Both the position numbers and the translations under genes were made by a program. Below the pieces are notes generated by a model. The model had not been told where the DNA came from. It did no database searches and saw only the letters and a program-made list of their open reading frames with translations. Of a stretch of DNA of 64,000 bases, positions 1 through 64,000 are shown piece by piece (the stretch's first letter is position 1; the number at the start of each line of letters is the position of its first letter). The DNA comes from Carcharhinus amblyrhynchos (lineage: Eukaryota). The stretch is from assembly GCA_965287045.1 (NCBI GenBank), contig OZ336874.1, forward strand, positions 91,512,001 through 91,576,000. The letters are read 5' to 3'.

Positions 1-299
1 GTAGAGATTCACAGCATGTTATTGGAACATGTTTTCTGTTGTATTTCTCCAAAGGATGTATTCTTCTAGGAAATGTTTTGCATATATTGCCAGTATCTCT
101 GCTACAAGCTTGTGTTTGAAGAGAAAAATATTGTCAATCCTGTGTCATCTCTAAACATATACAAATATTTTGTGTGTGTAACTTTGGTGTAATGCTAAAT
201 GACTTAGCTAGGTAAGAAGTACCAAGCTAAACAAATCTCACAAATCTTTTTTTCTCTGAGAGGTTATTTTTGGTCAGAGAAACACCAATACAAGAATCT

Positions 300-473
300 G
301 TTCCCACCTGTGGGATCTTCTGGTCCTACCACCAGCACACTCGTGCCACGAGTTTCCTGGCAGCATAGGGTGCAGTCAATGGGAAATCCCCATTGACAGC
401 AGCGGGACCAGAAGATTCTGCCACCAGTGAGCCTCCTGCCGTGAGAAAGATGCCACAGGGAGGCCAAAATCCC
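300..473. mobile_element. Short MITE-like element (probable PIF/Harbinger family)
   Basis: GGGATCTT...AAGATTC/AAAATCCC inverted ends, similar to elements at 5112, 35905, 43913, 52093 and 56971. Confidence 0.45.
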
Positions 474-1099
474 TCTTTTATATTAAAATTATTTATCTAT
501 GTAGAGCAAGGTGTTTAAAAGAAATACCTGCAGAAAATAAACTGTTTCTGTGCTGCATGCTGATAATTTCACAAGGATGGCTTGAAAACGTCTTGAGGCT
601 TTTAATGATAATCACCATCAGTGTGGGGAAACATAGTTACTCTATATTGTTCAAATCACTCGCATAAAAGCATGGTGGCCCCAGCAACCTTGGACATTCA
701 ATCAAAGCAAATGATCTGTGTAAAGTTTCATCTGAAAGAGAGGTAGGTGGCAAAGACAGGGAAGGGAGAGAGAGGGGCAGCTTTGTATAGAACTGCACTA
801 ATCGGGAGATATGGGAAGAAATGTATAATGATGAGAACCTATTGAATGATCAATTCAAACAGTTTGCAAACCAGATGGTGCCGTTGTTCTTATTGACTTC
901 ATTGAAATGGAGTCACAGAGGATCTTGCAGTTGGCGCAGCTTTATCTAAAATACTGCGTTTATTGATTGTGACACATCGAAAAGGATATATCACATCAGA
1001 TGCATTGCAACAATTGATAAATCCTTATGGATAAACGATGTTATGTTTTATTGCACGCAAAAATTGCCCTCAGCTGAATTGTTTTTTTTGTCCTCGCAG

Positions 1100-1213
1100 A
1101 TATAAATGAATGTGAGTTTGAGCCGTGTAGAAATGGCGGTATTTGTACTGACCTCATTGCAAACTATTCCTGCGAGTGTCCAGGAGAATTCATGGGCAGA
1201 AACTGCCAGTACA
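1100..1213 (+). CDS. EDIL3: EDIL3 internal coding exon, third (Ca-binding-type) EGF-like repeat
   Basis: Acceptor ttttttgtcctcgcag and donor gtaagt. Translates (N/D)[37 protein letters not shown](K), matching the EDIL3 EGF3 sequence I recall ([38 protein letters not shown]). Phase 1/1. Confidence 0.96.
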
Positions 1214-1281
1214 GTAAGTAATGTGTTTTTTTGAATGATTAAAATTACAGCACTCCTGTAAATATTCCAAGAATGGAAAAA

Positions 1282-1585
1282 GTGGCACAGTGGTTAGCAC
1301 TGTTGCCTCACTATGCCCAGGGACCAAGGTTCAATTCCAGCATCTGTGTGGAGTTTGCACGTTCTCCCCATGTTTGCGTGGGTTTCCTCTGGATGCTCCA
1401 GTTTCCTCCCACACTCCAAAGATGGGCAGATTTGGTTGATTGGCGGTGCTAAGTTGACTCAAGTGTCGGGGGATTAGTAGTGTAAGTGTGTGGGGTTACA
1501 GGAATAAGTTACGGGTGGTATGTGGCCGGTACAGACTCGATGTTTTGAGTGGCCTCTTTCTGTATTGTAGGGATTCCGTGGATTT
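1282..1585 (+). mobile_element. V-SINE (HE1-like): tRNA head, V domain, CR1-type tail
   Basis: A box tggcacagtgg, B box ggttcaattcc, V core tgtgtggagtttgcacgttctcccc...gggtttcctc...tttcctcccacactccaaagat. Confidence 0.9.
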
Positions 1586-2329
1586 TATGAGCAATATGAC
1601 TTCAATAGGATGCCCTAGAGAGTCAAGACCAGATGTTGCATTTTGGTCAAGCAGACTGAGGAAGGCAGCAGTTAGTTTAATTGGACCAAGAAGCAGGATG
1701 TGGGAAGGAATAAGCAGGTTGATAGTGGATAGGCAGATATGTGGAGAGGGAAAAGGGAATGGAAGGAAAGGGAGAGTAAACGAAGAGGACAGAGAGTGAG
1801 GAAGGGATAAGAAGACAGGTAAAAAATTGGAAGGGTTATGAGGAGGCAAAAGGAGGGGAAGGAGCAGGTCGATGAAGGAAAGAGATAGGGAAAGAGGGAG
1901 AGTAGGAAGATGTGGAAGGAAGAATAGAGACATAATTGGCTCCAATTAGCTAAGTGATGGCTCAATGGAGGAGGGCATTAGCAGCTATCTCAAGTGAGCT
2001 GTGTAGGCTTTGGTGACCAAGTTGATGGTTAGTTTGGTGGGGTTGTATGGTTAGTGACAGTCACTTTGTTGGCTCCAACTCTCCAGGTGCTTCTCATTTT
2101 AGGGAACAACAGAGGTTCACGTTAGCTGTTCCATCTCAAAATATTGTGATTTAAGATTCCCCTTTGCTCTTAGCTCATAATTCAGGCAATAGCTTATAAT
2201 GATATTTTTCTCCATGGATTTTTGAGACTCATTATTTTAAATTGGTCTCAGCACTGTCTACAAATTTCATGCCTTTATATTTCTAGTACCCAGCGAAAAT
2301 AAGCTCTTGTCAACACACAGCAAATGAAT

Positions 2330-2790
2330 TGAGATGGGGCAAAGTCGGGTGATATATTTTTAGCTGATGTCATCAAGGGGCAGCAGGCAGATGAAAAATA
2401 GGGTGGGGAGGCAGATATAAATCCTTGAGGGACACTAAATGTTATGCTGTGGGAGCAGGAAGAGAAGCCATTGCAAGTGATACTCTGGTTACAAGTAAAC
2501 AGATAATAATGGAGTGAGGTGAGAACAGTCCCACCCAGCTAGTGAGTGATGGACAGACATTGGAGGGTGATGGAAAGCTCAGCCACGTCAAAGGGTGCAG
2601 ACTGGTTGAGAAGGACGAGGACAGAAAGTTTACCTTTGTCACACTCACATCGGATGCCATTTGTAATTTTGATAAGTGGTGTTTTAGGAAGGTGACAGAG
2701 ACAGAAACCTGATTGGAGGGATTGAAACATGAAGCCAAACGTTCATCTGGGTGTGGATGAGCATTTTGGTCTGCAAATGGCCACACCTAG
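2330..2790 (-). mobile_element. Old L2-like LINE reverse-transcriptase fragment
   Basis: The - strand has degenerate LLNQSAPFD and GVPQG-like motifs. A further piece at 3340-3480 reads ANIINVCLSQGVVPLSFK. Confidence 0.6.
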
Positions 2791-3001
2791 GATTTATTTG
2801 AAGGAAATCTGATTTTCCTCCACAGTCACATTGTGCAAGTTGAGAACGCCTAGTGTATAAAATATAAACCTGTCCCTCTGAGGTTGGGTTCGCCATTTAA
2901 TACACTATTTTTATCTAATGGTGCAGAACTTCGGAAGCTCATTAAAAGCATGCCCGGTTTGTGAAGAAAATGGAAAGCCTGCTCAGGAGATGGGGACATA
3001 A

Positions 3002-3350
3002 GGGTGCATTGTTGGCAGAGTTGTTTACACTGCTGCCTCACAGTGCAAGGAACCCATGTTCAATTCTGGCCTTGAGTGACTGACTGTCTGTGTGGAGTTT
3101 GCACATTCTCCCCGTGTCTGCTTGGATTTCCTCCAGGTGCTTCGGTTTCCTCCCACAGTCCAAAGAGGTGCATGCTAGGTGGATTGGTCACGCTAAATTG
3201 CCCCTTAATGTCCGAAGATGTGTAGGATGGTGGATTTGCTCTGGTAAATAAATAAAGCTTATTTATTAGTTACAAGTAAGGCTTACATTAACACTGCAAT
3301 GAAGTTACTGTGAAATTCCCCTGTGTGGGCTTACAGGGATAGGGTGGCAG
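3002..3350 (+). mobile_element. V-SINE interrupted by an antisense 3' tail fragment (about 3255-3322) of the alternative-tail SINE
   Basis: Head and V core are present. The inserted tttattagttacaagtaaggcttacattaacactgcaatgaagttactgtgaaattcccct matches 31178-31240. Confidence 0.8.
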
Positions 3351-3519
3351 AGAGCGATAAACAGATTTAAAGGATAGAGGAACAACTCCCTGAGAGAGAC
3401 AAACGTTAATGATATTAGCTAACTTAGAGGCTAGGAGAGAAGTTGGGTATGGGAATAGGATTGAGGAAACAGGAAGATGCACTTCGAAAGGGCAGGAGGG
3501 GAGATAGGATCGAGTCAGT

Positions 3520-5505
3520 TATGGCAAACAGACTATCTGGCCCATTGAGTTTATGCTGGCTCTCAAAGGAGCAATCTAGTCAATCTCACTCATCCATTTT
3601 ATTCCCATTGTCCTGCAAGTTTATTTATTTCAAATGCCCATCCAATTTTCTTGATGGTTCATGCTTTCACTCCCATAATGGGCATTCACTGTGTGAAAAG
3701 GTTATTTCTCAGAGTTCCCTTGAATTACCTGTCCAGTAGCTTTAATCTGTACCCCTCTCATCTTGCACCATCAGCTAATGGAAAAGATTTTTTCTTGTCT
3801 TCCTTATCTGAACCTGTCATAAGCTTGTACGTCTCGACAAAATCTCTCCTCAATCACCTTTGCTCCAAGGAAAACAACTTTTCTAACCTAACCTGAGAAG
3901 CTCCATTTTTGGAACCATTCTGGTAAACCACCTCTGCACCCTGTCCAGGACCCTTGCATCCTGCCTAAAGTGTGGTGACCAGAAATAGATGCAATGTTGT
4001 TGAACTGTAAACCATAGAAATGTTATGCTGTAGAAAGAGGCTGTTCAACCCTTCTTTTCGTGCAAACCAAAAAAGAGGTAAAAGAAACTAGTCACTTATT
4101 TTTATTCCACTTTCCAGTAACTGATCTGTATTCTTGAAGGTTACAGCACTTCAAATGCAAATCCAAATACCCTTTAAATGTATTTCAGCCTCAACCACTA
4201 ACTTAAGCAGCGAATTCCAGACACCCACCACTCTGTTAAAAAGAGTTCCCTCATGTTCTCTCTAATTCTTTTACTAGTCAGCTTAAATTCATGCCCCTTG
4301 ATAACTTTCAGCTAGGGGAAAATGTGTTTCCTATCTACCCTATCTAAGTGCCTCAATTTTGTACACCTTAATTAGATCACCCCTCAGTTTCCTTTGTCCT
4401 AAGGAAAATAACCCTAGTTTATCCAATCCCTCTTCATTGCTGCAATTTTCAAGTCCTGGCAACATTTTTGTAAATCTCTGCACTCTCTCCAGAGCAGATA
4501 TGTCCTTCCTGCAATGTGGTGATCAGAACTGTACACGAAATTCCACATGTGGCCTAACCATTACATTGTTGATTTTGTATTCAATACCACACTGAATAAA
4601 GTAAAGTATTCATATGCTTTCAGACTTTATTCCTTAATTTTGTTGATCAGCTTTTTAATGAAACAATTGTGAACTTTTTGTGAAACAGTTTATTAAAATT
4701 CATCATGACATCATCCACCACATTTCCTTCATCAACCGTTTCTGTTACTTCATTATAACTTTGTTGGATTGGTCACGTATAATCTGCCTTTTACAAATCC
4801 ATTCTCCTTAATTAACTCAAATCTCTCCAAGTGCCTGTCAAATTTTTCTCTGATTATTATTTTTAAAAGCAATTGATGTTAAACTAACTGGCCTGCAGAT
4901 GCTAAGCATGTCCTTGCATCCTTTCTTGATTAAGGTTATCGCATTTGCCACTCTCCAAATATTTAGTACCTACCGCACCCCTTTACCCCCCCGCATATCA
5001 GTGGAAGAATGGTGAATTATGGCAAAACATTCTGTTATCTCCACCCCACTTCCCTTAGCAACTTGTGATGCAAGCCATTTGGGCTAGGTGACTTATCTAC
5101 ACTAAGCATTGTGGGTAGGATTTTACAGCCTTCGTTGAGCAAGGCCAGAAACTCCTGCTCAAGGTCAACAGATATTTCCGTTGTTCCCCCCCACCTCCAC
5201 TCGTTTGAATTCCAGAATATGTGGGTGGGGCAATAGAATTCCAGCGAGCCAGTCTTTCCAATATTTCTTCCTTTTCATTTTACACCCTGTTTATTTCTCC
5301 TATTATCTCAGTTTCTATTGACATTTTATCCATTTCCTCTTCCTTAGTAAACAACAATACAAAGTTGTCATTGGGTATTTTAGCTTTACACTGCCACTCA
5401 AAATGTATAGCATCATCACAAACCCAAATAGGAGCCACTTTACCTCTTACTAGCCACTTACTGTTTATATGCTGGTAGAAAACTTTTGGGTTCCTTTTCA
5501 TTTTC
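3520..5505 (-). mobile_element. Cluster of degraded CR1 ORF2 fragments
   Basis: Reverse complements of typical CR1 motifs (ggtgaccagaa, ttgctccaaggaaaacaac). ORF 5280-5549 reads KRNPKVFYQHINSK. Confidence 0.75.
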
Positions 5506-5509
5506 TTTA

Positions 5510-6185
5510 ATTCATTGATGGGACATGAGCGTTGCTGGCTGGTCAGCATTTATTGCCCATCCCTAGTTGTCCTTGAGAAGGTGATGATGAGCTGAATTCT
5601 TGAATCACAGCAGTCCATGTGCTGTGGATGACCCACAATGCTGTTAGGGAGGGAATTCCTGAATTTTGACCCAGCAACTGCGAAGGAAAGCGATGTGTTT
5701 CCAAGACAAGCTGATGAGTGGCTTGGAGGGGAACTTGCAGGTGTTGGTGTTCCCATGTATCTGCTGCCCTTGTTCTTCTGGATAGAAGTGGTTGTGGGTT
5801 TGGAAGGTGCTGTCTAAGGATCTTTGGTGAATTGCTGCAGTGCATCTTGTAGATAGTACACACTGCTGCTACTGAGCGTCAGTGGTAGAGGGAGTGAATG
5901 TTTGTAGATGTGGTGTCAGTCAAGTGGACTGCTTTATCCTGGATGGTGTCAAGTTTCTTGAGTGTTGTTGGAGTTGCACCCATACAAGCAAGTGGGGAGT
6001 ATTCCATCACACTCCTGACTTATGCCTTGTAGGTGGTGGACAAGCTTTGGGGAGTCAGAAGGTGAGTTACTCGCTGCAGTATTCCCAGCCTCTGTATTTA
6101 AGTGGTGAGTCCAGTTTAGTTTCTGGTCAACCTCAAGGGTGTAGACAGTTGGGAGATTCGGTGATGGTTACATCATTGAATGTTA
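5510..6185 (-). mobile_element. Second CR1/L2-group LINE family ('family B'), 3' end
   Basis: CTIYKMHCSNSPKILRQHLPNP...AVAGSKFRNSLPN. The same sequence recurs at 7836-8478, 14478-16705, 36897-37630 and 57615-58270. Confidence 0.8.
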
Positions 6186-7908
6186 ATACCATACAAATGT
6201 TAGGAGCGCACACATGTTTTTGAGGTAGAAAAGATACGTATGCATTTGTTCAAATTCCAGCGAATTTAACAAGCAATCTGTTCTTTTAAAAAAATGACAA
6301 ACATTCATAATAAATATTTCAAGTCTGTTTTAATTTAAGAATGGGAGCACAGAAGCAAAGACAAAAGGGATGTTTGGTATTATTTGAAAGCCATATCTAA
6401 TACGCAAAGAACAAATGCATTTAAAACATGGTTAACATATATTAAAATGGTTCAGCATCCAATTCTTTCATTGCTTAAAGAAAAAATAGCGTAATTTTCC
6501 ATTTAGAGTGAAAAATAACTCTACCCTGCACTTCTCAATCTGTAAGGAGCAGTAAACATTCGTCAGTACAAATTGGTGATTTTCTGCACTTGTTTACATT
6601 CAATGCCATTCATTCTAATTTGCCGCTGTAATCATTCATCATCCTCATCTGTCCACTGGAACAGATTCTACAATTTACCTGCTAGGAATCTTAATCTTTA
6701 ATGAGCCTGGATCAGATTTGTTGCTTTTGAATGTCATGCTTGCTTTCGGTCCAGACCGATCATGGACAGAAGTGTGACCTTGACATTTATCCACACAATA
6801 TACATGTGAGGCAGGGAGGATGGTGCATTTAAAGAACGCATCCACAACATGTCATTCAAACATTGTTTAATACCCACAGATTTTATATTGTCAAATGTAA
6901 GCAATGTGGGCACTTGAGACTGGCACAGTGCAATTAGGAACCCCATTTAAAACATTGTGTGTGTTTTCCATGAGTCAGGAATTCCAGCAGTGAAACTGAG
7001 GTGTTTGTCTGCACCCTTTGCAGGCCAGAAGGGGAAGAAATGCTCACCACCCTCCTCTCAATGAAGCCTTTTGTTTCATCGGTGCTGGCAATTAGTCCCC
7101 TGCAACACCAATATCCAACTCTGTCCCACTGCCAAGATGGCCAATCTCTTTCTCTGTTCCCCATTCCCATACCCAAAGTCTTATCACCACAAAGTGTCAG
7201 GAGCTGACCCTCAAGGATGCCCAGCCACGGCCCTCTGTCACTGCTTTGTGCATCCAGCAACCAGTTAGATTGTCACATTAGCTGGTCGCAGGACGGAAAT
7301 AATTTCAAATAAATGGTAAAGAGGACCTGCTGTTAATTTCAAGAAGACCTCTGCAGGCCCATATTTATTCAGTCAGTCTTCAGTCATTTTACCCTCCTCA
7401 GAAATACCATTGCTTGGCTTTGAATAGAGCAACACTGAGAATTGAGCATTACTGACTGTAAGATCCAATGAGAGAGAGAAAACAGAAGAAAAAGAGGAGA
7501 AAGTTCATAAACAATTGCAGTATTAGAACAAATGGGTGATTATGTAAGTGACATTCAGGCCCACCAAACAGGCTCAGTGAAGAATAAGAATGGGCAGAAT
7601 GTGAATCAGGCATCAGAATCAAAGTCGCCTATTCCAGCCAGATGGGTTTGGTTCGAATTGAGGTTTGAGCCTTCCAGGATTAAGATGAGAAATGAAGGAC
7701 TGTGACAATATTGGAAGCCCATTGTAGACCATTATAGAAAGTGATAAATTTGTCATTAATTCTGAAAAATTTGCAGAATCGAACTACAAATAATGAAAGA
7801 ATTTAACCATAAAAATGATGAATGGAAAAACATTAATTCATGAGATGTGGGCACCGCTAGTGAGGCCAGCATTTATTGCCCACCCCTAATTGCCCTTGAG
7901 AAGTTGGT

Positions 7909-8250
7909 GATTTGATTTATTATTTTCACATGTATTAGTATAGTGAAAAGTATTGTTTCTAGCACGCTATACAGATAAAGCATACCGCTTATAGAGAAGG
8001 AAAACAGAGAGTGCAGAATGAAGTTTTACAGGCCTAGCTAGGGTGTAGAGAAAGATCAACTTAGTACGAGGTAGGTCCATTCGAAAGTCTGATGGCAGCA
8101 GTGAAGAAGCTGTTCTTGAGCAGGTTGGTACATGATCTCAGACTTTTGTATCTTTTTCCTGATGGAAGAAGGTGGAAAGGAGTATGCCCGAGGTGTGTGG
8201 GGTCCTTAATTATGCTGGCTGCTTTTCCGAGGCAGCGGGAAGTGTAGACA
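7909..8250 (-). mobile_element. Rex1/Babar-type LINE 3' end inserted in a family-B LINE
   Basis: gatttgatttattatt tail. The host LINE sequence is split at ggtg and resumes at 8251 (ggtgagctgccttcttg). Confidence 0.75.
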
Positions 8251-8499
8251 GGTGAGCTGCCTTCTTGAACTGCTGCAGTCCAGGTGGTGTATGTCCACTC
8301 ACAGTGCTGTTAGGGAGGGAGTTCCAGGATTTTGACCTAGTGAAAATGAAAGAACGACAACATATTCCTAAGTCAGGATCATGAGTGACTCGGAGGGGAA
8401 CTTTTAGGTGGTGGTGTTCCGATGCATCTGCTGACTTTGTCCTTCTAGATAGTAGCAGTCATGTATTTGAAAGGTGATTCTGAATAATGGAAAGGAGCA

Positions 8500-9700
8500 A
8501 ATGTCTGACCATTGAACAGAAAGACATTAATCACTTTGGCTTTATAGTCAAACATTCTAAGAGAATGAAGTTGATGGACTGGAATGGAACTACTTTCTGA
8601 TGGAAAGGGAACCTAAACCAAGTTAGCTCTTGGAATATTAAATAGTAGATCTGTGATAAGAAGGTTATATGTGAGCTGGGTATGGTACTAATTAGAGACA
8701 AGAATAGAGGGTTGTTTTAATTCCACAGTTCAGTAGACAAAAAGAGAGATTGGAGCAAATTAGTCTGCTGAATGGGATCTGTGATAAAATTAAACTAGTG
8801 AGTATAGAATGAAAACCAGAGTCAAAACAAAAGCAATGAATTAAAAATGGAAAAGAAAAGAACCAGAAATAATGTGAAGGAAAGGCGATCAACATACAAG
8901 GAGATAAAGACATTTGTAGTCATATAATTAACAAAAGCATTATCGAGACATTGGTCAGAACATGTAGGAATAAAGAACAGCGAAGGCTTAACATTGTTTA
9001 GGTTGTGTATTAACAACAAAGGCTGAAGGGGGTCCTCCTGGACAAGGATATACAGTACAGTCTGACTGATGGAAATATTGAAAGAGTTCATTAAAATTAA
9101 CATTGGTAACTCATCAGGCTCAGATGCCATACACCTCTCAATACTGAGAGAAGTCTGTGAAGTAATAACAGGTACCATCTATAATTTTCCAAAATTGTTT
9201 TGAGAAGGGTATCATATGAAAGGAATAGAAAGTGTCAAAAGCAACTCCACAGTTCAAAAAAGGCAGAGTGATTATTAGAGTAATTATAGACCAGTTAGCC
9301 TCACATGAATAATCTGAAAACTGCTAGCGACTGTAATAAATGGTTGTTTAAAGGTATGAGCTAATCAAGGACTGATGCCGTGGATTTGTAAAGGGCATCT
9401 ACTAAACTGACTAATGCTGGGGATCTCTATAAGTGTCTCTCTTGCATGTAAATGATTTGGGTGTTAAAATTTTGTTAATATGGGATTAAAAGACATGGCA
9501 ATTTGAAAAAGAATGCAGGAAATGTAAAACATCTGAGGAGTGGGATGATATGTTGCAACCAAAATGAATTTGAAGTAGTGCGTTGGGTAAAAGATTAGAC
9601 AATGGAGATATTCCTTAAATGGTAAATTTTCAATGGAGCGTAGGAACAGAGAAATGTGGGAGAAACCTAAAAGGAACAAATGGCATTCTGGACTGTATTT
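8500..9700 (+). mobile_element. Highly degraded CR1 ORF2
   Basis: Remnants of NYRPVSLT (aattatagaccagttagcctcaca), SGSD...LREV and HGFVKG motifs. Confidence 0.6.
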
Positions 9701-10299
9701 ATTAAAGTGTACTGTTCAACAAATCACACACCTCATTCGGATAAACTCTAGTTTTTAAACACCCTTCTCTGGTGCCTTTTTCTTACTTTAGTCAGTCGTC
9801 CACTCCTTTCTGAATTTTGTTTGTGGTGCATGCTACTTCATACTAAAACAGGATTTCAAACTGTTTCAAGCATATTTCAAACAGAGACATAATCATTTAC
9901 TGGCTTATATAACCTTGAACCTGGCCTTTGCCAAATTCTAGAAGCCAGACATTTACATGCAGTTACAATTAACCTCTTATTAACCTCAGGAATTCATATG
10001 CATATTAATTATGAGAATTTGCCTATTTAAATTCCTAACCCAAAGACATAGGATAAGTTAAGATTTATCTGAGTAGTTAGCTATCAGAATCATTTCTCAT
10101 CAGGAATGCCACATGAGATTTATTGATTTCAATTTTCCTCTGCTGTTGTCTTCTTCATTGTCCTCTCGTTAATACGTTCATACAGTAAACAGTTAGGCTT
10201 GTACCACTTCAAACACTCCAGACATGAATTTGGTTTCCACAGTAGTTACACAAGTTTTGCACCCTCCTGGCACTATATAGTCCTCTAGCACTATATGGC

Positions 10300-12246
10300 C
10301 TGTTTGAGAAGGATATTTTGCATGGCTGTCCAATGTGTGTGCTGGAAGCACGTAAAGTAGCTCTCTCTCTTCATCCCACAATCAGGCTGATATGCCTTTG
10401 GACTTCCTTATTTGAATCACGCAGGATCATTGAACAAACATTTGTACCATTCAGCTTAAATCTAAAGCTGCAAGTTGAGCTCACACCAGTTCTGTGTAGA
10501 CAGTAAGGCACGCAACGTGCAGTTAAAGTGTTTTGCAGAAGTTCTACTCCTGCAAAATGTCCAAATATAGTTGAGAGTTTTTTGTGAGGATGGTGCTATG
10601 TGTTTTGAGACTTGACGGAAGTTTCTGTAGAATGCTCAGAGAGAGGACAGAGGAGTGGACAACTTGTCTACACAAAGGCTACAACAGATTTGGGGGCTTT
10701 CGGTGCAATGCCTCTGGAGCTGTAGCACAGCAGGGAGATGGAAGGCTGTGAAGAGGACAAGGATGACATCTTGCCCTCAGCCTCATTCTCCTTGTGACAG
10801 TGACACAGGGTCATATGCCAGATCAGCAAATGTACCCAGCATCTTGGTGAGCATGTCAAGCAATGCTTTTCTGTATACCCATTGCATCAAGATTCTCCTC
10901 TGAGTTCTGCAGCAGAACTCATCTACAACCTTTCTGTCCAGTGAAACAGAGCATCCCCTACCTCTAGCCTGAGTGCAACCCACTTTTGCCTTGTCACACA
11001 CCATGTGCTGATCCTAATTCCTTAATACCCTTCCAGATCCTTGTAGCGCCAGTATCTGAACTGATGGCTGTGAGTGTTAGATCAGTGCTGTGCTCTTTCT
11101 CTGCCCTTTCCTTTGGGAACAGCTGTGGCTCGGCAGGCGGTGATTTCTGTGCATCTGAAAGTTGAAAATCAAAAGGCAAAGGTTAGTGTGAAGGAATGAG
11201 ATTGGAATGGAGTGCAAGAGTTCAATGGTATGCCATCTGTTGATTTCTTTTCATGCCAGATAGCAGGGAGTTGAGAAGCAGGTAAGGCAGGAAGATGCTG
11301 CCAAACCTAGTGATGTCAGTTAACAGAAACTCTATGGCAGCTGGTTCTATGGTGCTGAGATCCATTTCCTTCCTTGCCCCCTCCAGCTCTACTACGTTCC
11401 CTTCTATTGTGCATCACTCTGTGCTTCAAGATGGGGAATGTCAGTGATTGTGCCAGTCTGTGTTTGGGTGATGTCCCTGCCATCATTGAACTGAAGACTT
11501 AGGGATACAGCAGTAGGTGATGTGGCAACATTGGTAGATGTGTGAGGGTGAGCTAGAGAATCAGGATTTAGTCACAAGTACTGAGTGTCAGGGAATGCTG
11601 CTGGCTGAGTGATGCAGATGTATTGATCATTGGAAACAGAAATGAAGGCAAGGTGATGTGGAACATCACATTGCCAGCCTGTGTGCTGGCCCCTTCTCAC
11701 GTTGGAGAGGCTGGACAAGTTGGGTGGTGATTTGTCTCCTAGGCTAATGAGAGGTCTATTGATGAGGCCAACTATGATTTTCCAATTGATTTCTAGGTTC
11801 CCCAGGTGGTGACAGGAAACAGGACAGAGGTCTGAGGCAGCCTCCTGGTGGCAGAGTAGGGGATGCAACTCCTACGACAGACTCAAGGACCTTCTCTGCC
11901 TGCTTGGGTCCAGCAGCAGCTATAGACCATCATGTGGAAAGGTTCACTTTCCACAATAATGCCCGATTGTAAAATCATTATTTTAGTTTAGATTTGAAGA
12001 AGGTTGGAGAGCTGGTGCCTCCATTTTGAAGCACACTCTCCCAGACTAACCTTAAAGGCATTCTGCTGTTGCTGTCAAGCTGGCAAGTCTCCCAATGTCA
12101 CCGCCAACTTCAAGAATTCTGTCTGTCCTCTGGTCACCAATTCAGGGAAAATCACAGATGAGTGACCATTTCCCACATGATGTGGCCCTCTGACACCTCC
12201 CTGAACCTGGTTGCATGATTTGAAAGCCCACAGGAAAATCCTGCCC
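10300..12246. mobile_element. Degenerate PIF/Harbinger DNA transposon with transposase remnant (+) and Myb-like ORF remnant (-)
   Basis: RRIIEQTF at about 10420-10445 (+), HNRRERSRAGGG at about 11375-11415 (-), and a terminal aggaaaatcctgccc at 12232-12246. Confidence 0.55.
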
Positions 12247-12270
12247 AAATTTGTGCCCAAATGGAAAATT

Positions 12271-12580
12271 CATAGAATTCTGCAGTACAGGAGGCTGCCA
12301 TTCGGCCCATCGAGTCTGCACCAATCGCAATCCCACCCAGATCCTACTCTCGCAACCCCACACATTTACCCTTGCTAGCACCTCTGACACTAAAGGGCAA
12401 TTTAGCACAGCCAATTCACCTAACCTGCACATCTTTGGACTGTGGGAGGAAACCAGAGCACCCAGAGGAAACCCACACAAACACAGGAAGAATATGCAAC
12501 CTCCGTACAGACAGTGACCCAAGCCAGGAATCGAACCCGGGTCCCTGGCATTGTGAGGCAGCAGTGCTAACCAGAATGCC
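12271..12580 (-). mobile_element. V-SINE
   Basis: Reverse complement of the full head, V domain and tail. Confidence 0.9.
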
Positions 12581-12647
12581 ATCCCTGGAAATTCACTGGG
12601 AAAGTGGCAATGGATTTTCTTTAACCATGGAGCATGGTCAGAGAAAA

Positions 12648-12950
12648 GTCACAGCGGTTAGCACTGCTGCTTCACAGCACCTGGAAACTGGGTTTGATTC
12701 TAGCCTTGGGGGACTGTCTGGAATTTGCACATTCTCCCAGTGTCTGTGTTGCTTTCCTCTGGGTACTCCGGCTTCCTCAGTCCAAAGATGTGCAGGTTAG
12801 TTGGATTGGCTATGCTAAATTGCCACTTAGTGTCAGGGGCATTAAGAGGGTAAATACATGGGGTTGGGAATAGGGCCTGGAAGGGATTGTTGTGGGCGCA
12901 GGCTCAATGAGCCAAATGGCCTCCTTCTGTAATGGTAGGGATTCTATAAT
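12648..12950 (+). mobile_element. V-SINE, head-to-head with the previous copy
   Basis: cacagcggttagcactgctgc head, V core and attctat tail. Confidence 0.88.
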
Positions 12951-13194
12951 AAAAAAGTTTATTCATGAATGAACAGCAATGCATAGCTGTACTGTAAATA
13001 CTCAATGCAAATTCTTGCAACAATGTGGCTGAACAGCAGTCAACTGGGTTTCAATTAATAGCTTTGATATAATGGAAGATCTTTAAAATAATCAATTTAG
13101 CTTTACATTACACTAATTTCTTTGTCTCCCTTTTGAACTCATTCTTATCGGTTTGATATTAATAACAATAGCTTTCCTATTTTTTTGCCCACAG

Positions 13195-13376
13195 AATGTT
13201 CAGGACCATTAGGAATGGAGGGAGGGATTATATCCAACCAGCAGATATCTGCATCCTCAACACACCGTGCTCTGTTTGGCTTGCAGAAGTGGTACCCATA
13301 CTATGCCAGGCTGAATAAGAAAGGTCTTGTAAACGCTTGGACTGCCGCAGAGAACGACAGATGGCCATGGATTCAG
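13195..13376 (+). CDS. EDIL3: EDIL3 internal coding exon, start of discoidin (F5/8 type C) domain 1
   Basis: Acceptor ttttttgcccacag and donor gtaaca. Translates (K)[60 protein letters not shown]. The split codon A|AA joins the previous exon in frame. Confidence 0.97.
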
Positions 13377-14477
13377 GTAACAGATGGGCGTACAATGAGG
13401 GACAGTCTAAAACATAATTTGCAACTTTTGCGTCCTGGATGCTGACTACAATAAAATGTGAAATAGTGGGGCCCTAAAACAGTCAGTTATTTAATGTGGC
13501 AGTGATGTATTTTTAAAAGACCATAGAATTAAAATTCAATCATTTGAACCGATAAATTAACATGTTGTCTGCCTTTTTGTTGTCCTAACATACGGTTCCA
13601 CAGTATTAATCACTGTCATGATTTGATTACGAAAATGGCACCCAGACAATAAAAGCAGGATTACAAGCCAATTTGTTAAAGATTGCACATAAATTATCAA
13701 TAGTGATTTTACTGAACATTTATTTTTATATTCTCCAAATAGTAAATGTCGTATTTTAAAATAAAGCTGTAGCTATCCAATATTGCAAAGCAGTTTGATT
13801 CATTGATATGTCTAACCAGGTAATCATAGAAGCTATCAGTAAGAAAAAAAATAATGATTAAATCAAATGAGAGTAAGAATGAGTGTTACTGTTGTCTTTT
13901 AAGCTCAGTTTTATGGTCAGAACTGATCTTAAATAAGCTTTAAATATTACAGTTACGGTAGCTGCTCCTCGCATGGAGTGAGGGTCCAGATGAATTCTAA
14001 TCAAGAAAATGATAAATGGGGATGTTGTTCTGCGTACAAGATTTTAGACTTGGGTGGAACTGGTTGGAGGATGGTGCATATTGGGCATGGAATTATGATG
14101 CATCATGGATGAAATGGAATGTATCTAAGGCCATAAATAGAGGAGCAAGCAGCATGATGTTTGGAAAGATTCCAGGGTAATTCTGACTGCAGAAACAGGA
14201 GGCTCTGGTAAGACCAGCTGAGGAAAGGAAGTAGCCAAATAACTGAAAACTGCCTGCATTATGCTAGACCTCTCTATGCTCCACAGATTGGAACCCGTAG
14301 TTATAATAGGCTAGATACCACATGGCACTCTCCAAGTCCGAAACTACTCACTGCTCCCAGGAACATCGAGGAGAACAACGATAATCCTGGACTTCTATTC
14401 TCTAATGCCTTGAAAATCCTCTTATCTGTCCCTCCATTCTCACCTCCAATGACCAATACAAAAGAGCTGCTTACCAG

Positions 14478-16705
14478 TAATAGATGATCCAATCATCTGA
14501 GTAACATCAGTGTTATACAAATGCCAAGCTATGACCATCTCTAACAAAAGAGAATTATCTCCCCTTGACGTTCAATGGCATTAGCATCACTGGATCCCCC
14601 ACTATAATAATCCCCCACAATAATATTCTGTCCCTCAATATCAACAAGAAAGGAGATGGCCATTGACTTCAGGAAGTGTAGTGGACGACATGCCCCTGTC
14701 TACATCAATTGGGGATGTGGAGGAAATTGTCGAGAGCTTCAAATTTTTAGGTGTCCAGATTACCAACAACCTCTTCTGGTCCCTCCACACCGATGCTATA
14801 GTTAAGAAAGCTCATAAACACCTCTACTTTCTCAGGAAGCTAAGGAAATTTGGCCTGGGCGCTACAGCTCTCACCATCTTTTACAGGTGCACCATAAAGC
14901 ATTGTTCCTGGTTGCCTCACAGTTTGGTATGGCTCCAGCTCTGTCCAAGACCATAAAAAAACCTCAAAGGGTCATGAATGAAGCTCAGTCTATCATGTAA
15001 GCCAGCCTCCCATCTGTTGACTCTCTCTGAACTTCCCGCTTTCTCGGAAAAGCAGTCTACATAATCAAGGACCCAATGCATTACTTTTCTGGCAATTCGG
15101 GTTGGGAGATGCACATGTCAGCCATTTTGTGGGATTTGCGCAAGCATTCCCGACGCATGGGCATCTCCAACAGCCGGAGAGTAGGCACGGTCGAGACCAC
15201 ACTGGAAACTGGCGGGAAGATTATTATGGGATTATTGGGCATGGGACTGAATTTTCCGGGTGCGATAGCATTTCCCACACCGCCAGGAGCACTTCATTCC
15301 GGCAGATTTTAGAGTAGCTCCCCACCTTCGGGTAACTAGCGGGAGACCCCGCCAGAGTGAAGGGAAGGCAATTGGGGCCCCCCAAAGGGGTTGGGCAGCA
15401 GGAAAGGTGGTGCACCCAGGCATGGGCACACTGGCAGTGCCAGCCTGTGCCCCCGGCACTGCCCAAGGGACAAAGTGCCCATGCCCAGAGGACGCCTTGG
15501 TACTGCCCACCAGGCATCAGGCAGTGCCAAGGGGACAGGACCAAGGACAGTGCCGGGGGGCCTACTGTGGGCGGGGCCTAGGGGCTACTGCTTGGAGTGG
15601 GAGCAGGGTGGGAGGGAAGCTGCTGGAGATTGCGGTGTTCCGAGACAGGACGGTGTCAGGGCTGGTCCGGGAATGGCTTGGGAATGCTTGTGCGGGCCAT
15701 GATCAGGCCGTGGGGTGTTGCGATCAGGGAGGTTCTGAACTTCCGCTGAGAAAAAAGTCATGAATTATACTATTTTTCCGCAATTCAGCACTTAGAATTT
15801 TTTTGGGAGAATCACCCCCACTTCCACCTTCTTCTGTCGGGAAAAAGATACAAAAGTCTGAGGGCACCTACCAACCGACTCAAAACAATTTCTTCCCTGC
15901 TGCCATCAGGCTTTTGAGTGGACCTACCTTGTATTAAGTTGATCTTTCCCTACATCCTAGCTACGACTGTAACACTATGTTCTGCACTCTCTCCTTTTCT
16001 AAGTACGGTACGCTTTGCCTATACAACATGCAAGAAACAATACCTTTCACTGCATACATATGCATGTGACAATAATAAATCAAATCAAAACTAACATCCC
16101 GAAAGTTACCATTGACCAGAAATTGAACTGCATTCTCCATATAAATTTTGTAGCTGCTAGAGCAGGTCAAATGCTGGGAATTCTATGGAAAGTAACTCAC
16201 CTCCTGGTTCCCCTGTCCACCATCTAAAAGGCACAAGAGTGTGATGGAATACTCTTCACTTGCCTGGATGCATACAGCTCCCAACAACTCTCCGGAACGC
16301 AACACCAACCACGACAAAGCAGCCCATTACCACTTTCAACATCCATTCATTCCACCGCTGTTGCACAGTGAAAACAGTGTGAACCATCTACAAAATGCAC
16401 TGCAACAATTCACCAGGGCTTCTTTTGACAGCAGCTTGCAAACTCTGCCTCTGTCACCTAGAAGGGCAAGGACAGCAGATGTGTGCGAACACCACCACTT
16501 GCAAGTTTCCTTCCAGGTCACTCAGCATCCTATATCACTGTACCTTCCCCGTCGCTGGATCAAAATCCTGGAACTCCCTAACAGCACCCACAATACATGG
16601 ATTGCAGCAGTTAAAGAAGGCAGCACACTACCACCTCAAGGCATTAAGGATGGGCAATAGATGCTGGCCTAGCCACTGCTGCCCATATCTCATGAACAAG
16701 TAAAT
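14478..16705 (+). mobile_element. Three-level nest: family-B LINE containing a Rex/Babar LINE (about 14628-16090), which contains a GC-rich Harbinger-like non-autonomous element (about 15080-15819)
   Basis: Rex ORF reads VKKAHKHLYFLRKLRKFG...FYRCTI, with tail aataaatcaaatcaaa at 16073-16090. The host LINE resumes at aacatcccgaaagttaccattgaccag. The GC-rich insert ends ggagaatcacccc. Confidence 0.72.
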
Positions 16706-16994
16706 AAATAAATCAAAACTTCATACTTATTCCCCTGCCACATGCCTTGCCTATCAAGCAATTGATTTCTACAGCTTTTGGCATGGTTAGCCCCACATGC
16801 TCCTCAACCTATTCCCTCTGTTGTCCAATGGTATTGCCAGCACTTGTTTTGACTCTTACCTGTGCAGTTGTAACCAAAGCAGATCAAGAAATGGCCTCTC
16901 TTACTGTCTCTGTTCGGTTACTTCTAAAATGCATTTAGAAACAGTGCTTGGCTGCCTCTTCATTGCCATCTCCATAATTGATAACATCTGCCTG

Positions 16995-17150
16995 AGAGAA
17001 GGATGAGAACTCCTTTTAACATCTCATCAAAAGACAGCACTTCCAACATACCTGCCTTCCTTCCTGCACTGCCCTGGAGAGTCAGCCTAGATTTTTGTGT
17101 TCAAATCTCTGCAGTGGGATTGAATCCACAAACTTCTGACGTGAGAGCTG
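16995..17150 (-). mobile_element. Deu-domain SINE fragment (SacSINE1/AmnSINE1-like)
   Basis: tttaacatctcatcaaaagacagcacttccaaca...gtcagcctagattt. A tail-side fragment of the same type lies at about 43076-43320. Confidence 0.65.
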
Positions 17151-17524
17151 AAGTCACCATTTTGCTCCATGGCCGGAAAATCCCACGTTAGCAAATTCCA
17201 CCCTTCATCCCAGGTGTTATCTCAAGTACCCGGTGTAAAGCTATGCCAGACTGGGTGAAGAGGGGCTTGTACAACAGTGCAATAAGTCATTGAGTCGATA
17301 GTGAAAAATGTGCAGCATCCTTGCTCGCATGCCAGTTGATTTCTGAGGAGACTGAGGACTCACCATGTCAGTCCTGCACAAGTGCATCTCGAATAAACGC
17401 GAACAGATGGCTGAATGGATATCTGACTTTATCCATCTCTTCCTAGTCCTAAGATTGTTGAAATATCAGTGATGAGGGAACAGAACTCAACATGACATTC
17501 CTACAGGTAACACATTCAAAATGA

Positions 17525-19020
17525 TGTCCAGGACCTGATGAAGTGTATCCCAGGATATTGTGGGAGGCGAGGGAGGAAATTGCGGGTCCCTTAGCCGAGA
17601 TATTTGGATCATTAATAGTCACGGGTGAGGTGCCTGAAGATTGGAGAGTGGCAAATGTTATGTCTTTGTTTAAAAAGGGCTGCAGGGAAAAGCCTGGAAA
17701 CTACACGCCAGTGAGCCTCACAGCCGTGTTGGGTAAATTGTTGGAAGGTATTTTGAGAGATAGGATCTACAGGCATTTAGAGATGCAAGCACTGATTAGC
17801 GACAGTCAGCACGGCTTTGAGAGTGGAACATCATGTCTTACAAATTTGATTGAATTTTTTGAAGGGGTAACCAAGAAGCCAGTGCAGTTAATGTTGTCTA
17901 CATGGACTTTAGCAAGGCCTTCGACAAGGTACCGCATAGTAGGTTGTTGCATAAGGTTAAATCTCACGGGATCCAAGCTGAGGTATCTAAATGGATACAA
18001 AATCGGCTTCTTAACAGAAGCCGGAGGGTTTTTGAGGGTTGTTTTTCAAACTGGAGGCATGTGACCAGTGTGCCTCTGGAATCAGTGGTGGGTCCACTGT
18101 TATTTGTCATTCATATTAATGATTTGGACGAGAATATAGGAGGCATGGTTACTAAGTTTGCAGATGGCGCAAAGATTGGTGACACTGTGGACGGTGAAGA
18201 AAGTTTTCTCCAATTGCAACAGGACCTTGATCAATTGGGCCAGTGGGCTAACAAATTTAATTTAGACATATGCGAGGTGATGCATTTTGGTAGATTGAAC
18301 CAGGGCAGGACCTATTCAGTTAATGGTCGAACAAAGAGATCGAGCGGTACATGTTCATAACTTCTTGAAAGTGGAGTCACAGGTGGACAGAGTGATGAAG
18401 AAGGCATTTGGCATGCTTGGTTTTATTGGTCAGAACACTGAACTCAGGAGTTGGAAAGTCTTGAAGTTGTACAAGACATTTCAACTTGGCAAGGTCACAC
18501 TTGGAATACTGTTTGCAATTCTGGTCACCCTATTATAGAAAGGATATTATTAAACTAGAAAGAGTGCAGAAAATATTTACTAGGATGCTACCGGGACTTG
18601 ATGGCTTGAGTTATAAGGAGAGGCTGATAGACTAGAATTTTGTTCTCTGGGATGTTGGAGGCCGAGAGATGACCTTATAGAAGTCTATAAAATAAGAAGG
18701 GCACAAATCAGCTAAATAATCAATATCTTTTCCCAAAGGTAAGGGAGTCTAAAACTAGAGGGCATAGGTTTAAGATGAGAGGGGAGATACAAAAGTGTCG
18801 AGGGGTCAATTTTTTCGTATAGAGGGTGGTATCTGGAACAAGCTGCCAGAGGTAGTAGTTGAGGTGGATACAATATTGTCTTTTATAAAGTATTTAGGTA
18901 GTTACATGGGTAAGATGAGTACAGAGGGATATAGGCCAAATGCAAGCAATTGGGATTAGCGTAGGAGACTAGTTGGGCTGAAGGATCTGTTTCCATGCTA
19001 TAAACCTCGATGACTTTATG
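17525..19020 (+). mobile_element. CR1 LINE, 5'-truncated ORF2 (RT) with frameshifts
   Basis: YPRILWEAREEIAGPL...NYTPVSLT...DFSKAFDKVPH...KFADG, plus a CR1 tail. Confidence 0.95.
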
Positions 19021-19299
19021 AAATGACCTTATCTTAATTTCCTCTATGTTGAAGATGCAAGATCCTATTAGTTAAAACATATCAACTTACTCAGTTTTTG
19101 TCCATAATTGTTGGCTTAGAAGTGGACGCAAGTGCTTTTTTGGGTTAAATTTGATTGCATCGCATTGCTTCTAGTGGCATTACACTCATGACATCAATAC
19201 CCCATGGGCAGATAATACCTGGACCTGCAGTAGTGTTGTTTACAATGAGGAATTCTATATGGTCTGCCATTCTGGAATTGAACTTATCCTCTTTATGTC

Positions 19300-19590
19300 T
19301 TGTGGGTCGCTGGACTGGTGATCCAGAAACTCACGGTAATGTTCCCGACACTCAGGTTTGAATCCCACCATAGCAGATGGCGAGATTTGAATTAAAGAAC
19401 ATTCTGGAATTAAAGTTTAACGATGACCATGAAGCCAATCTGGTTCACTTTAGGGAAGGAAATCTGCCGTCTTTACCTGGTCTACATGTGATTCCAATCC
19501 CACAACAATGTGGTTGACTCTTAAATGCCCTCAGGGATGAACAATAAAAGCTGGCCAGCCAGCGACACCCACATCCACATGGACAAAATA
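19300..19590 (+). mobile_element. tRNA-headed SINE sharing its 3' tail with family-B LINE
   Basis: B box ggtttgaatccc, central tagggaaggaaatctgccgtc, and tail gctggccagccagcgacacccacatcc. A second copy lies at 52273-52645 (-). Confidence 0.75.
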
Positions 19591-22000
19591 AACTGTTTCT
19601 GGGTATATTTTCATTACTCATCGTACTTAATCATTGTGAAGAAAATTAACTTAGCAAAAATTAATGACACAGAACAGAGGCCTCAAGCTGCCCATTTACA
19701 AGTTGGCTGCTGTTGAGAGGCCAGCTTTAGCAATAGTTGATATGATGATTAGGTTAGAGGGAAAAATATGTTGGCGACAGCTGGCACACAAAGACACCCT
19801 GGTGATGTGTTATGCCGTCCATGGCATGAGATTCTGTTCCACTAACAATGAGCTCAGGGGAAGTCATCCAGTGATTCAACTTTATGCTACTATTTTCTGC
19901 AGAGCCACTGGGACGATTTTTTTCCACTTAGCTTTTGACAGGATGTGGGGACCATAGCCCTGTCAGTGAGTAACTGGCTTGGAGGCTGAATTTTCCAGAA
20001 GGCCAGTCAATTAAAAGGGTGCCTCCACAGATGTGATTAAGTATACTGGGTTGGAGGAGCAGTCAGAAACCCACATTTATTTAATGTTATTTTAAAAATC
20101 TGGCTCGTGAGTGATGGGGAACATTGATTTATCGCCCATTTCTAGTTGTGTTAAAGGCAAGTGTGAAACTCATGTAGTCAAATGTTGGCCAGACCAAAAA
20201 TGGGCAACAGTCAGTCCCAAGGCTCATTTCTCGATCCTTTAGTTTATCGTTTTCAGTAATCCAGTAGCTCGTGTGGTCATTTTTTCCTGATGCTAGTTCA
20301 CAAATCCATAAATACCTTTGCACCAGTACCAGACAATGTGAAGTTTCTTTTCATAACTGCAGTTTTTCATTTCCAGCATCATCCTGTGAATCATCACTTC
20401 AGTCTGCATTGTTACAGGTGCTGGCTGTCTACCAGTTCAGGTGGTCAAAGACTCAGACTACTTGAAGTGCAGGCTAGTTCCCTGGTGCAGATGTGATGGG
20501 CCAAATGGCCTCTTCTGTACTGTGGGGATTCAATGATTCTCTGATCAGCGTGTTAGCCTGTAATTGTCTAGTTTTTTTAATGTGACTCACTACATGCCTT
20601 TCCTCCCCACCCACCTACTACCTCAGCCATCCTCACTTGTCGATAAAGGGCTTGAAAAACCCTTTTTTAGAGAGAGGAACAGACCATAACAGTTTTGAAT
20701 TCCAATATGATCCTTTGGGATGGGAAATTCCCTGCTTTTCTGTTGTCACCCACATTTTGAGAATGTTCTCATCATGCCCAAAGGCCAAATCATCCATATA
20801 TACACAGTGAACAAAAGCAGCACAGCTGAGATACATCATTTCAAACTCTTTTTTCCAGCAGAGTAACAATGAAAACTAACTCCCTTTTTCTCGTGTCTCA
20901 ACCGACTTTCTATCCATGCTGCCTCCTGCACCATATGCCTGGAGAAAGCTTCCTATGAAAAACCTTCTCAAAATCCATATACGTAAGGAGATAGAATTTC
21001 TGGGAGTTCCCTGATGTCCTGCCCCCAACTTTGAAGATGGAACTCCAAAGAAAACTGTTTATTCTGTTTATCGGGGATTCTGGCAAAATTATGGGAACAT
21101 TCCTGTACAAGCTTGACCCCGGCGTCTACTGCATCCTTTTTAACAACCTGACTTCTCAATACACCTCTTTATTGAATTTGTCAAGCATGACTTGCTTTTA
21201 ATAAATATACACAGGTTACACTTGATTGACTCATATATTTCAAAACGCCAGTAATTTGCTCCTCAACAATGAATTCTAAGAACTAACCCAAAACTGATGT
21301 TAGACTAATTGAGCAATAATTATGTGGGCCAAATTCTCACTACCAGGTAAAGTGTGCAGAGACTGGAAAAATCCCAGCTCCATGAAGCTGACCTTTATAA
21401 TTCATTGCCTGGGTGTCAGATTTTCATTCTGGATTGATCTGGATTAGAAGTCAGGGTGGATGACCCCAGAAGAACAAAGGAGGCTACCAAGTGTGGTGGT
21501 GCTCTTGGCAGAAGGCCTGCTTTGGGGATTCAACACAAAGTCCAAACTTTAAAAATAAAGAATAAAACTTGAAGCAGCTCTCCAGCCCACATCCTTCACC
21601 CTCTATAACCCTCACCCACTTCCTAATGCCCCATCCATCTCAACCCATGCCACCTCATGCCCACACTTGCCTGCCATGGACTCTAATGCTCCCATACCAA
21701 GGTATGTACACTAAGCAATTCCTATGGCCCCTAATACCATACATGCCAAGATATGTTCCTCCGCCCACCACTCTTGACACTTCATAGCTCCTGTATCAAA
21801 GTTGGAATCCATGTCAATCTATGCCCCCTTTTACCCATTTTTCCCTTACATTGACCACGCTAACTCACCTAGTATGGACCAAGAGCATTCATCAGTAAGA
21901 TAAAGCTGTAAATTTCTATTGTAGACTTCATTATATTACAAACAAAAAACTAATTTATAAAACCCATTTGCTGCATTTACATTCTTTCAGCTAAGTAACA

Positions 22001-22345
22001 GCAGTACAGTGGCACAATGGTTAGCACTGCTGCTTCACAGCGCCAGGGTTCGATTCCCAGCTTGGATCACTGTCTGTGTGGAGTTTGCACATTCTCCTCC
22101 TGCCTACGTGTGTTTCCTCTGGGTGCTCTGGTTTCCTCCCACAGTCCAAAGATGTGTGGGTTAGTTTAATTGATCATGCTAAAATTGCTCCTTAGTGTCC
22201 TGAGATGTGTAGGTTAGAGGGATTAACAGGTAAATACGTCAGGATATGGGCGTAGTGCCTGGGTGGGATTGTGGTCAGTGCAGACTCATTGAGCCAAATG
22301 GCCTGTTTCTGCACTGTAGGGTTTCTATGATCTCTATGATTCTTT
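22001..22345 (+). mobile_element. V-SINE
   Basis: Full head, V domain and (ttctatga)n tail. Confidence 0.92.
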
Positions 22346-22800
22346 CTAAAGGTTTATAACAACAAACATTTCATTCAAGTGCACAATTGCATATAGCTAG
22401 AATTGGAAGCAACAGTCTCACTACGAAAGAATCTATAACTACTTGGAACTGTCAATCAAACTATGAAATGGCAGTTTACAAATTCAGTCTCAGTACTAAT
22501 CCAGTAATGAAAAGTCATGCTTACGTCAACAGGCAAAATGAAATATAAATAATCACTTTTTTTTTTAAACACTTCGAACTTTTTTTCTAAGGACTTAAAG
22601 GGCAGAACTTTTAAATACCTTGACAGATTCATAGCTTCCTTTGAACTTGACGGTTAATAAGTTGCACACATTCGCTTTATATGTAGATTTATTACTACTT
22701 TTAATAATTCCAATGGATACCTTATTTTCCCATAGGCCACCTGGCCTACCACACAAGACACCTTTGCTCCACCAAAGGGCACCTTGCCTCACCCATAAGA

Positions 22801-23544
22801 ATTCCAAAGCTAGTGTAGAGTATAGGGCTAACGGTAGGACTCTGAATAGTGTGGATGAACAGAGGGATCTAGGTGTATGTGTACATAGATCCCTGAAAGT
22901 TGGGAGTCAAGTAGATAGGGTTGTTAGGAAGGCATACGGTGTCTTGGCGTTTATTGGTAGGGGGATTGAATTTAGGAGCCGCAGCATCATGTTGCAACTG
23001 TACAAAACTCTGGTGCGGCCACACTTGGAGTATTGTGTGCAGTTCTGGTCCCCACATTACAGGAAGGATGTGGAGGCTTTGGAGAGGGTGTAGAGGAGGT
23101 TTACCAGGATGTTGCCTGGTATGGAGGGGAGGTCCTTTGAGGAGAGACAGAGGGATTTGAGGTTGTTTTCGTTAGAAAGGCGGCGGCTAAGAGGGGACCT
23201 TATTGAAACATATAAGATGATTAGAGGTTTAGATAGGGTGGACAGTGATAGCCTTTTTCCTCGGATGGAGAAAGCTAGCACGAGGGGGCATAGCTTTAAA
23301 TTAAGGGGGGGTAGTTATAGGACGGATGTCAGGGGTAGGTTCTTTACCCGGAGGGTGGTGAGGGATTGGAATGCCCTGCCTGCTGCAGTTGTAAATGCAC
23401 CTAGTTTGGGGGCGTTTAAGAGATCCGTGGATAGGTTTATGGATGGAAAGGGATTGGTTTAGGTTAGAGGGTCATTGCTTTTTAACTGGTCGGCACAACA
23501 TCGTGGGCCGAAGGGCCTGTTCTGCGCTGTAATGTTCTATGTTC
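22801..23544 (+). mobile_element. Young 5'-truncated CR1 LINE with ordinary short 3' UTR
   Basis: YKTLVRPHLEYCVQFWSPHY with one stop at 23091-23093, (ttctatg)n tail, and candidate TSD TAAGA (22796-22800 / 23545-23549). Confidence 0.95.
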
Positions 23545-24712
23545 TAAGAGGATATCTTGGCTATCCAAATGAATCCACCAAGTTCAGACCTACTTTTAAC
23601 CATTTCTAATGTCCATGCTTCACATTCTAAGGTTGGCAATATCTCATTTCAAGATGATTTAAATAGCCAATTTCCTCTGTAAAACCAAAATGCATTGATG
23701 AAACATACCCTGCCCCCATTCCTAACTCTGCAAAACTAGGGGCAGGTCTTAGAATTTCTGTTATGAGAAAAGTCTGGGCCTTGGCTTCACATTCTGGGAT
23801 TTATATTCATTTTTTTTTCCACAAAAGATTATAGAATTGACTTGTGTTTAAGTATTGTGCTTAAAGCAAAATAAATTTCCACAGGGTTAAAAAGGAAAGA
23901 CGACAGATTAAAGGTGTTTGAATAAATGTATTGAAAGGGCACTGGACAGTTTGTGAAATTTGTTGAGGGTCAAATACCTCATTGTTGTCTCATGAAATGG
24001 AATGTCTCCCATTTATCATAAGTAACAACTGCTAGCTCTCAGAAACTAAAGCCCTGCATTTTGGCCTTCACCGGAGAATAGAGCTTTCCCTCACTAATCA
24101 GCACAAGTCTAGTGTCAGCATTCAGTCAAATGCACCAGAATTCCATCACTTAACTTGGCAATGACCCCTATTGCATTCAGACAAATTGAGTTGTCACAGT
24201 GGCAATAAGTGAATACGAGTACTAGAATGCTAAACCATCCTTCACTGTCTGGAACGTGTTGGTTCAGACAGTTAACTGAGTCATACCTTACACCTCCAGT
24301 CCTCTGATCTTATGAATTTAAGCCCAACAGCCACACTTAAATGTACAGTAGCATTTAACATATACCAACCCCTACACATTCATTCATCCAGTTGGCATAA
24401 CACAAGACCACTCTGTGCAAACCCTGATCCCAATAGTTATTAGGGCAGACTTACAGTAGAAGCCTTGGTTTTCCCACATTCTGCTTGGTATTTATAGGTT
24501 CCCTGTCCAAACTGTGGCCTAATGGAGAGGCTTGACAGCCTAACAAGCAAGGCAAGTTCTGGGACAGGTTATAGCCAAGGGGCAGGTAGATTTTGTGGTG
24601 GTGGCTGCCAAGTTTGGGGGGGAAGGGTTGATCACAAGGGGATAGTAGGTCTGGATTGTGTGCCATTATGGGGTTGCACACGGTCACAGAAAAACTTGAG
24701 AGATGGGGGCAT

Positions 24713-24920
24713 AGAGGTCATAGTATCCCTATAGGACAGAAGAGGCCATTCAGCCCATCAACTCTGCACCAACTCTGACAGAATATCTTACCCAAACCCT
24801 CTCCCCCACTCTATCCCTGTTACACCTCGCATTTCCTATGCCTAATTCCCCTAACCTACACATCTTGAGACACTAAGGGGCAATTTAGCATGACTAATCC
24901 ACCTAACATATGCATCTTTG
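24713..24920 (-). mobile_element. V-SINE 3' half
   Basis: cactaaggggcaatttagcatgactaatccacctaac. Confidence 0.8.
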
Positions 24921-25457
24921 ATATTTACAGGCTATATTTGTTGGGCCTGGAAACAGAAATTCTGCTCCTTCTAGCTTATGAGCAATGAAATCTATCTCTT
25001 TTAGCCTGAGTCTGAAGTCCTATTATTCTGTCCTCAGTTTGCTCAACCTACTTGCTAATGTATTAAATTAGGTCCCACTCATTCCAAGTGGAAAGAATCA
25101 TAAAATGGTTATATCACAGAAGGAGCTCATTTAGCCCATCCTATCAGCAATAACTCAGCAAGCCTGACTGGAAAGGAACAGGATTTACTATTGAACACAA
25201 CATTAAGCCAATACTGTACTACATACATACACCAGACCCAACTAAAACATAATTATATATACCCTGTCCGGTGACTGCCTTATAGGACTCAGGCAATGAG
25301 TTCCACCTGGGCAGGTCCTTGACTGTTACCAAGGGAACTCCTATTCACTGAGCCCCACAGGGAGATCAATTAATGATTCCCATGAGACTCATGGAGGTTG
25401 CCATCCTATTCATGCTCGTTCCCTGTATCTGCAATTAGCTGGTCCACGCCCCATCCT

Positions 25458-25756
25458 TTTTTTTTCTTCTCTTTTGACACCAACTAAATAAACAAACTCA
25501 AATTAACTTCGGGACAAATTAAAAAGGGCAGCTCCCCAAAAGAAAGGGGACAGCCCGAACAAAAAAAACAAAGTCAAAAGGAAACTTAAAACATTAAATC
25601 AAAATGTGATTGTCAGGGTCTGTAATACAGCCCGGTTTCTTTTAGGTCAAACCAAGTAAACAAACTCAAATTACATTAGGCCAAAGTAAAAGGGGCAGCT
25701 CCCCAAAAAGAAGGGGAACAGCCCGAACAAAAACAAAAAGTACAAAGGAAACTTAA
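25458..25756 (-). mobile_element. Two tandem 3' ends of a probable Tx1/L1-clade LINE, inserted in a CR1 tail
   Basis: A ~105 bp unit is repeated (about 25482-25590 and 25651-25756). The - strand reads ...GCITDPDNHILI* followed by a T-rich UTR and an A-rich end. Confidence 0.55.
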
Positions 25757-27000
25757 GTTCTGCAGTGGGTGTAGAACTCCGCATCCTTTTCTTCATAGCC
25801 CTGCAATTCCTTTCTCTTCAGATAATTATCCAATTCTCTTTTAAAGGCCTCAGTTGAATCTGCCTCCACCAGACTCTCAGCAAGTGCATTCCAGATCCTA
25901 ACCACCAACTTAAAAAAAATTCCCGTATTGCCATTGCTTCTTTGGCAATCATCTTTTATTGGTTTCCTGTATTTTTTGATCCTTCTGTTAATGGGAGCAG
26001 CATTGCTCTGTCTATTCAGCCACACTGTTCGTGATTTTGAATATCTCTATTAAACATCCTCTCAATCTTCTCTCCTTCAAGGAGAACAGCTCCAGCTTTT
26101 CCCAATCTATCCACATAAATTAAGTTTATAATCCCCCAAACTATTCTCAGGAATCCTTTCTGTAGCCCCCTCCAATAATTTCACAAGTTCCTGAAGTGTG
26201 TTGCTCAGAACTGGACACAATCTTTTAGTTGATTTTGTGTGGGAAATTAGTGTGAGAATTCCACAAGGTTGTAATACTCCAGAGGGTTGTGGAAGCTCAA
26301 TCATTGAGCATATTCAAGACTGAAATCAACTGTTTTCTGGATATTAATGAGATCAAGAGATATAGAAACAGTGTGTGTGTGTGAGGGTGGGGTGGGGGGA
26401 GAGGTGGTGGGTGAATGGAGAATGGCACCATGATCAGCCCTGATGTATTTGAATGGCAGAGCAGGCCCAGTGAACCCAACGGACTACTCTTACTCCTATC
26501 TTCTGATTATACTGGTTTTTTATAACTTCCTTGCTTTTGTACTCTTTGCCTCTATTTATAAAGCCCAGGATCCCATATACCTTTTTAACCACTTTCTCAA
26601 CATGCCCTGCCAACTTCAATGACTTGTGCACATATACCTCCAGGTCCCTTGGCTACTGCAACCCTGTCATTTCATATTATCTCTCCACATTCTTCCCATG
26701 AGTGTATGTTAAATTTCGTATGCACTTGTCTACGCTTTCCACCAGTCTCTGATCTCTTGAAATTCAACACTATCTTCCTCATAGTTTACAATAATTCCAA
26801 GTTTTGTGCCATCCATAAACTTTGAAATTGGGTCCTCAACAACTCAGGTCTAGGTCGTTAATATATGAAGAAACGGACAGTAACTGACCCTAAGGAACCA
26901 CACTATGTACCTTCCTCCAGCCCAAAAAATAACAGCCATTCACTAATACTGCTCTGTTTCCTGTCAGTCGCCCAATTTTATAGAAATTAAAGCTCCTAAA
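25757..27000 (-). mobile_element. CR1 fragments, mostly - strand, with a short + fragment at about 26265-26505
   Basis: VVRIWNALAESLVEADSTEAFKRELD and KVVKKVYGILGFINRG. Confidence 0.8.
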
Positions 27001-27274
27001 TTGACCAGCGAAATCAATGTGGATTCAGGTTAGATTCCCCCATCATACCTCGGCCCATTCACAGTGAGCCTGGTGGATCGAGAAAAGGCTTTTATGAATT
27101 CATAAACAACTTGCATTTTTTTATTAATGCCTCTGAACAGGGAAGCATTCTGGAGTATTTTATGGTACACAGTAAAAGATCCTGTCCGCAAGTTATGGAA
27201 TGAACCTACAACTCTGTGATGAAAAGAATGCCACAATCTGAGACAAGAGGGGATATGGTAGACTGGGACAACAC

Positions 27275-27667
27275 TCATTGGAATTTAGAAGAATGCGCGG
27301 GGGGCTCTTATGGAAACATATAAAGTTATGAAGGGAATAGCTAAGATAGAAACAGGGAGGTTCTTTCCTCTGGTGGGTGAAATCAGAACGAGGGGGCATA
27401 GCCTCAAAATGAGGGGGAGCAGATTTAGGACTGAGTTGAGGAAGAACTTCTTCACCCAAGGAGTTGTGAATCTGTGGAATTTCCTGCCCAGTAAAGCAGT
27501 TGAGGCTATCTTGTTGAATGTTTTTATGATAGATAAATTTTTGAACAGTAAAGGAATTAAGGGTTATGGTGAACAGGCAGGTAAGTGGAGCTGAGTCCAC
27601 AAAAAGATCAGCCATGATCTTATTGAATGGCAGAGCTGGCTCGAGGGGTGAAATGGCCTACTCCTGT
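27275..27667 (+). mobile_element. CR1 3' end
   Basis: ETYKVMKG...RTRGHSLK...FFTQGVVNLWNFLP. Confidence 0.92.
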
Positions 27668-28514
27668 AACACTGATATCAGATTGTGCTCACCACTCACA
27701 AAATATTGGCAGATCTGAGGGAAATTCATTCAATCTGGTTTCAGGCAGATCACTTAAGGCATTTAGCATCTGTTAAATGAAAGTCTGCAAATTTATAGCT
27801 ATGAGAGGGGGCATGTGGTCCGAGAGCCGCAATCTGTTATCACACAAAAGCAGCAATGAAGGCCCAAGAGAAATTAAGTTCTCCACTAACAGAGCTCAAA
27901 TTATTCCATTACATTGATGTCCGTGTGCCACAGAAAGCTGCTGATTATTTCACGTTGTTGCACCAAATCTGACATTCCAATTTGAATGCGAGATTTCAGA
28001 TTGTCACAGTTACTTGGTGATAGTTTAACAGTAATATTAAAGGCCGGTTAAATTGCAAGTACTGTAAATCTTGTTGGGATTTTCGATAGTCTGAATAACT
28101 GGTCAACTTACTGGGCTATTGACTCACACAGCTGATCATTCCCTCCCTGCTGCCTCTCTGGCTGTGACATTGAATCATCAGGCTGGTTGTCAAGTGAGAA
28201 ACCTGCTGAAAGGATTTAAAGAGCAGCTTGCTGCTAATTTCAGCAGAATGTCCGGGAAGCCATTATTTCTGGGTTGCTCATCCAGAAATTTCCCCACCGC
28301 CTCTTCTCTTCCTCTGCACACTGTCACACCTGTGCAATAATACCTGCTGATTTCTGGAAAATTGGCATTTTATTTTCATAAACAAAATGGGGAATGAACC
28401 AGTTTTGAAACAAGCTGGAGCTGAGCGGCCAGATGACCTCACTGCCAATATCCGAAGCTGCTTTTCTGGACCGGACATTAAATTGCAAATGACCCTTTAG
28501 GACATTCCATTGAG

Positions 28515-29100
28515 AAGACAAAGAACAAAAAACAAAACCAAGTATAGCACAGCAACAAGCCCTTCAGCCCTCCAAACCTGTGCCGATCACAATGCTAACA
28601 AAACTAAAAATAATTGTCTGCCCTTACTCAGTCCATATCCCTCTGTTCCCTCCCTATTCATGTACCCAACCAGATGCCTGTTAAATGTTGCTAATGTGCC
28701 TGCTTCCACCACTCCTCTGGCAGCATGTTCCAGGACTCACCATCCTCTACATGAAAAGCTTTCCCCACACATTTCCCTTCAACTTTCCCCCTCTCAACTT
28801 GAACCTGTGTCCCCTTTGTAATTCACAGTCCCACCCTGGGAAAAAGCCTGTGACTATCCACCCTGTCCATGCCTCTCGTCATTTTTGTAGCCCTCTATCA
28901 GATCTCCCCTCAGCCTCCATCTTTCCAGTGAAAACAATCCTAGTTTATTCAACCTCGCCTCATAATAACACCCTCAAGACCAGACAACATCCTGATGAAT
29001 GTTCTTTGCATTCTGTCCAAAGCTTCCACACCCTTCTGTGGTGTGATGGCCAGAACAGCATGCAATACTTCAAGTGCGGTCTAACCAAACCAAAGTTTTA
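28515..29100 (-). mobile_element. CR1 3' end with (ttctttg)n-type tail and short 3' UTR
   Basis: aaagaacaaa tail followed closely by the reverse-complemented ORF2 end. Confidence 0.85.
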
Positions 29101-29269
29101 CGTAAGAAATATAAATTCAACACATATGTCTTGTGGGTTTAATGGCTGCTGCTCATTCACAATGGCCTTGCAGACTTCTTGGCAATAGAAAGGAATTCCA
29201 CAGAATGGCTGAGAGTAGAACTCATTTCAGATAGCTGAAACTCAAACTTTGTTGTGTGTCAACAAACAG

Positions 29270-29493
29270 TTAGTCCTGTACCTGTTCAGGTAAACTGAGG
29301 GAGAATTTAGCACGGTCAATGTACCTAACCAGAATGTCTTTCAGATTGTAGGAGGAAACCAGAGCACCTGGAGGAAACCCACGCAGACATGGGGAGAATG
29401 TGCAAATTCCACACAGACAGTGACCCAAGCCAGGAATTGGACCTGGGTCCCTGGGGCTATGAGGCAGCAGTGCTAACCACTGTGCCACCACGT
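29270..29493 (-). mobile_element. V-SINE, alternative-tail subfamily (tail truncated)
   Basis: V core followed by aaattctccctcagtttacctgaacagg, as in 31172-31466. Confidence 0.85.
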
Positions 29494-29504
29494 TGCTCCA
29501 CTTG

Positions 29505-29990
29505 AATGTTGCTTCTGGTCACTACACTTTAGGAAGGATGGGACGGTCCATGACAGGGCAGGAGGAGATTTACCAGACTAGTTGCAGAGATGGGGATTTG
29601 AGCTGCAAGGTCAGATTAGGCAGGTTGGAGTTGTTCTCCATATAGAAAAGAAGATTGAGGGGAGAGTTGATAGAGGTTTAGATAAGGCAGGCAAGGAAAA
29701 GCTACTCATGGTATAAGACTAGGAGACACAGATGTAAAATTTTGAGCAGGAAATGTGGAGAGATAGTGAGGATGAAAGTTTATTTACACAGAGAGTGGTA
29801 ATAAACTGAATTTGCTACCTACAAGGTTCGTGGAATTGGAGAAAACCAATGATTTCAAAAGAATATTCGATGGGCACTTGAGGGAAACACTCAGGGCTAA
29901 GGAGATAGAGGGTAGGAATGGGACTGTCTGGATTGCACTACAGAGAGCTGGCATGGACCCAGTGAACTGAATGGCCTCCTTTTGTACTTT
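29505..29990 (+). mobile_element. Degraded CR1 3' end
   Basis: ttctggtcactacactttaggaaggatg...ggagttgttctcc...atggcctcctt. Confidence 0.75.
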
Positions 29991-31171
29991 AATAACCCCA
30001 TGGACTAAATTTTACTCTCCCACACTGACAAGTATGAAGGCGGAGACATGTGTGATGCCATGGATAATTTGTTTGCTGTTTACCCACCTGCCCTTACCCC
30101 CAACACAATTATACCATTGGCTGGGGAGGCATCAAGCAGCCTATCTGTCACTGGGCTAATTGAAGCCTTGAAGTGCATCGTTCATGCTCACAAGAGTCTC
30201 TTCCCTCTGTTTCTGGAATTTAACTGCCAAACACCTAGAGCTTTTCTCTTTGCAGGCTGGATGAGGCAGCCCTCCTTAACAGGTCCCCTGGGCCAATCAC
30301 AGGGCACCCTCACAGTTTTCTCAACCGCAGGTTCCCCTCCTACCCTGGCTTTTCAGAATTCTGTCAAAGAATCATATGGATTCTCCAGCATTTTCTGCTT
30401 TATTTTTCAAAACCTGGCCCTCTCTCCCCATTCACCACGAGCCTTATCGAATCCTGATCCAGCACTGAGTGCCTCTTCCAGATATCTGGGTGCATTATCA
30501 GCGGTGACCATCACTCCCAATGACCCTGCCAATACTGGAGTCTCTGACTGGCTGGCACATCTCTGAGGTGGGAATTCTTGTTCCTGAGAGGAGCATTTCT
30601 CTCTCAACTCACTTAATAGCCAACCATTAAATTGAGCATCGGTGGGCTCACCCCTAACCATGCGGGAAAGTGATGGAGTGTGACACCTTGTAAGACCCAT
30701 GGCTTTCTGGTATAGCAGTTCAGTTTGAAACATGCTAAGTTAGAAGAAACATTTGCTACAACTAAAATACTGAAGCATGCGATTCCTTAGAAAGGAATTC
30801 TGTCATTGATACCAGTTTTATTAAGTTTACTGTGCCATCGTGCCACCCCAATGTAGTATTCGCTAACTGTAACATCAGTGTGATAATTCATTCATGCTTC
30901 TGAAGCAGGTATGAGCCACTTAGCCAGTGTGAGTGTGCTTACATTGTGCTGTGCCTGATAGTTAAAAGACCACAGCCGTTTGCCAACAGTTTGCCACTTT
31001 AGTCAAATGTATATACCTTTGGTGATTTTATCCTGACTTTCATAAAGAATGGCTTTCTATTCAATTCATCCATTCAGGAAAAATTATAACTGCTTTCTTC
31101 CCCGCAACCACCCCATCACAACTCATTTATTTCTACCTCCACAAACTGGAAAACCTTTCTGATATTTGTTT

Positions 31172-31466
31172 AAATTTATTTATTAGTGTCGCACTAGGCT
31201 TAGATTAACGCTGCAATTAAGTTACTGTGAAAATCCTCTAGTCACCACACTTCAGCGCCTATTCGGGTACACTGAGAGAGAATTTAGCATGGCCAATGCA
31301 CCTAACCAGCACGTCTTTCGGAATGTGGGACGAAACCGGAGGAAACGCACACAGACACAGGGCGAAGGTGCAAACTCTGCGCAAAGTGACCCAAGCCAGG
31401 AATCGAACCCAGTTCCCCGGCACTATGAGGGCGCAGTGCTTATCACTGTGCCACCATGCCACTCCC
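31172..31466 (-). mobile_element. V-SINE with non-CR1 (Rex/Babar-like) tail
   Basis: Head and V core, then ...ttttcacagtaac...tgcgacactaataaataaa on the - strand. Confidence 0.85.
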
Positions 31467-32208
31467 ACCCTGAGTTTATCACTCCTCGCGTAACAAACTG
31501 CTTCCGTAGTGAACTATTTTAGGCAGTTCATACAAATGTTCCGTTGCCTTTATGTCAGAAAAGCAGTATTCCACATTTATTATTCCAATTAAATTTAGCA
31601 TTTTGTGCTGAATTTCTTCAGGAATTCTATTGATCAGGTGGAAATTGGAGAGAAATGGTGGCAACCTGGTTTTTCCAGTGCTAAACTATTGTTTTGAAAA
31701 GTGGCAGCGTCAGCATCTCGTCAAAGCAGAGTCAATCAATGGAGTGAGGGATTGAATTAATGAGCCATTGAATAATTACAGTGTGTTTTGTTCTGAGAGA
31801 ACCCTGCCCAGAAAGGTTTTAAAATTTAACTTAATATAAATGGCGTGCAGTCTGTCATTTTTTATGTAACACTGCATATTAACTTAGATTTGCTGTGTAA
31901 TTGGAAGGCAATGGCTGCAGAAAGGCAAATGTGAAAACGTCTCTCATCCAATTGGAAAATAAACCAAATAATTTGTGAGGAATCCAATATTTTCTGGGCT
32001 ACATGTACTCACTCCCCTCGTAAACAAATTTTATTCCATCAGAATTTTATTAGCTGCCAATGTTGGCCATTAGTTTAAAGTAGAACAGAATGTCCATTAA
32101 TTTTCTGACTAGTTTAATCAACAATGTTATTTTGCTTTACTTGTCTGCTCTTTATTCTGCCCATAAGTTAACAAGGTCAGTGAATGCATCTTCAATTAAC
32201 TATCCAAC

Positions 32209-33002
32209 TGATTTGATTTGATTTGATTTATTATTGTTACATATATGAGTATATAGTGAAAACTATTGTTTCTTGCATGCAATACAAACAAGGCATACCA
32301 CTCATAGAGAAGGAAAGGAGAGAATGCAGAATGTAGTGTTACAGTCAGGGTGTAAAGAAAGATCAACTTAATGTAAGGTAGATCCATTCAAAAATCTGAT
32401 GGCAGCAGGGAAGAAGCTGTTCTTGAGTTAGTTGATACATGTCCTCAGACTTTTATGTCTTCTGTATCTTTCTCCCAACAGAAGAAGATGAAAGAGAATA
32501 TTTCCAGGGTCCTTAATTATGCTGGCTGCTTTTTTGAGACAGCAGGAAGTGTAGACAAAGTCAATGGATAGGAGGCTGGTCTGTGTCATGGATTGGGCTA
32601 CATTCACGAGGTTTTGTAGTTTCCTGTGGTCTTGGGCAGAGCAGGAGCCATACGAAGTTGTGATACAACCAGAATTACAGAAATGTAATTTATATAATTT
32701 ATATATAATTATATATAATTACGGAAAGAAAGGTGCATCTGTAAATGGTGGTGAGAGTCGTAGCTGACATGCTAAATTTCCTTAGTCTTCTGAGAAAATA
32801 AAGTCTTTCTTAACTATAGTGTCGGACTGAGGGGACCAGGACAGGTCGTTGGTGATCTGGACACCTAAAAACCTGAAGCTCTTGACCATTTTTGCTTCGT
32901 CCCCATTGATGTAGACAGGGGCGTGTTCTCCATTATGATTCCTGAAGTCAATAGCTATCTCTTTTGTTTTGTTGTCATTGAGGCAGAGATTATTGTTGTC
33001 AA
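32209..33002 (-). mobile_element. Rex1/Babar-type LINE 3' portion
   Basis: NNLCLNDNKTKEIAIDFR...VKSFRFLGVQITNDLSWS and a (gattt)n tail. Confidence 0.85.
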
Positions 33003-34635
33003 CTAGTAGTGTTGTCAACTATTGTAGTGAACAATGCCACTGATCTCACAACTGCTGAATGCACCACTTCTCCATCACTCACCAACCAATAATCTTTATC
33101 AGTCAGGGCCCATACATAACTTCACCTGAAGGCTGCTGTAAACCTCATACCACATCCAACTGCTCGCGCACGCTGCCAGCTATTCAGCCGTGACCGCCAC
33201 ATCAGTCAAAGCATATTGCACAAAACTCACTGACCCACTTGCATCTTTCTTGCAGGAAGGTGGTGCCCAACAGGAAGCATCAGGAGTGGGACAGGAACAA
33301 GCATGCCTGTATGTCTTATCCCCCATTGAGGTGGCAGGTTTAATTATTGTAATGTCATAATGAATATTTTTCATTTTTCCTATGGATTTTAATATGAAAA
33401 TTTACTCCACTATCTGAATGAAAAGTTTTTGATTGCTTTTTTCTGTAAGAGACTGCATACAAATTGACCCTTCAAAGGATGTGTTATTTAAATAACTGTA
33501 AGGTCATACTATTCGGAGCTGAAGTATATTGAAATTTGAAAGAAAATGAGAGGGCTCATAGAAAAGTCCAATGTAATTTTGTATTATCACCTCGGAAACT
33601 AAAGGAAGATTTGCTTCTGCTCTGTGAGAAGGCTTGTGGTATGTTTGGGTAAAATCTTAGATCCATAATCCTTTTATCTTTTAATCCATTCTAGCTTTTC
33701 AGCGTTAACTATATATAGATTATTGTAAGCACAGGAATATGTTGTACAAGCCTGTTAATGGATCAAACTGTACTGAAGGAAATATCCCTCAGCTTACAAA
33801 GCAGGCGTATCTTCTAGGCATGTGCATATTAAGGACACACGATAAGGAGCAGTAAAATGTCCAGTTTATTTTATGAATGGGGACCTGGTTATGACTGAAC
33901 AACACTCAAAGGTGTATCAGATGTGGTATGCTCTGGTTTTCCACCGTGTACCCTTTTAAGAAACAAACCGTGGAAATAAAATGTCCTATATTGTTAAATG
34001 TATATTTTGCATTAGAATTATCAAGCACTTGACTTAACGTCATATGAAGTCTCCTTTAAGAGGAGAGGTGGCCATTGGGAGCTGAGGGTGGATGTGGTGA
34101 ATGTTTACTTTAATTCACTGTAAAAATTGTGCCATTTTGTGAAAAGCTATAATTTGTAGCCTCATTCAATATAGTGTCAAGTAAACAGCAGAATTATTTA
34201 AAATTATGAATTTATACAAGACAGTGGACAGATTATGAGCAATAATTTATATTCACCCACGCTATAATCTTTACAATTTTGAACGAGTGGTGTTCAGAGC
34301 TTTTCAATCTAAAATGCCACACGCTCAGAGTCTCCTGCGAATATCGCTACTATTCCTGGGATTCCTTGGCAATTTTGACATTTTTTCTATGACAATACTG
34401 GGATATACTGATAGGATATCTCTAATACCCAGATAAAGTGCCATTCCCCAAGGGAAAATATAACACGTTTTTTTCTCACTGGATAAAATAATATGCTGGC
34501 ATTAATTTGAAAACTCCACCCCTCTCCTCCCGACACTCAAAGCCAAGGATTATCTCAAACACCCTATAATGAAAATCAGTGCTCACCAAGCTTTAGTTCT
34601 GCACTAAAGGGCGGCCTCAACTGGGATTTTGGCTC

Positions 34636-35011
34636 ATGTTACACTGTCCGTAATCCCCATGACATGCCTGGGCTTGCAAAATCTCACTAACTGTCCAGGC
34701 TGGAGACAATACACATCTCTTTAACCTATGCTTAATGTTATCTCCACTCACATTGTCTGTACCTTTAAGACTTGATTACTTGTAAAGATTCGCATTCCAA
34801 CCATTATCTTGTAAATTGAGTTTGTGTCTGTATATGCCCTGTTGGTGAATGCAACTCCTCACTCACCTGAAGGAAAAATGAGACTCTGAAAGCTTGTGCT
34901 ACCAAATAAACCTGTTGGACTTTAACCTGGTATTGTGAGACCTGTTGGACTTTAACCTGGTGTTGTGAGACTTCTTACTGTGCTTACCCCAGTCCAATGC
35001 CGGCATCTCCA
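34636..35011 (+). mobile_element. Penelope-like element terminal repeat with decayed hammerhead-like core and a 30 bp tandem duplication (34911-34970)
   Basis: cacctgaagg...ctctgaaagcttgtg...aataaacctgttggactttaacctgg. Family assignment is from recall of vertebrate PLE ends. Confidence 0.6.
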
Positions 35012-35904
35012 ACTTAAGCTTTGGAGCAGGCCAATTTCTGGCTGAGTACAGATCAAACCTAGTTTTGTTGGATTAAAATATATTTCCTAAAGGGTCCAAG
35101 CTAAAACAAAGCAGAAAATTTGGGAAGGTGATTTTCTATTTTGTTTCACCTCAGTTTCCTTCTTCCTGTTCTCTCCTGAAGATGTTGACTTTCCCATCCT
35201 GTGGTTTCATGTCCACCAGCTGCAGGCCAATCGCTTTATATATTTTTCTTCAGTAATTTTTATTTATGTCTTTGACAGTGATTACCGCTTGGCTATCTCA
35301 TTATGTTGAACATCACAGCTGAGTCCATTTCACTCTTTGTCCAGTATCCAGGTGTATTTCTAGTCAGGCCTACTCTTGGCTATCAGAAGCAGAAATTCTG
35401 ACCACAATTCCTTTTCTTAGTTCAGGTGTCCTGCCACAATTATCACTTTCTTACTAGCTGAAATCAACCAACAAGGAATCAAGAAAATAAGGCTTTCCAG
35501 ACATAGGTTACATGGTTCAAAACCTTGCCTTCTGAGGTTTAAATTGTTATTTTTCAGTTGTATGTAATTTTGACTCTATAACCGATCCAATAATAGAATG
35601 TGCCATTAATAAGGAAATATTGAGTGATTTCCTTTTATAAGTGCAATAACTATTTCTGATCAAAATCACACAATTTAGAGTGTTATTGATGAAAAAATAG
35701 GTTTTTAAAGCATGATCCATATGGCCGATATAAACAGGCAGTCATATGGGAGCACTATTTCTAATGAAAAACACTTCAGAATGATTTATTATGTCATAGG
35801 ACAGTCAACGATTTCTTAGTGAGCATGTTCTTATTACTTTTCAGTACATCAGTGCAACTTCTTTCTTCCTTTGGTATGTAACAACTTCACCAAGTTGTCA
35901 TATA

Positions 35905-36040
35905 TGGTGGGATTTTCTGGCCACACACACTGCAAAATGGAAATTCCCGCCGAGGTCAATGGACCTTTAAATGATCCGCCAAATTTTCTGTCCCGCCTGC
36001 TATGCTTCCTGCAGCAGACAGGAAAGAAAAATTCCACCCC
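35905..36040. mobile_element. MITE with inverted ends
   Basis: ggtgggattttc ... gaaaaattccaccc. Relatives at 5112-5245, 43913-44119, 52093-52211 and 56971-57093. Confidence 0.65.
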
Positions 36041-36329
36041 TCATTTTAGTTATGCATGGTGCTACACCTGGCAAGCCCTCCTCCATCGATCCAGGGTTGA
36101 TTCCCTGGCTTACTGGTAATGTAAGGTGTATAGGGCCATGAGGTTACAGATTGTAGTTGAATCCATTTCTGCTGTTGCTGATGGCCCACAGATCCTCATA
36201 GATACCCAGTTTTGAGCTGCTAGATCTATTCTGGATCTTTCCCATTTAGCAGAGTGGTTGTGCCACACAACAATATGGACAATATCGCATGTGTTATCGC
36301 ATGTGCAATATCGCGAAGGTTCTTCTGAG

Positions 36330-36896
36330 CAGCCAACGGCTAAATTAAAAAAAAAAAGAACCTCAAAGGTAATGGTCTTAGGATTACTACCTGACACATG
36401 AGCAAATTGGCAAAGAACAACTAAGATTAGAGAGTTAAATGCATGGCTCTAAGATTGCTGCAGGAGATATGTATTTCAATTCAGTGGGAAACTTGCACCA
36501 GTACTGGGGAAGGTAGGAGCTGTACCATTGGGATGATCTTCCCCTGAATCAGGCTATGACCAGTGTCCTGACGAATTGTGTAACTAGAGTGGAAGAGTGG
36601 GCTTTAAACTAAATAGTGACAGTGAGGGAAAGGGTTTGGAAAGATGATAAATTGAACAGAGGAGACAAGGTAAGTGAGCAAGGTAGCAATAAGGAAAAAT
36701 GATAATTAGAATGTGGCAGGAAGGTCAGAGTGTACAAATCTAAGAGTGCACCAGCAAATAAGATTAGAGGTTTTAAAGATAGTAAAAATTCAGAACCCTA
36801 TATCTGAATCATTTCCAACAAAATAGGTGAATTGGCAACTCAAATAGAAATAAATGTGTATGATCTGATAAGCCATTACAGGGACATAGCTGCAAG
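36330..36896 (+). mobile_element. CR1 ORF1 (SGNH esterase-like) remnant and start of ORF2
   Basis: RTSKVMVLGLLP...KIRELNAWL...ELYHWDDLPLN, resembling the DGLHLN esterase motif, followed by YDLIAIT. Confidence 0.7.
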
Positions 36897-37634
36897 ATGA
36901 CCATGACCAGGCAATGACCTTCTCCAGAAAGACAGAATCTAACCATCGACCCTTCACATTCAATGGCATTACCCATCACTGAATTCTTTGCTATCATCGT
37001 TCTAGGGGTTAACATTGACCAGAAACTCTGCTGGAGTAGCCATATAAATACTGTGGCTACAAGAGCAGGTCAGAGGTTAGGAATCTTGGGGCAAATAACT
37101 CACTTCCTGTTTTCCAGCAAAACTCAAAGAAAACTCAACACCATCCAGGACAAAGCAGCCCATGTGGTTGGTACACTTTCCACAAACATTCATTCCCTCC
37201 ATCACTGACACACAGTGGCTATACCAACATTTATTGCCCATCCCTAGTTGCCCATGAGAAGATGGTGGTAAGCTGCCTTCTTGAACTTCTGCAGTCCCTA
37301 AGGTGTAGGTGCACCCACTGTGCTGTTAGGGAAGGATTTCCAGGATTTTGACCCAGTGACAGTGAAGGAATGGCGATATATTTCCTATTCAGAATGGTGA
37401 GTGACTTAATGGAGAATCTCTAGGTGGTGGTGTTCCCTGGTATCTGCCTCTCTTGTCCTTGGAAGTGGCTTGGAAGGTGCTGTCTAAGGAACCTTGGTGT
37501 TTTCCTGGGGTGCATCTTATAGATGGTATACGGAGCTGCCATTGTTCGTTGGAGGTGGAAGGATTGAATATATTTGGGGAAGGGGTGGCAATCAAATGGG
37601 CTGGTTTGTTTTGGATGGTGTCAAACGTGTTTTT

Positions 37635-38066
37635 TGATTTGATTTATTATTGTCACATGTATTGGGATGCAGTGAAAAGTATTGTTTCTTGCGCACTATA
37701 CAGACAAAACATAGAGTACATAGGGAAGAAGGGAAGGAGAGGGTGCAGAATATAGTGTTATAGTCATAGCTAGGGTGCAGAGAACGATAAGTGAAAGATA
37801 TATGATAGGTCCATTCAAAAGTCTGATGGCAGCCGGTATGAAGTTGTTATTGAGTCAGTCGGTATGTGAGCTCAGACTTTTGTATCATTTTCCCGACAGA
37901 AGAAGGTGGAAGAGAGAATGTCCAGAGTGTGTGAGATCCTTGATTATGCTGTTTTTCCAAGGCAGAGGAAAGCGTAGGCAAAGTCAATGGGTGGGACGCT
38001 GATTTGCTTGATGGACTGGGTTATGTTGACAACCCTTTATAGGTTCTTGCGGTCTTGGTCAGAACA
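37635..38066 (-). mobile_element. Rex1/Babar-type LINE 3' end
   Basis: Same tail and body as the copies at 7909 and 32209. Confidence 0.8.
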
Positions 38067-38069
38067 GTG

Positions 38070-39515
38070 ATAAGGTTTCAACTATTTACAATTTATATCA
38101 ATGACTTGGATAAAGGGGCTGAATGTATGATTGTTAAATTTTCTGATGATATGAAGATAGGTATAAGTCGTGACGAGAACAAGAATTTTCAAAGAGATGA
38201 TGTTGACAGATGAAGTGAATGGGCAAAAAATTGGCAGGTGGAGTATAATGTGGAAAAATGTGAACTTGTCCGTTTTGGCAGGAAGAATAGAAAAACAATA
38301 TTATTTAATGGAGAGAAATTGCAGAACTCTGAGCTACAGAGGGGTCTAGGGATTCTAGTACATGAAATTGGCCCTGGAGGGAGTGCAGAGGAGGTTTACT
38401 AGGCTGATACCGGAGTTGAGGGGATTGAGCTATGAGGAGAGGCTGAATAAACTAGGCTTGTACTCGTTAGAGTTTAGAAGAATGAGGGGAGATCTCATTG
38501 AGACGTATAAGATGATGAATGGGATGGATAGGATAGAGGTGGAGAGACTCTTCCCGCTCAAAAAAGACAGTAGGACTAGGGGGCACAGCCTCAAGATAAA
38601 GGGGAGGCGGTTTAGAACGGAGTTGAGGAGGAACTTCTTCACTCAAAGGGTGGTGAATCTCTGGAATTCTCTGCCCGTTGAAGTGGTGGAGGCTGCCTCG
38701 CTAAATATTTTTAAGAAGCGGGTTGATGGGTTCTTGATAAGAGAGGGGATTAAGGGTTATGGGGAGAGGGCAGGAAAGTGGAACTGAGCCACAACAGATC
38801 AGCCATGATCTTATTGAATGGCGGGGCAGGCTCGAAGGGCTAGATGGCCTACTCCTGCTCCTATTTCTTATGTTCTTATGTTCTTATGAATCATAAGAAG
38901 TTAGTACATAGTGACAGCAAGTGATTCAGATGGCCAATGGGATGTTATCATTTTGCTACAGTTACTGCAGGGTGTTGGTGAGAGTACATCTGGTTACTGT
39001 ATAGAGTTTTGGTCTTTTATTTGAGATAAGATAAAAATGCATTGAAGCAGCTCAGAGAAGGTTCGCCTGACAGCTACCTGAAATGGGGAGGTTATCTTAT
39101 GAGGAAAGGTTAGACAGGCTGGGCCAGTATCCATTGGCGTTCATAAGAACAAGAGATGATCCTATTAAAATATACATGATCCTGAAGGGACTTGACATAG
39201 TGGATGCTGAAGGAACGATTCCCCTTGTGGGAGACACCACACATAAGGGACATAGTTTCAAAGAAGGGGTCTCCCATTTAAGATGGAGATGAACAGAATT
39301 ATTTTCTCTCAGAAGCTCATGAGTCTGTGGAACTCCCTTTTGCAGAGAGCAATGGAGGCAGGGTCAATGAAAACTTTTAAGACAGAGATAGATTTTCAAC
39401 CAACAAGGGTGTCAAAGGCTGTCTGGAGTAGGCAGGAATGAGGAGATGAGATTACAATCACATCAGCCATGATCTTATTGAATGGCAGAGCCAGGTTCAA
39501 GGGCCTACTCCTGTG
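38070..39515 (+). mobile_element. Old CR1 containing a young CR1 insertion at 38367-38885
   Basis: The young copy has an open ORF2 end, a (ttcttatg)n tail and TSD ATGAA (38362-38366 / 38886-38890). The old copy continues on both sides. Confidence 0.92.
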
Positions 39516-42500
39516 TCCAATTGAATCCAAAGGTGGATCTTCATCTCCAGAAAGACTGCACTGGTCACTCCTACCAATACTGTCATGGATAAATGCACCT
39601 GTGACAAGTAGGTTGGTGACTGCATGACCAAGGAGTTTTGTTCCTTTTGTTGATTCCTTCACCACCTGGCACAGGCCCATGCTCATAGTTATGTCTTCAG
39701 GACTTTGCCTGCTTAGTCAGTAGTGGTGCTACTGAACCATTCTTTGTGATATACATTGAAGTCCAATACCCAGAGTACATTCTGTGTCCTTGTAATCTCT
39801 GTACTTCACCCAAATGGTGTTAACATGCATTCACACCTGTTTTCTGCATTGAGGCTCTCTTCCTCCCCAGAACCTCCCCCTAAGTGCTCTGATCACCTCC
39901 ACAGTGCCTCCAATCTCTGCCACTACTCTGCAATGCCCCATTATCCTCCCAGTACTAACAGACTCCAATCTGCCCCACCATCATGAGGCCTCTGATTCAA
40001 CCTCCACCTGAGGTCTTTGATCCTCCCCACCCCTTACTGGATGCCTCGACCTCCGACCTCTCAGGCTCCAGGCCTTCTCCCCCAGATTGGCATCCCACTC
40101 GATTGACCCCCTCCCCCTTCCCCAACGGATCCACACCTCTGGATGAACCTTTCTGATCAACTTTCACCATCCAACCCACCCCCACCATGGACTTGCCAGC
40201 TGCTTCGAACAGCACTGACCAGTTTCCCACCCAATTGGTGATCGTGCCTGGCAATCAGGCTGATCCGCAGGCGGGGTTATGATCAGAGATATAAGTGAGT
40301 CGGGGTGGGGCAAACCCAAATTGTGGGTTCCTTAGTATTCATCGTGGGTCAGTGCCTCTGAGAAATGTAAGTCAAGGAAATTATAGTAATTTATCCACTT
40401 GCTAAAATAGAGGCGGTCTATCTTTTTGTCCCAGAATATGATTGAGTATATAAGCTTCCCAAATCTTGTCCTGTGTAAAACCACAATTTGTAACTGCTGT
40501 TGATCTGAAATTGAAAAAAACGGATAAGTGCACTGGGGATAGTTTGAAAAGTAACGGCATTTTCCTGTAGTAGATAAGCACAAATGTTACATTGGCATTT
40601 GCAGGAATGAAGCTAAAAACATCCTGTCCTCCACGGGGTGCAGTATTTTCAACATTCTTGTAAATCCTTTTCACTTTTAAATGTTTAGTTTAATGTCAGT
40701 TTGCTCAGTTCACTCGACAACTAGTGTAATTCAGGGTGATGTCAACAGCATGGGTTCAATCCCCATACTCTCTGCTGTGGCTCTTAATTAGGTCCTATCT
40801 CTTCACCTTACTCCACTATGGTGATCATGGCATAGGCTTTGATTAGCAAACCTAGGTCAACAAGGATGCTACATGGAAAGCGGGAGAGAGGATCTCTAAT
40901 TTTCCTTGTCAAGTATATGGCTCCTCTTCCATTCTTCATTCCCATTTCAGTGTTTTATTTTCCTGCATCACTCAGCCTCCATTCTTTGAGTATATCAGAA
41001 TGTGAGCATTTTTTCCCCCAGTGGGCTTATTTGTATCTTCAGTGACCCAGCCCATTAGTTAATATCATGGTGTTTTGAGATTCCACCTTGAACACTTAAA
41101 CGTACCTGACAATTGCTTCCATTTTAGCTCCAAGCTTTCTACAGATGTTTTCTTATCTTGACAGCACATCTTGATGGTACCATTGATAGTAAACAGAAGC
41201 TCAGGAACCTCGTCTCAATTGGAATGTTTCACAAGGTCATTATTAGATATTTCAGTGCAAAACATTTTTTTTCAATGTAGGCGCAGCAAATGTGACAAAT
41301 TTAGCTGGCCCACATTTTCCACTAGGCTGTACACTTGAGAATAACAAGGACGTAGAAAGTAGCAGGTAGACTTATTAGCATGCGAGATGTGCTTAAGAAA
41401 GCAAACAAGTAAATGTAATCAGTAATTTGGGAGGGAGGAGCCATGGCCTGACAGAGGAGGGCATGGAAAATGGGTTGGTATGTTCAGCAATTTTAAGCAC
41501 AAAATTGGAATGTAAATAATAGGAAGGAAGCGTGGGTGAGTTGAGTTCTAGCAAGTGGTCAGGAGAAATGTGTACAGCATGGAAAATATATGCTTGTTTC
41601 CTGTGACCAAGTATTACTCTGTGCATAATTCTGCAGAAAGCATAGCCTTGTACTTCACAAAAAGCTCAAAGACAGGTCATGTTTCAGAGTCAGAAGTGTC
41701 AGTAACAGTCAGGCCTCAAATTCCCAGTGGTAAATTTGTGAAGAGGTCATAGCTGGCACTTTGTTAGCGGATCATTATAATTTTAAATGTTTTTTTCACT
41801 TCAGTTAAAATTATGGCAATCTCTTCAAATTGTTTTGTAAAACTCAACCAGGGCAAAGATTAGACATCATGCCAGCTTTCCAGGTATTGATAGGACTAAT
41901 TTTTCGGAGTCTGCGTCCAATAGAACATTGATTTTTAATTCCACAGAAGGCCAGGCAGATCAGGAGTACTCTGGTAAGCTACATGGCAACCCTAAAGTCT
42001 GTTGTCCCACAACTGCCTCCCAATCAACCTTCCTCACCTGAGACATTTCTGTAAACCTCTAGCAGCAGGCCAACCAACCCAAATTACTTCATGATAAAAT
42101 AGAAAGTGGTCTCTGGAGGTATGACAGGTAGCTTACTGCGTTTGTTAAAGTGAAGTCCAATTAAGGCACATCATCCAGCCTCAGACCTCCTGGTTGAGGA
42201 GGGTGTTGCAAGCACATTTTGTTCTTCTGCATTCTTTTTCCAAGCCTGAACAAAAGGTAGCTTTAAAATTGAAAGAGATTGACTGCCAGTGTCTTTTATC
42301 ACCTACCTTTACAGTCAGAATTGAGAAAATCTGTCAGACCACCCCTGCCAAACACATGGGACCTGTTCAAGTGATTTTGTTACTGATTGGTGAGACAGGC
42401 TAACAAAGTACTTTTTGTTTGCAGTCTGTTTAGAAACAACAGCAAAGCTTAGCTCCAGCTTATTAACCACCAAGTTGTCTGGGGTTTTTTTAAACATCTG

Positions 42501-42683
42501 TAAATGTGCTTTGCTTGTACCCTGGCATGGTGGAGCAATTGTCAACAAAGACCAAAACACGGCAAGCTCAGACACCCTGCATTAACTTCCAAAATAAAGC
42601 GTGAGCTGTCATTGGGGTACACAAGGAGAGAACTGAACTTGTATTGATAACAGTATGTCATCATGTCCGCAATGCATCCAACA

Positions 42684-43075
42684 ACATAAGAACATAATAA
42701 GAACATAAGAAATAGGAGCAGGAGTAGGCCATCTAGCCCTTCGAGCCTGCCCCGCCATTCAATAAGATCATGGCTGATCTGTCGTGGCTCAGTTCCACAT
42801 TCCCGCCCTCTCCCCATAACCCTTAATCCCCTCTCTTATCAAAAACCCATCAACCCGCGTCTTAAAAATATTTAGCGAGGCAGCCTCCACCACTTCAACG
42901 GGCAGAGAATTCCAGAGATTCACCACCCTTTGAGTGAAGAAGTTCCTCCTCAACTCCGTTCTAAACCGCCCCCCCTTTATCTTGAGGCTGTGCCCCCTAG
43001 TCCTACTATCCTTTCTGAGCGGGAAGAGTCTCTCCACCTCTATCCTATCCATCCCATTCATCATCTTATACGTCT
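42684..43075 (-). mobile_element. Young CR1 3' end, near-identical to 38500-38885
   Basis: TYKMMNGMDRIEVERLFPL...; (cataagaa)n tail on the + strand. Confidence 0.95.
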
Positions 43076-46000
43076 TTACAATGCGTTTCGCTTGAGGTGC
43101 ATTTACTCTTGTTACATAGCTAACCTGCATGCATCCGAGATATACAGAGTGTAAATGAATGAGAGATAAGATAAACTGCTTTCGGTGATGTGGTTGAGGG
43201 GCAAATGTTGACAAGGACTTTGAGCTGCTTGGTGAATAGCTCATCTTGCAATTACAACTGATATAGAGGGACAAGATGCAGCCTTATCTGAACCAGGTGT
43301 TATATTGAAGCAGGCAGATAACTAATTGCCTTTTCTCACAGCACGCTGTACTTTCTTGATACGGACTCTTGTTGCTAATGGTGTTCCTAGGTAACCCATA
43401 CACTTCAGGAATCTTCTGTGGTGATTATCAAATGCCTTCCAGAAACAAAGATTCAGCTTAAATGGTAACTGCCATTCTTTGTTCAGCGATGTTACAGAGA
43501 GTGAAGATCTTGTCAATAAACAATCTGTTCTGACGAAAACAGCATGAGTCTTCCTGAATTCTGCCGTCTAATGTCCCCATTCATCATTGAAAGTAATGAA
43601 TGGAAAAGCTTGCAGCAGTCAGATAATAAAACAACATCAGTTGTTGCCATCACTTTTGTCCTTTCTATTGTGCTTGACAATGGTTTTCTTTGTCTAGACT
43701 TTGGGTGTTATTTCTAGATTTTTAAAAACGTAGGATGTTAGGTAAGTTTTTCTCTATTTCTTTGCGTAATTCTGCACAAATATGATCATTTCCAAGTGAT
43801 TTGTATGTAGTGGCCACAAATCTCATTGAAAGTTTACCACAAGTGACCTCCAGCTGAGGCATCTTCACAATGAAGTTGTATCCTACTGTCTGGCGATGGA
43901 GTCAGAGCCATAGACTGGGATCTTCCAGGCCCCCTGTGATTCGTTTTCCTGTGAAGGAGGTGGCTCGCCACTGGTCGCCAATGGAATCTTTCAGTCCCAT
44001 CAAAGTATACAGCATTTTGCATGGCTTGCCTCGTTTACCGTGGGGAACCTGCCTCTGGGTATCACCTTCATCAGGACCAGAAGATCCCGCTAGCGGGAAT
44101 GGTCAGAAAATCCTGCCCATGGAGTCATATACAACATGGAAAGAGGCCATTTAACCCATCAATTGCATGCTGGTTCCCCACAGAGCAATCCAGTCAATGG
44201 CATTCATTGCTCTGTTCACATAGTTCTATAATTTTGTTTTCCTAAAATGTTCATCCAATTTCCTTTTGAAATCACTGATTGTCTCTGCTTCCACCACCCT
44301 TATGAGCAATGAATTCTAGAGTATTACCACTTGTGAATGCTAAAGATTTTGTGGAAGTGCTTACTTCCTTTCTATATCTTCCAGTTTGGTGACAAAGTAT
44401 TCTTTTCGATGAACCCTCACTGGGATGTTCCTCTTATAGAGTGCCCTGATAACTCTCCTTACTACAACCATTCCTTCACATTAAACTTGTTTCGTCAGTG
44501 TAATTTATTTTGTCATTATGTGTTGAGAATTAAATTACTTATCTTTTGCTGTGACTTCTCAATTAGCATCTGCGCCAAATATATTGAGGAGGTTGAGCTT
44601 GGCCCTTCTCTACTCAATGACTGCATATCAAGAAGTGTTAGTGCTGGAGCAGCATTCATTTCTGCATTTCATATAGTCCAGAACCAATTTATAAATCACT
44701 GGGATCTCAAAGTACTCAATGAATCCTTAACTTTATCACAGTAATTCCTTACTAAGGAAGTGTCTGGGATTTTCCACCAACCTAAGGGTACAGAAGTGAA
44801 TGTTCTTTTGATTCAATTCACCAAGCTGCCTAATAGTTTCGATTGAGTTTCAGATCAAATTGCCAATCACAATTAGGATGCCCACTGAGTGAATGAATTA
44901 AACCTTTCTTGCCAAATTATCAAGCGAAAAGGTCAGTTATCAACAATTATTTATTTATTGCAAACCACAATTATAACCTATTTCAAACATTGAACGTGCA
45001 ACAGTTTGTATATATATGTTATATAGACAGAGTTAGTGGGCAATTTGACTAACGCAAAATTAATGAATAAGAAGGCGTAAGTCAGTCAGTGTTTCAATCT
45101 GACACAATATTAATGGCTTTGCTGAACACAAAATTAACATTGAGGCCAGTGTCTGAGACAACTGCAAATTGGTGAGATTACTCTGGAAATAAACTTCTTA
45201 GAAAGATATCCAGTTAAAGTGTTGGATCATCAGTCTGGTGAGCAGATGGTCCATGTAGCAATAGCTAACAACATTTCCAGAATATGGATGACTGTCTTTG
45301 TGAGTGGCATGGTTGAGTTGATCATTCCTACCCCCCTGGGAGACAGTACCAGTTGCTGGAATATCAAGTTGTCAAACCCTTGGATTTTCTGTTTCACTTG
45401 GATCCTCTGTTCAGGCTGAATCCACCTTATGCATGAGTGACTGTATCTAAGCTAGAAGGCTTAACTCTCACTAGCCTTGATCTCACACAACCTGTGCAAT
45501 GAAGTGATGCACACATCTCTGCCAGTAATTTGGTGCTATAGCTGTGCAGTTTGACTTACATATCCTCTTACTATGCCTTCAATATCTTTTGTACTTGTAA
45601 AGTTACCCTTCTATATCTACTAGGATAAAGAGTACCACTGAGGAAAACAGGATAATGCCCTAACCCCGAGGAGAAGCTAAATCTAATGAAAATAAATAAG
45701 GTTCACTGAGGAATGTATTAAGTACTCTCTTTATGTACATTAAATTCAAAGAAACAAACCCTTTCCATTCAGATGTCCAATCTGTTTAACCCAGGGTTTT
45801 TGTTTCTTTTCATGGCAATAATTTCTAACACTCAACTAAGTGTCTTGGAAGGTCTCTTAGCTAATGATGCAAAGATGTTCAGGGTTACCAAGTTTTACTT
45901 TGCCACTAACTTCTTGATGCTTCTTTTAATGAAAGCCCTCAACCCTTCTGGATAACATGCAGTGCATTAATGGCATGCCACACAATCCAGAGGGTTATCT

Positions 46001-46385
46001 TTATGAGTGAAAGCATGAAAAATGAACATGAAATTGTTAGGTACAAATGGATGCAACATGGAATTCCTCTCAACCCCATCTTCTCTTTTGTCTTTGAGCA
46101 GTCAGGGTAAGCTACAACCAGTGAAAACATGAGAAGACAGGAGTGGATCGCCCACATCTAAAAGTCCTGACAGGATTGGAGGAGAGGGCAGCCCAACTGG
46201 CAGTTGAGGAGCCGAACTAGCTATTGAAGATGGGGATTTGGGATGGATTTGGATGGTCTGGATTGCATGGACTAGATTTGGGCCTCCAACCAGTAAGGAT
46301 CTATCCATGAAATAGAAACCTAAGGGACAAGGATGCTGCCATGTTGGAAGCTGCTCATGCTGTTACTCGTGCTCTCCTTTGCTTT

Positions 46386-48135
46386 GGGCAGCAGGGTAGC
46401 ACAGTGGTTAGCATTGCTGCTTCACAGCTCCAGGGACCTAGGTTTGATTCCCGGCTTGGGTCATTGTCTGTGTGGAGTTTGCACATTCTCCTCGTGTCCG
46501 CGTGGGTTTCCTCCGGGTACTCCGGTTTCGTCCCACAGTCCAAAGGTGGCCATGCTAAAATTGCCCCTTAGTGTCCTGAGATACAAAGAACAAAGAACAA
46601 CCCAGCACGGGAAACAGGCCCATCGGCCCAACAAGCCCGCGCCGCCGCATCACCCTACACCTATTCTACCCTGCGTGTCTACGAATGGAACCCCTAACTT
46701 GCCAGATACAGGGGAGAATAGTGTCAATTTGGTAAAACCAATCAGCCTAAGAGCACATCTTTGGGGTGTGGGAGGAAACCGGAGCGCCCGGAGGAAACCC
46801 ACGCAACCACAGGGAGAATGCGCAAACTCCCACAGACACAGGCCCAAATCCATGTATCTGCACAGCTAGCAGTGCTAGTTACCGAACTGTTGCGGCGCCC
46901 GTCTACCGGTCCAGGATCAAGCACACACACCGACACGAAGTACTAGGCCACTCCCGGAACCACCAAGAGCAGCCCACGCACGACCCACCGTGTGCATGCC
47001 CCTCGTTTGACAACGAGGTGGACCTCCACCTGCGGAATAAAAGACAAAAACGTTAATCTTACAAATCTGCTTTTCCGGTGTCTCCCGAGGTTCTAACCTT
47101 ATTTAATAGCCCCTACCATAACCCTCCATCCTCGTTTCACTCATGTGTCTATCTAACTGAACCTTAAACGAGTCCAACGTTCCTGCCTCCACCACCCTAC
47201 TCGGTAGCGCGTTCCATACCCCCACAACTCTCTGCGTAAAGAACCTTCCTCTCACATCCAAATTATACCTCTCCCCCCTCACCCTTAAATCATGCCGTCT
47301 CGTATTTGTACCCAGTCTAGGGAGCAGTCTCTCACTATTGACTCTATCTACTCCCTTCAGTCTCTTATATACCTCTATCATGTCCCCCCTCAATCTCCGT
47401 CTTTCCAAGGAGAATAGTCCCAGTTTCTCCAACCTTTCCTCGTAACCCAGCCCCTCCATGCCAGGCAACATCCTGATAAACCTCCTCTGCACCCTTTCCA
47501 GAGACTCCACGTCCTTCCGGTAGTAAGGTGACCAGAACTGGACGCAGTACTCCAAATGCGGCCTAACCAACGTTCTATACAACTGAAGCATTAGATGGCA
47601 GCTTTTATACTCTATACCCCTTCCTATAAAGGCTAGCATTCCATAAGCCTTCCTAACAACCTTCTCCACTTGTGTCGCAACCTTCATGGATTTGTGAACC
47701 TGCACTCCCAGATCCCTCTGTATTTCTATACTCCTAATCTGTCTACCTTTTATCACATAGCTCCTCTCTGCATTATTCCTTCCAAAATGCATCACCTCGC
47801 ATTTGTCAGGATTAAATTCCATCTGCCACCTATCTGCCCAATGCACCAACCTATCTATATCCTGTTGTATCACCTGACAATCCCCTTCAGTACCCGCCAA
47901 CCCTGCCATCTTGGTGTCATCAGCAAACTTGCTGATCACACCACCTACGCTCTCTTCCAAGTCATTTATGTATACTACAAAGAGGAGAGGTCCCAGTACT
48001 GAGCCCTGCATAGGTTAGAGGGATTAGTGGGTGAATATGTAGGGATATGGAGATGGGGCTTGGGCGGGATTGTGGTCGGTGCAGACTCGATGGGCCCAAT
48101 GAGCTCTTTCTGCACTTTATGGTTTCTATGATTCT
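46386..48135 (+). mobile_element. V-SINE split in two (46386-46582 and 48008-48135) by an antisense CR1 insertion
   Basis: ...tagtgtcctgagat | gcataggttagagggattag... rejoins to the sequence seen intact at 62080-62115. Confidence 0.92.
46583..48007 (-). mobile_element. Young 5'-truncated CR1 LINE with uninterrupted ORF2 C-terminus and a 520 nt composite 3' UTR (copy A)
   Basis: About 300 codons open (QGSVLGPLLF...KFADDTK...RPHLEYCVQFWSP), stop at 47103-47105, (ttctttg)n tail at 46583-46600. Confidence 0.95.
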
Positions 48136-48139
48136 CTCT

Positions 48140-49400
48140 CGCTTACTGGTGCCAGCAGGAAGATGCCAATGCCCGAAGCAGAAGAACCACTATCAGGCCT
48201 CAGCTCAGACCCAAGCCTGGAGATGAATTAGAAGAGATACACGAAGAGAGGTATGCAACAGTAGAGGCATCAGAACAGATACTTTCACCTTCCTCCAGCC
48301 CGGAGACACACACCTCAGTGGAAATGAGTTCTGGTGTAGAAAGAGTTTCACACACTCCGGTGATCACCACATGAGCGTCAGTTCGCAGCGGGAGGAGGCG
48401 AGGTCAGCCGAAATCACTGGCACTCGGAGGACTACTGGGAAAGAGGCACCTGTGAGGTCTGAGTCCAATGAAAGGCATCTGGAGTTTCAACTGAGAGTCA
48501 GCAAGAGGCAGAGGAACATCAGGCAGCAGTGTTGCAGGAGGAATTGGCTGGCTGTTGACTGATGAGGTAGTGTCAAACTGTGCATTCATTTGTGTCTCCA
48601 TGGGAGAATGGCACCCTCCAGAGTGCTGAGCCTACCTTCATATAAGGACAAGAAAGGCATACTATTTGCAGATGGTGGCCTTTGAACCTGAATCCCTTCC
48701 CCCTCCCTCTTCTCCCCATTGTGAACCCCACACACACATACACACACACACACACACACCCATCCACTTTCCACCACTCATTTCCACACAACATTCAGCT
48801 ATCTGTGTGGAAGGGTGAAGGAGGCACAGAGGAGACTCCAGTGCACAGTGGATGCACAACAGCGGGGCTCTGAGGCACAGCGTTGTACCATTGCCACTGT
48901 GGTGCATGTCCTCGGACATTCATTGGCTTCATTGTGGTCACTGTGAATAGTTGAAACTTTACTTATTGTGACAGAGTGAGTGTAGTCATTCATTCTCTTC
49001 CAGCATTGAAGGGCTGACCTGTGCTGGACACCATGGCACTGACAGCAGTGGTGACCTACCCGCACAGAGTTGGGTCTCTGCTCAACCTTCTCCTCCCATC
49101 AGCTGGGTAAAGAACATTCCATCTGACTTCCAACTGTCTGAGGAGGACGCACAGGGATGTGTCACTGAATGTAGGCTCTGAAGGTCCCTGTCCTTGTCCC
49201 CTTCCAACTATCTTGATAGGTCTTGTTAGTAAATTGGATGTCTGGCCGCCTTTTAAATATGGCACCTGAAAATGATGGCTGAGCGTCTCATCCACTGTAC
49301 AATACATTGGGGAAACTACATAATTAATGATGGCACTTTAGGATTTCCCATTGACCTCTGCAGTGGGAAATCCTCCCTTCCTCCCTTGCCATGGGATTAG
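48140..49400. mobile_element. Degenerate Harbinger-type Myb/SANT ORF remnants
   Basis: The - strand reads PTFSDTSLCVLLRQLEVRWNVLYPADGRRR...HRSALQCWKRMND (about 48980-49180), resembling the trihelix Myb/SANT domain of Harbinger ORF1. Confidence 0.6.
48730..48759 (+). repeat. (CA)n microsatellite
   Basis: Directly visible, with one interruption. Confidence 0.95.
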
Positions 49401-50498
49401 AATTCAACCTATGGAAACAGCACGGTCCTGACATCATATGGCCCTTCACAGTGGTTATGTGATACTAAGATGCTAAAATTGGACAACACTGATCCTGGCA
49501 AAATCTGGTGTCCATCCTTAACAGAAGCATGAAAAGCTGCTGGACTGTCCTGTACTAACATTCTTTAAGAGGCCAGGCATCCTGATTGTAAAATGTATGG
49601 ACCCTTTTCTATTGGAAAAGGTCTGAAAGTATTCTGGAGTGTTTTTAGAGATGGTTTGGTGCATTTGACAACTGGCAGGGAGATGGAGCAGAGAGAGCAG
49701 GCTTCACACCATGCTCTTTGCCGGGTGAGACTGGATTGCTCCTCCTGCCTTAATAGGATGCCAACTAGCCGTCCAGTACACCCGCACTTCGGCAGCACTC
49801 CCATTCAGTGCTTTCGTGTCTGCTGTCTGATCAAAGTCCTCATTTGAGTCCTCTGCAGCAGTACTTGTCTGCCAACCCTCCCTTCTGTGAGCTGGCAAAC
49901 AAATCATTCTTTCACCCTGGTCTGCTGACACGCCCAGTGTCTCACCTTGTGCTGATCCCATCTTTGTGCTGGCCTCCAAAATAAGAGCAGTGCCAGTGTC
50001 TGAGCTGCTGTCCTCCAGCCCATAGTCTCTGGGGGCATGTCTGTCTATCTGGATCTCTCTATGTGTCCTGCCTGCTGTTCAGTTTGCAAAAATTTCCATT
50101 GTATCGTTCTATTTTTTTCCCACCTTCCCTGAAGAGTCAGCCTGCCTTAAAGAAGAGCAGGCTGCTTGTAGTACATGATTGACAAACATTGCCTTCATCT
50201 CCTGCTGTGTGCAGAACTCGTTGATAGAACTGAGAAGAGGAAATTGCCCTGAAGGTGAAGATAATCGTATCAAAATCACGCAGATGATGTGGATAGAACA
50301 ATTACTCACCTCATCTAAATGGACTCAAATCACAGCTTTGTATCAGTGCATGGGAGTTTCTTTTGTTTAAATAAACCACACTATTGATTTCATTTTGTCT
50401 GGTCATCTTGAAGTCAGAACTCCATTCTGAGAACACATTGGGCAATTTACATAGCAACTTCCTACAAAAACTCAGGTCTTTCAATTTAAATTTCTTAA

Positions 50499-50672
50499 TG
50501 AACCTACCTTGCATTAAGTTGATCTTTCTCTATACCCTAGCTATGACTGTAACACTACATTCTGCACTCTCTTGTCGCCTTCTCTATGAACAGTATGCTC
50601 TGTCTGTACAGCGTGCAAGAAACATTACTTTTCACTGTATATTAATACATGTGACAACAATAAATCAAGTCT
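50499..50672 (+). mobile_element. Rex1/Babar-type LINE tail
   Basis: Matches 15920-16090. Confidence 0.8.
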
Positions 50673-50974
50673 AATCATTTTGATTTGCATTGTATTAATC
50701 AGCAATTTCTAACCACCGGTAATGTAAGCACCATGAAAAACATAAGAATGTATAAGGAAGATATCACGTTTACACAGAGACAGAAATTGTCAATTTGATT
50801 CTTAACGGATATTGTCGGATGTTCATGTTTGTTTTAATGAATAAGGGAGTGTCAGCCATAACCAAATGGTTGAATTTAACATAGTGTCATGTTTCTTTCA
50901 ACATTTCCACTTCTCATACCAATACCATGTGTTCCTGTATCCTCATTTTAATTTGAGGATTCAGTTGCGATTTT

Positions 50975-51113
50975 CCCAGCTCTGACGAAGGGTCATCTAG
51001 ACTCCAAATGTTGGTTTTATTCTGTCTCCACAGATGTTGTCAGACCTGCTGAGATTTTCCAGCATTTTCTGTTTTTGTTTCAGGTTCTAGCTTCCGCAAT
51101 ATCTTGCTTTTAT
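50975..51113 (+). mobile_element. Penelope-like terminal repeat with minimal hammerhead ribozyme core (one core mutation)
   Basis: CTGACGA-a-GGGTC-atcta-GACTC-CAAA (GAAA expected), then cagatgttgtcagacctgctgagattttccagcattttctgttttt. Confidence 0.7.
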
Positions 51114-52029
51114 CTCAGTTATATCATGATGTGTATTGCAAAAGCTATCTTTATCTGAACCTTACACACAAAACCTACAAGTGTTTGGCTGCTCTGGCCT
51201 CCAGCATAATACATAAAACAGTGTCTAACTAAGCTGTTGGACAGACGCCCTTTGATTTTAATGCACCTTGTTTGCTGATGAAGATTTGCATATCAAAAAT
51301 AAACATAAACCTCTGTTTCTCATTGTTGTTCAGATTTAGAAAATGAACAAAGAAGCTGCAAAAATAACCAGTTGTTTAATTTAACCTATCAGAATTTCTA
51401 ATCCTGTTGTGAGTTGATCTGGGTCCTTAGAGATCCTCTTCCAAAATAGACTCAAACCAGTTCTCTTTATTAAAAAAAACTGGCAACCATCCTACCCCAC
51501 CCCTTTCTGCGTTTGAGTTCTTTTTGAATATGAAGCCAGGAATGAAGCTTGTGACTGGATAATGGTAATGTCAGTTGGGATGGTGTGTTTTTTCTCCCCA
51601 ACATGTTTAGTAGCATTACATATTATCAACAACATATTGACAAAGGTCCAATTTCTATTTTGTGACAATCTTGTAATCAGGGTTTGGAAATTCCTACTCT
51701 GTACTTAATTTTTAAATCATGAATTCCATTTGTAACTAGATATTTATTGGGTGCTATTCAAGGGTGTTTGATCAGCATACAGACTCAGCAGTGTTCACTG
51801 GAGCACTTTCTGCATGTTTATTTTTTGTTGGCAGCGGAGATTCTTTTCCAACCTTCATTGTACCTGATTAATTTTAAACCTGCATATAAATTTTAATTTA
51901 CACTGCACTTCTAAAAGACTGCTATCCAAATTATTCCATTATTTTTAACACTATAATTGTGGTCAGGTGGACCAGAAAATATAAGCAACACTCGACAACA
52001 ACTTATATCTGTATTACGCTTAGGTAATA

Positions 52030-53150
52030 AAACATCTCTTGGCATTTTACAAGGAGCACAAAACATGAGATTGAGCCAGAAGAGGAGATTTAGGGTGGGA
52101 TTTCCTGGCCATGCGCGCCCTGGAAAATCCTGCCTAAGGTCACCATTTCCAAGGTTTGCCTCTCTCTCGCTACAGTTCCTGTGGTGGGCCCCAGAATGGG
52201 AAAATTGGCCCTATCATGTCAGATGACCAACAGCTTGGTCAAAGAGGGAGGCTTTAAGGAGTGTTTTTTTAAATTCATGTATGGCATGTGGACATCACTG
52301 GCTGGGCCAACATTCAGTGTCCATCCCTAATTACCCTTGAACTGAATGGTTTGCTGGGCTGTGTCAGAGGGCATTTAAGAATCAACCACATTATTTTGGA
52401 TCTGGTGTCACATGTAGGCCAGATCAGGTAAGGATGGCAAATTTCTTTCCTTAAAAGGCATTTGTGGGTTCATACAATGATCAACAATGATTTCTTGGTC
52501 GCCATTAAACTTTTAATTTCTGATTCTTATTGAATTTAAATTTCACCATCTACCATGGTGAGATTTGAACCCAGGACCCCATAGCATTACCTGGGTCTCT
52601 GGGTCGCTAGTCCAATAGCAATATGAGAACGTCACCACGTCTCCTAAAGGAGGAAAATCAAGTATAAAAATGGTGACATTTAGGGAGGGAATTCCAGAAC
52701 TTAAGATCTGAGCAGCTCCACCAATGCTGGAGTGATTCAAATCAGAACTATCTAAGAGATGAAATGAGATGAATACACATATCTTGGTGGGCGAGAGGAG
52801 ATTCTAGGGATAGAGATAGGCCATAGAGAGATTTGAAAACAAGAATGTGAATTTTAAAATCAAGACGTTGATTGACTGAGAGCCAGTGTTGGATAACTAG
52901 CACAGAGGTGATAGGTGAGTGAGACTTGGAGCAATTCAAGATATGATATATGCAGCAAAATTTGAATGACCTCAAGTTTACAGAGGAGAGAATGTGGGAC
53001 ACCAATCAGGACTGCATTGGTATCATTAAGTCTAAAGATAATTAAGGCATGAATGATAGCAGTAATAGCAGATGAGCTGAGTGATGTTACAGAGGTAGAA
53101 ATAGTGACTGTGTGGGTTAGATTCTCTTCTCTGTGTCAAATATGACACCA
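52030..53150 (-). mobile_element. L2 LINE 3' region interrupted by a MITE (52093-52211) and a tRNA-SINE (52273-52645)
   Basis: SPITSVLVIQHWLSVNQRLDFKIHILVFKSLYGL, resembling the L2 HITPVL..LHWLPV..RI.FK motif. Confidence 0.75.
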
Positions 53151-53224
53151 ATAACCTAAAATTATTTAAGGAGTCAGAGCTGTGTGGCCTTTAATTTTAT
53201 TAAAATCTTCTTTTTTTCCCTCAG

Positions 53225-53380
53225 ATTAACCTGCAACGCACCATGAGAACCACAGGATTGATTAGCCAAGGTGCTAAGAGACTTGGCAGCCCAGAGTATG
53301 TGAAATCGTACAAGATTGCTTACAGTAGTGATGGTAAAACTTGGACTACTTACAAAGTAAAAGGCACCTATGAGGACATG
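53225..53380 (+). CDS. EDIL3: EDIL3 internal coding exon, discoidin domain 1 continued (too short for the ORF track)
   Basis: Acceptor tctttttttccctcag and donor gtaaga. Translates [52 protein letters not shown]. Phase 0/0 and directly continues WPWIQ. Confidence 0.97.
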
Positions 53381-53694
53381 GTAAGATGAAAAGTTTGAAG
53401 TGCCTTATGCTTTTAAACATCTATCAGTAAATTATAGTTCAGAATTTGAGAAAACATGATTCAAGTACATTCTGTTCTTTTCATGTACCTCAGTTTTCTA
53501 TCTTTACTTTTCTTATCTTTGTAGTAATTTATGCTGTAGTACTTTTTCAGACAGCAGCAGCCATTTAGAATTTAACCCAACTGACTAGATATTTTTTGGG
53601 TCATCACGGTTTTAAGCTCAAACCTGTTGCTAACATGTTCCAGCACAGGTCACTGCATTGTAATAAGGAGCAGTTGTTATTTCCATTTTTTACG

Positions 53695-54031
53695 TAGAAT
53701 TCCTACAGTGCAAAAGGAGGCCATTTGCCCATCGAGTCTACAGCGACTGTCTGGCAGAGTATCCTATCCAGGCCCTTTCCCCCCCCCCTACACCTGTAAC
53801 TCTGCACAACAGTCATGGCTAATCCACCTAACCTACACATCTTGGGGCACTAAGGCGTAATTTAGCATGGCCAATCCACCTAACCTGCGCGTCTTTGGAC
53901 TATGGGAGGAAACCTACGTACACACGGGGAGAACATGCAAACTGCACACAGACCGTCACCCAAGATCGGAATTGAACCTGGCTTCCTGGTGCTCTGAGGC
54001 AGCAGTGCTAATCACTGGGCCACCCTGCTGC
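53695..54031 (-). mobile_element. V-SINE
   Basis: Reverse complement of head, V domain and tail. Confidence 0.88.
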
Positions 54032-54457
54032 CTCAGTCTGAAATGTTAAAGCCTGTTATGTGTATTTATATTACATGGAAATCATCTGTTCCCCCAATAT
54101 AATCCTATTGGTGATTTCACTGAACTTTAGCAGTAGTCTAACTCACATGTGCTCACTCTATTCCTGTACCTTATTATTTCTTTGTTTACATTGTCTCTGT
54201 TTCAATCACTGATTCTATACTTACTGCTACCTTCTTAGAACAAATTGGCCAATTGATCCTGTTTTGTATGATTCATAACACCATGCCGTGCGCACTTACC
54301 CTGAGTCAAGGGGAACTCAAGTGGGTTTTTCATCACTGTTAAAAATGGAAATGTTCAGCTTTTAGGAGTTAATCAATTTTCTTCATACAATAACAATCTT
54401 TTATTCGGATTGGAGCTGGCTATGGTACAGCATGTCTCCTCATTTAATTTCACCTCC

Positions 54458-56869
54458 CTCATTTCAATAGATGGATGGACCAAGGTAGCATAAGTAAATT
54501 AAATTTCCAATGTTCTTGTTTCTGTATATGTGAGACAATTATGCATCAAAAATTTCAATAGCTGATATTAGGTTATGTCGCTGAATCTTAGATTATAGCA
54601 TTAAATTAACCTCAACAATTACAAGTAAGAGGATGTCAAACTGAGAAGAATTAATGTATTTTCTGCCACATGCAAATCATGCTTAATGGGATGGATGATT
54701 TATCCTAACAACCTTGAAGTAGAATGAAGGGTCAATGTTGGACGTAAACATATTGGTTTGTTTGAACAAACTAATATAGATTTTACTGTTTGTAATTTGC
54801 TTTCCAACTAAAATATCGAAAGAGACTTGCGGTTACTTGCTTCTTTCCTTACAACATTTTGCAATCTTTTTATGAAAATTTTGCCTGAGAAGGAATTGTT
54901 AAGTTATATAAAACCCAGTCCCCAGCTATTTTGTTCTGCATACCTCAATGACAACGAAGTGTACAGATTGTTAAGTACATTGGTGCATACCAATAGAGCA
55001 TGACCTATACAATCTTCCTGTATGCCTTGGTGGAAAAATAATGTTTCTTGAAGCTTGATATGGCTAGTTGTGAAAATGTACCAAATGGTTTGTCTGATGA
55101 ATGGCCCTTCAACGTAGCAGAAGAGAATCACCTGGCTTGAGGGACCAATTGGTGGTGAGAATGGGTAGTCACTACAGGGGATTGAATTCTGTCTTAGGCA
55201 AAAGGCATCTAGAATGCATATAGTAAACATTTAGGGAGCTGGGGAGCTGCGCTGGGGAGGTGACTGCTCACTACTGTACAGTTTTTCCTTATTTATAAGT
55301 ACCTACTTCCTGATGAAGTCTGTGAGCATCCATCATTACATTGGCGACAAGGATAGAATAGATTATGAGAACATTGCCTGTGGCTAACATATACAAGTAT
55401 CCAGTTTTAATCAAAGTCAGAAAGAGAAAGACACTCACCAACTGTCTGTCTTTGGGGGAATAGACCCAGTGAGATGTTGAGATAGCCAGACCCTGAGGAA
55501 TCAATGCAGAATGAACCTGGAATGGCCGTACAGTCAGAAACTTAGAAATATATAGAAAAACATGAGAAAATAATCCTCAGAAGCAAGAGTTGTGATTTTG
55601 AGTTGAAGGAAATATGGAACTCAAGTTTAAAAAAAGACATAGAGTTGCTGTCAAGATTTTTTTGAAGGGACAAAGGGTTGTGTTTTGGATGAAAAGAGAA
55701 AAATGTCCTAAGGAACTGTAAAACATGTGTCAGAAATGTTGATAAATGAAAGGCTGAGATTAATGGGCTCCTGATCCAAATGGAGCCTGCATGGGGTGTG
55801 GGCAGGATTTCCTGCACTGAGAAAGAAAGTTATGAAATGTTAAAAGTGGCCCGTTGGATCACATCTTCAGTGAAATCAACAAAAATGGGCACATCAAAAA
55901 GCCAAGGGAAAATTGACTCTTCAAATGGCCAGAAGAACAAAAGAAAGCTACAGAGTCACTGAGTGAGTTTCCAGCAATAAAAATGAGAAGTTTGGAGGCT
56001 TGGAAAAGACGTGCAGCCAGGATTCGAGCCAAAACTTCAAAAGGGGAAGAAAAACACAGACAGAAGCTTCTGCTGCTCGGTGAAAAAGAAGTTGACAGTC
56101 TTAAAGCGGTAATGCATTTAACGTGGCAATGCACTTAAAACAGCAATCACAAGAAAAAACAGTGAACAGCTGGGTCCTAGCACTGATTCCTGTGGTACCA
56201 CACTAGTCACTGCCCGCCAATTGGAAAGACCCTTTTATTCCTGCTCTTTGCTTCCTGACCAGTTTATTCCTACTGTTTCTGTAAAGTTGTGGTACATTCT
56301 TATGAAGGGCAAAGGTAGGGCAAACATTGCCAGACCTCCCTGGATCTCAAAGCAGAGAAAAGGGGGCATATCACAGATGCCAAATTGATAATGAGATGGG
56401 AACGAGACTGAAAATAGGGTAAGTGAAGAAGAAAACGAGAAAGGCAAGAGGGAGTATGAGAAAAGATTGGCTACTATCCAAAAGCCTTCTCCAGACATAA
56501 AAAGGTAATATAGAGAATGGTTCAATAAGGGCTCAAAAAGCGACACTGGAGATAGAGGGCATGGTTGAGGTACTAAATGGGTGCTTAGCAACTCATTTCA
56601 ATAAACGGATGGACTGAGATAGCATAAGTAAATTAAAAATTCCAATGTCCTTTTTTCTGTATTTGTGAGACAATTATACATTAAAAGTTTCAATAGCTGA
56701 TATTAGGTTATGTCACTGAATCTTAGATTATAGCATTAAATTAACCTCAACAATTACCAGTAAAAGGATGTCAAACTGAGAATAATTAATGTATTTTCTG
56801 CCACATGCAAATCATGCTTAATGGGATGGATGATTTATCCTAACAACCTTGAAGTAGAATGAAGGGTCA
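54458..56869 (+). repeat. Local direct duplication of about 277 bp of AT-rich sequence (54458-54734 and 56592-56869)
   Basis: Both copies run from ctcatttcaata to gaagtagaatgaagggtca with scattered substitutions. Confidence 0.93.
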
Positions 56870-57612
56870 TTGAAACAAGATTTTGCCAATGTCACAGTAA
56901 AATAAGAGGCATTTGAAAAATTGGATAGTTTTGTAGGTATTCTAAAAGTTGACTATAATTTAAAACTAATGGCCAGGATTTTATGGCCTTGCTTGGAGCA
57001 AGACCAGAAAATCCTGCCCGAGACAACATACATTTCCATTGTCCACCCCTTGCCCGCTCCGTTTCCGTGGTGGGCAGAGTGGTAGAATTCCAGCGAATAC
57101 GTCACTAGGACCACATGCAAATGTTTAAGGATGATGTGGGAGGTAAATGCGGAAATTGCAGAGCCACCAGCCATAATCCCAAAACCCTCCTTAGAAACTG
57201 GGGTTGTGCCAGAGGATTGAAGAATTGAAAATCTAACACCAGTTTGGAAAAAGAAGTTACACGGATAAATCCAGCAGCTTGGACAAGTGTGGATCAATTA
57301 AGGAAATCTCTCATGGTAAAATTGTGTGAAACTGAGTGTAATGTGGTTGCTGCGGTTCACATGGACTTCAAGAGGCATTTGATAAATTGGAAAATAATGG
57401 ACTTTTCAACAAGTTGAGGATTACATGGGACAGTGGAAGCAGTGATATGGATTTGGTCGAGTGACAAGAAGCACAAAGTAGTGGTGAATGGTTGTTTTGA
57501 GACTGGAGGAAGACAGAAAGTGCAGCTCCCCATGGGACATTACTCAGACCACTATTTGTTGGATATATGTTAAGGACCTTGACGAGGTTGTACAGGGACC
57601 AATTACAAAATG
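56290..57612 (+). mobile_element. Degraded CR1 ORF2 interrupted by the duplicated segment and a MITE
   Basis: ggagtatgagaaaagattggc...gaggtactaaatg; gttgtgccagaggattgaagaattg; atggacttcaagaggcatttgataa. Confidence 0.7.
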
Positions 57613-59515
57613 TTTTTTTTTATTCGTTCATGGAATGTGAGTGTCACACTGGCTGGGCCAGACCAGACTTAATTGCCCTTGAGAAGGTGATGGTGAACTA
57701 CCTTCTTGAGCCACTGCAGTCCATGTGATGAAGGTACACTCTCAGTGCTGATAGGAAGGGATTTCCTGGATTTTTACCCAACAACAGATTAGGAATGGTG
57801 ATAAATTTGCAAGTCTGGATAGTGTGTGACTTGGAGGGGAACTTGGAGGTGGTGGTGCTCACATGTGTCTGCTGCCTTTGTCTTTCTAAGTGGGAGAGGT
57901 TGTAGGTTTGTAAGGTGCTGTGGAATGGACTTTGGTTGAGTTTCTGCAGTGTATCCTGTAAAGATACACATTGTGCATCGACAGCAGAGGGAATGAAATT
58001 TTATAGTGGTTGGTGGGGTGTCAGTCAACGGGCTGTGTTGTCCTGGATGGTGCCATGCCTCCTGACTGTTGTTGGAGCTGCACCCATCCAGGCAATTGAT
58101 GGGTATTCCATCACATTCCTAATTTGTTCTTTGTAGATGGTGCACAGGCTTTGGGAAGTCAGGAGGTCAGCTGCTCTCAGAACTTCTAGCCACAATATTT
58201 ACATGGCTAGTCCACTTCAGTTTCTGGTCAGTGTTAACCCCCAGGATATTGACAGTGGCTATTCAGTAGTCTCAACTGAGGAAGGGGTGGGTTTGCTGTC
58301 CGAGGCCTTGTCACAGCATCTCACCACCTACCCCATCACATAAAATTGCCGCAAGGTCGGCAGGTAGGAACATGGAGAAATCCCAGCCCTGCAGTTTCAC
58401 ACCCCCACCCCCACCTCACCTAAAAACCTGCCAGAAGGGTAGAAGATTCTGACCTTGAAGTACAAAAACAAGGAAGGTATGATAAACCTTTATAAAACAC
58501 TGGTTCATCCTCATTTAGAGTATTGTGTCCAATTCTAGGCAACGCACTTCTGGAAGGATGTGAGGTCTGTAGTATGACAATTAAGGATTTCAGTCTACTT
58601 TTACAGCTATAAAACACTGGGCAGGTTGGCCTGGGTAGAGATCATTTTTGAAATGGATTCTTACAAAGATGACAAGGAAAATGGGGGAAAGGGGAGGGCT
58701 CATCAATCATTGGCAGTCTATTCACTCCTTCCAAGATGTCAACCCATCTTTTTATCCTCTCCACCTGCCCTGCAGACCCCACACCCAACCTCCTAACACC
58801 TTAAGCTCTCCAATATCTCCCCTCCCTGGAGATAAAGCCTGGTAAAGCCTGGGACTTACCTGTCTCTGAAGACCATGATCTTCCTCCCTGGGTCTGCCTA
58901 TTGTCCCGGCAGCATCCACGACTGAATTCTGATGCTACTGGGGCTGCTGAGGTACTGGCCAATCACAGTGGAGAGCAGCTCCTCAGGTGGGACTTCCTGT
59001 TCTCTGAAAAGGAGAACTCCGACCCTTAGTTTGTTGAGCCCATCACTAACATGTTATCATGGTGGAGTAAGCTTTTTAAACGTCGCTCCATTCAGGATTA
59101 ACTTTCCCTCCCCCTCCATTCCCCCCTCTCCACCATGAAATCTAGCCCATTCTGACATATTTTTGTAACTCCTTAAGTCAATTTTGAGGAGGTTTGAGCT
59201 CCAGGTCACAGCCGTTCACCAGGTCAGAGTCATGGCGGATCTAAAGAGTGTCCAGGGCTCTGGAAATGTTTGAATGCCCATGTGATAGGTATGAAGACGA
59301 GTTTATGTTATCGTGCAGGAAGATCAAGAGTCAGAGAGCAAAGAAAATAGCACATTGAAGAAGAGTAAGATATAATTCCAGTACCCACAATAGAAATTAA
59401 AGTCAGATACTTACAATTTGCTTTTATCTTTGAAACAACGGCAGCCATGTCTATTATCTCAAAAGGAGAATACAATAAGTCTTTAATTCACATTCCCTTA
59501 TTCTAAACTGTAGAG

Positions 59516-59837
59516 AGTGGTTAGTGCTGCTGCTTCATAGCTCCAGGGAGCTGGGTTCGATTCCCGGCATGGGTCACTGTCTGTGTGAAGTTTGCACATT
59601 CTCCTCATCTCTGCGTGGGATTCCTCTGGGCGCTCCGGTTTCCTCCCACAGTCCAAAGATTTGCAGCTTAGGTTGATTGGCCATACTAAAATTGCCCCTT
59701 AGTGTCCTGAGATGCGTAGGTTCGAAGGATTAGCAGGTAATGTGTAGGGATGTGGCGGTAGGGCCTGGGTGGGATTATAGTCAGAGCAGACTCGATGGGC
59801 CAAATGGTCTCTTTCTGCACTGTAGGGTTTCTATGAT
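59516..59837 (+). mobile_element. V-SINE
   Basis: Head (5'-clipped), V core and tail. Confidence 0.9.
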
Positions 59838-60567
59838 AAACAAACTACTTATTCTAATAAGAATATTCCAGTGTTAGGTGAAGTTAGTATCAGAGTGGAA
59901 TATGATGATATATCCTATTATTTGCCACTGGTAGTGATGGAAGGGAACAAAGTCTCGCTGATGGGAAGGACTGGCCTAAGGACATATGCATAAATGGGGC
60001 CTGGCTATTTACAGTAAGGATCAGTAAGAGTATGTATGTGTGTCACCAAGGAAGTGGCAAGAAAGCACAGAGTGGTCTTTGAGCAAGGATGACAAATAAT
60101 GAAACAAGGCTGAAGTCAAGATAAAAGACAATGCGTAGGTAGGCTAAGCATGTGCCTTTTGCGCAGGTACAACACATCTAGTTGCCACTCAATTAAATGC
60201 AACAACGTACATCATAACTGAAACTGTCTGCTCAACTGCTTTCCTGTCCTTGCAAACATCACTCTGCCACACTTCTGCTGACAGTAAAACCTGACAAGTT
60301 AGTTGAAATCAAACAGACTGCACCTCCCTTACCACTCCACTTGTTCAATCCACTTACCATCTCAGTGCCCCATCTAGAGCAATCTTCCAGAGCATGACCT
60401 ATCAGTCCATATCCTTTGGATCAAGGAATGTGAAGCATGGGAAGTCACCAACAAGATTCTTGTGACAAACCACATCTATAGGGTGGCAGAGTTTGAACTG
60501 TCATGGCAGATAGATTCAGGACAGACCAGAACTCTGTGCAACCAACCTCCACTGCTGGGTCTTAGTA

Positions 60568-61547
60568 AGACGTGGAGACCCTGGAGAGAGTGCAGAGGAG
60601 GTTTACCAGGATGCTGCCTGGTATGGAAGAACTGGGCTATGAGGAAAGATCTAATAGAGGTATATAAGATTATGAAGGGTATAGATAAAGTAAACAGTGG
60701 TAAGCTTTTTCCTAGATTGGAAACGCACATTACGAGGGGCCACAGGCTTAGGGTAAGGGGGGTGAAGTATAATTCGGATGTTAGAGGGATGTTTTTCACA
60801 CAGAGGGTAGTGGGGGTATGGAATGCTCTGCCAAGCAAGGTGGTGGAGGCAGGCACGCTGGAGTTGTTTAAGAGTTACTTAGATAGGCACATGAGCGGGA
60901 TGGAGATGGAGGGATATAGGAGACTGTTTTAAATAAGGTTCAGGAGCTTGGGATGCCCCTGGAAATCAATTGATTCCTATGGACCTTCCAACGTATTTTC
61001 TGGCTCACTTGTTTTACTTTTGAGCTTCTGGGGATTCCCTTGAATGTTTGTATAAGGATGTGCATGGTATTGATGTTTTTCTCTTTTAATCCACAGGTGC
61101 TTCGGTCCGCCTTGTTGTCCAACAAGGGGCATACACGCGATGGGTCATACAAGGGCTGCTCTTGGTTGTTTCGAGAGTAGCCTAGTACTTCACATCGTTA
61201 GTGTACGCTTAAACTGGACCAGATGCTGGGCAACACGACAGCTCAGTGACTATCACTGTTTGCTGTGCAGACACATGGATTTGGGCCAGTGTCTGTGGGA
61301 GTTTTTGCATTCTCCCTGTGCTTGTGTGGGTTTTCTCCGGGTGCTCTGGTTTCCTCCCACACCCCAAAGATGTGCTGTTAGGCTGATTGGTGTTACAAAT
61401 TGTCCCTAAATTAGTCTTCCCTCAATGTGGAATGCCATAAGCATAGACAAGGGTCATGGGTGGAGGGGGGACTCATAATGTGAAAATGGCGGCATGGGCT
61501 TGTTGGGCCGAAGGGCCTGTTTCCCGTGCTGTGTTGTTCTTTGTTCT
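60568..61547 (+). mobile_element. 5'-truncated CR1 LINE with a 615 nt composite 3' UTR (copy B)
   Basis: ORF2 end DLIEVYKIMKG...FFTQRVVGVWNALP with stop at 60930-60932 and an internal deletion near 60650. (ttctttg)n tail. TSD TTAGTA at 60562-60567 and 61548-61553. Confidence 0.93.
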
Positions 61548-61880
61548 TTAGTACAAACCCCTTAGGCACTAGTGGAAATTTCCACCGATGCTGCATGTTA
61601 CCAAGGAATGTCCCTTTTACCAACTAAGTGACAGATACTGGGGAAATGAGGAGGCCATTGCTTGGCTTTAGATTTTGACATTCACTAAAATATAAAATAA
61701 CATGTACTGATAGAAATAGTGAGTAAAGAGCAAAATAGATTAGAAAGAACAGGAGCAATTAGGAAAGCAAAGATCAAGGAATGGGTCACACCCATGGTGG
61801 TAGTTCAAGTAGCAGACTGGTCATTTGGATTTGTGATGTTTTTGAGCATATGATAAATCAGGTGAGTGAGAAGGCTCTGA

Positions 61881-62450
61881 GGGTGGCACGGTAGCACAGA
61901 GGTTAGCACTGCTGCTTCACAGCTCCAGGGACCTGGGTTTGATTCCTAGCTCAGGTCACAGTGTGGAGTTTGCACATTCTCCTCATATCTGCATGGGTTT
62001 CCTCCGGGTACTCTGGTTTCCTCCCACAGTCCAAAGATGTGAGGGTTAAGTTGATTGGCCATGCTAAAAAAATGCCCCTTAGTGTCCTGAGATGCGTAGG
62101 CTAGAGGGATTAGTGGGTAAAATATGTAGGGACATGGGGGTTGGGCCTGGGTGGGATTATGTTTGGTGCAGACTCGATGGGCCGAAGGGCCTCTTTCTGC
62201 ACTGTAGAGCTCTAAGAACATAAGAACATAAGTAATAGGAGCAGGAGTAGGCCATCTAGCCCCTCGAGCCTGCCCCGCCATTCAATAAGATCATAGCTGA
62301 TCTGTCGTGTCTCAGTTCCACATTCCCGCCCTCTCCCCATAACCCTTAATCCCCTTGCCTATCAAAAACCCATCAACCCGCGTCTTAAAAATATTTAGCG
62401 AGGCAGCCTCCACCACTTCAACGGGCAGAGAATTCCAGAGATTCTATGAT
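61881..62450 (+). mobile_element. V-SINE with an antisense young CR1 3' end (62214-62443) inserted in its tail
   Basis: The SINE tail actgtagag...attctatgat is split by (taagaaca)n-started CR1 sequence matching 42684-42922. Confidence 0.9.
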
Positions 62451-62849
62451 AAGGATACTGCCTACCAGTGAAGATTTGTTTTCTAATATGCCAATGGAAA
62501 GGTGTTAAGTAAGATAGATCTGCCAAATACATATTTGCAATTAAAATTAACTGCAAAATGCAAGGAATTGCTTACCATTCACATTTCTCTAACAATCTCT
62601 CTGTAAACCTTGGTGGAATAAAATCTATGTAAATGGACTGAAAGACCCAGCCAGAATTTGAAAGAAGCCAGATGGTTTAATTAAGAGTACATCGGTAGGG
62701 TGAAGAAATAAATTGTTCCTTTCATTACTTCTTGTCAAATGTTATATTTTTGTTAAACACATAATGGTGTTAAGGAAAGTTTTATATATGTAAATTACTA
62801 TGGCGATATCAGCCAGTTATGTTTTGTTTGTGATTATAGTAGAAACAGT

Positions 62850-63176
62850 GGGCAGCACAGTGGCAAGTGAGCAGCACATTGGCACAGGAGTTAGCACTGC
62901 TGCTTCGAGCGCCAGGGACCCGGGTTCGATTCTCGACTTCGGTCTCTCTGACTGTGTGGAGTTTGTACGTTCTTCCCGTGTCTGCGTGGGTTTCCTCCGG
63001 GTGCTCCGGTTTCCTCCCACAGTCCAAAGACGTGTGGGTTAGGTTGATTGGTCATGCTAAATTGACCCAATTTTCAGGGAGATTGGCAGGGTAAATGTGT
63101 GGTGTTAGGGTGGGATTGTTGTTGGTGCAGGCTCGATGGACCAAATGGCCTCCTTCTCTACTGTAGGGGTTCTATG
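62850..63176 (+). mobile_element. V-SINE with partially duplicated head
   Basis: gcagcacagtggca...gcagcacattggca, B box ggttcgattc, V core and tail. Confidence 0.9.
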
Positions 63177-63459
63177 TATAAGAAACCACCTCATAAATTT
63201 TCAGCTATTGTTCTTATTAGCTGAATCATATTTTATTCCGTACATGTACCATTTTACATTTTAATGTGCACTTTTTTTAAATGGGGAGGGATTGTAGTAT
63301 ATTGTACAATATGCACTTTGTTATAATGATCTCTCTACTGCCCTCTCTGTTGGGAAGATGCAAATAAGGTTAGTTCGTGCTGTGAGTCCACAGGTTAATC
63401 TTTTCTCAGTGCAATACACAGGAAAGCCTTGTGAGAGGATGTGGAAAAACTTTACGGGA

Positions 63460-63740
63460 ACAGTTCGAGGATGAGAGACTTCAGTTAGGATTACAATGGT
63501 GGATTGGAAAAACTGAGATTGTTCTCCTTAGAAAAGATAAGGTTGATGGGAGACTCAATTGTAATGTTCAAAATCATGAGGGATCTGGATATAGTTTGTC
63601 GAGTGAATTCAAATTGTAGATCTAACTGCGTCATTGAAAAGAGAATTGGATACGTGCCTGAAGAGAACATATTTGCTGGGCTAAGGAGAAAGGACAGTGG
63701 CTGGTAGAGTAGCACCTGCAGAACTTGGGCAAAACTGGTT
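63460..63740 (+). mobile_element. Degraded CR1 3' end
   Basis: EKLRLFSLEKIRLMGDSIVMFKIMRDLD. Confidence 0.75.
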
Positions 63741-64000
63741 GAATGGCCCTTCAATGCCAGTCAATGCTCATTTGAGCAAGAAATGGCAGTGAGTCTGTCA
63801 GGGTTGGCATGAAGCCTCGCCGGATAACAGGTGCCACAAGCACTCACCCTCTGGAAAATTCAGGCCAATAATAGTTCAGTTTGTCCTGTAAAGAGCAATG
63901 ACCACCATCAGCATCATTTTAAATAAAAGCCTAACAAAGAATTATTCACCCTTTGATTCTGTTCAGTTTTATAGCATTTTGAGTAAGCAGCCCACATGGG

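Follow-up and report, generated by a model that had tools for sequence, protein, structure and literature searches.

The window analysed here is a repeat-rich stretch of elasmobranch DNA, 64 kb long. It holds two copies, A and B, of a LINE whose 3' UTR carries a SINE-derived segment. Both are 5'-truncated, and of this lineage's ORF2 the window holds 3' fragments only. Their features are listed below, with identities between the two copies.

Copy A:
46583–48007, minus strand: entire 5'-truncated CR1 insertion, within a host V-SINE
47103–48007, minus strand: 3' part of ORF2 (end of the RT domain and C-terminus), about 300 codons open; young copy
47058–47102, minus strand: spacer 1
47028–47057, minus strand: 3'-splice-site-like motif, 25/30 identical to B
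46901–47027, minus strand: non-SINE structured block (closing stem, 7-bp hairpin and long imperfect hairpin of ~33 bp), 96/126 identical to B
46842–46900, minus strand: remnant of a tRNA-derived SINE head, A box decayed and 18-nt B-box segment deleted, 48/59 identical to B
46757–46841, minus strand: V core, 77/85 identical to B
46728–46756, minus strand: SINE body past the V core, 25/29 identical to B
46647–46727, minus strand: spacer 2, sequence unconserved, 32/81 identical to B
46583–46646, minus strand: CR1-type tail stem-loop and short terminal repeats, 58/62 identical to B
46385–46582, plus strand: 5' part of the host V-SINE
48008–48137, plus strand: 3' part of the host V-SINE

Copy B:
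60568–61549, plus strand: entire 5'-truncated insertion, flanked by TTAGTA at 60562–60567 and 61548–61553
60568–60932, plus strand: C-terminus of ORF2, with a 50-nt deletion near 60648; older copy
60933–61068, plus strand: spacer 1
61069–61098, plus strand: 3'-splice-site-like motif
61099–61227, plus strand: non-SINE structured block
61228–61286, plus strand: SINE head remnant without A or B box
61287–61371, plus strand: V core
61372–61487, plus strand: SINE body (to 61400) and spacer 2
61488–61549, plus strand: CR1-type tail

By each feature testable here, the carrier is a CR1-clade LINE. Both copies combine 5' truncation and a short or absent target-site duplication (TSD) with a 3' stem-loop tail that ends in short tandem repeats and lacks poly(A). 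The partial RT domain matches RVT_1 weakly, under the cut-off (E = 1.8e-5), and the best homologues of the ORF2 ends are RT proteins from shark, ray, bird and turtle. Among the best 120 of 5582 matches, named shark and ray proteins are 57–68% identical to the ORF2 piece and no match from a named proteome exceeds 68%. The copies resemble elasmobranch CR1s of the HER1 type in this ORF2 end and in their truncation, stem-loop tail, terminal repeats and short or missing TSD.

Each copy has a single set of junctions. The halves of the host V-SINE rejoin across copy A with no host base gained or lost (microhomology or TSD of 0–3 nt), in agreement with the clean split reported in a preliminary description of this DNA. 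Copy B had been described as bounded by one TSD, TTAGTA; the repeats are present, but their first two T may be tail-repeat bases, so that just four bases are independent of the tail repeat. With one junction set per copy, LINE and SINE part moved as a single unit, as had been proposed. We ranked copy A as young because the CpG observed/expected ratio of its ORF2 part is 0.51, compared with 0.27 for the window, and copy B as older because 27 CpGs of A read TG or CA in B, against 7 in the reverse direction. The 50-nt gap in the ORF2 of copy B (60648–60649) is probably a microhomology deletion; its ends could fit GT-AG, and it is too short for an ordinary intron.

The ORF2 stop codon lies at 47105–47103 in copy A and at 60930–60932 in copy B, followed by 3' UTRs of 520 nt (47102–46583) and 617 nt (60933–61549), the latter becoming 615 nt if its last two T are counted as TSD. 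These values match the lengths of 520 and 615 nt, with a common module order, that had been given before. Other CR1 UTRs had been put at 80–100 nt. They are indeed short, but their range is somewhat wider: ten other CR1 3' ends were examined, four of them too decayed or interrupted to measure, and the remaining six have UTRs of about 55, 68, 84, 100, 101 and 104 nt. The A and B UTRs are five to ten times longer than ordinary elasmobranch CR1 UTRs and contain four extra modules. They align with each other at 76.7% identity over 497 columns (E = 1.6e-99), and the homology is continuous across the stop codon. In spacer 1, the first 11 of 11 nucleotides after the stop codon are identical, followed by 18 of 28, and copy B has ~90 nt extra.

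As a reference for the embedded part, we aligned 12 free SINE copies from the window, which contains at least that many, and excluded shorter fragments. We take these to be HE1-type V-SINEs, a family name that follows the preliminary description. The embedded part of A and of B includes a V domain (~80 bp), and the V core agrees with the 12-copy consensus at 77/84 positions in A and 73/84 in B (0.87–0.92), compared with 0.84–0.94 for the free copies themselves. The heads agree at 32/56 and 36/56 positions (57–64%), scores that 11 and 9 of 2000 shuffles reached. The order and spacing of head, V core and body are those of free V-SINEs, and the span from head to 3' end is also about as long, so the SINE-like block first noticed in both UTRs is confirmed. 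The embedded part differs from HE1-type V-SINEs in its fusion to ORF2, its different tail and its lack of an A or B box. Both copies are missing the same 18 nt of the B-box segment, between two TGGG repeats, a deletion found in 0/12 free copies. Neither UTR matched a B-box pattern at 0 mismatches or an A-box pattern at up to one mismatch (textbook consensuses), patterns that the free copies do match. The earlier report of a shared B-box loss and a damaged A box therefore stands. With neither intact A and B boxes nor independent junctions, the embedded part is V-SINE-derived yet promoter-less and not independent.

Beyond the deletion, A and B share about 30 further differences from the 12 free SINEs, most of them present in 0–2 free copies. 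Within the V core these are a 1-nt gap and three substitutions, each found in 0–1 of the 12 free copies, giving four non-CpG differences. The shared deletion and the ~30 shared differences point to a single ancestral capture of a V-SINE, and we hold this history, together with the resulting LINE/SINE architecture, with high confidence. On the first claim that a whole SINE was absorbed, the evidence is mixed. Adding the 18 deleted nucleotides to the 318 and 322 nt observed gives lengths compatible with the ~335 nt of a free SINE, but only one of eight comparisons between the spacer past the V body and the variable region of free copies gave a match (19/1000 shuffles). The further claim that the LINE had captured its own parasite receives no support here. 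The A and B tails score 24–28 against the CR1 tail at 23485–23550 and 12–19 against free SINE tails, to which they are homologous, and these scores do not pair the local V-SINE family with the A/B lineage.

The lineage is old. Over 118 codon pairs, the ORF2 sequences of A and B differ with pS 0.556 (95% interval 0.44–0.68), dS 1.01 and dN 0.153, and 16 of 32 fourfold sites are identical. Because the tail distance of 0.07 limits decay after insertion, nearly all of dS probably accrued between active masters. A and B fall in one ORF2 clade with outside proteins (support 98/96, 30 rows), and a wider tree of 57 rows places them in a 6-row clade with support of 99 (rows with at least 85 aligned residues and at least 52% identity; a quick method on few columns). 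Some outside members, known from ORF2 pieces alone, are 89–96% like A and 74–80% like B. The preliminary description was right that the lineage is long-lived and that ORF2 and the spacers differ substantially between the copies. Calling the lineage autonomous goes beyond the 3' ORF2 fragments that the window holds.

Against this divergence the V core stands out, with a K2P distance of 0.10 compared with an ORF2 dS of ~1.0, or ten times slower (77/85 versus synonymous sites, p = 8e-11). All five segments tested, namely the acceptor-like motif, block, head, V core and tail, exceed synonymous sites in conservation (p = 2e-4 to 8e-11), with segment borders that were drawn after the A/B alignment was seen. 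The V core is more conserved than the block (p = 0.01), and not significantly more so than the head (p = 0.13) or ORF2 replacement sites (p = 0.35). The suggestion that the V core is preserved thus survived comparison with spacers and synonymous sites, and purifying selection on it is likely, judging from these rates. Constraint is not confined to the V core, which had been singled out as the selected unit; it extends to the tail and to two elements that the first description overlooked, the acceptor-like motif and the structured block.

The block, 127 nt between the acceptor-like motif and the SINE head, is not SINE sequence. It folds as a three-way junction with z-scores of −4.8 in A and −4.9 in B (−5.9 in both when trimmed), and none of 120 random windows fell below −4.25. 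The antisense strand gave z-scores of −2.0 in A and −4.9 in B. A consensus fold fitted to both sequences has 41 pairs, all of which can form in either copy; 13 pairs vary, two of them on both sides. A shuffle control of this fold (125/500) is uninformative with two sequences. We also folded one copy and tested the pairs in the other, which gave 5 broken pairs versus 9.7 expected (P = 0.018) and 1 versus 9.5 (P < 0.0002). The same test was not significant for the head or for the V core (P = 0.14 and 0.45), whose own fold is unsupported (z −0.8 and −2.1). In fish, the Vhc stem-loop is not kept across whole V domains, according to the accessible text of PMC4758252.

A covariance model of the block, run across the window, recovered A and B plus the antisense arm of B itself at 18 bits. 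In Rfam the window had no match at the gathering score, and the best scores in the two UTRs were E = 0.91 and 4.7, giving no support for the block as 5S rRNA, a ribozyme, SRP, a miRNA or another known RNA; no tRNA gene was called. Comparisons with a decayed original CR1 tail or a second SINE were not significant (best 9/300 among 12 comparisons). A pre-miRNA was rejected on inspection by eye, as A and B disagree at the presumptive seed positions in each arm.

Substitutions in the block (46905–47025, minus strand, versus 61103–61223, plus strand) are skewed: 13 of 26 are G in A and A in B, compared with two C/T changes in the same direction, and most of the G/A changes leave copy A with G-U in place of an A-U pair. 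The bias could stem from A-to-I edits that became fixed in a long hairpin, or from drift that tolerates wobble pairs. At the site of the B-box deletion (46825–46865, minus strand; 61263–61303, plus strand), a new hairpin forms in both copies between the altered head and V's 5' edge, and its pair test was not significant. Spacer 2 (46647–46727, minus strand; 61401–61487, plus strand) has no sequence similarity between the copies, yet a long closing stem occurs at the same place in both; its fold is not significant (z −0.6 and −0.9).

Upstream of the block lies the acceptor-like motif. In copy A it comprises a branch-like TTAAC (47056–47052), a pyrimidine tract and CAG/G (47032–47029), and in copy B the corresponding elements are TTGAT (61070–61074) and CAG/G (61094–61097). 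Conservation begins sharply at the branch-like pentamer and continues through CAG/G (p = 2e-4 versus synonymous sites for the whole motif). The pattern, which was set after the alignment was seen, occurs six times in 128 kb, two of these being A and B. The opposite strand of the motif reads AATAAA in A (47036–47041) and ATTAAA in B (61090–61085), the two commonest poly(A) hexamers. No reading frame is kept past CAG/G, owing to a 2-nt indel, and a conserved peptide in the UTR was rejected on the same ground. By eye, several consensuses among the first 400 nt of ScyCan and CarCar CR1s (the available part of the PMC13343379 supplement) contain a donor-like GTAAGT. In the same material, one shark CR1 5' region has a pyrimidine tract and AG just before the ATG, hinting that 5' UTR introns are retained.

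We propose that a V-SINE came to lie 3' of the ORF2 stop codon of a CR1 master in an elasmobranch ancestor, whether through insertion, recombination or template switching, with a CR1-type tail staying at the 3' end. Since that tail was kept, the longer Pol II RNA could still have been reverse-transcribed; CR1-type LINEs stringently recognise their own 3' UTR, which is needed for reverse transcription (PMC3747384, in the text available). The captured SINE would have become part of a Pol II mRNA, and the lineage would then have divided into several subfamilies. Its Pol III boxes may have been lost or purged because every truncated copy would otherwise produce a Pol III transcript able to compete through its perfectly matching tail. 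On this proposal the UTR would be a folded RNA module that aids its own RNA in cis, in RNP assembly, stability, export or access of ORF2p. The V core would be kept for the same job as in free SINEs, acting on the RNA together with the hairpin and the tail. We assign this RNA-level aid to retrotransposition in cis, drawn from the pattern of conservation and folding, a probability of roughly 0.55.

Several other explanations have to be set against a cis-acting RNA module. The embedded SINE might be a passenger, its V conserved through conversion by the abundant free V-SINEs or through a recent UTR swap between ORF2 lineages. The V cores are as near the free consensus as the free copies are, a role as recombination aids has been suggested for V domains (PMC4758252, accessible text), and MER6 carries V at roughly neutral divergence (PMC6887750, accessible text). 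However, the four non-CpG differences that A and B share in V, nearly absent from the 12 free copies, argue against conversion, and the block is conserved although the window holds no free counterpart to convert it. A recent swap of the whole UTR would have equalised spacer 2, which stands at 32/81 between blocks of 86–94%; this pattern of V and tail against spacer 2 fits purifying selection rather than a swap. We regard a passenger as improbable. Far less credible still is an origin in two separate events, either chimeras that formed independently or SINEs that inserted later into dead LINE copies. Such events would draw on a window rich in free V-SINEs, but they are excluded for practical purposes by the shared derived sites, the recognisable head and the common deletion, all at the same position, and by homology unbroken across the stop codon with one junction set per copy. 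The opposite direction of flow, in which a LINE UTR of the A/B type was the source of V-SINE bodies, is also very unlikely. SINE bodies derived from LINEs are documented for RTE and Vingi (PMC5786205, accessible text), but upstream of V, and in register with it, lies the remnant of a tRNA-type head, clade relatives in the window have short UTRs (on weak deep nodes), and V-SINEs extend to cnidarians and bivalves (PMC4824008, accessible text) whereas the A/B clade branches among elasmobranch CR1s.

Two more alternatives turn on the acceptor-like motif. If it is a working 3' splice site, an upstream donor might remove ORF2 or both ORFs, yielding an ORF1-only mRNA or a Pol II SINE-like RNA, regulatory or mobile. 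The sharp conservation of the motif and its rarity speak for splicing, as does GTAAGT in the shark CR1 consensuses (by eye in the available first 400 nt, and in elements that may belong to other lineages). Against it, the pattern was defined post hoc, the sole donor-like site in the copies, just past the stop codon, is weak in A and poor in B, and the window holds no spliced copy. The reading frame past the site is not conserved, and a search of one sense frame of three against longer proteins found no match among 51 candidates, which is weak evidence. We consider a working splice site unlikely. A fuller version is likewise doubtful: splicing at the conserved site might produce a Pol II SINE-like RNA (leader, three-way hairpin, V and tail) that replaces the absorbed Pol III parasite, with V as a CR1 RNP signal for LINE and SINE alike. 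If it were true, the LINE would have domesticated a SINE as a regulated part of its own RNA, with an upstream donor skipping the ORFs. Selection might instead act on DNA, through an enhancer or antisense promoter in V and an antisense poly(A) signal that halts transcripts before ORF2. The hexamers on the opposite strand and the exaptation of conserved SINE domains as enhancers (PMC5786205, accessible text) are consistent with this. Yet block substitutions retain pairs by G-U wobble, A folds far better on the sense strand, and B has no G/U-rich stretch downstream of its hexamer, by eye; a DNA-level role therefore also seems unlikely to us.

A fusion of this kind has relatives but no exact counterpart in the literature searched, mostly outside subscription papers, where we found no description of the A/B architecture. 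Closest is MER6/MER6A, a MITE with a headless V-SINE body and tail that has lost its promoter and evolves at roughly neutral rates (PMC6887750, accessible text). It is likewise a mobile element that absorbed a V-SINE, but as a non-autonomous DNA transposon with no sign of selection, whereas the carrier here is an RNA-based LINE with a coding yardstick and a retained head remnant. Ingi-3_AC with Ceph/RTE-like sequence, LP-SINEs and 5S-headed Deu-SINEs also exchange modules between LINEs and SINEs, and in this group sequence is known to be added ahead of a tRNA head that then decays (PMC5786205 and PMC4758252, accessible text). These cases concern 5' UTRs or non-coding elements; a SINE core retained in a coding CR1's 3' UTR is not among them. 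In a comparison of Repbase SINEs with LINEs, the only LINE sequences that Kojima (2018) recovered from SINE bodies were 5' regions of RTE and Vingi, with no source known for the conserved bodies (PMC5786205, accessible text). The HE1–HER1 pairing is listed in PMC3747384 (accessible text). The accessible text of a 2026 CR1 survey mentions just a 5' UTR repeat, contains 'SINE' once in its main text, within a reference, and makes no mention of long SINE-bearing CR1 UTRs (PMC13343379). Its consensus 3' ends may well contain an element of the A/B type; four UTR motifs had no match in the first 400 nt of its white shark and catshark CR1 consensuses, the available region, which is uninformative on 3' ends.

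What conserved SINE domains do is still described as unclear (PMC11481361, PMC4824008 and PMC5499810, accessible text), and ideas on V fall mainly into two, an advantage for the host or one for the element (PMC4758252, accessible text). A V domain kept by a mobile coding lineage without a Pol III promoter argues for benefit to the element independent of Pol III transcription. ORF2 synonymous sites supply a built-in neutral yardstick for V, and the old question becomes testable in one construct, a LINE reporter with or without V. The case also runs counter to the usual flow of sequence, from LINE tail to SINE, and contributes a structured RNA block not described before. BovB LINEs, of the RTE clade, likewise absorb retroposon pieces, having SINE or CR1 pieces at their ends; we know of no conserved-domain core and no test of constraint among them.

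Copies A and B are the only two known to carry the long UTR, and the case rests on them. Searches elsewhere found no further copy: a 23-nt pattern specific to the embedded V had 0 matches in GTDB contigs, a plasmid search found none, and an ORF2 alignment search gave 7 loci from 27 candidates, vertebrate CR1-like pieces at 45–56% identity, none of which matched the UTR. The translated-UTR search in one of three frames mentioned above found 0 matches among 51 candidates, and a second gave 11 weak matches, nearly all of them within the query's V-core portion. A density of two copies in 64 kb points to a common family, probably present in de novo libraries without comment, and the element may already sit unremarked in repeat libraries. 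RepeatMasker would presumably split such copies into LINE and SINE, inflating shark SINE counts.

Database contamination is evident: bacterial assemblies contain vertebrate CR1 fragments, and some shark-like RTs carry the labels Klebsiella and Proteus. To find a host gene for an orientation test, 149 of 218 non-repeat frames of at least 62 aa were scanned; two matched Pfam, neither a clear host exon. The frame at 14624–14953 (plus strand) matches ALKBH8_N (E = 1.4e-12) within a repeat and is probably a C-terminal piece of a LINE rather than a host exon. At 62150–62444, a minus-strand CR1 3' end adjoins the tail of the V-SINE at 61881–62215, tail to tail, and at 12265–12956 a pair of oppositely oriented V-SINEs stands head to head, ~75 nt apart.

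Follow-up and report, generated by a model that had tools for sequence, protein, structure and literature searches.

The 3' untranslated regions of LINEs are usually short recognition tails. CR1-clade LINEs with an esterase ORF1 have been surveyed (PMC13343379), and sharks and rays harbour a described pair made up of the HER1 LINE and the HE1 V-SINE (PMC3747384); in the portions of the CR1 survey available, the string 'splic' is absent and 'UTR' occurs once. Outside the CR1 clade, retroviral elements such as the constitutive transport element (CTE) of M-PMV override the retention of intron-containing RNA (PMC4829213, available in part), and an export element has been placed at the border of ORF2 and the 3' UTR of human L1, as cited in the accessible text of PMC3045867, according to which it is dispensable for the retrotransposition of a synthetic L1. 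Exon trapping and exonization by L1 and other transposable elements have also been described (PMC10901741, PMC2176070).

The lineage analysed here is like the CR1-clade elements and HER1 in having an SGNH-like (OSK) ORF1, an ORF2 with endonuclease and reverse transcriptase, repeated 5' units and a microsatellite end, and its tail resembles that of the free SINEs, as in the HER1/HE1 pair, the likeness to that pair being judged by anatomy. On the grounds of its anatomy, we presume that it belongs to the CR1 clade. Among the CR1 families listed from the genomic DNA examined, it stands alone in the composition of its 3' UTR, which is ~520-620 nt long and contains a 3' splice acceptor, a 117-nt RNA domain and a worn SINE, whereas the 3' UTRs of the other families listed measure ~50-100 nt and have none of the three.

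The window, by which we mean the whole 64,000-nucleotide stretch that was analysed, comes from a 2.9 Gb genome rich in CR1 LINEs and V-SINE-like repeats, presumably that of a shark or ray to judge by the repeats, and holds two copies of the domain, both in 5'-truncated members of this one lineage. In general, a variable spacer and the splice-acceptor motif separate the ORF2 stop from the 117-nt domain, after which there follow a worn tRNA-type SINE head and a V-like block, and then, beyond a second spacer, the CR1 tail, which ends in (TGTTCTT)n; 5' ends are staggered by truncation. In copy B, on the plus strand, the end of ORF2 (60569-60932, 5'-truncated and with an internal deletion) has its stop at 60930-60932, the worn SINE head, presumably HE1-like, covers 61228-61289, the central block, which we take to be V-SINE-like, covers 61290-61390 and finds ~80% matches at 10 or more places in the window that are free SINE copies, and the tail with its microsatellite end occupies 61488-61549. 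In copy A, which belongs to a young subfamily and lies on the minus strand, the C-terminal part of the reverse transcriptase is encoded at 47103-48006 (5'-truncated, with an open frame of ~300 codons), the SINE head and V-like block are at 46738-46900, and the tail and microsatellite end are at 46582-46646.

A full-length young member, L103, encodes an esterase-like ORF1 with a Pfam match to OSK (PF17182), which we take to represent an SGNH-like fold, and an ORF2 matching PF03372, PF14529 and PF00078, that is, an APE endonuclease and a reverse transcriptase. In full-length young copies, the start lies within a repeated promoter unit that has a TATA box, and the 5' UTR contains donors of the GTGAGT type at three sites, in 30, 23 and 13 of 30 copies. 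The units of this 5' UTR (L238-L267) are ~200 nt long and contain CCGGAAGT motifs, a GC box and the TATA box, and most full-length copies start ~25 nt after the TATA box of the preceding unit, a layout that we presume to be that of monomer-type LINE promoters. An apparent acceptor in the L103 5' UTR turned out to be a CpG change in a single copy.

The 117-nt domain is a real, selected and undescribed RNA structure. A sequence-only reading of the window had reported it at 61104-61220 on the plus strand (copy B) and at 46908-47024 on the minus strand (copy A), and both copies are indeed there. The helices which that reading had drawn (the closing one, the hairpin of 7 bp, the long arm and the apical hairpin of 12 bp) are the minimum free energy structure of both; in copy B, this amounts to a three-way junction with a P1 of 6 bp, a 7-bp hairpin P2, a P3 of ~33 bp in four helices and a linker of 5-6 nt, as judged from sequence, fold and the alignment of copies. 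The two copies fold with z scores of -5.86 and -6.05, with none of 200 shuffles folding as well, and their antisense strands are less stable (-43.4 vs -52.1 and -33.0 vs -64.3 kcal/mol), although the antisense of copy B still reaches a z of -5.27. Only two copies had been seen at that stage, but the domain exists in thousands: a pattern for the apical arm has 8,514 matches genome-wide against 0 for its reversed control, and a looser pattern for the whole domain has 5,585 against 14. From copies sampled by several patterns, the removal of 12 segmental duplicates left a set of 157, whose tree is ladder-like and was split by hand into 16 groups; a second set, of 207, was made without copies that lack a detectable tail or have duplicated flanks.

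These sets allow the finer points of the fold to be placed in the history of the lineage. The three differences between the window copies in the apical hairpin are G-U to Watson-Crick swaps, as had been noticed, and they are, in addition, differences between subfamilies. The segment UAGUACUUC, by contrast, had been called invariant but is present in only 138 of 207 copies, with UAGUG(C/U)UUC in its place in 36 of them, where pairing is still possible. As for the double change in the P2 hairpin, which it had been suggested might stem from two CpG deaminations, the pair is U-A in groups E and B, U-G in D and I, and C-G in A and C, so that an intermediate U-G state is observed. The greatest divergence from the group consensus is found in group E (6.2%, though the group is possibly mixed), and with E as the root each of the two steps would produce a CpG instead of destroying one. 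Decay does contribute in some copies, since a hand count at the hairpin site in the first 100 listed copies of the B type gave 45 A and 55 G. The flanks, finally, had been described as not alignable, and this is true of the spacer upstream, which varies in length and sequence, but not of the last ~30 nt before the domain, where a splice-acceptor motif is conserved, nor of the downstream side, where a nearly gap-free alignment continues into the SINE-derived block.

The working acceptor directly upstream is the best clue to the function of the fold. It consists of a branch-like motif, a pyrimidine tract and YAG, ending 5-10 nt before the 117-nt domain; in copy B it spans 61070-61096 (TTGAT, pyrimidine tract, CAG; exon start 61097), recognized by sequence and conservation with its use seen at family level, and in copy A it spans 47030-47056 on the minus strand (TTAAC, pyrimidine tract, CAG; exon start 47029). 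The pyrimidine tract is kept in 152 of 157 copies and YAG in 145 of those 152, at 5, 7, 8 or 10 nt before P1, and a branch-like NTRAY is found in 128 of the 145, whereas one subfamily reads TCGAT where the branch motif is expected. Although the nucleotides separating AG from P1 vary, the distance stays fixed and short. Two simple roles for the acceptor were considered and set aside. A mini-intron immediately after the ORF2 stop would need a donor, and the candidate is not kept (GGATCAG in group I1, GTTCAG or GTTCAT in B and D); a coding exon after the acceptor is incompatible with the 5-, 7-, 8- and 10-nt offsets and with indels of 1 and 3 nt, which break any frame.

That the acceptor works can be seen directly, as host exon ends are joined exactly to it in contigs of two presumed-RNA runs. 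Contigs of three such runs and of one large run of undefined kind were aligned to 46975-47085. Among the 24 of 62 loose ends listed, one contig each in runs X2 and X6, which are from other organisms, departs from the element at the C of the CAG in the copy A acceptor (position 47032); among the six rows listed for the large run, none ends there. Each loose string has one unique place in the genome, with one mismatch, and both places are exon ends in which CAG is followed by a GT donor, GTAAGA or GTACTT. Further loose ends among those listed run through an unspliced acceptor, so that both spliced and retained forms occur. Contigs aligned over the whole element had no joint at the acceptor, an alignment that is uninformative for repeat sequence. 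One of the two exons (G000:C7:35814049-35824500; L186, L189, L190), whose contig is from a related organism, starts with ATG, lies 10 kb before a GDSL-lipase-like exon (a weak Pfam match, E 0.0015) and has a sense copy of the element with an intact acceptor 3.5 kb into its intron; the join read in frame reaches a stop after 28 codons, and the GDSL-type esterase gene is, we presume, IAH1. The other exon, on C30, has no sense copy within 240 kb downstream, where both copies are antisense, so that the trapping copy is absent from the assembly; the run is from another organism. This is like the exonization of L1 and other transposable elements in that host donors are captured by sense copies in introns, which should shorten the mRNA of the host gene, but differs in that one strong 3' UTR acceptor is kept across the lineage in front of a conserved fold, instead of scattered cryptic sites.

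Whether the element also splices to its acceptor from its own donors was sought among retrocopies. Spliced retrocopies numbered none of nine matches in the young family (three with mutated acceptors, six plain truncations) and none of the 30 examined among 43 in older families (11 keeping upstream element sequence, 19 truncations), with patterns that are blind to the most upstream donor, and the 5' ends of the older families may differ; a third, mis-registered search, mostly of one subfamily, gave none among 100 listed of 745 matches. No match examined joined the L103 5' UTR to the acceptor. Sampled copies that reach upstream of the acceptor retain it, which indicates that the retrotransposing RNA is unspliced at this site; as new copies thus keep the acceptor, what gains from acceptor and fold must be either the unspliced RNA or a helper product.

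The reading that we favour, though tentatively and short of calling it probable, is that the fold serves the export or stabilisation of intron-retaining LINE RNA, or the control of its splicing. The fold would be a putative protein-binding cis element in the 3' UTR of this CR1 lineage; the element's own donors could reach the acceptor and excise ORF1 and ORF2 together, and the fold, acting like a retroviral transport element or damping the acceptor, might allow the full-length, intron-retaining RNA to be exported or stabilised rather than spliced or held in the nucleus. We liken it to an export element because the retroviral CTE (PMC4829213) and the L1 element (PMC3045867), as far as the available portions of these papers go, offer precedents: in each case a structured cis element sits just past the last ORF, and the replicating RNA leaves splice signals unused. 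It is tempting to go further and to see here a non-LTR retrotransposon with retrovirus-like RNA processing, in which 5' UTR donors and a selected 3' UTR acceptor would define a facultative intron holding both ORFs, the three-way-junction element would balance unspliced, replicating RNA against a short spliced non-coding RNA, and thousands of truncated copies would act as gene traps in shark introns; we consider this full scheme rather doubtful.

The best of the alternatives, which we nevertheless judge somewhat unlikely, is that ORF2p or ORF1p would bind the fold, alone or within a large folded UTR, to the benefit of template recognition, with the acceptor kept for some other reason or having arrived with captured sequence. 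The stretch from domain to tail is conserved throughout and folds in context, and because the V-like block, the worn head and the tail are even more conserved than the 117-nt domain, the fold may belong to a more extensive UTR structure that has to do with RNP assembly. LINEs of the stringent type use 3' stem-loops (PMC3747384, in the text accessible), and the failure to find an element-initiated splice among the retrocopies searched points the same way. It is harder to reconcile with template recognition that the domain lies ~320 nt from the tail, that sister CR1 families and free SINEs that have a similar tail are mobile although they lack it, and that the acceptor holds its short distance to P1 although the sequence between them changes. 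A different use of the same splice signals has to be weighed as well: the useful product could be the short spliced non-coding RNA itself (5' exon, domain, SINE block and tail), which would limit the element in the soma or divert dsRNA sensors or silencing by acting as a decoy. Donors near the start of the element and a working acceptor near its end are what this would require, no reading frame is kept after the acceptor, and for L1 the amount of full-length RNA is reportedly limited by cryptic splicing (PMC3045867, accessible portions). Such a spliced RNA would carry the tail, though, and should leave retrocopies, of which there were none among those searched, and we regard the proposal as unlikely.

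It could also be asked whether the fold does anything at all, or is a captured host exon or hairpin carried as passive cargo, its pairs surviving because a G-U-rich stem tolerates transitions and because the structure was chosen after the sequences had been seen. An answer comes from comparing non-CpG changes at paired sites on internal branches, which represent the active lineage, with those on tips, which are mostly post-insertion. Counted by parsimony on one tree, with a few alignment artefacts included, pairs kept and broken number 17:1 on the lineage and 67:47 on the tips in the 157-copy set (p=0.003), and 18:2 against 103:85 after insertion in the 207-copy set (p=0.002). The cargo explanation gains from the fact that 55-59% of neutral changes also keep the pair, but the contrast remains significant in the 207 copies when A>G and C>T, the classes unable to break pairs, are left out (8:2 vs 42:84, p=0.005); restricted to G>A and T>C, it does not reach significance (8:1 vs 42:28, p=0.14). 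The charge of hindsight is met by a structure set on the oldest group alone, of which 39-43 of 43 pairs are still standard pairs in all 16 groups, down to the youngest. The domain has also diverged about half as far as fourfold-degenerate sites of ORF2 (21 of 116 sites vs 19 of 50 between groups A1 and B2, 19 of 116 vs 21 of 42 between A1 and E), and along the lineage it has accumulated 0.26 changes per site where the 3' spacer has 1.26.

Covariation gives a more divided picture. Covariation among consensuses had been named as the test on which the fold should stand or fall, and its two-sided form is weak and not significant, a point for the passive-cargo explanation: 3 of 40 pairs, a number equalled or exceeded in 130 of 500 shuffles, and 1 of 34 pairs in RNAalifold. 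Of the alignment cells, 95.1% are paired (15 of 500 shuffles). What supports the fold are one-sided changes between G-U and Watson-Crick pairs. Misalignment of the 3' strand of P1 led to the exclusion of this helix when pairs were counted, and 7 of the 47 copies picked were left out of alignment A2, three as redundant A copies and the others for deletions or near-identity. Taken with the fold z scores and the pairing within groups, the lineage-tip contrast supports the three-way-junction cis element proposed by the sequence-only reading, and we have high confidence in the structural part alone, namely that the 117-nt domain folds as RNA into a three-way junction and that selection maintains it; that it is mere cargo appears very improbable to us. 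An excess of A>G at paired tip sites (13.5 vs 3.0 per 1000) at one point looked like an ADAR signature but is gone in densely sampled subfamilies (4/601 vs 3/773).

The domain has no evident relatives. As the sequence-only reading had anticipated, no catalytic core of a known ribozyme was found: Rfam has no model or core match among its ribozymes (hammerhead, HDV-like, twister, pistol, hatchet), and no known family covers the domain at gathering thresholds. A suspected likeness to a pestivirus IRES or to 5S rRNA is not confirmed by Rfam, where viral IRES, 5S rRNA and snRNA gave no match. That the domain is a self-cleaving ribozyme, an IRES-like element or a pri-miRNA-like hairpin is thus highly improbable, for while it has a three-way junction with a nearly invariant internal loop and a P3 near the stem length of Microprocessor substrates, its Rfam matches at E<=10 are chance ones to sRNAs and lncRNAs, hammerhead motifs occur in 0 of 207 copies, cleavage at the domain would part ORF2 from the tail, no downstream reading frame is kept, and an apical loop of 3-5 nt with a paired 5' flank should be poor for Microprocessor. 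The M-PMV CTE is a symmetric rod whose loop motif AAGACA binds NXF1; the domain, in contrast, is a three-way junction, has this motif in 0 of 207 copies and has no Rfam match, and the features tested place it outside the CTE family. Viral contigs yielded 0 exact pattern matches, and searches for remote homologues with a covariance model over 484,654 bases and with nhmmer over 1,277,918 bases, each <0.05% of the genome, returned family members only. The domain and acceptor are not described in the accessible parts of PMC13343379, PMC3747384, PMC5786205 and PMC6887750, and no description was found in the literature searched.

A lineage that has remained active through many subfamilies while carrying a working acceptor and an undescribed fold amounts to a natural variant series for tests of LINE RNA export, splicing and recognition. 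With >8,000 copies in the genome, it may also matter to the host, as sense insertions in introns can truncate host mRNAs in the manner of the trapped first exon of the GDSL-type esterase gene.

Several smaller observations were made along the way. Elsewhere in the window, downstream of 25795-25917 on the minus strand, the end of a CR1-like ORF precedes a T-rich unit of ~130 nt that is present in duplicate and includes a small hairpin-like motif; this is probably where a different LINE family has its tail. A pair of the elements occurs four times at G000:C1:5.32-5.52 Mb (L120-L127), where a segment of ~55-75 kb has been duplicated in tandem. Three more hairpins are predicted within the worn SINE head and the first part of the V-like block (61228-61330 on the plus strand and 46800-46900 on the minus strand), segments in which the lineage shows less change than in the 117-nt domain itself. 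In group C, the youngest subfamily (L147-L164), both hairpin loops or stems are one base shorter, and the branch motif has become the near-consensus ACTAAT, which group D1 gained independently.
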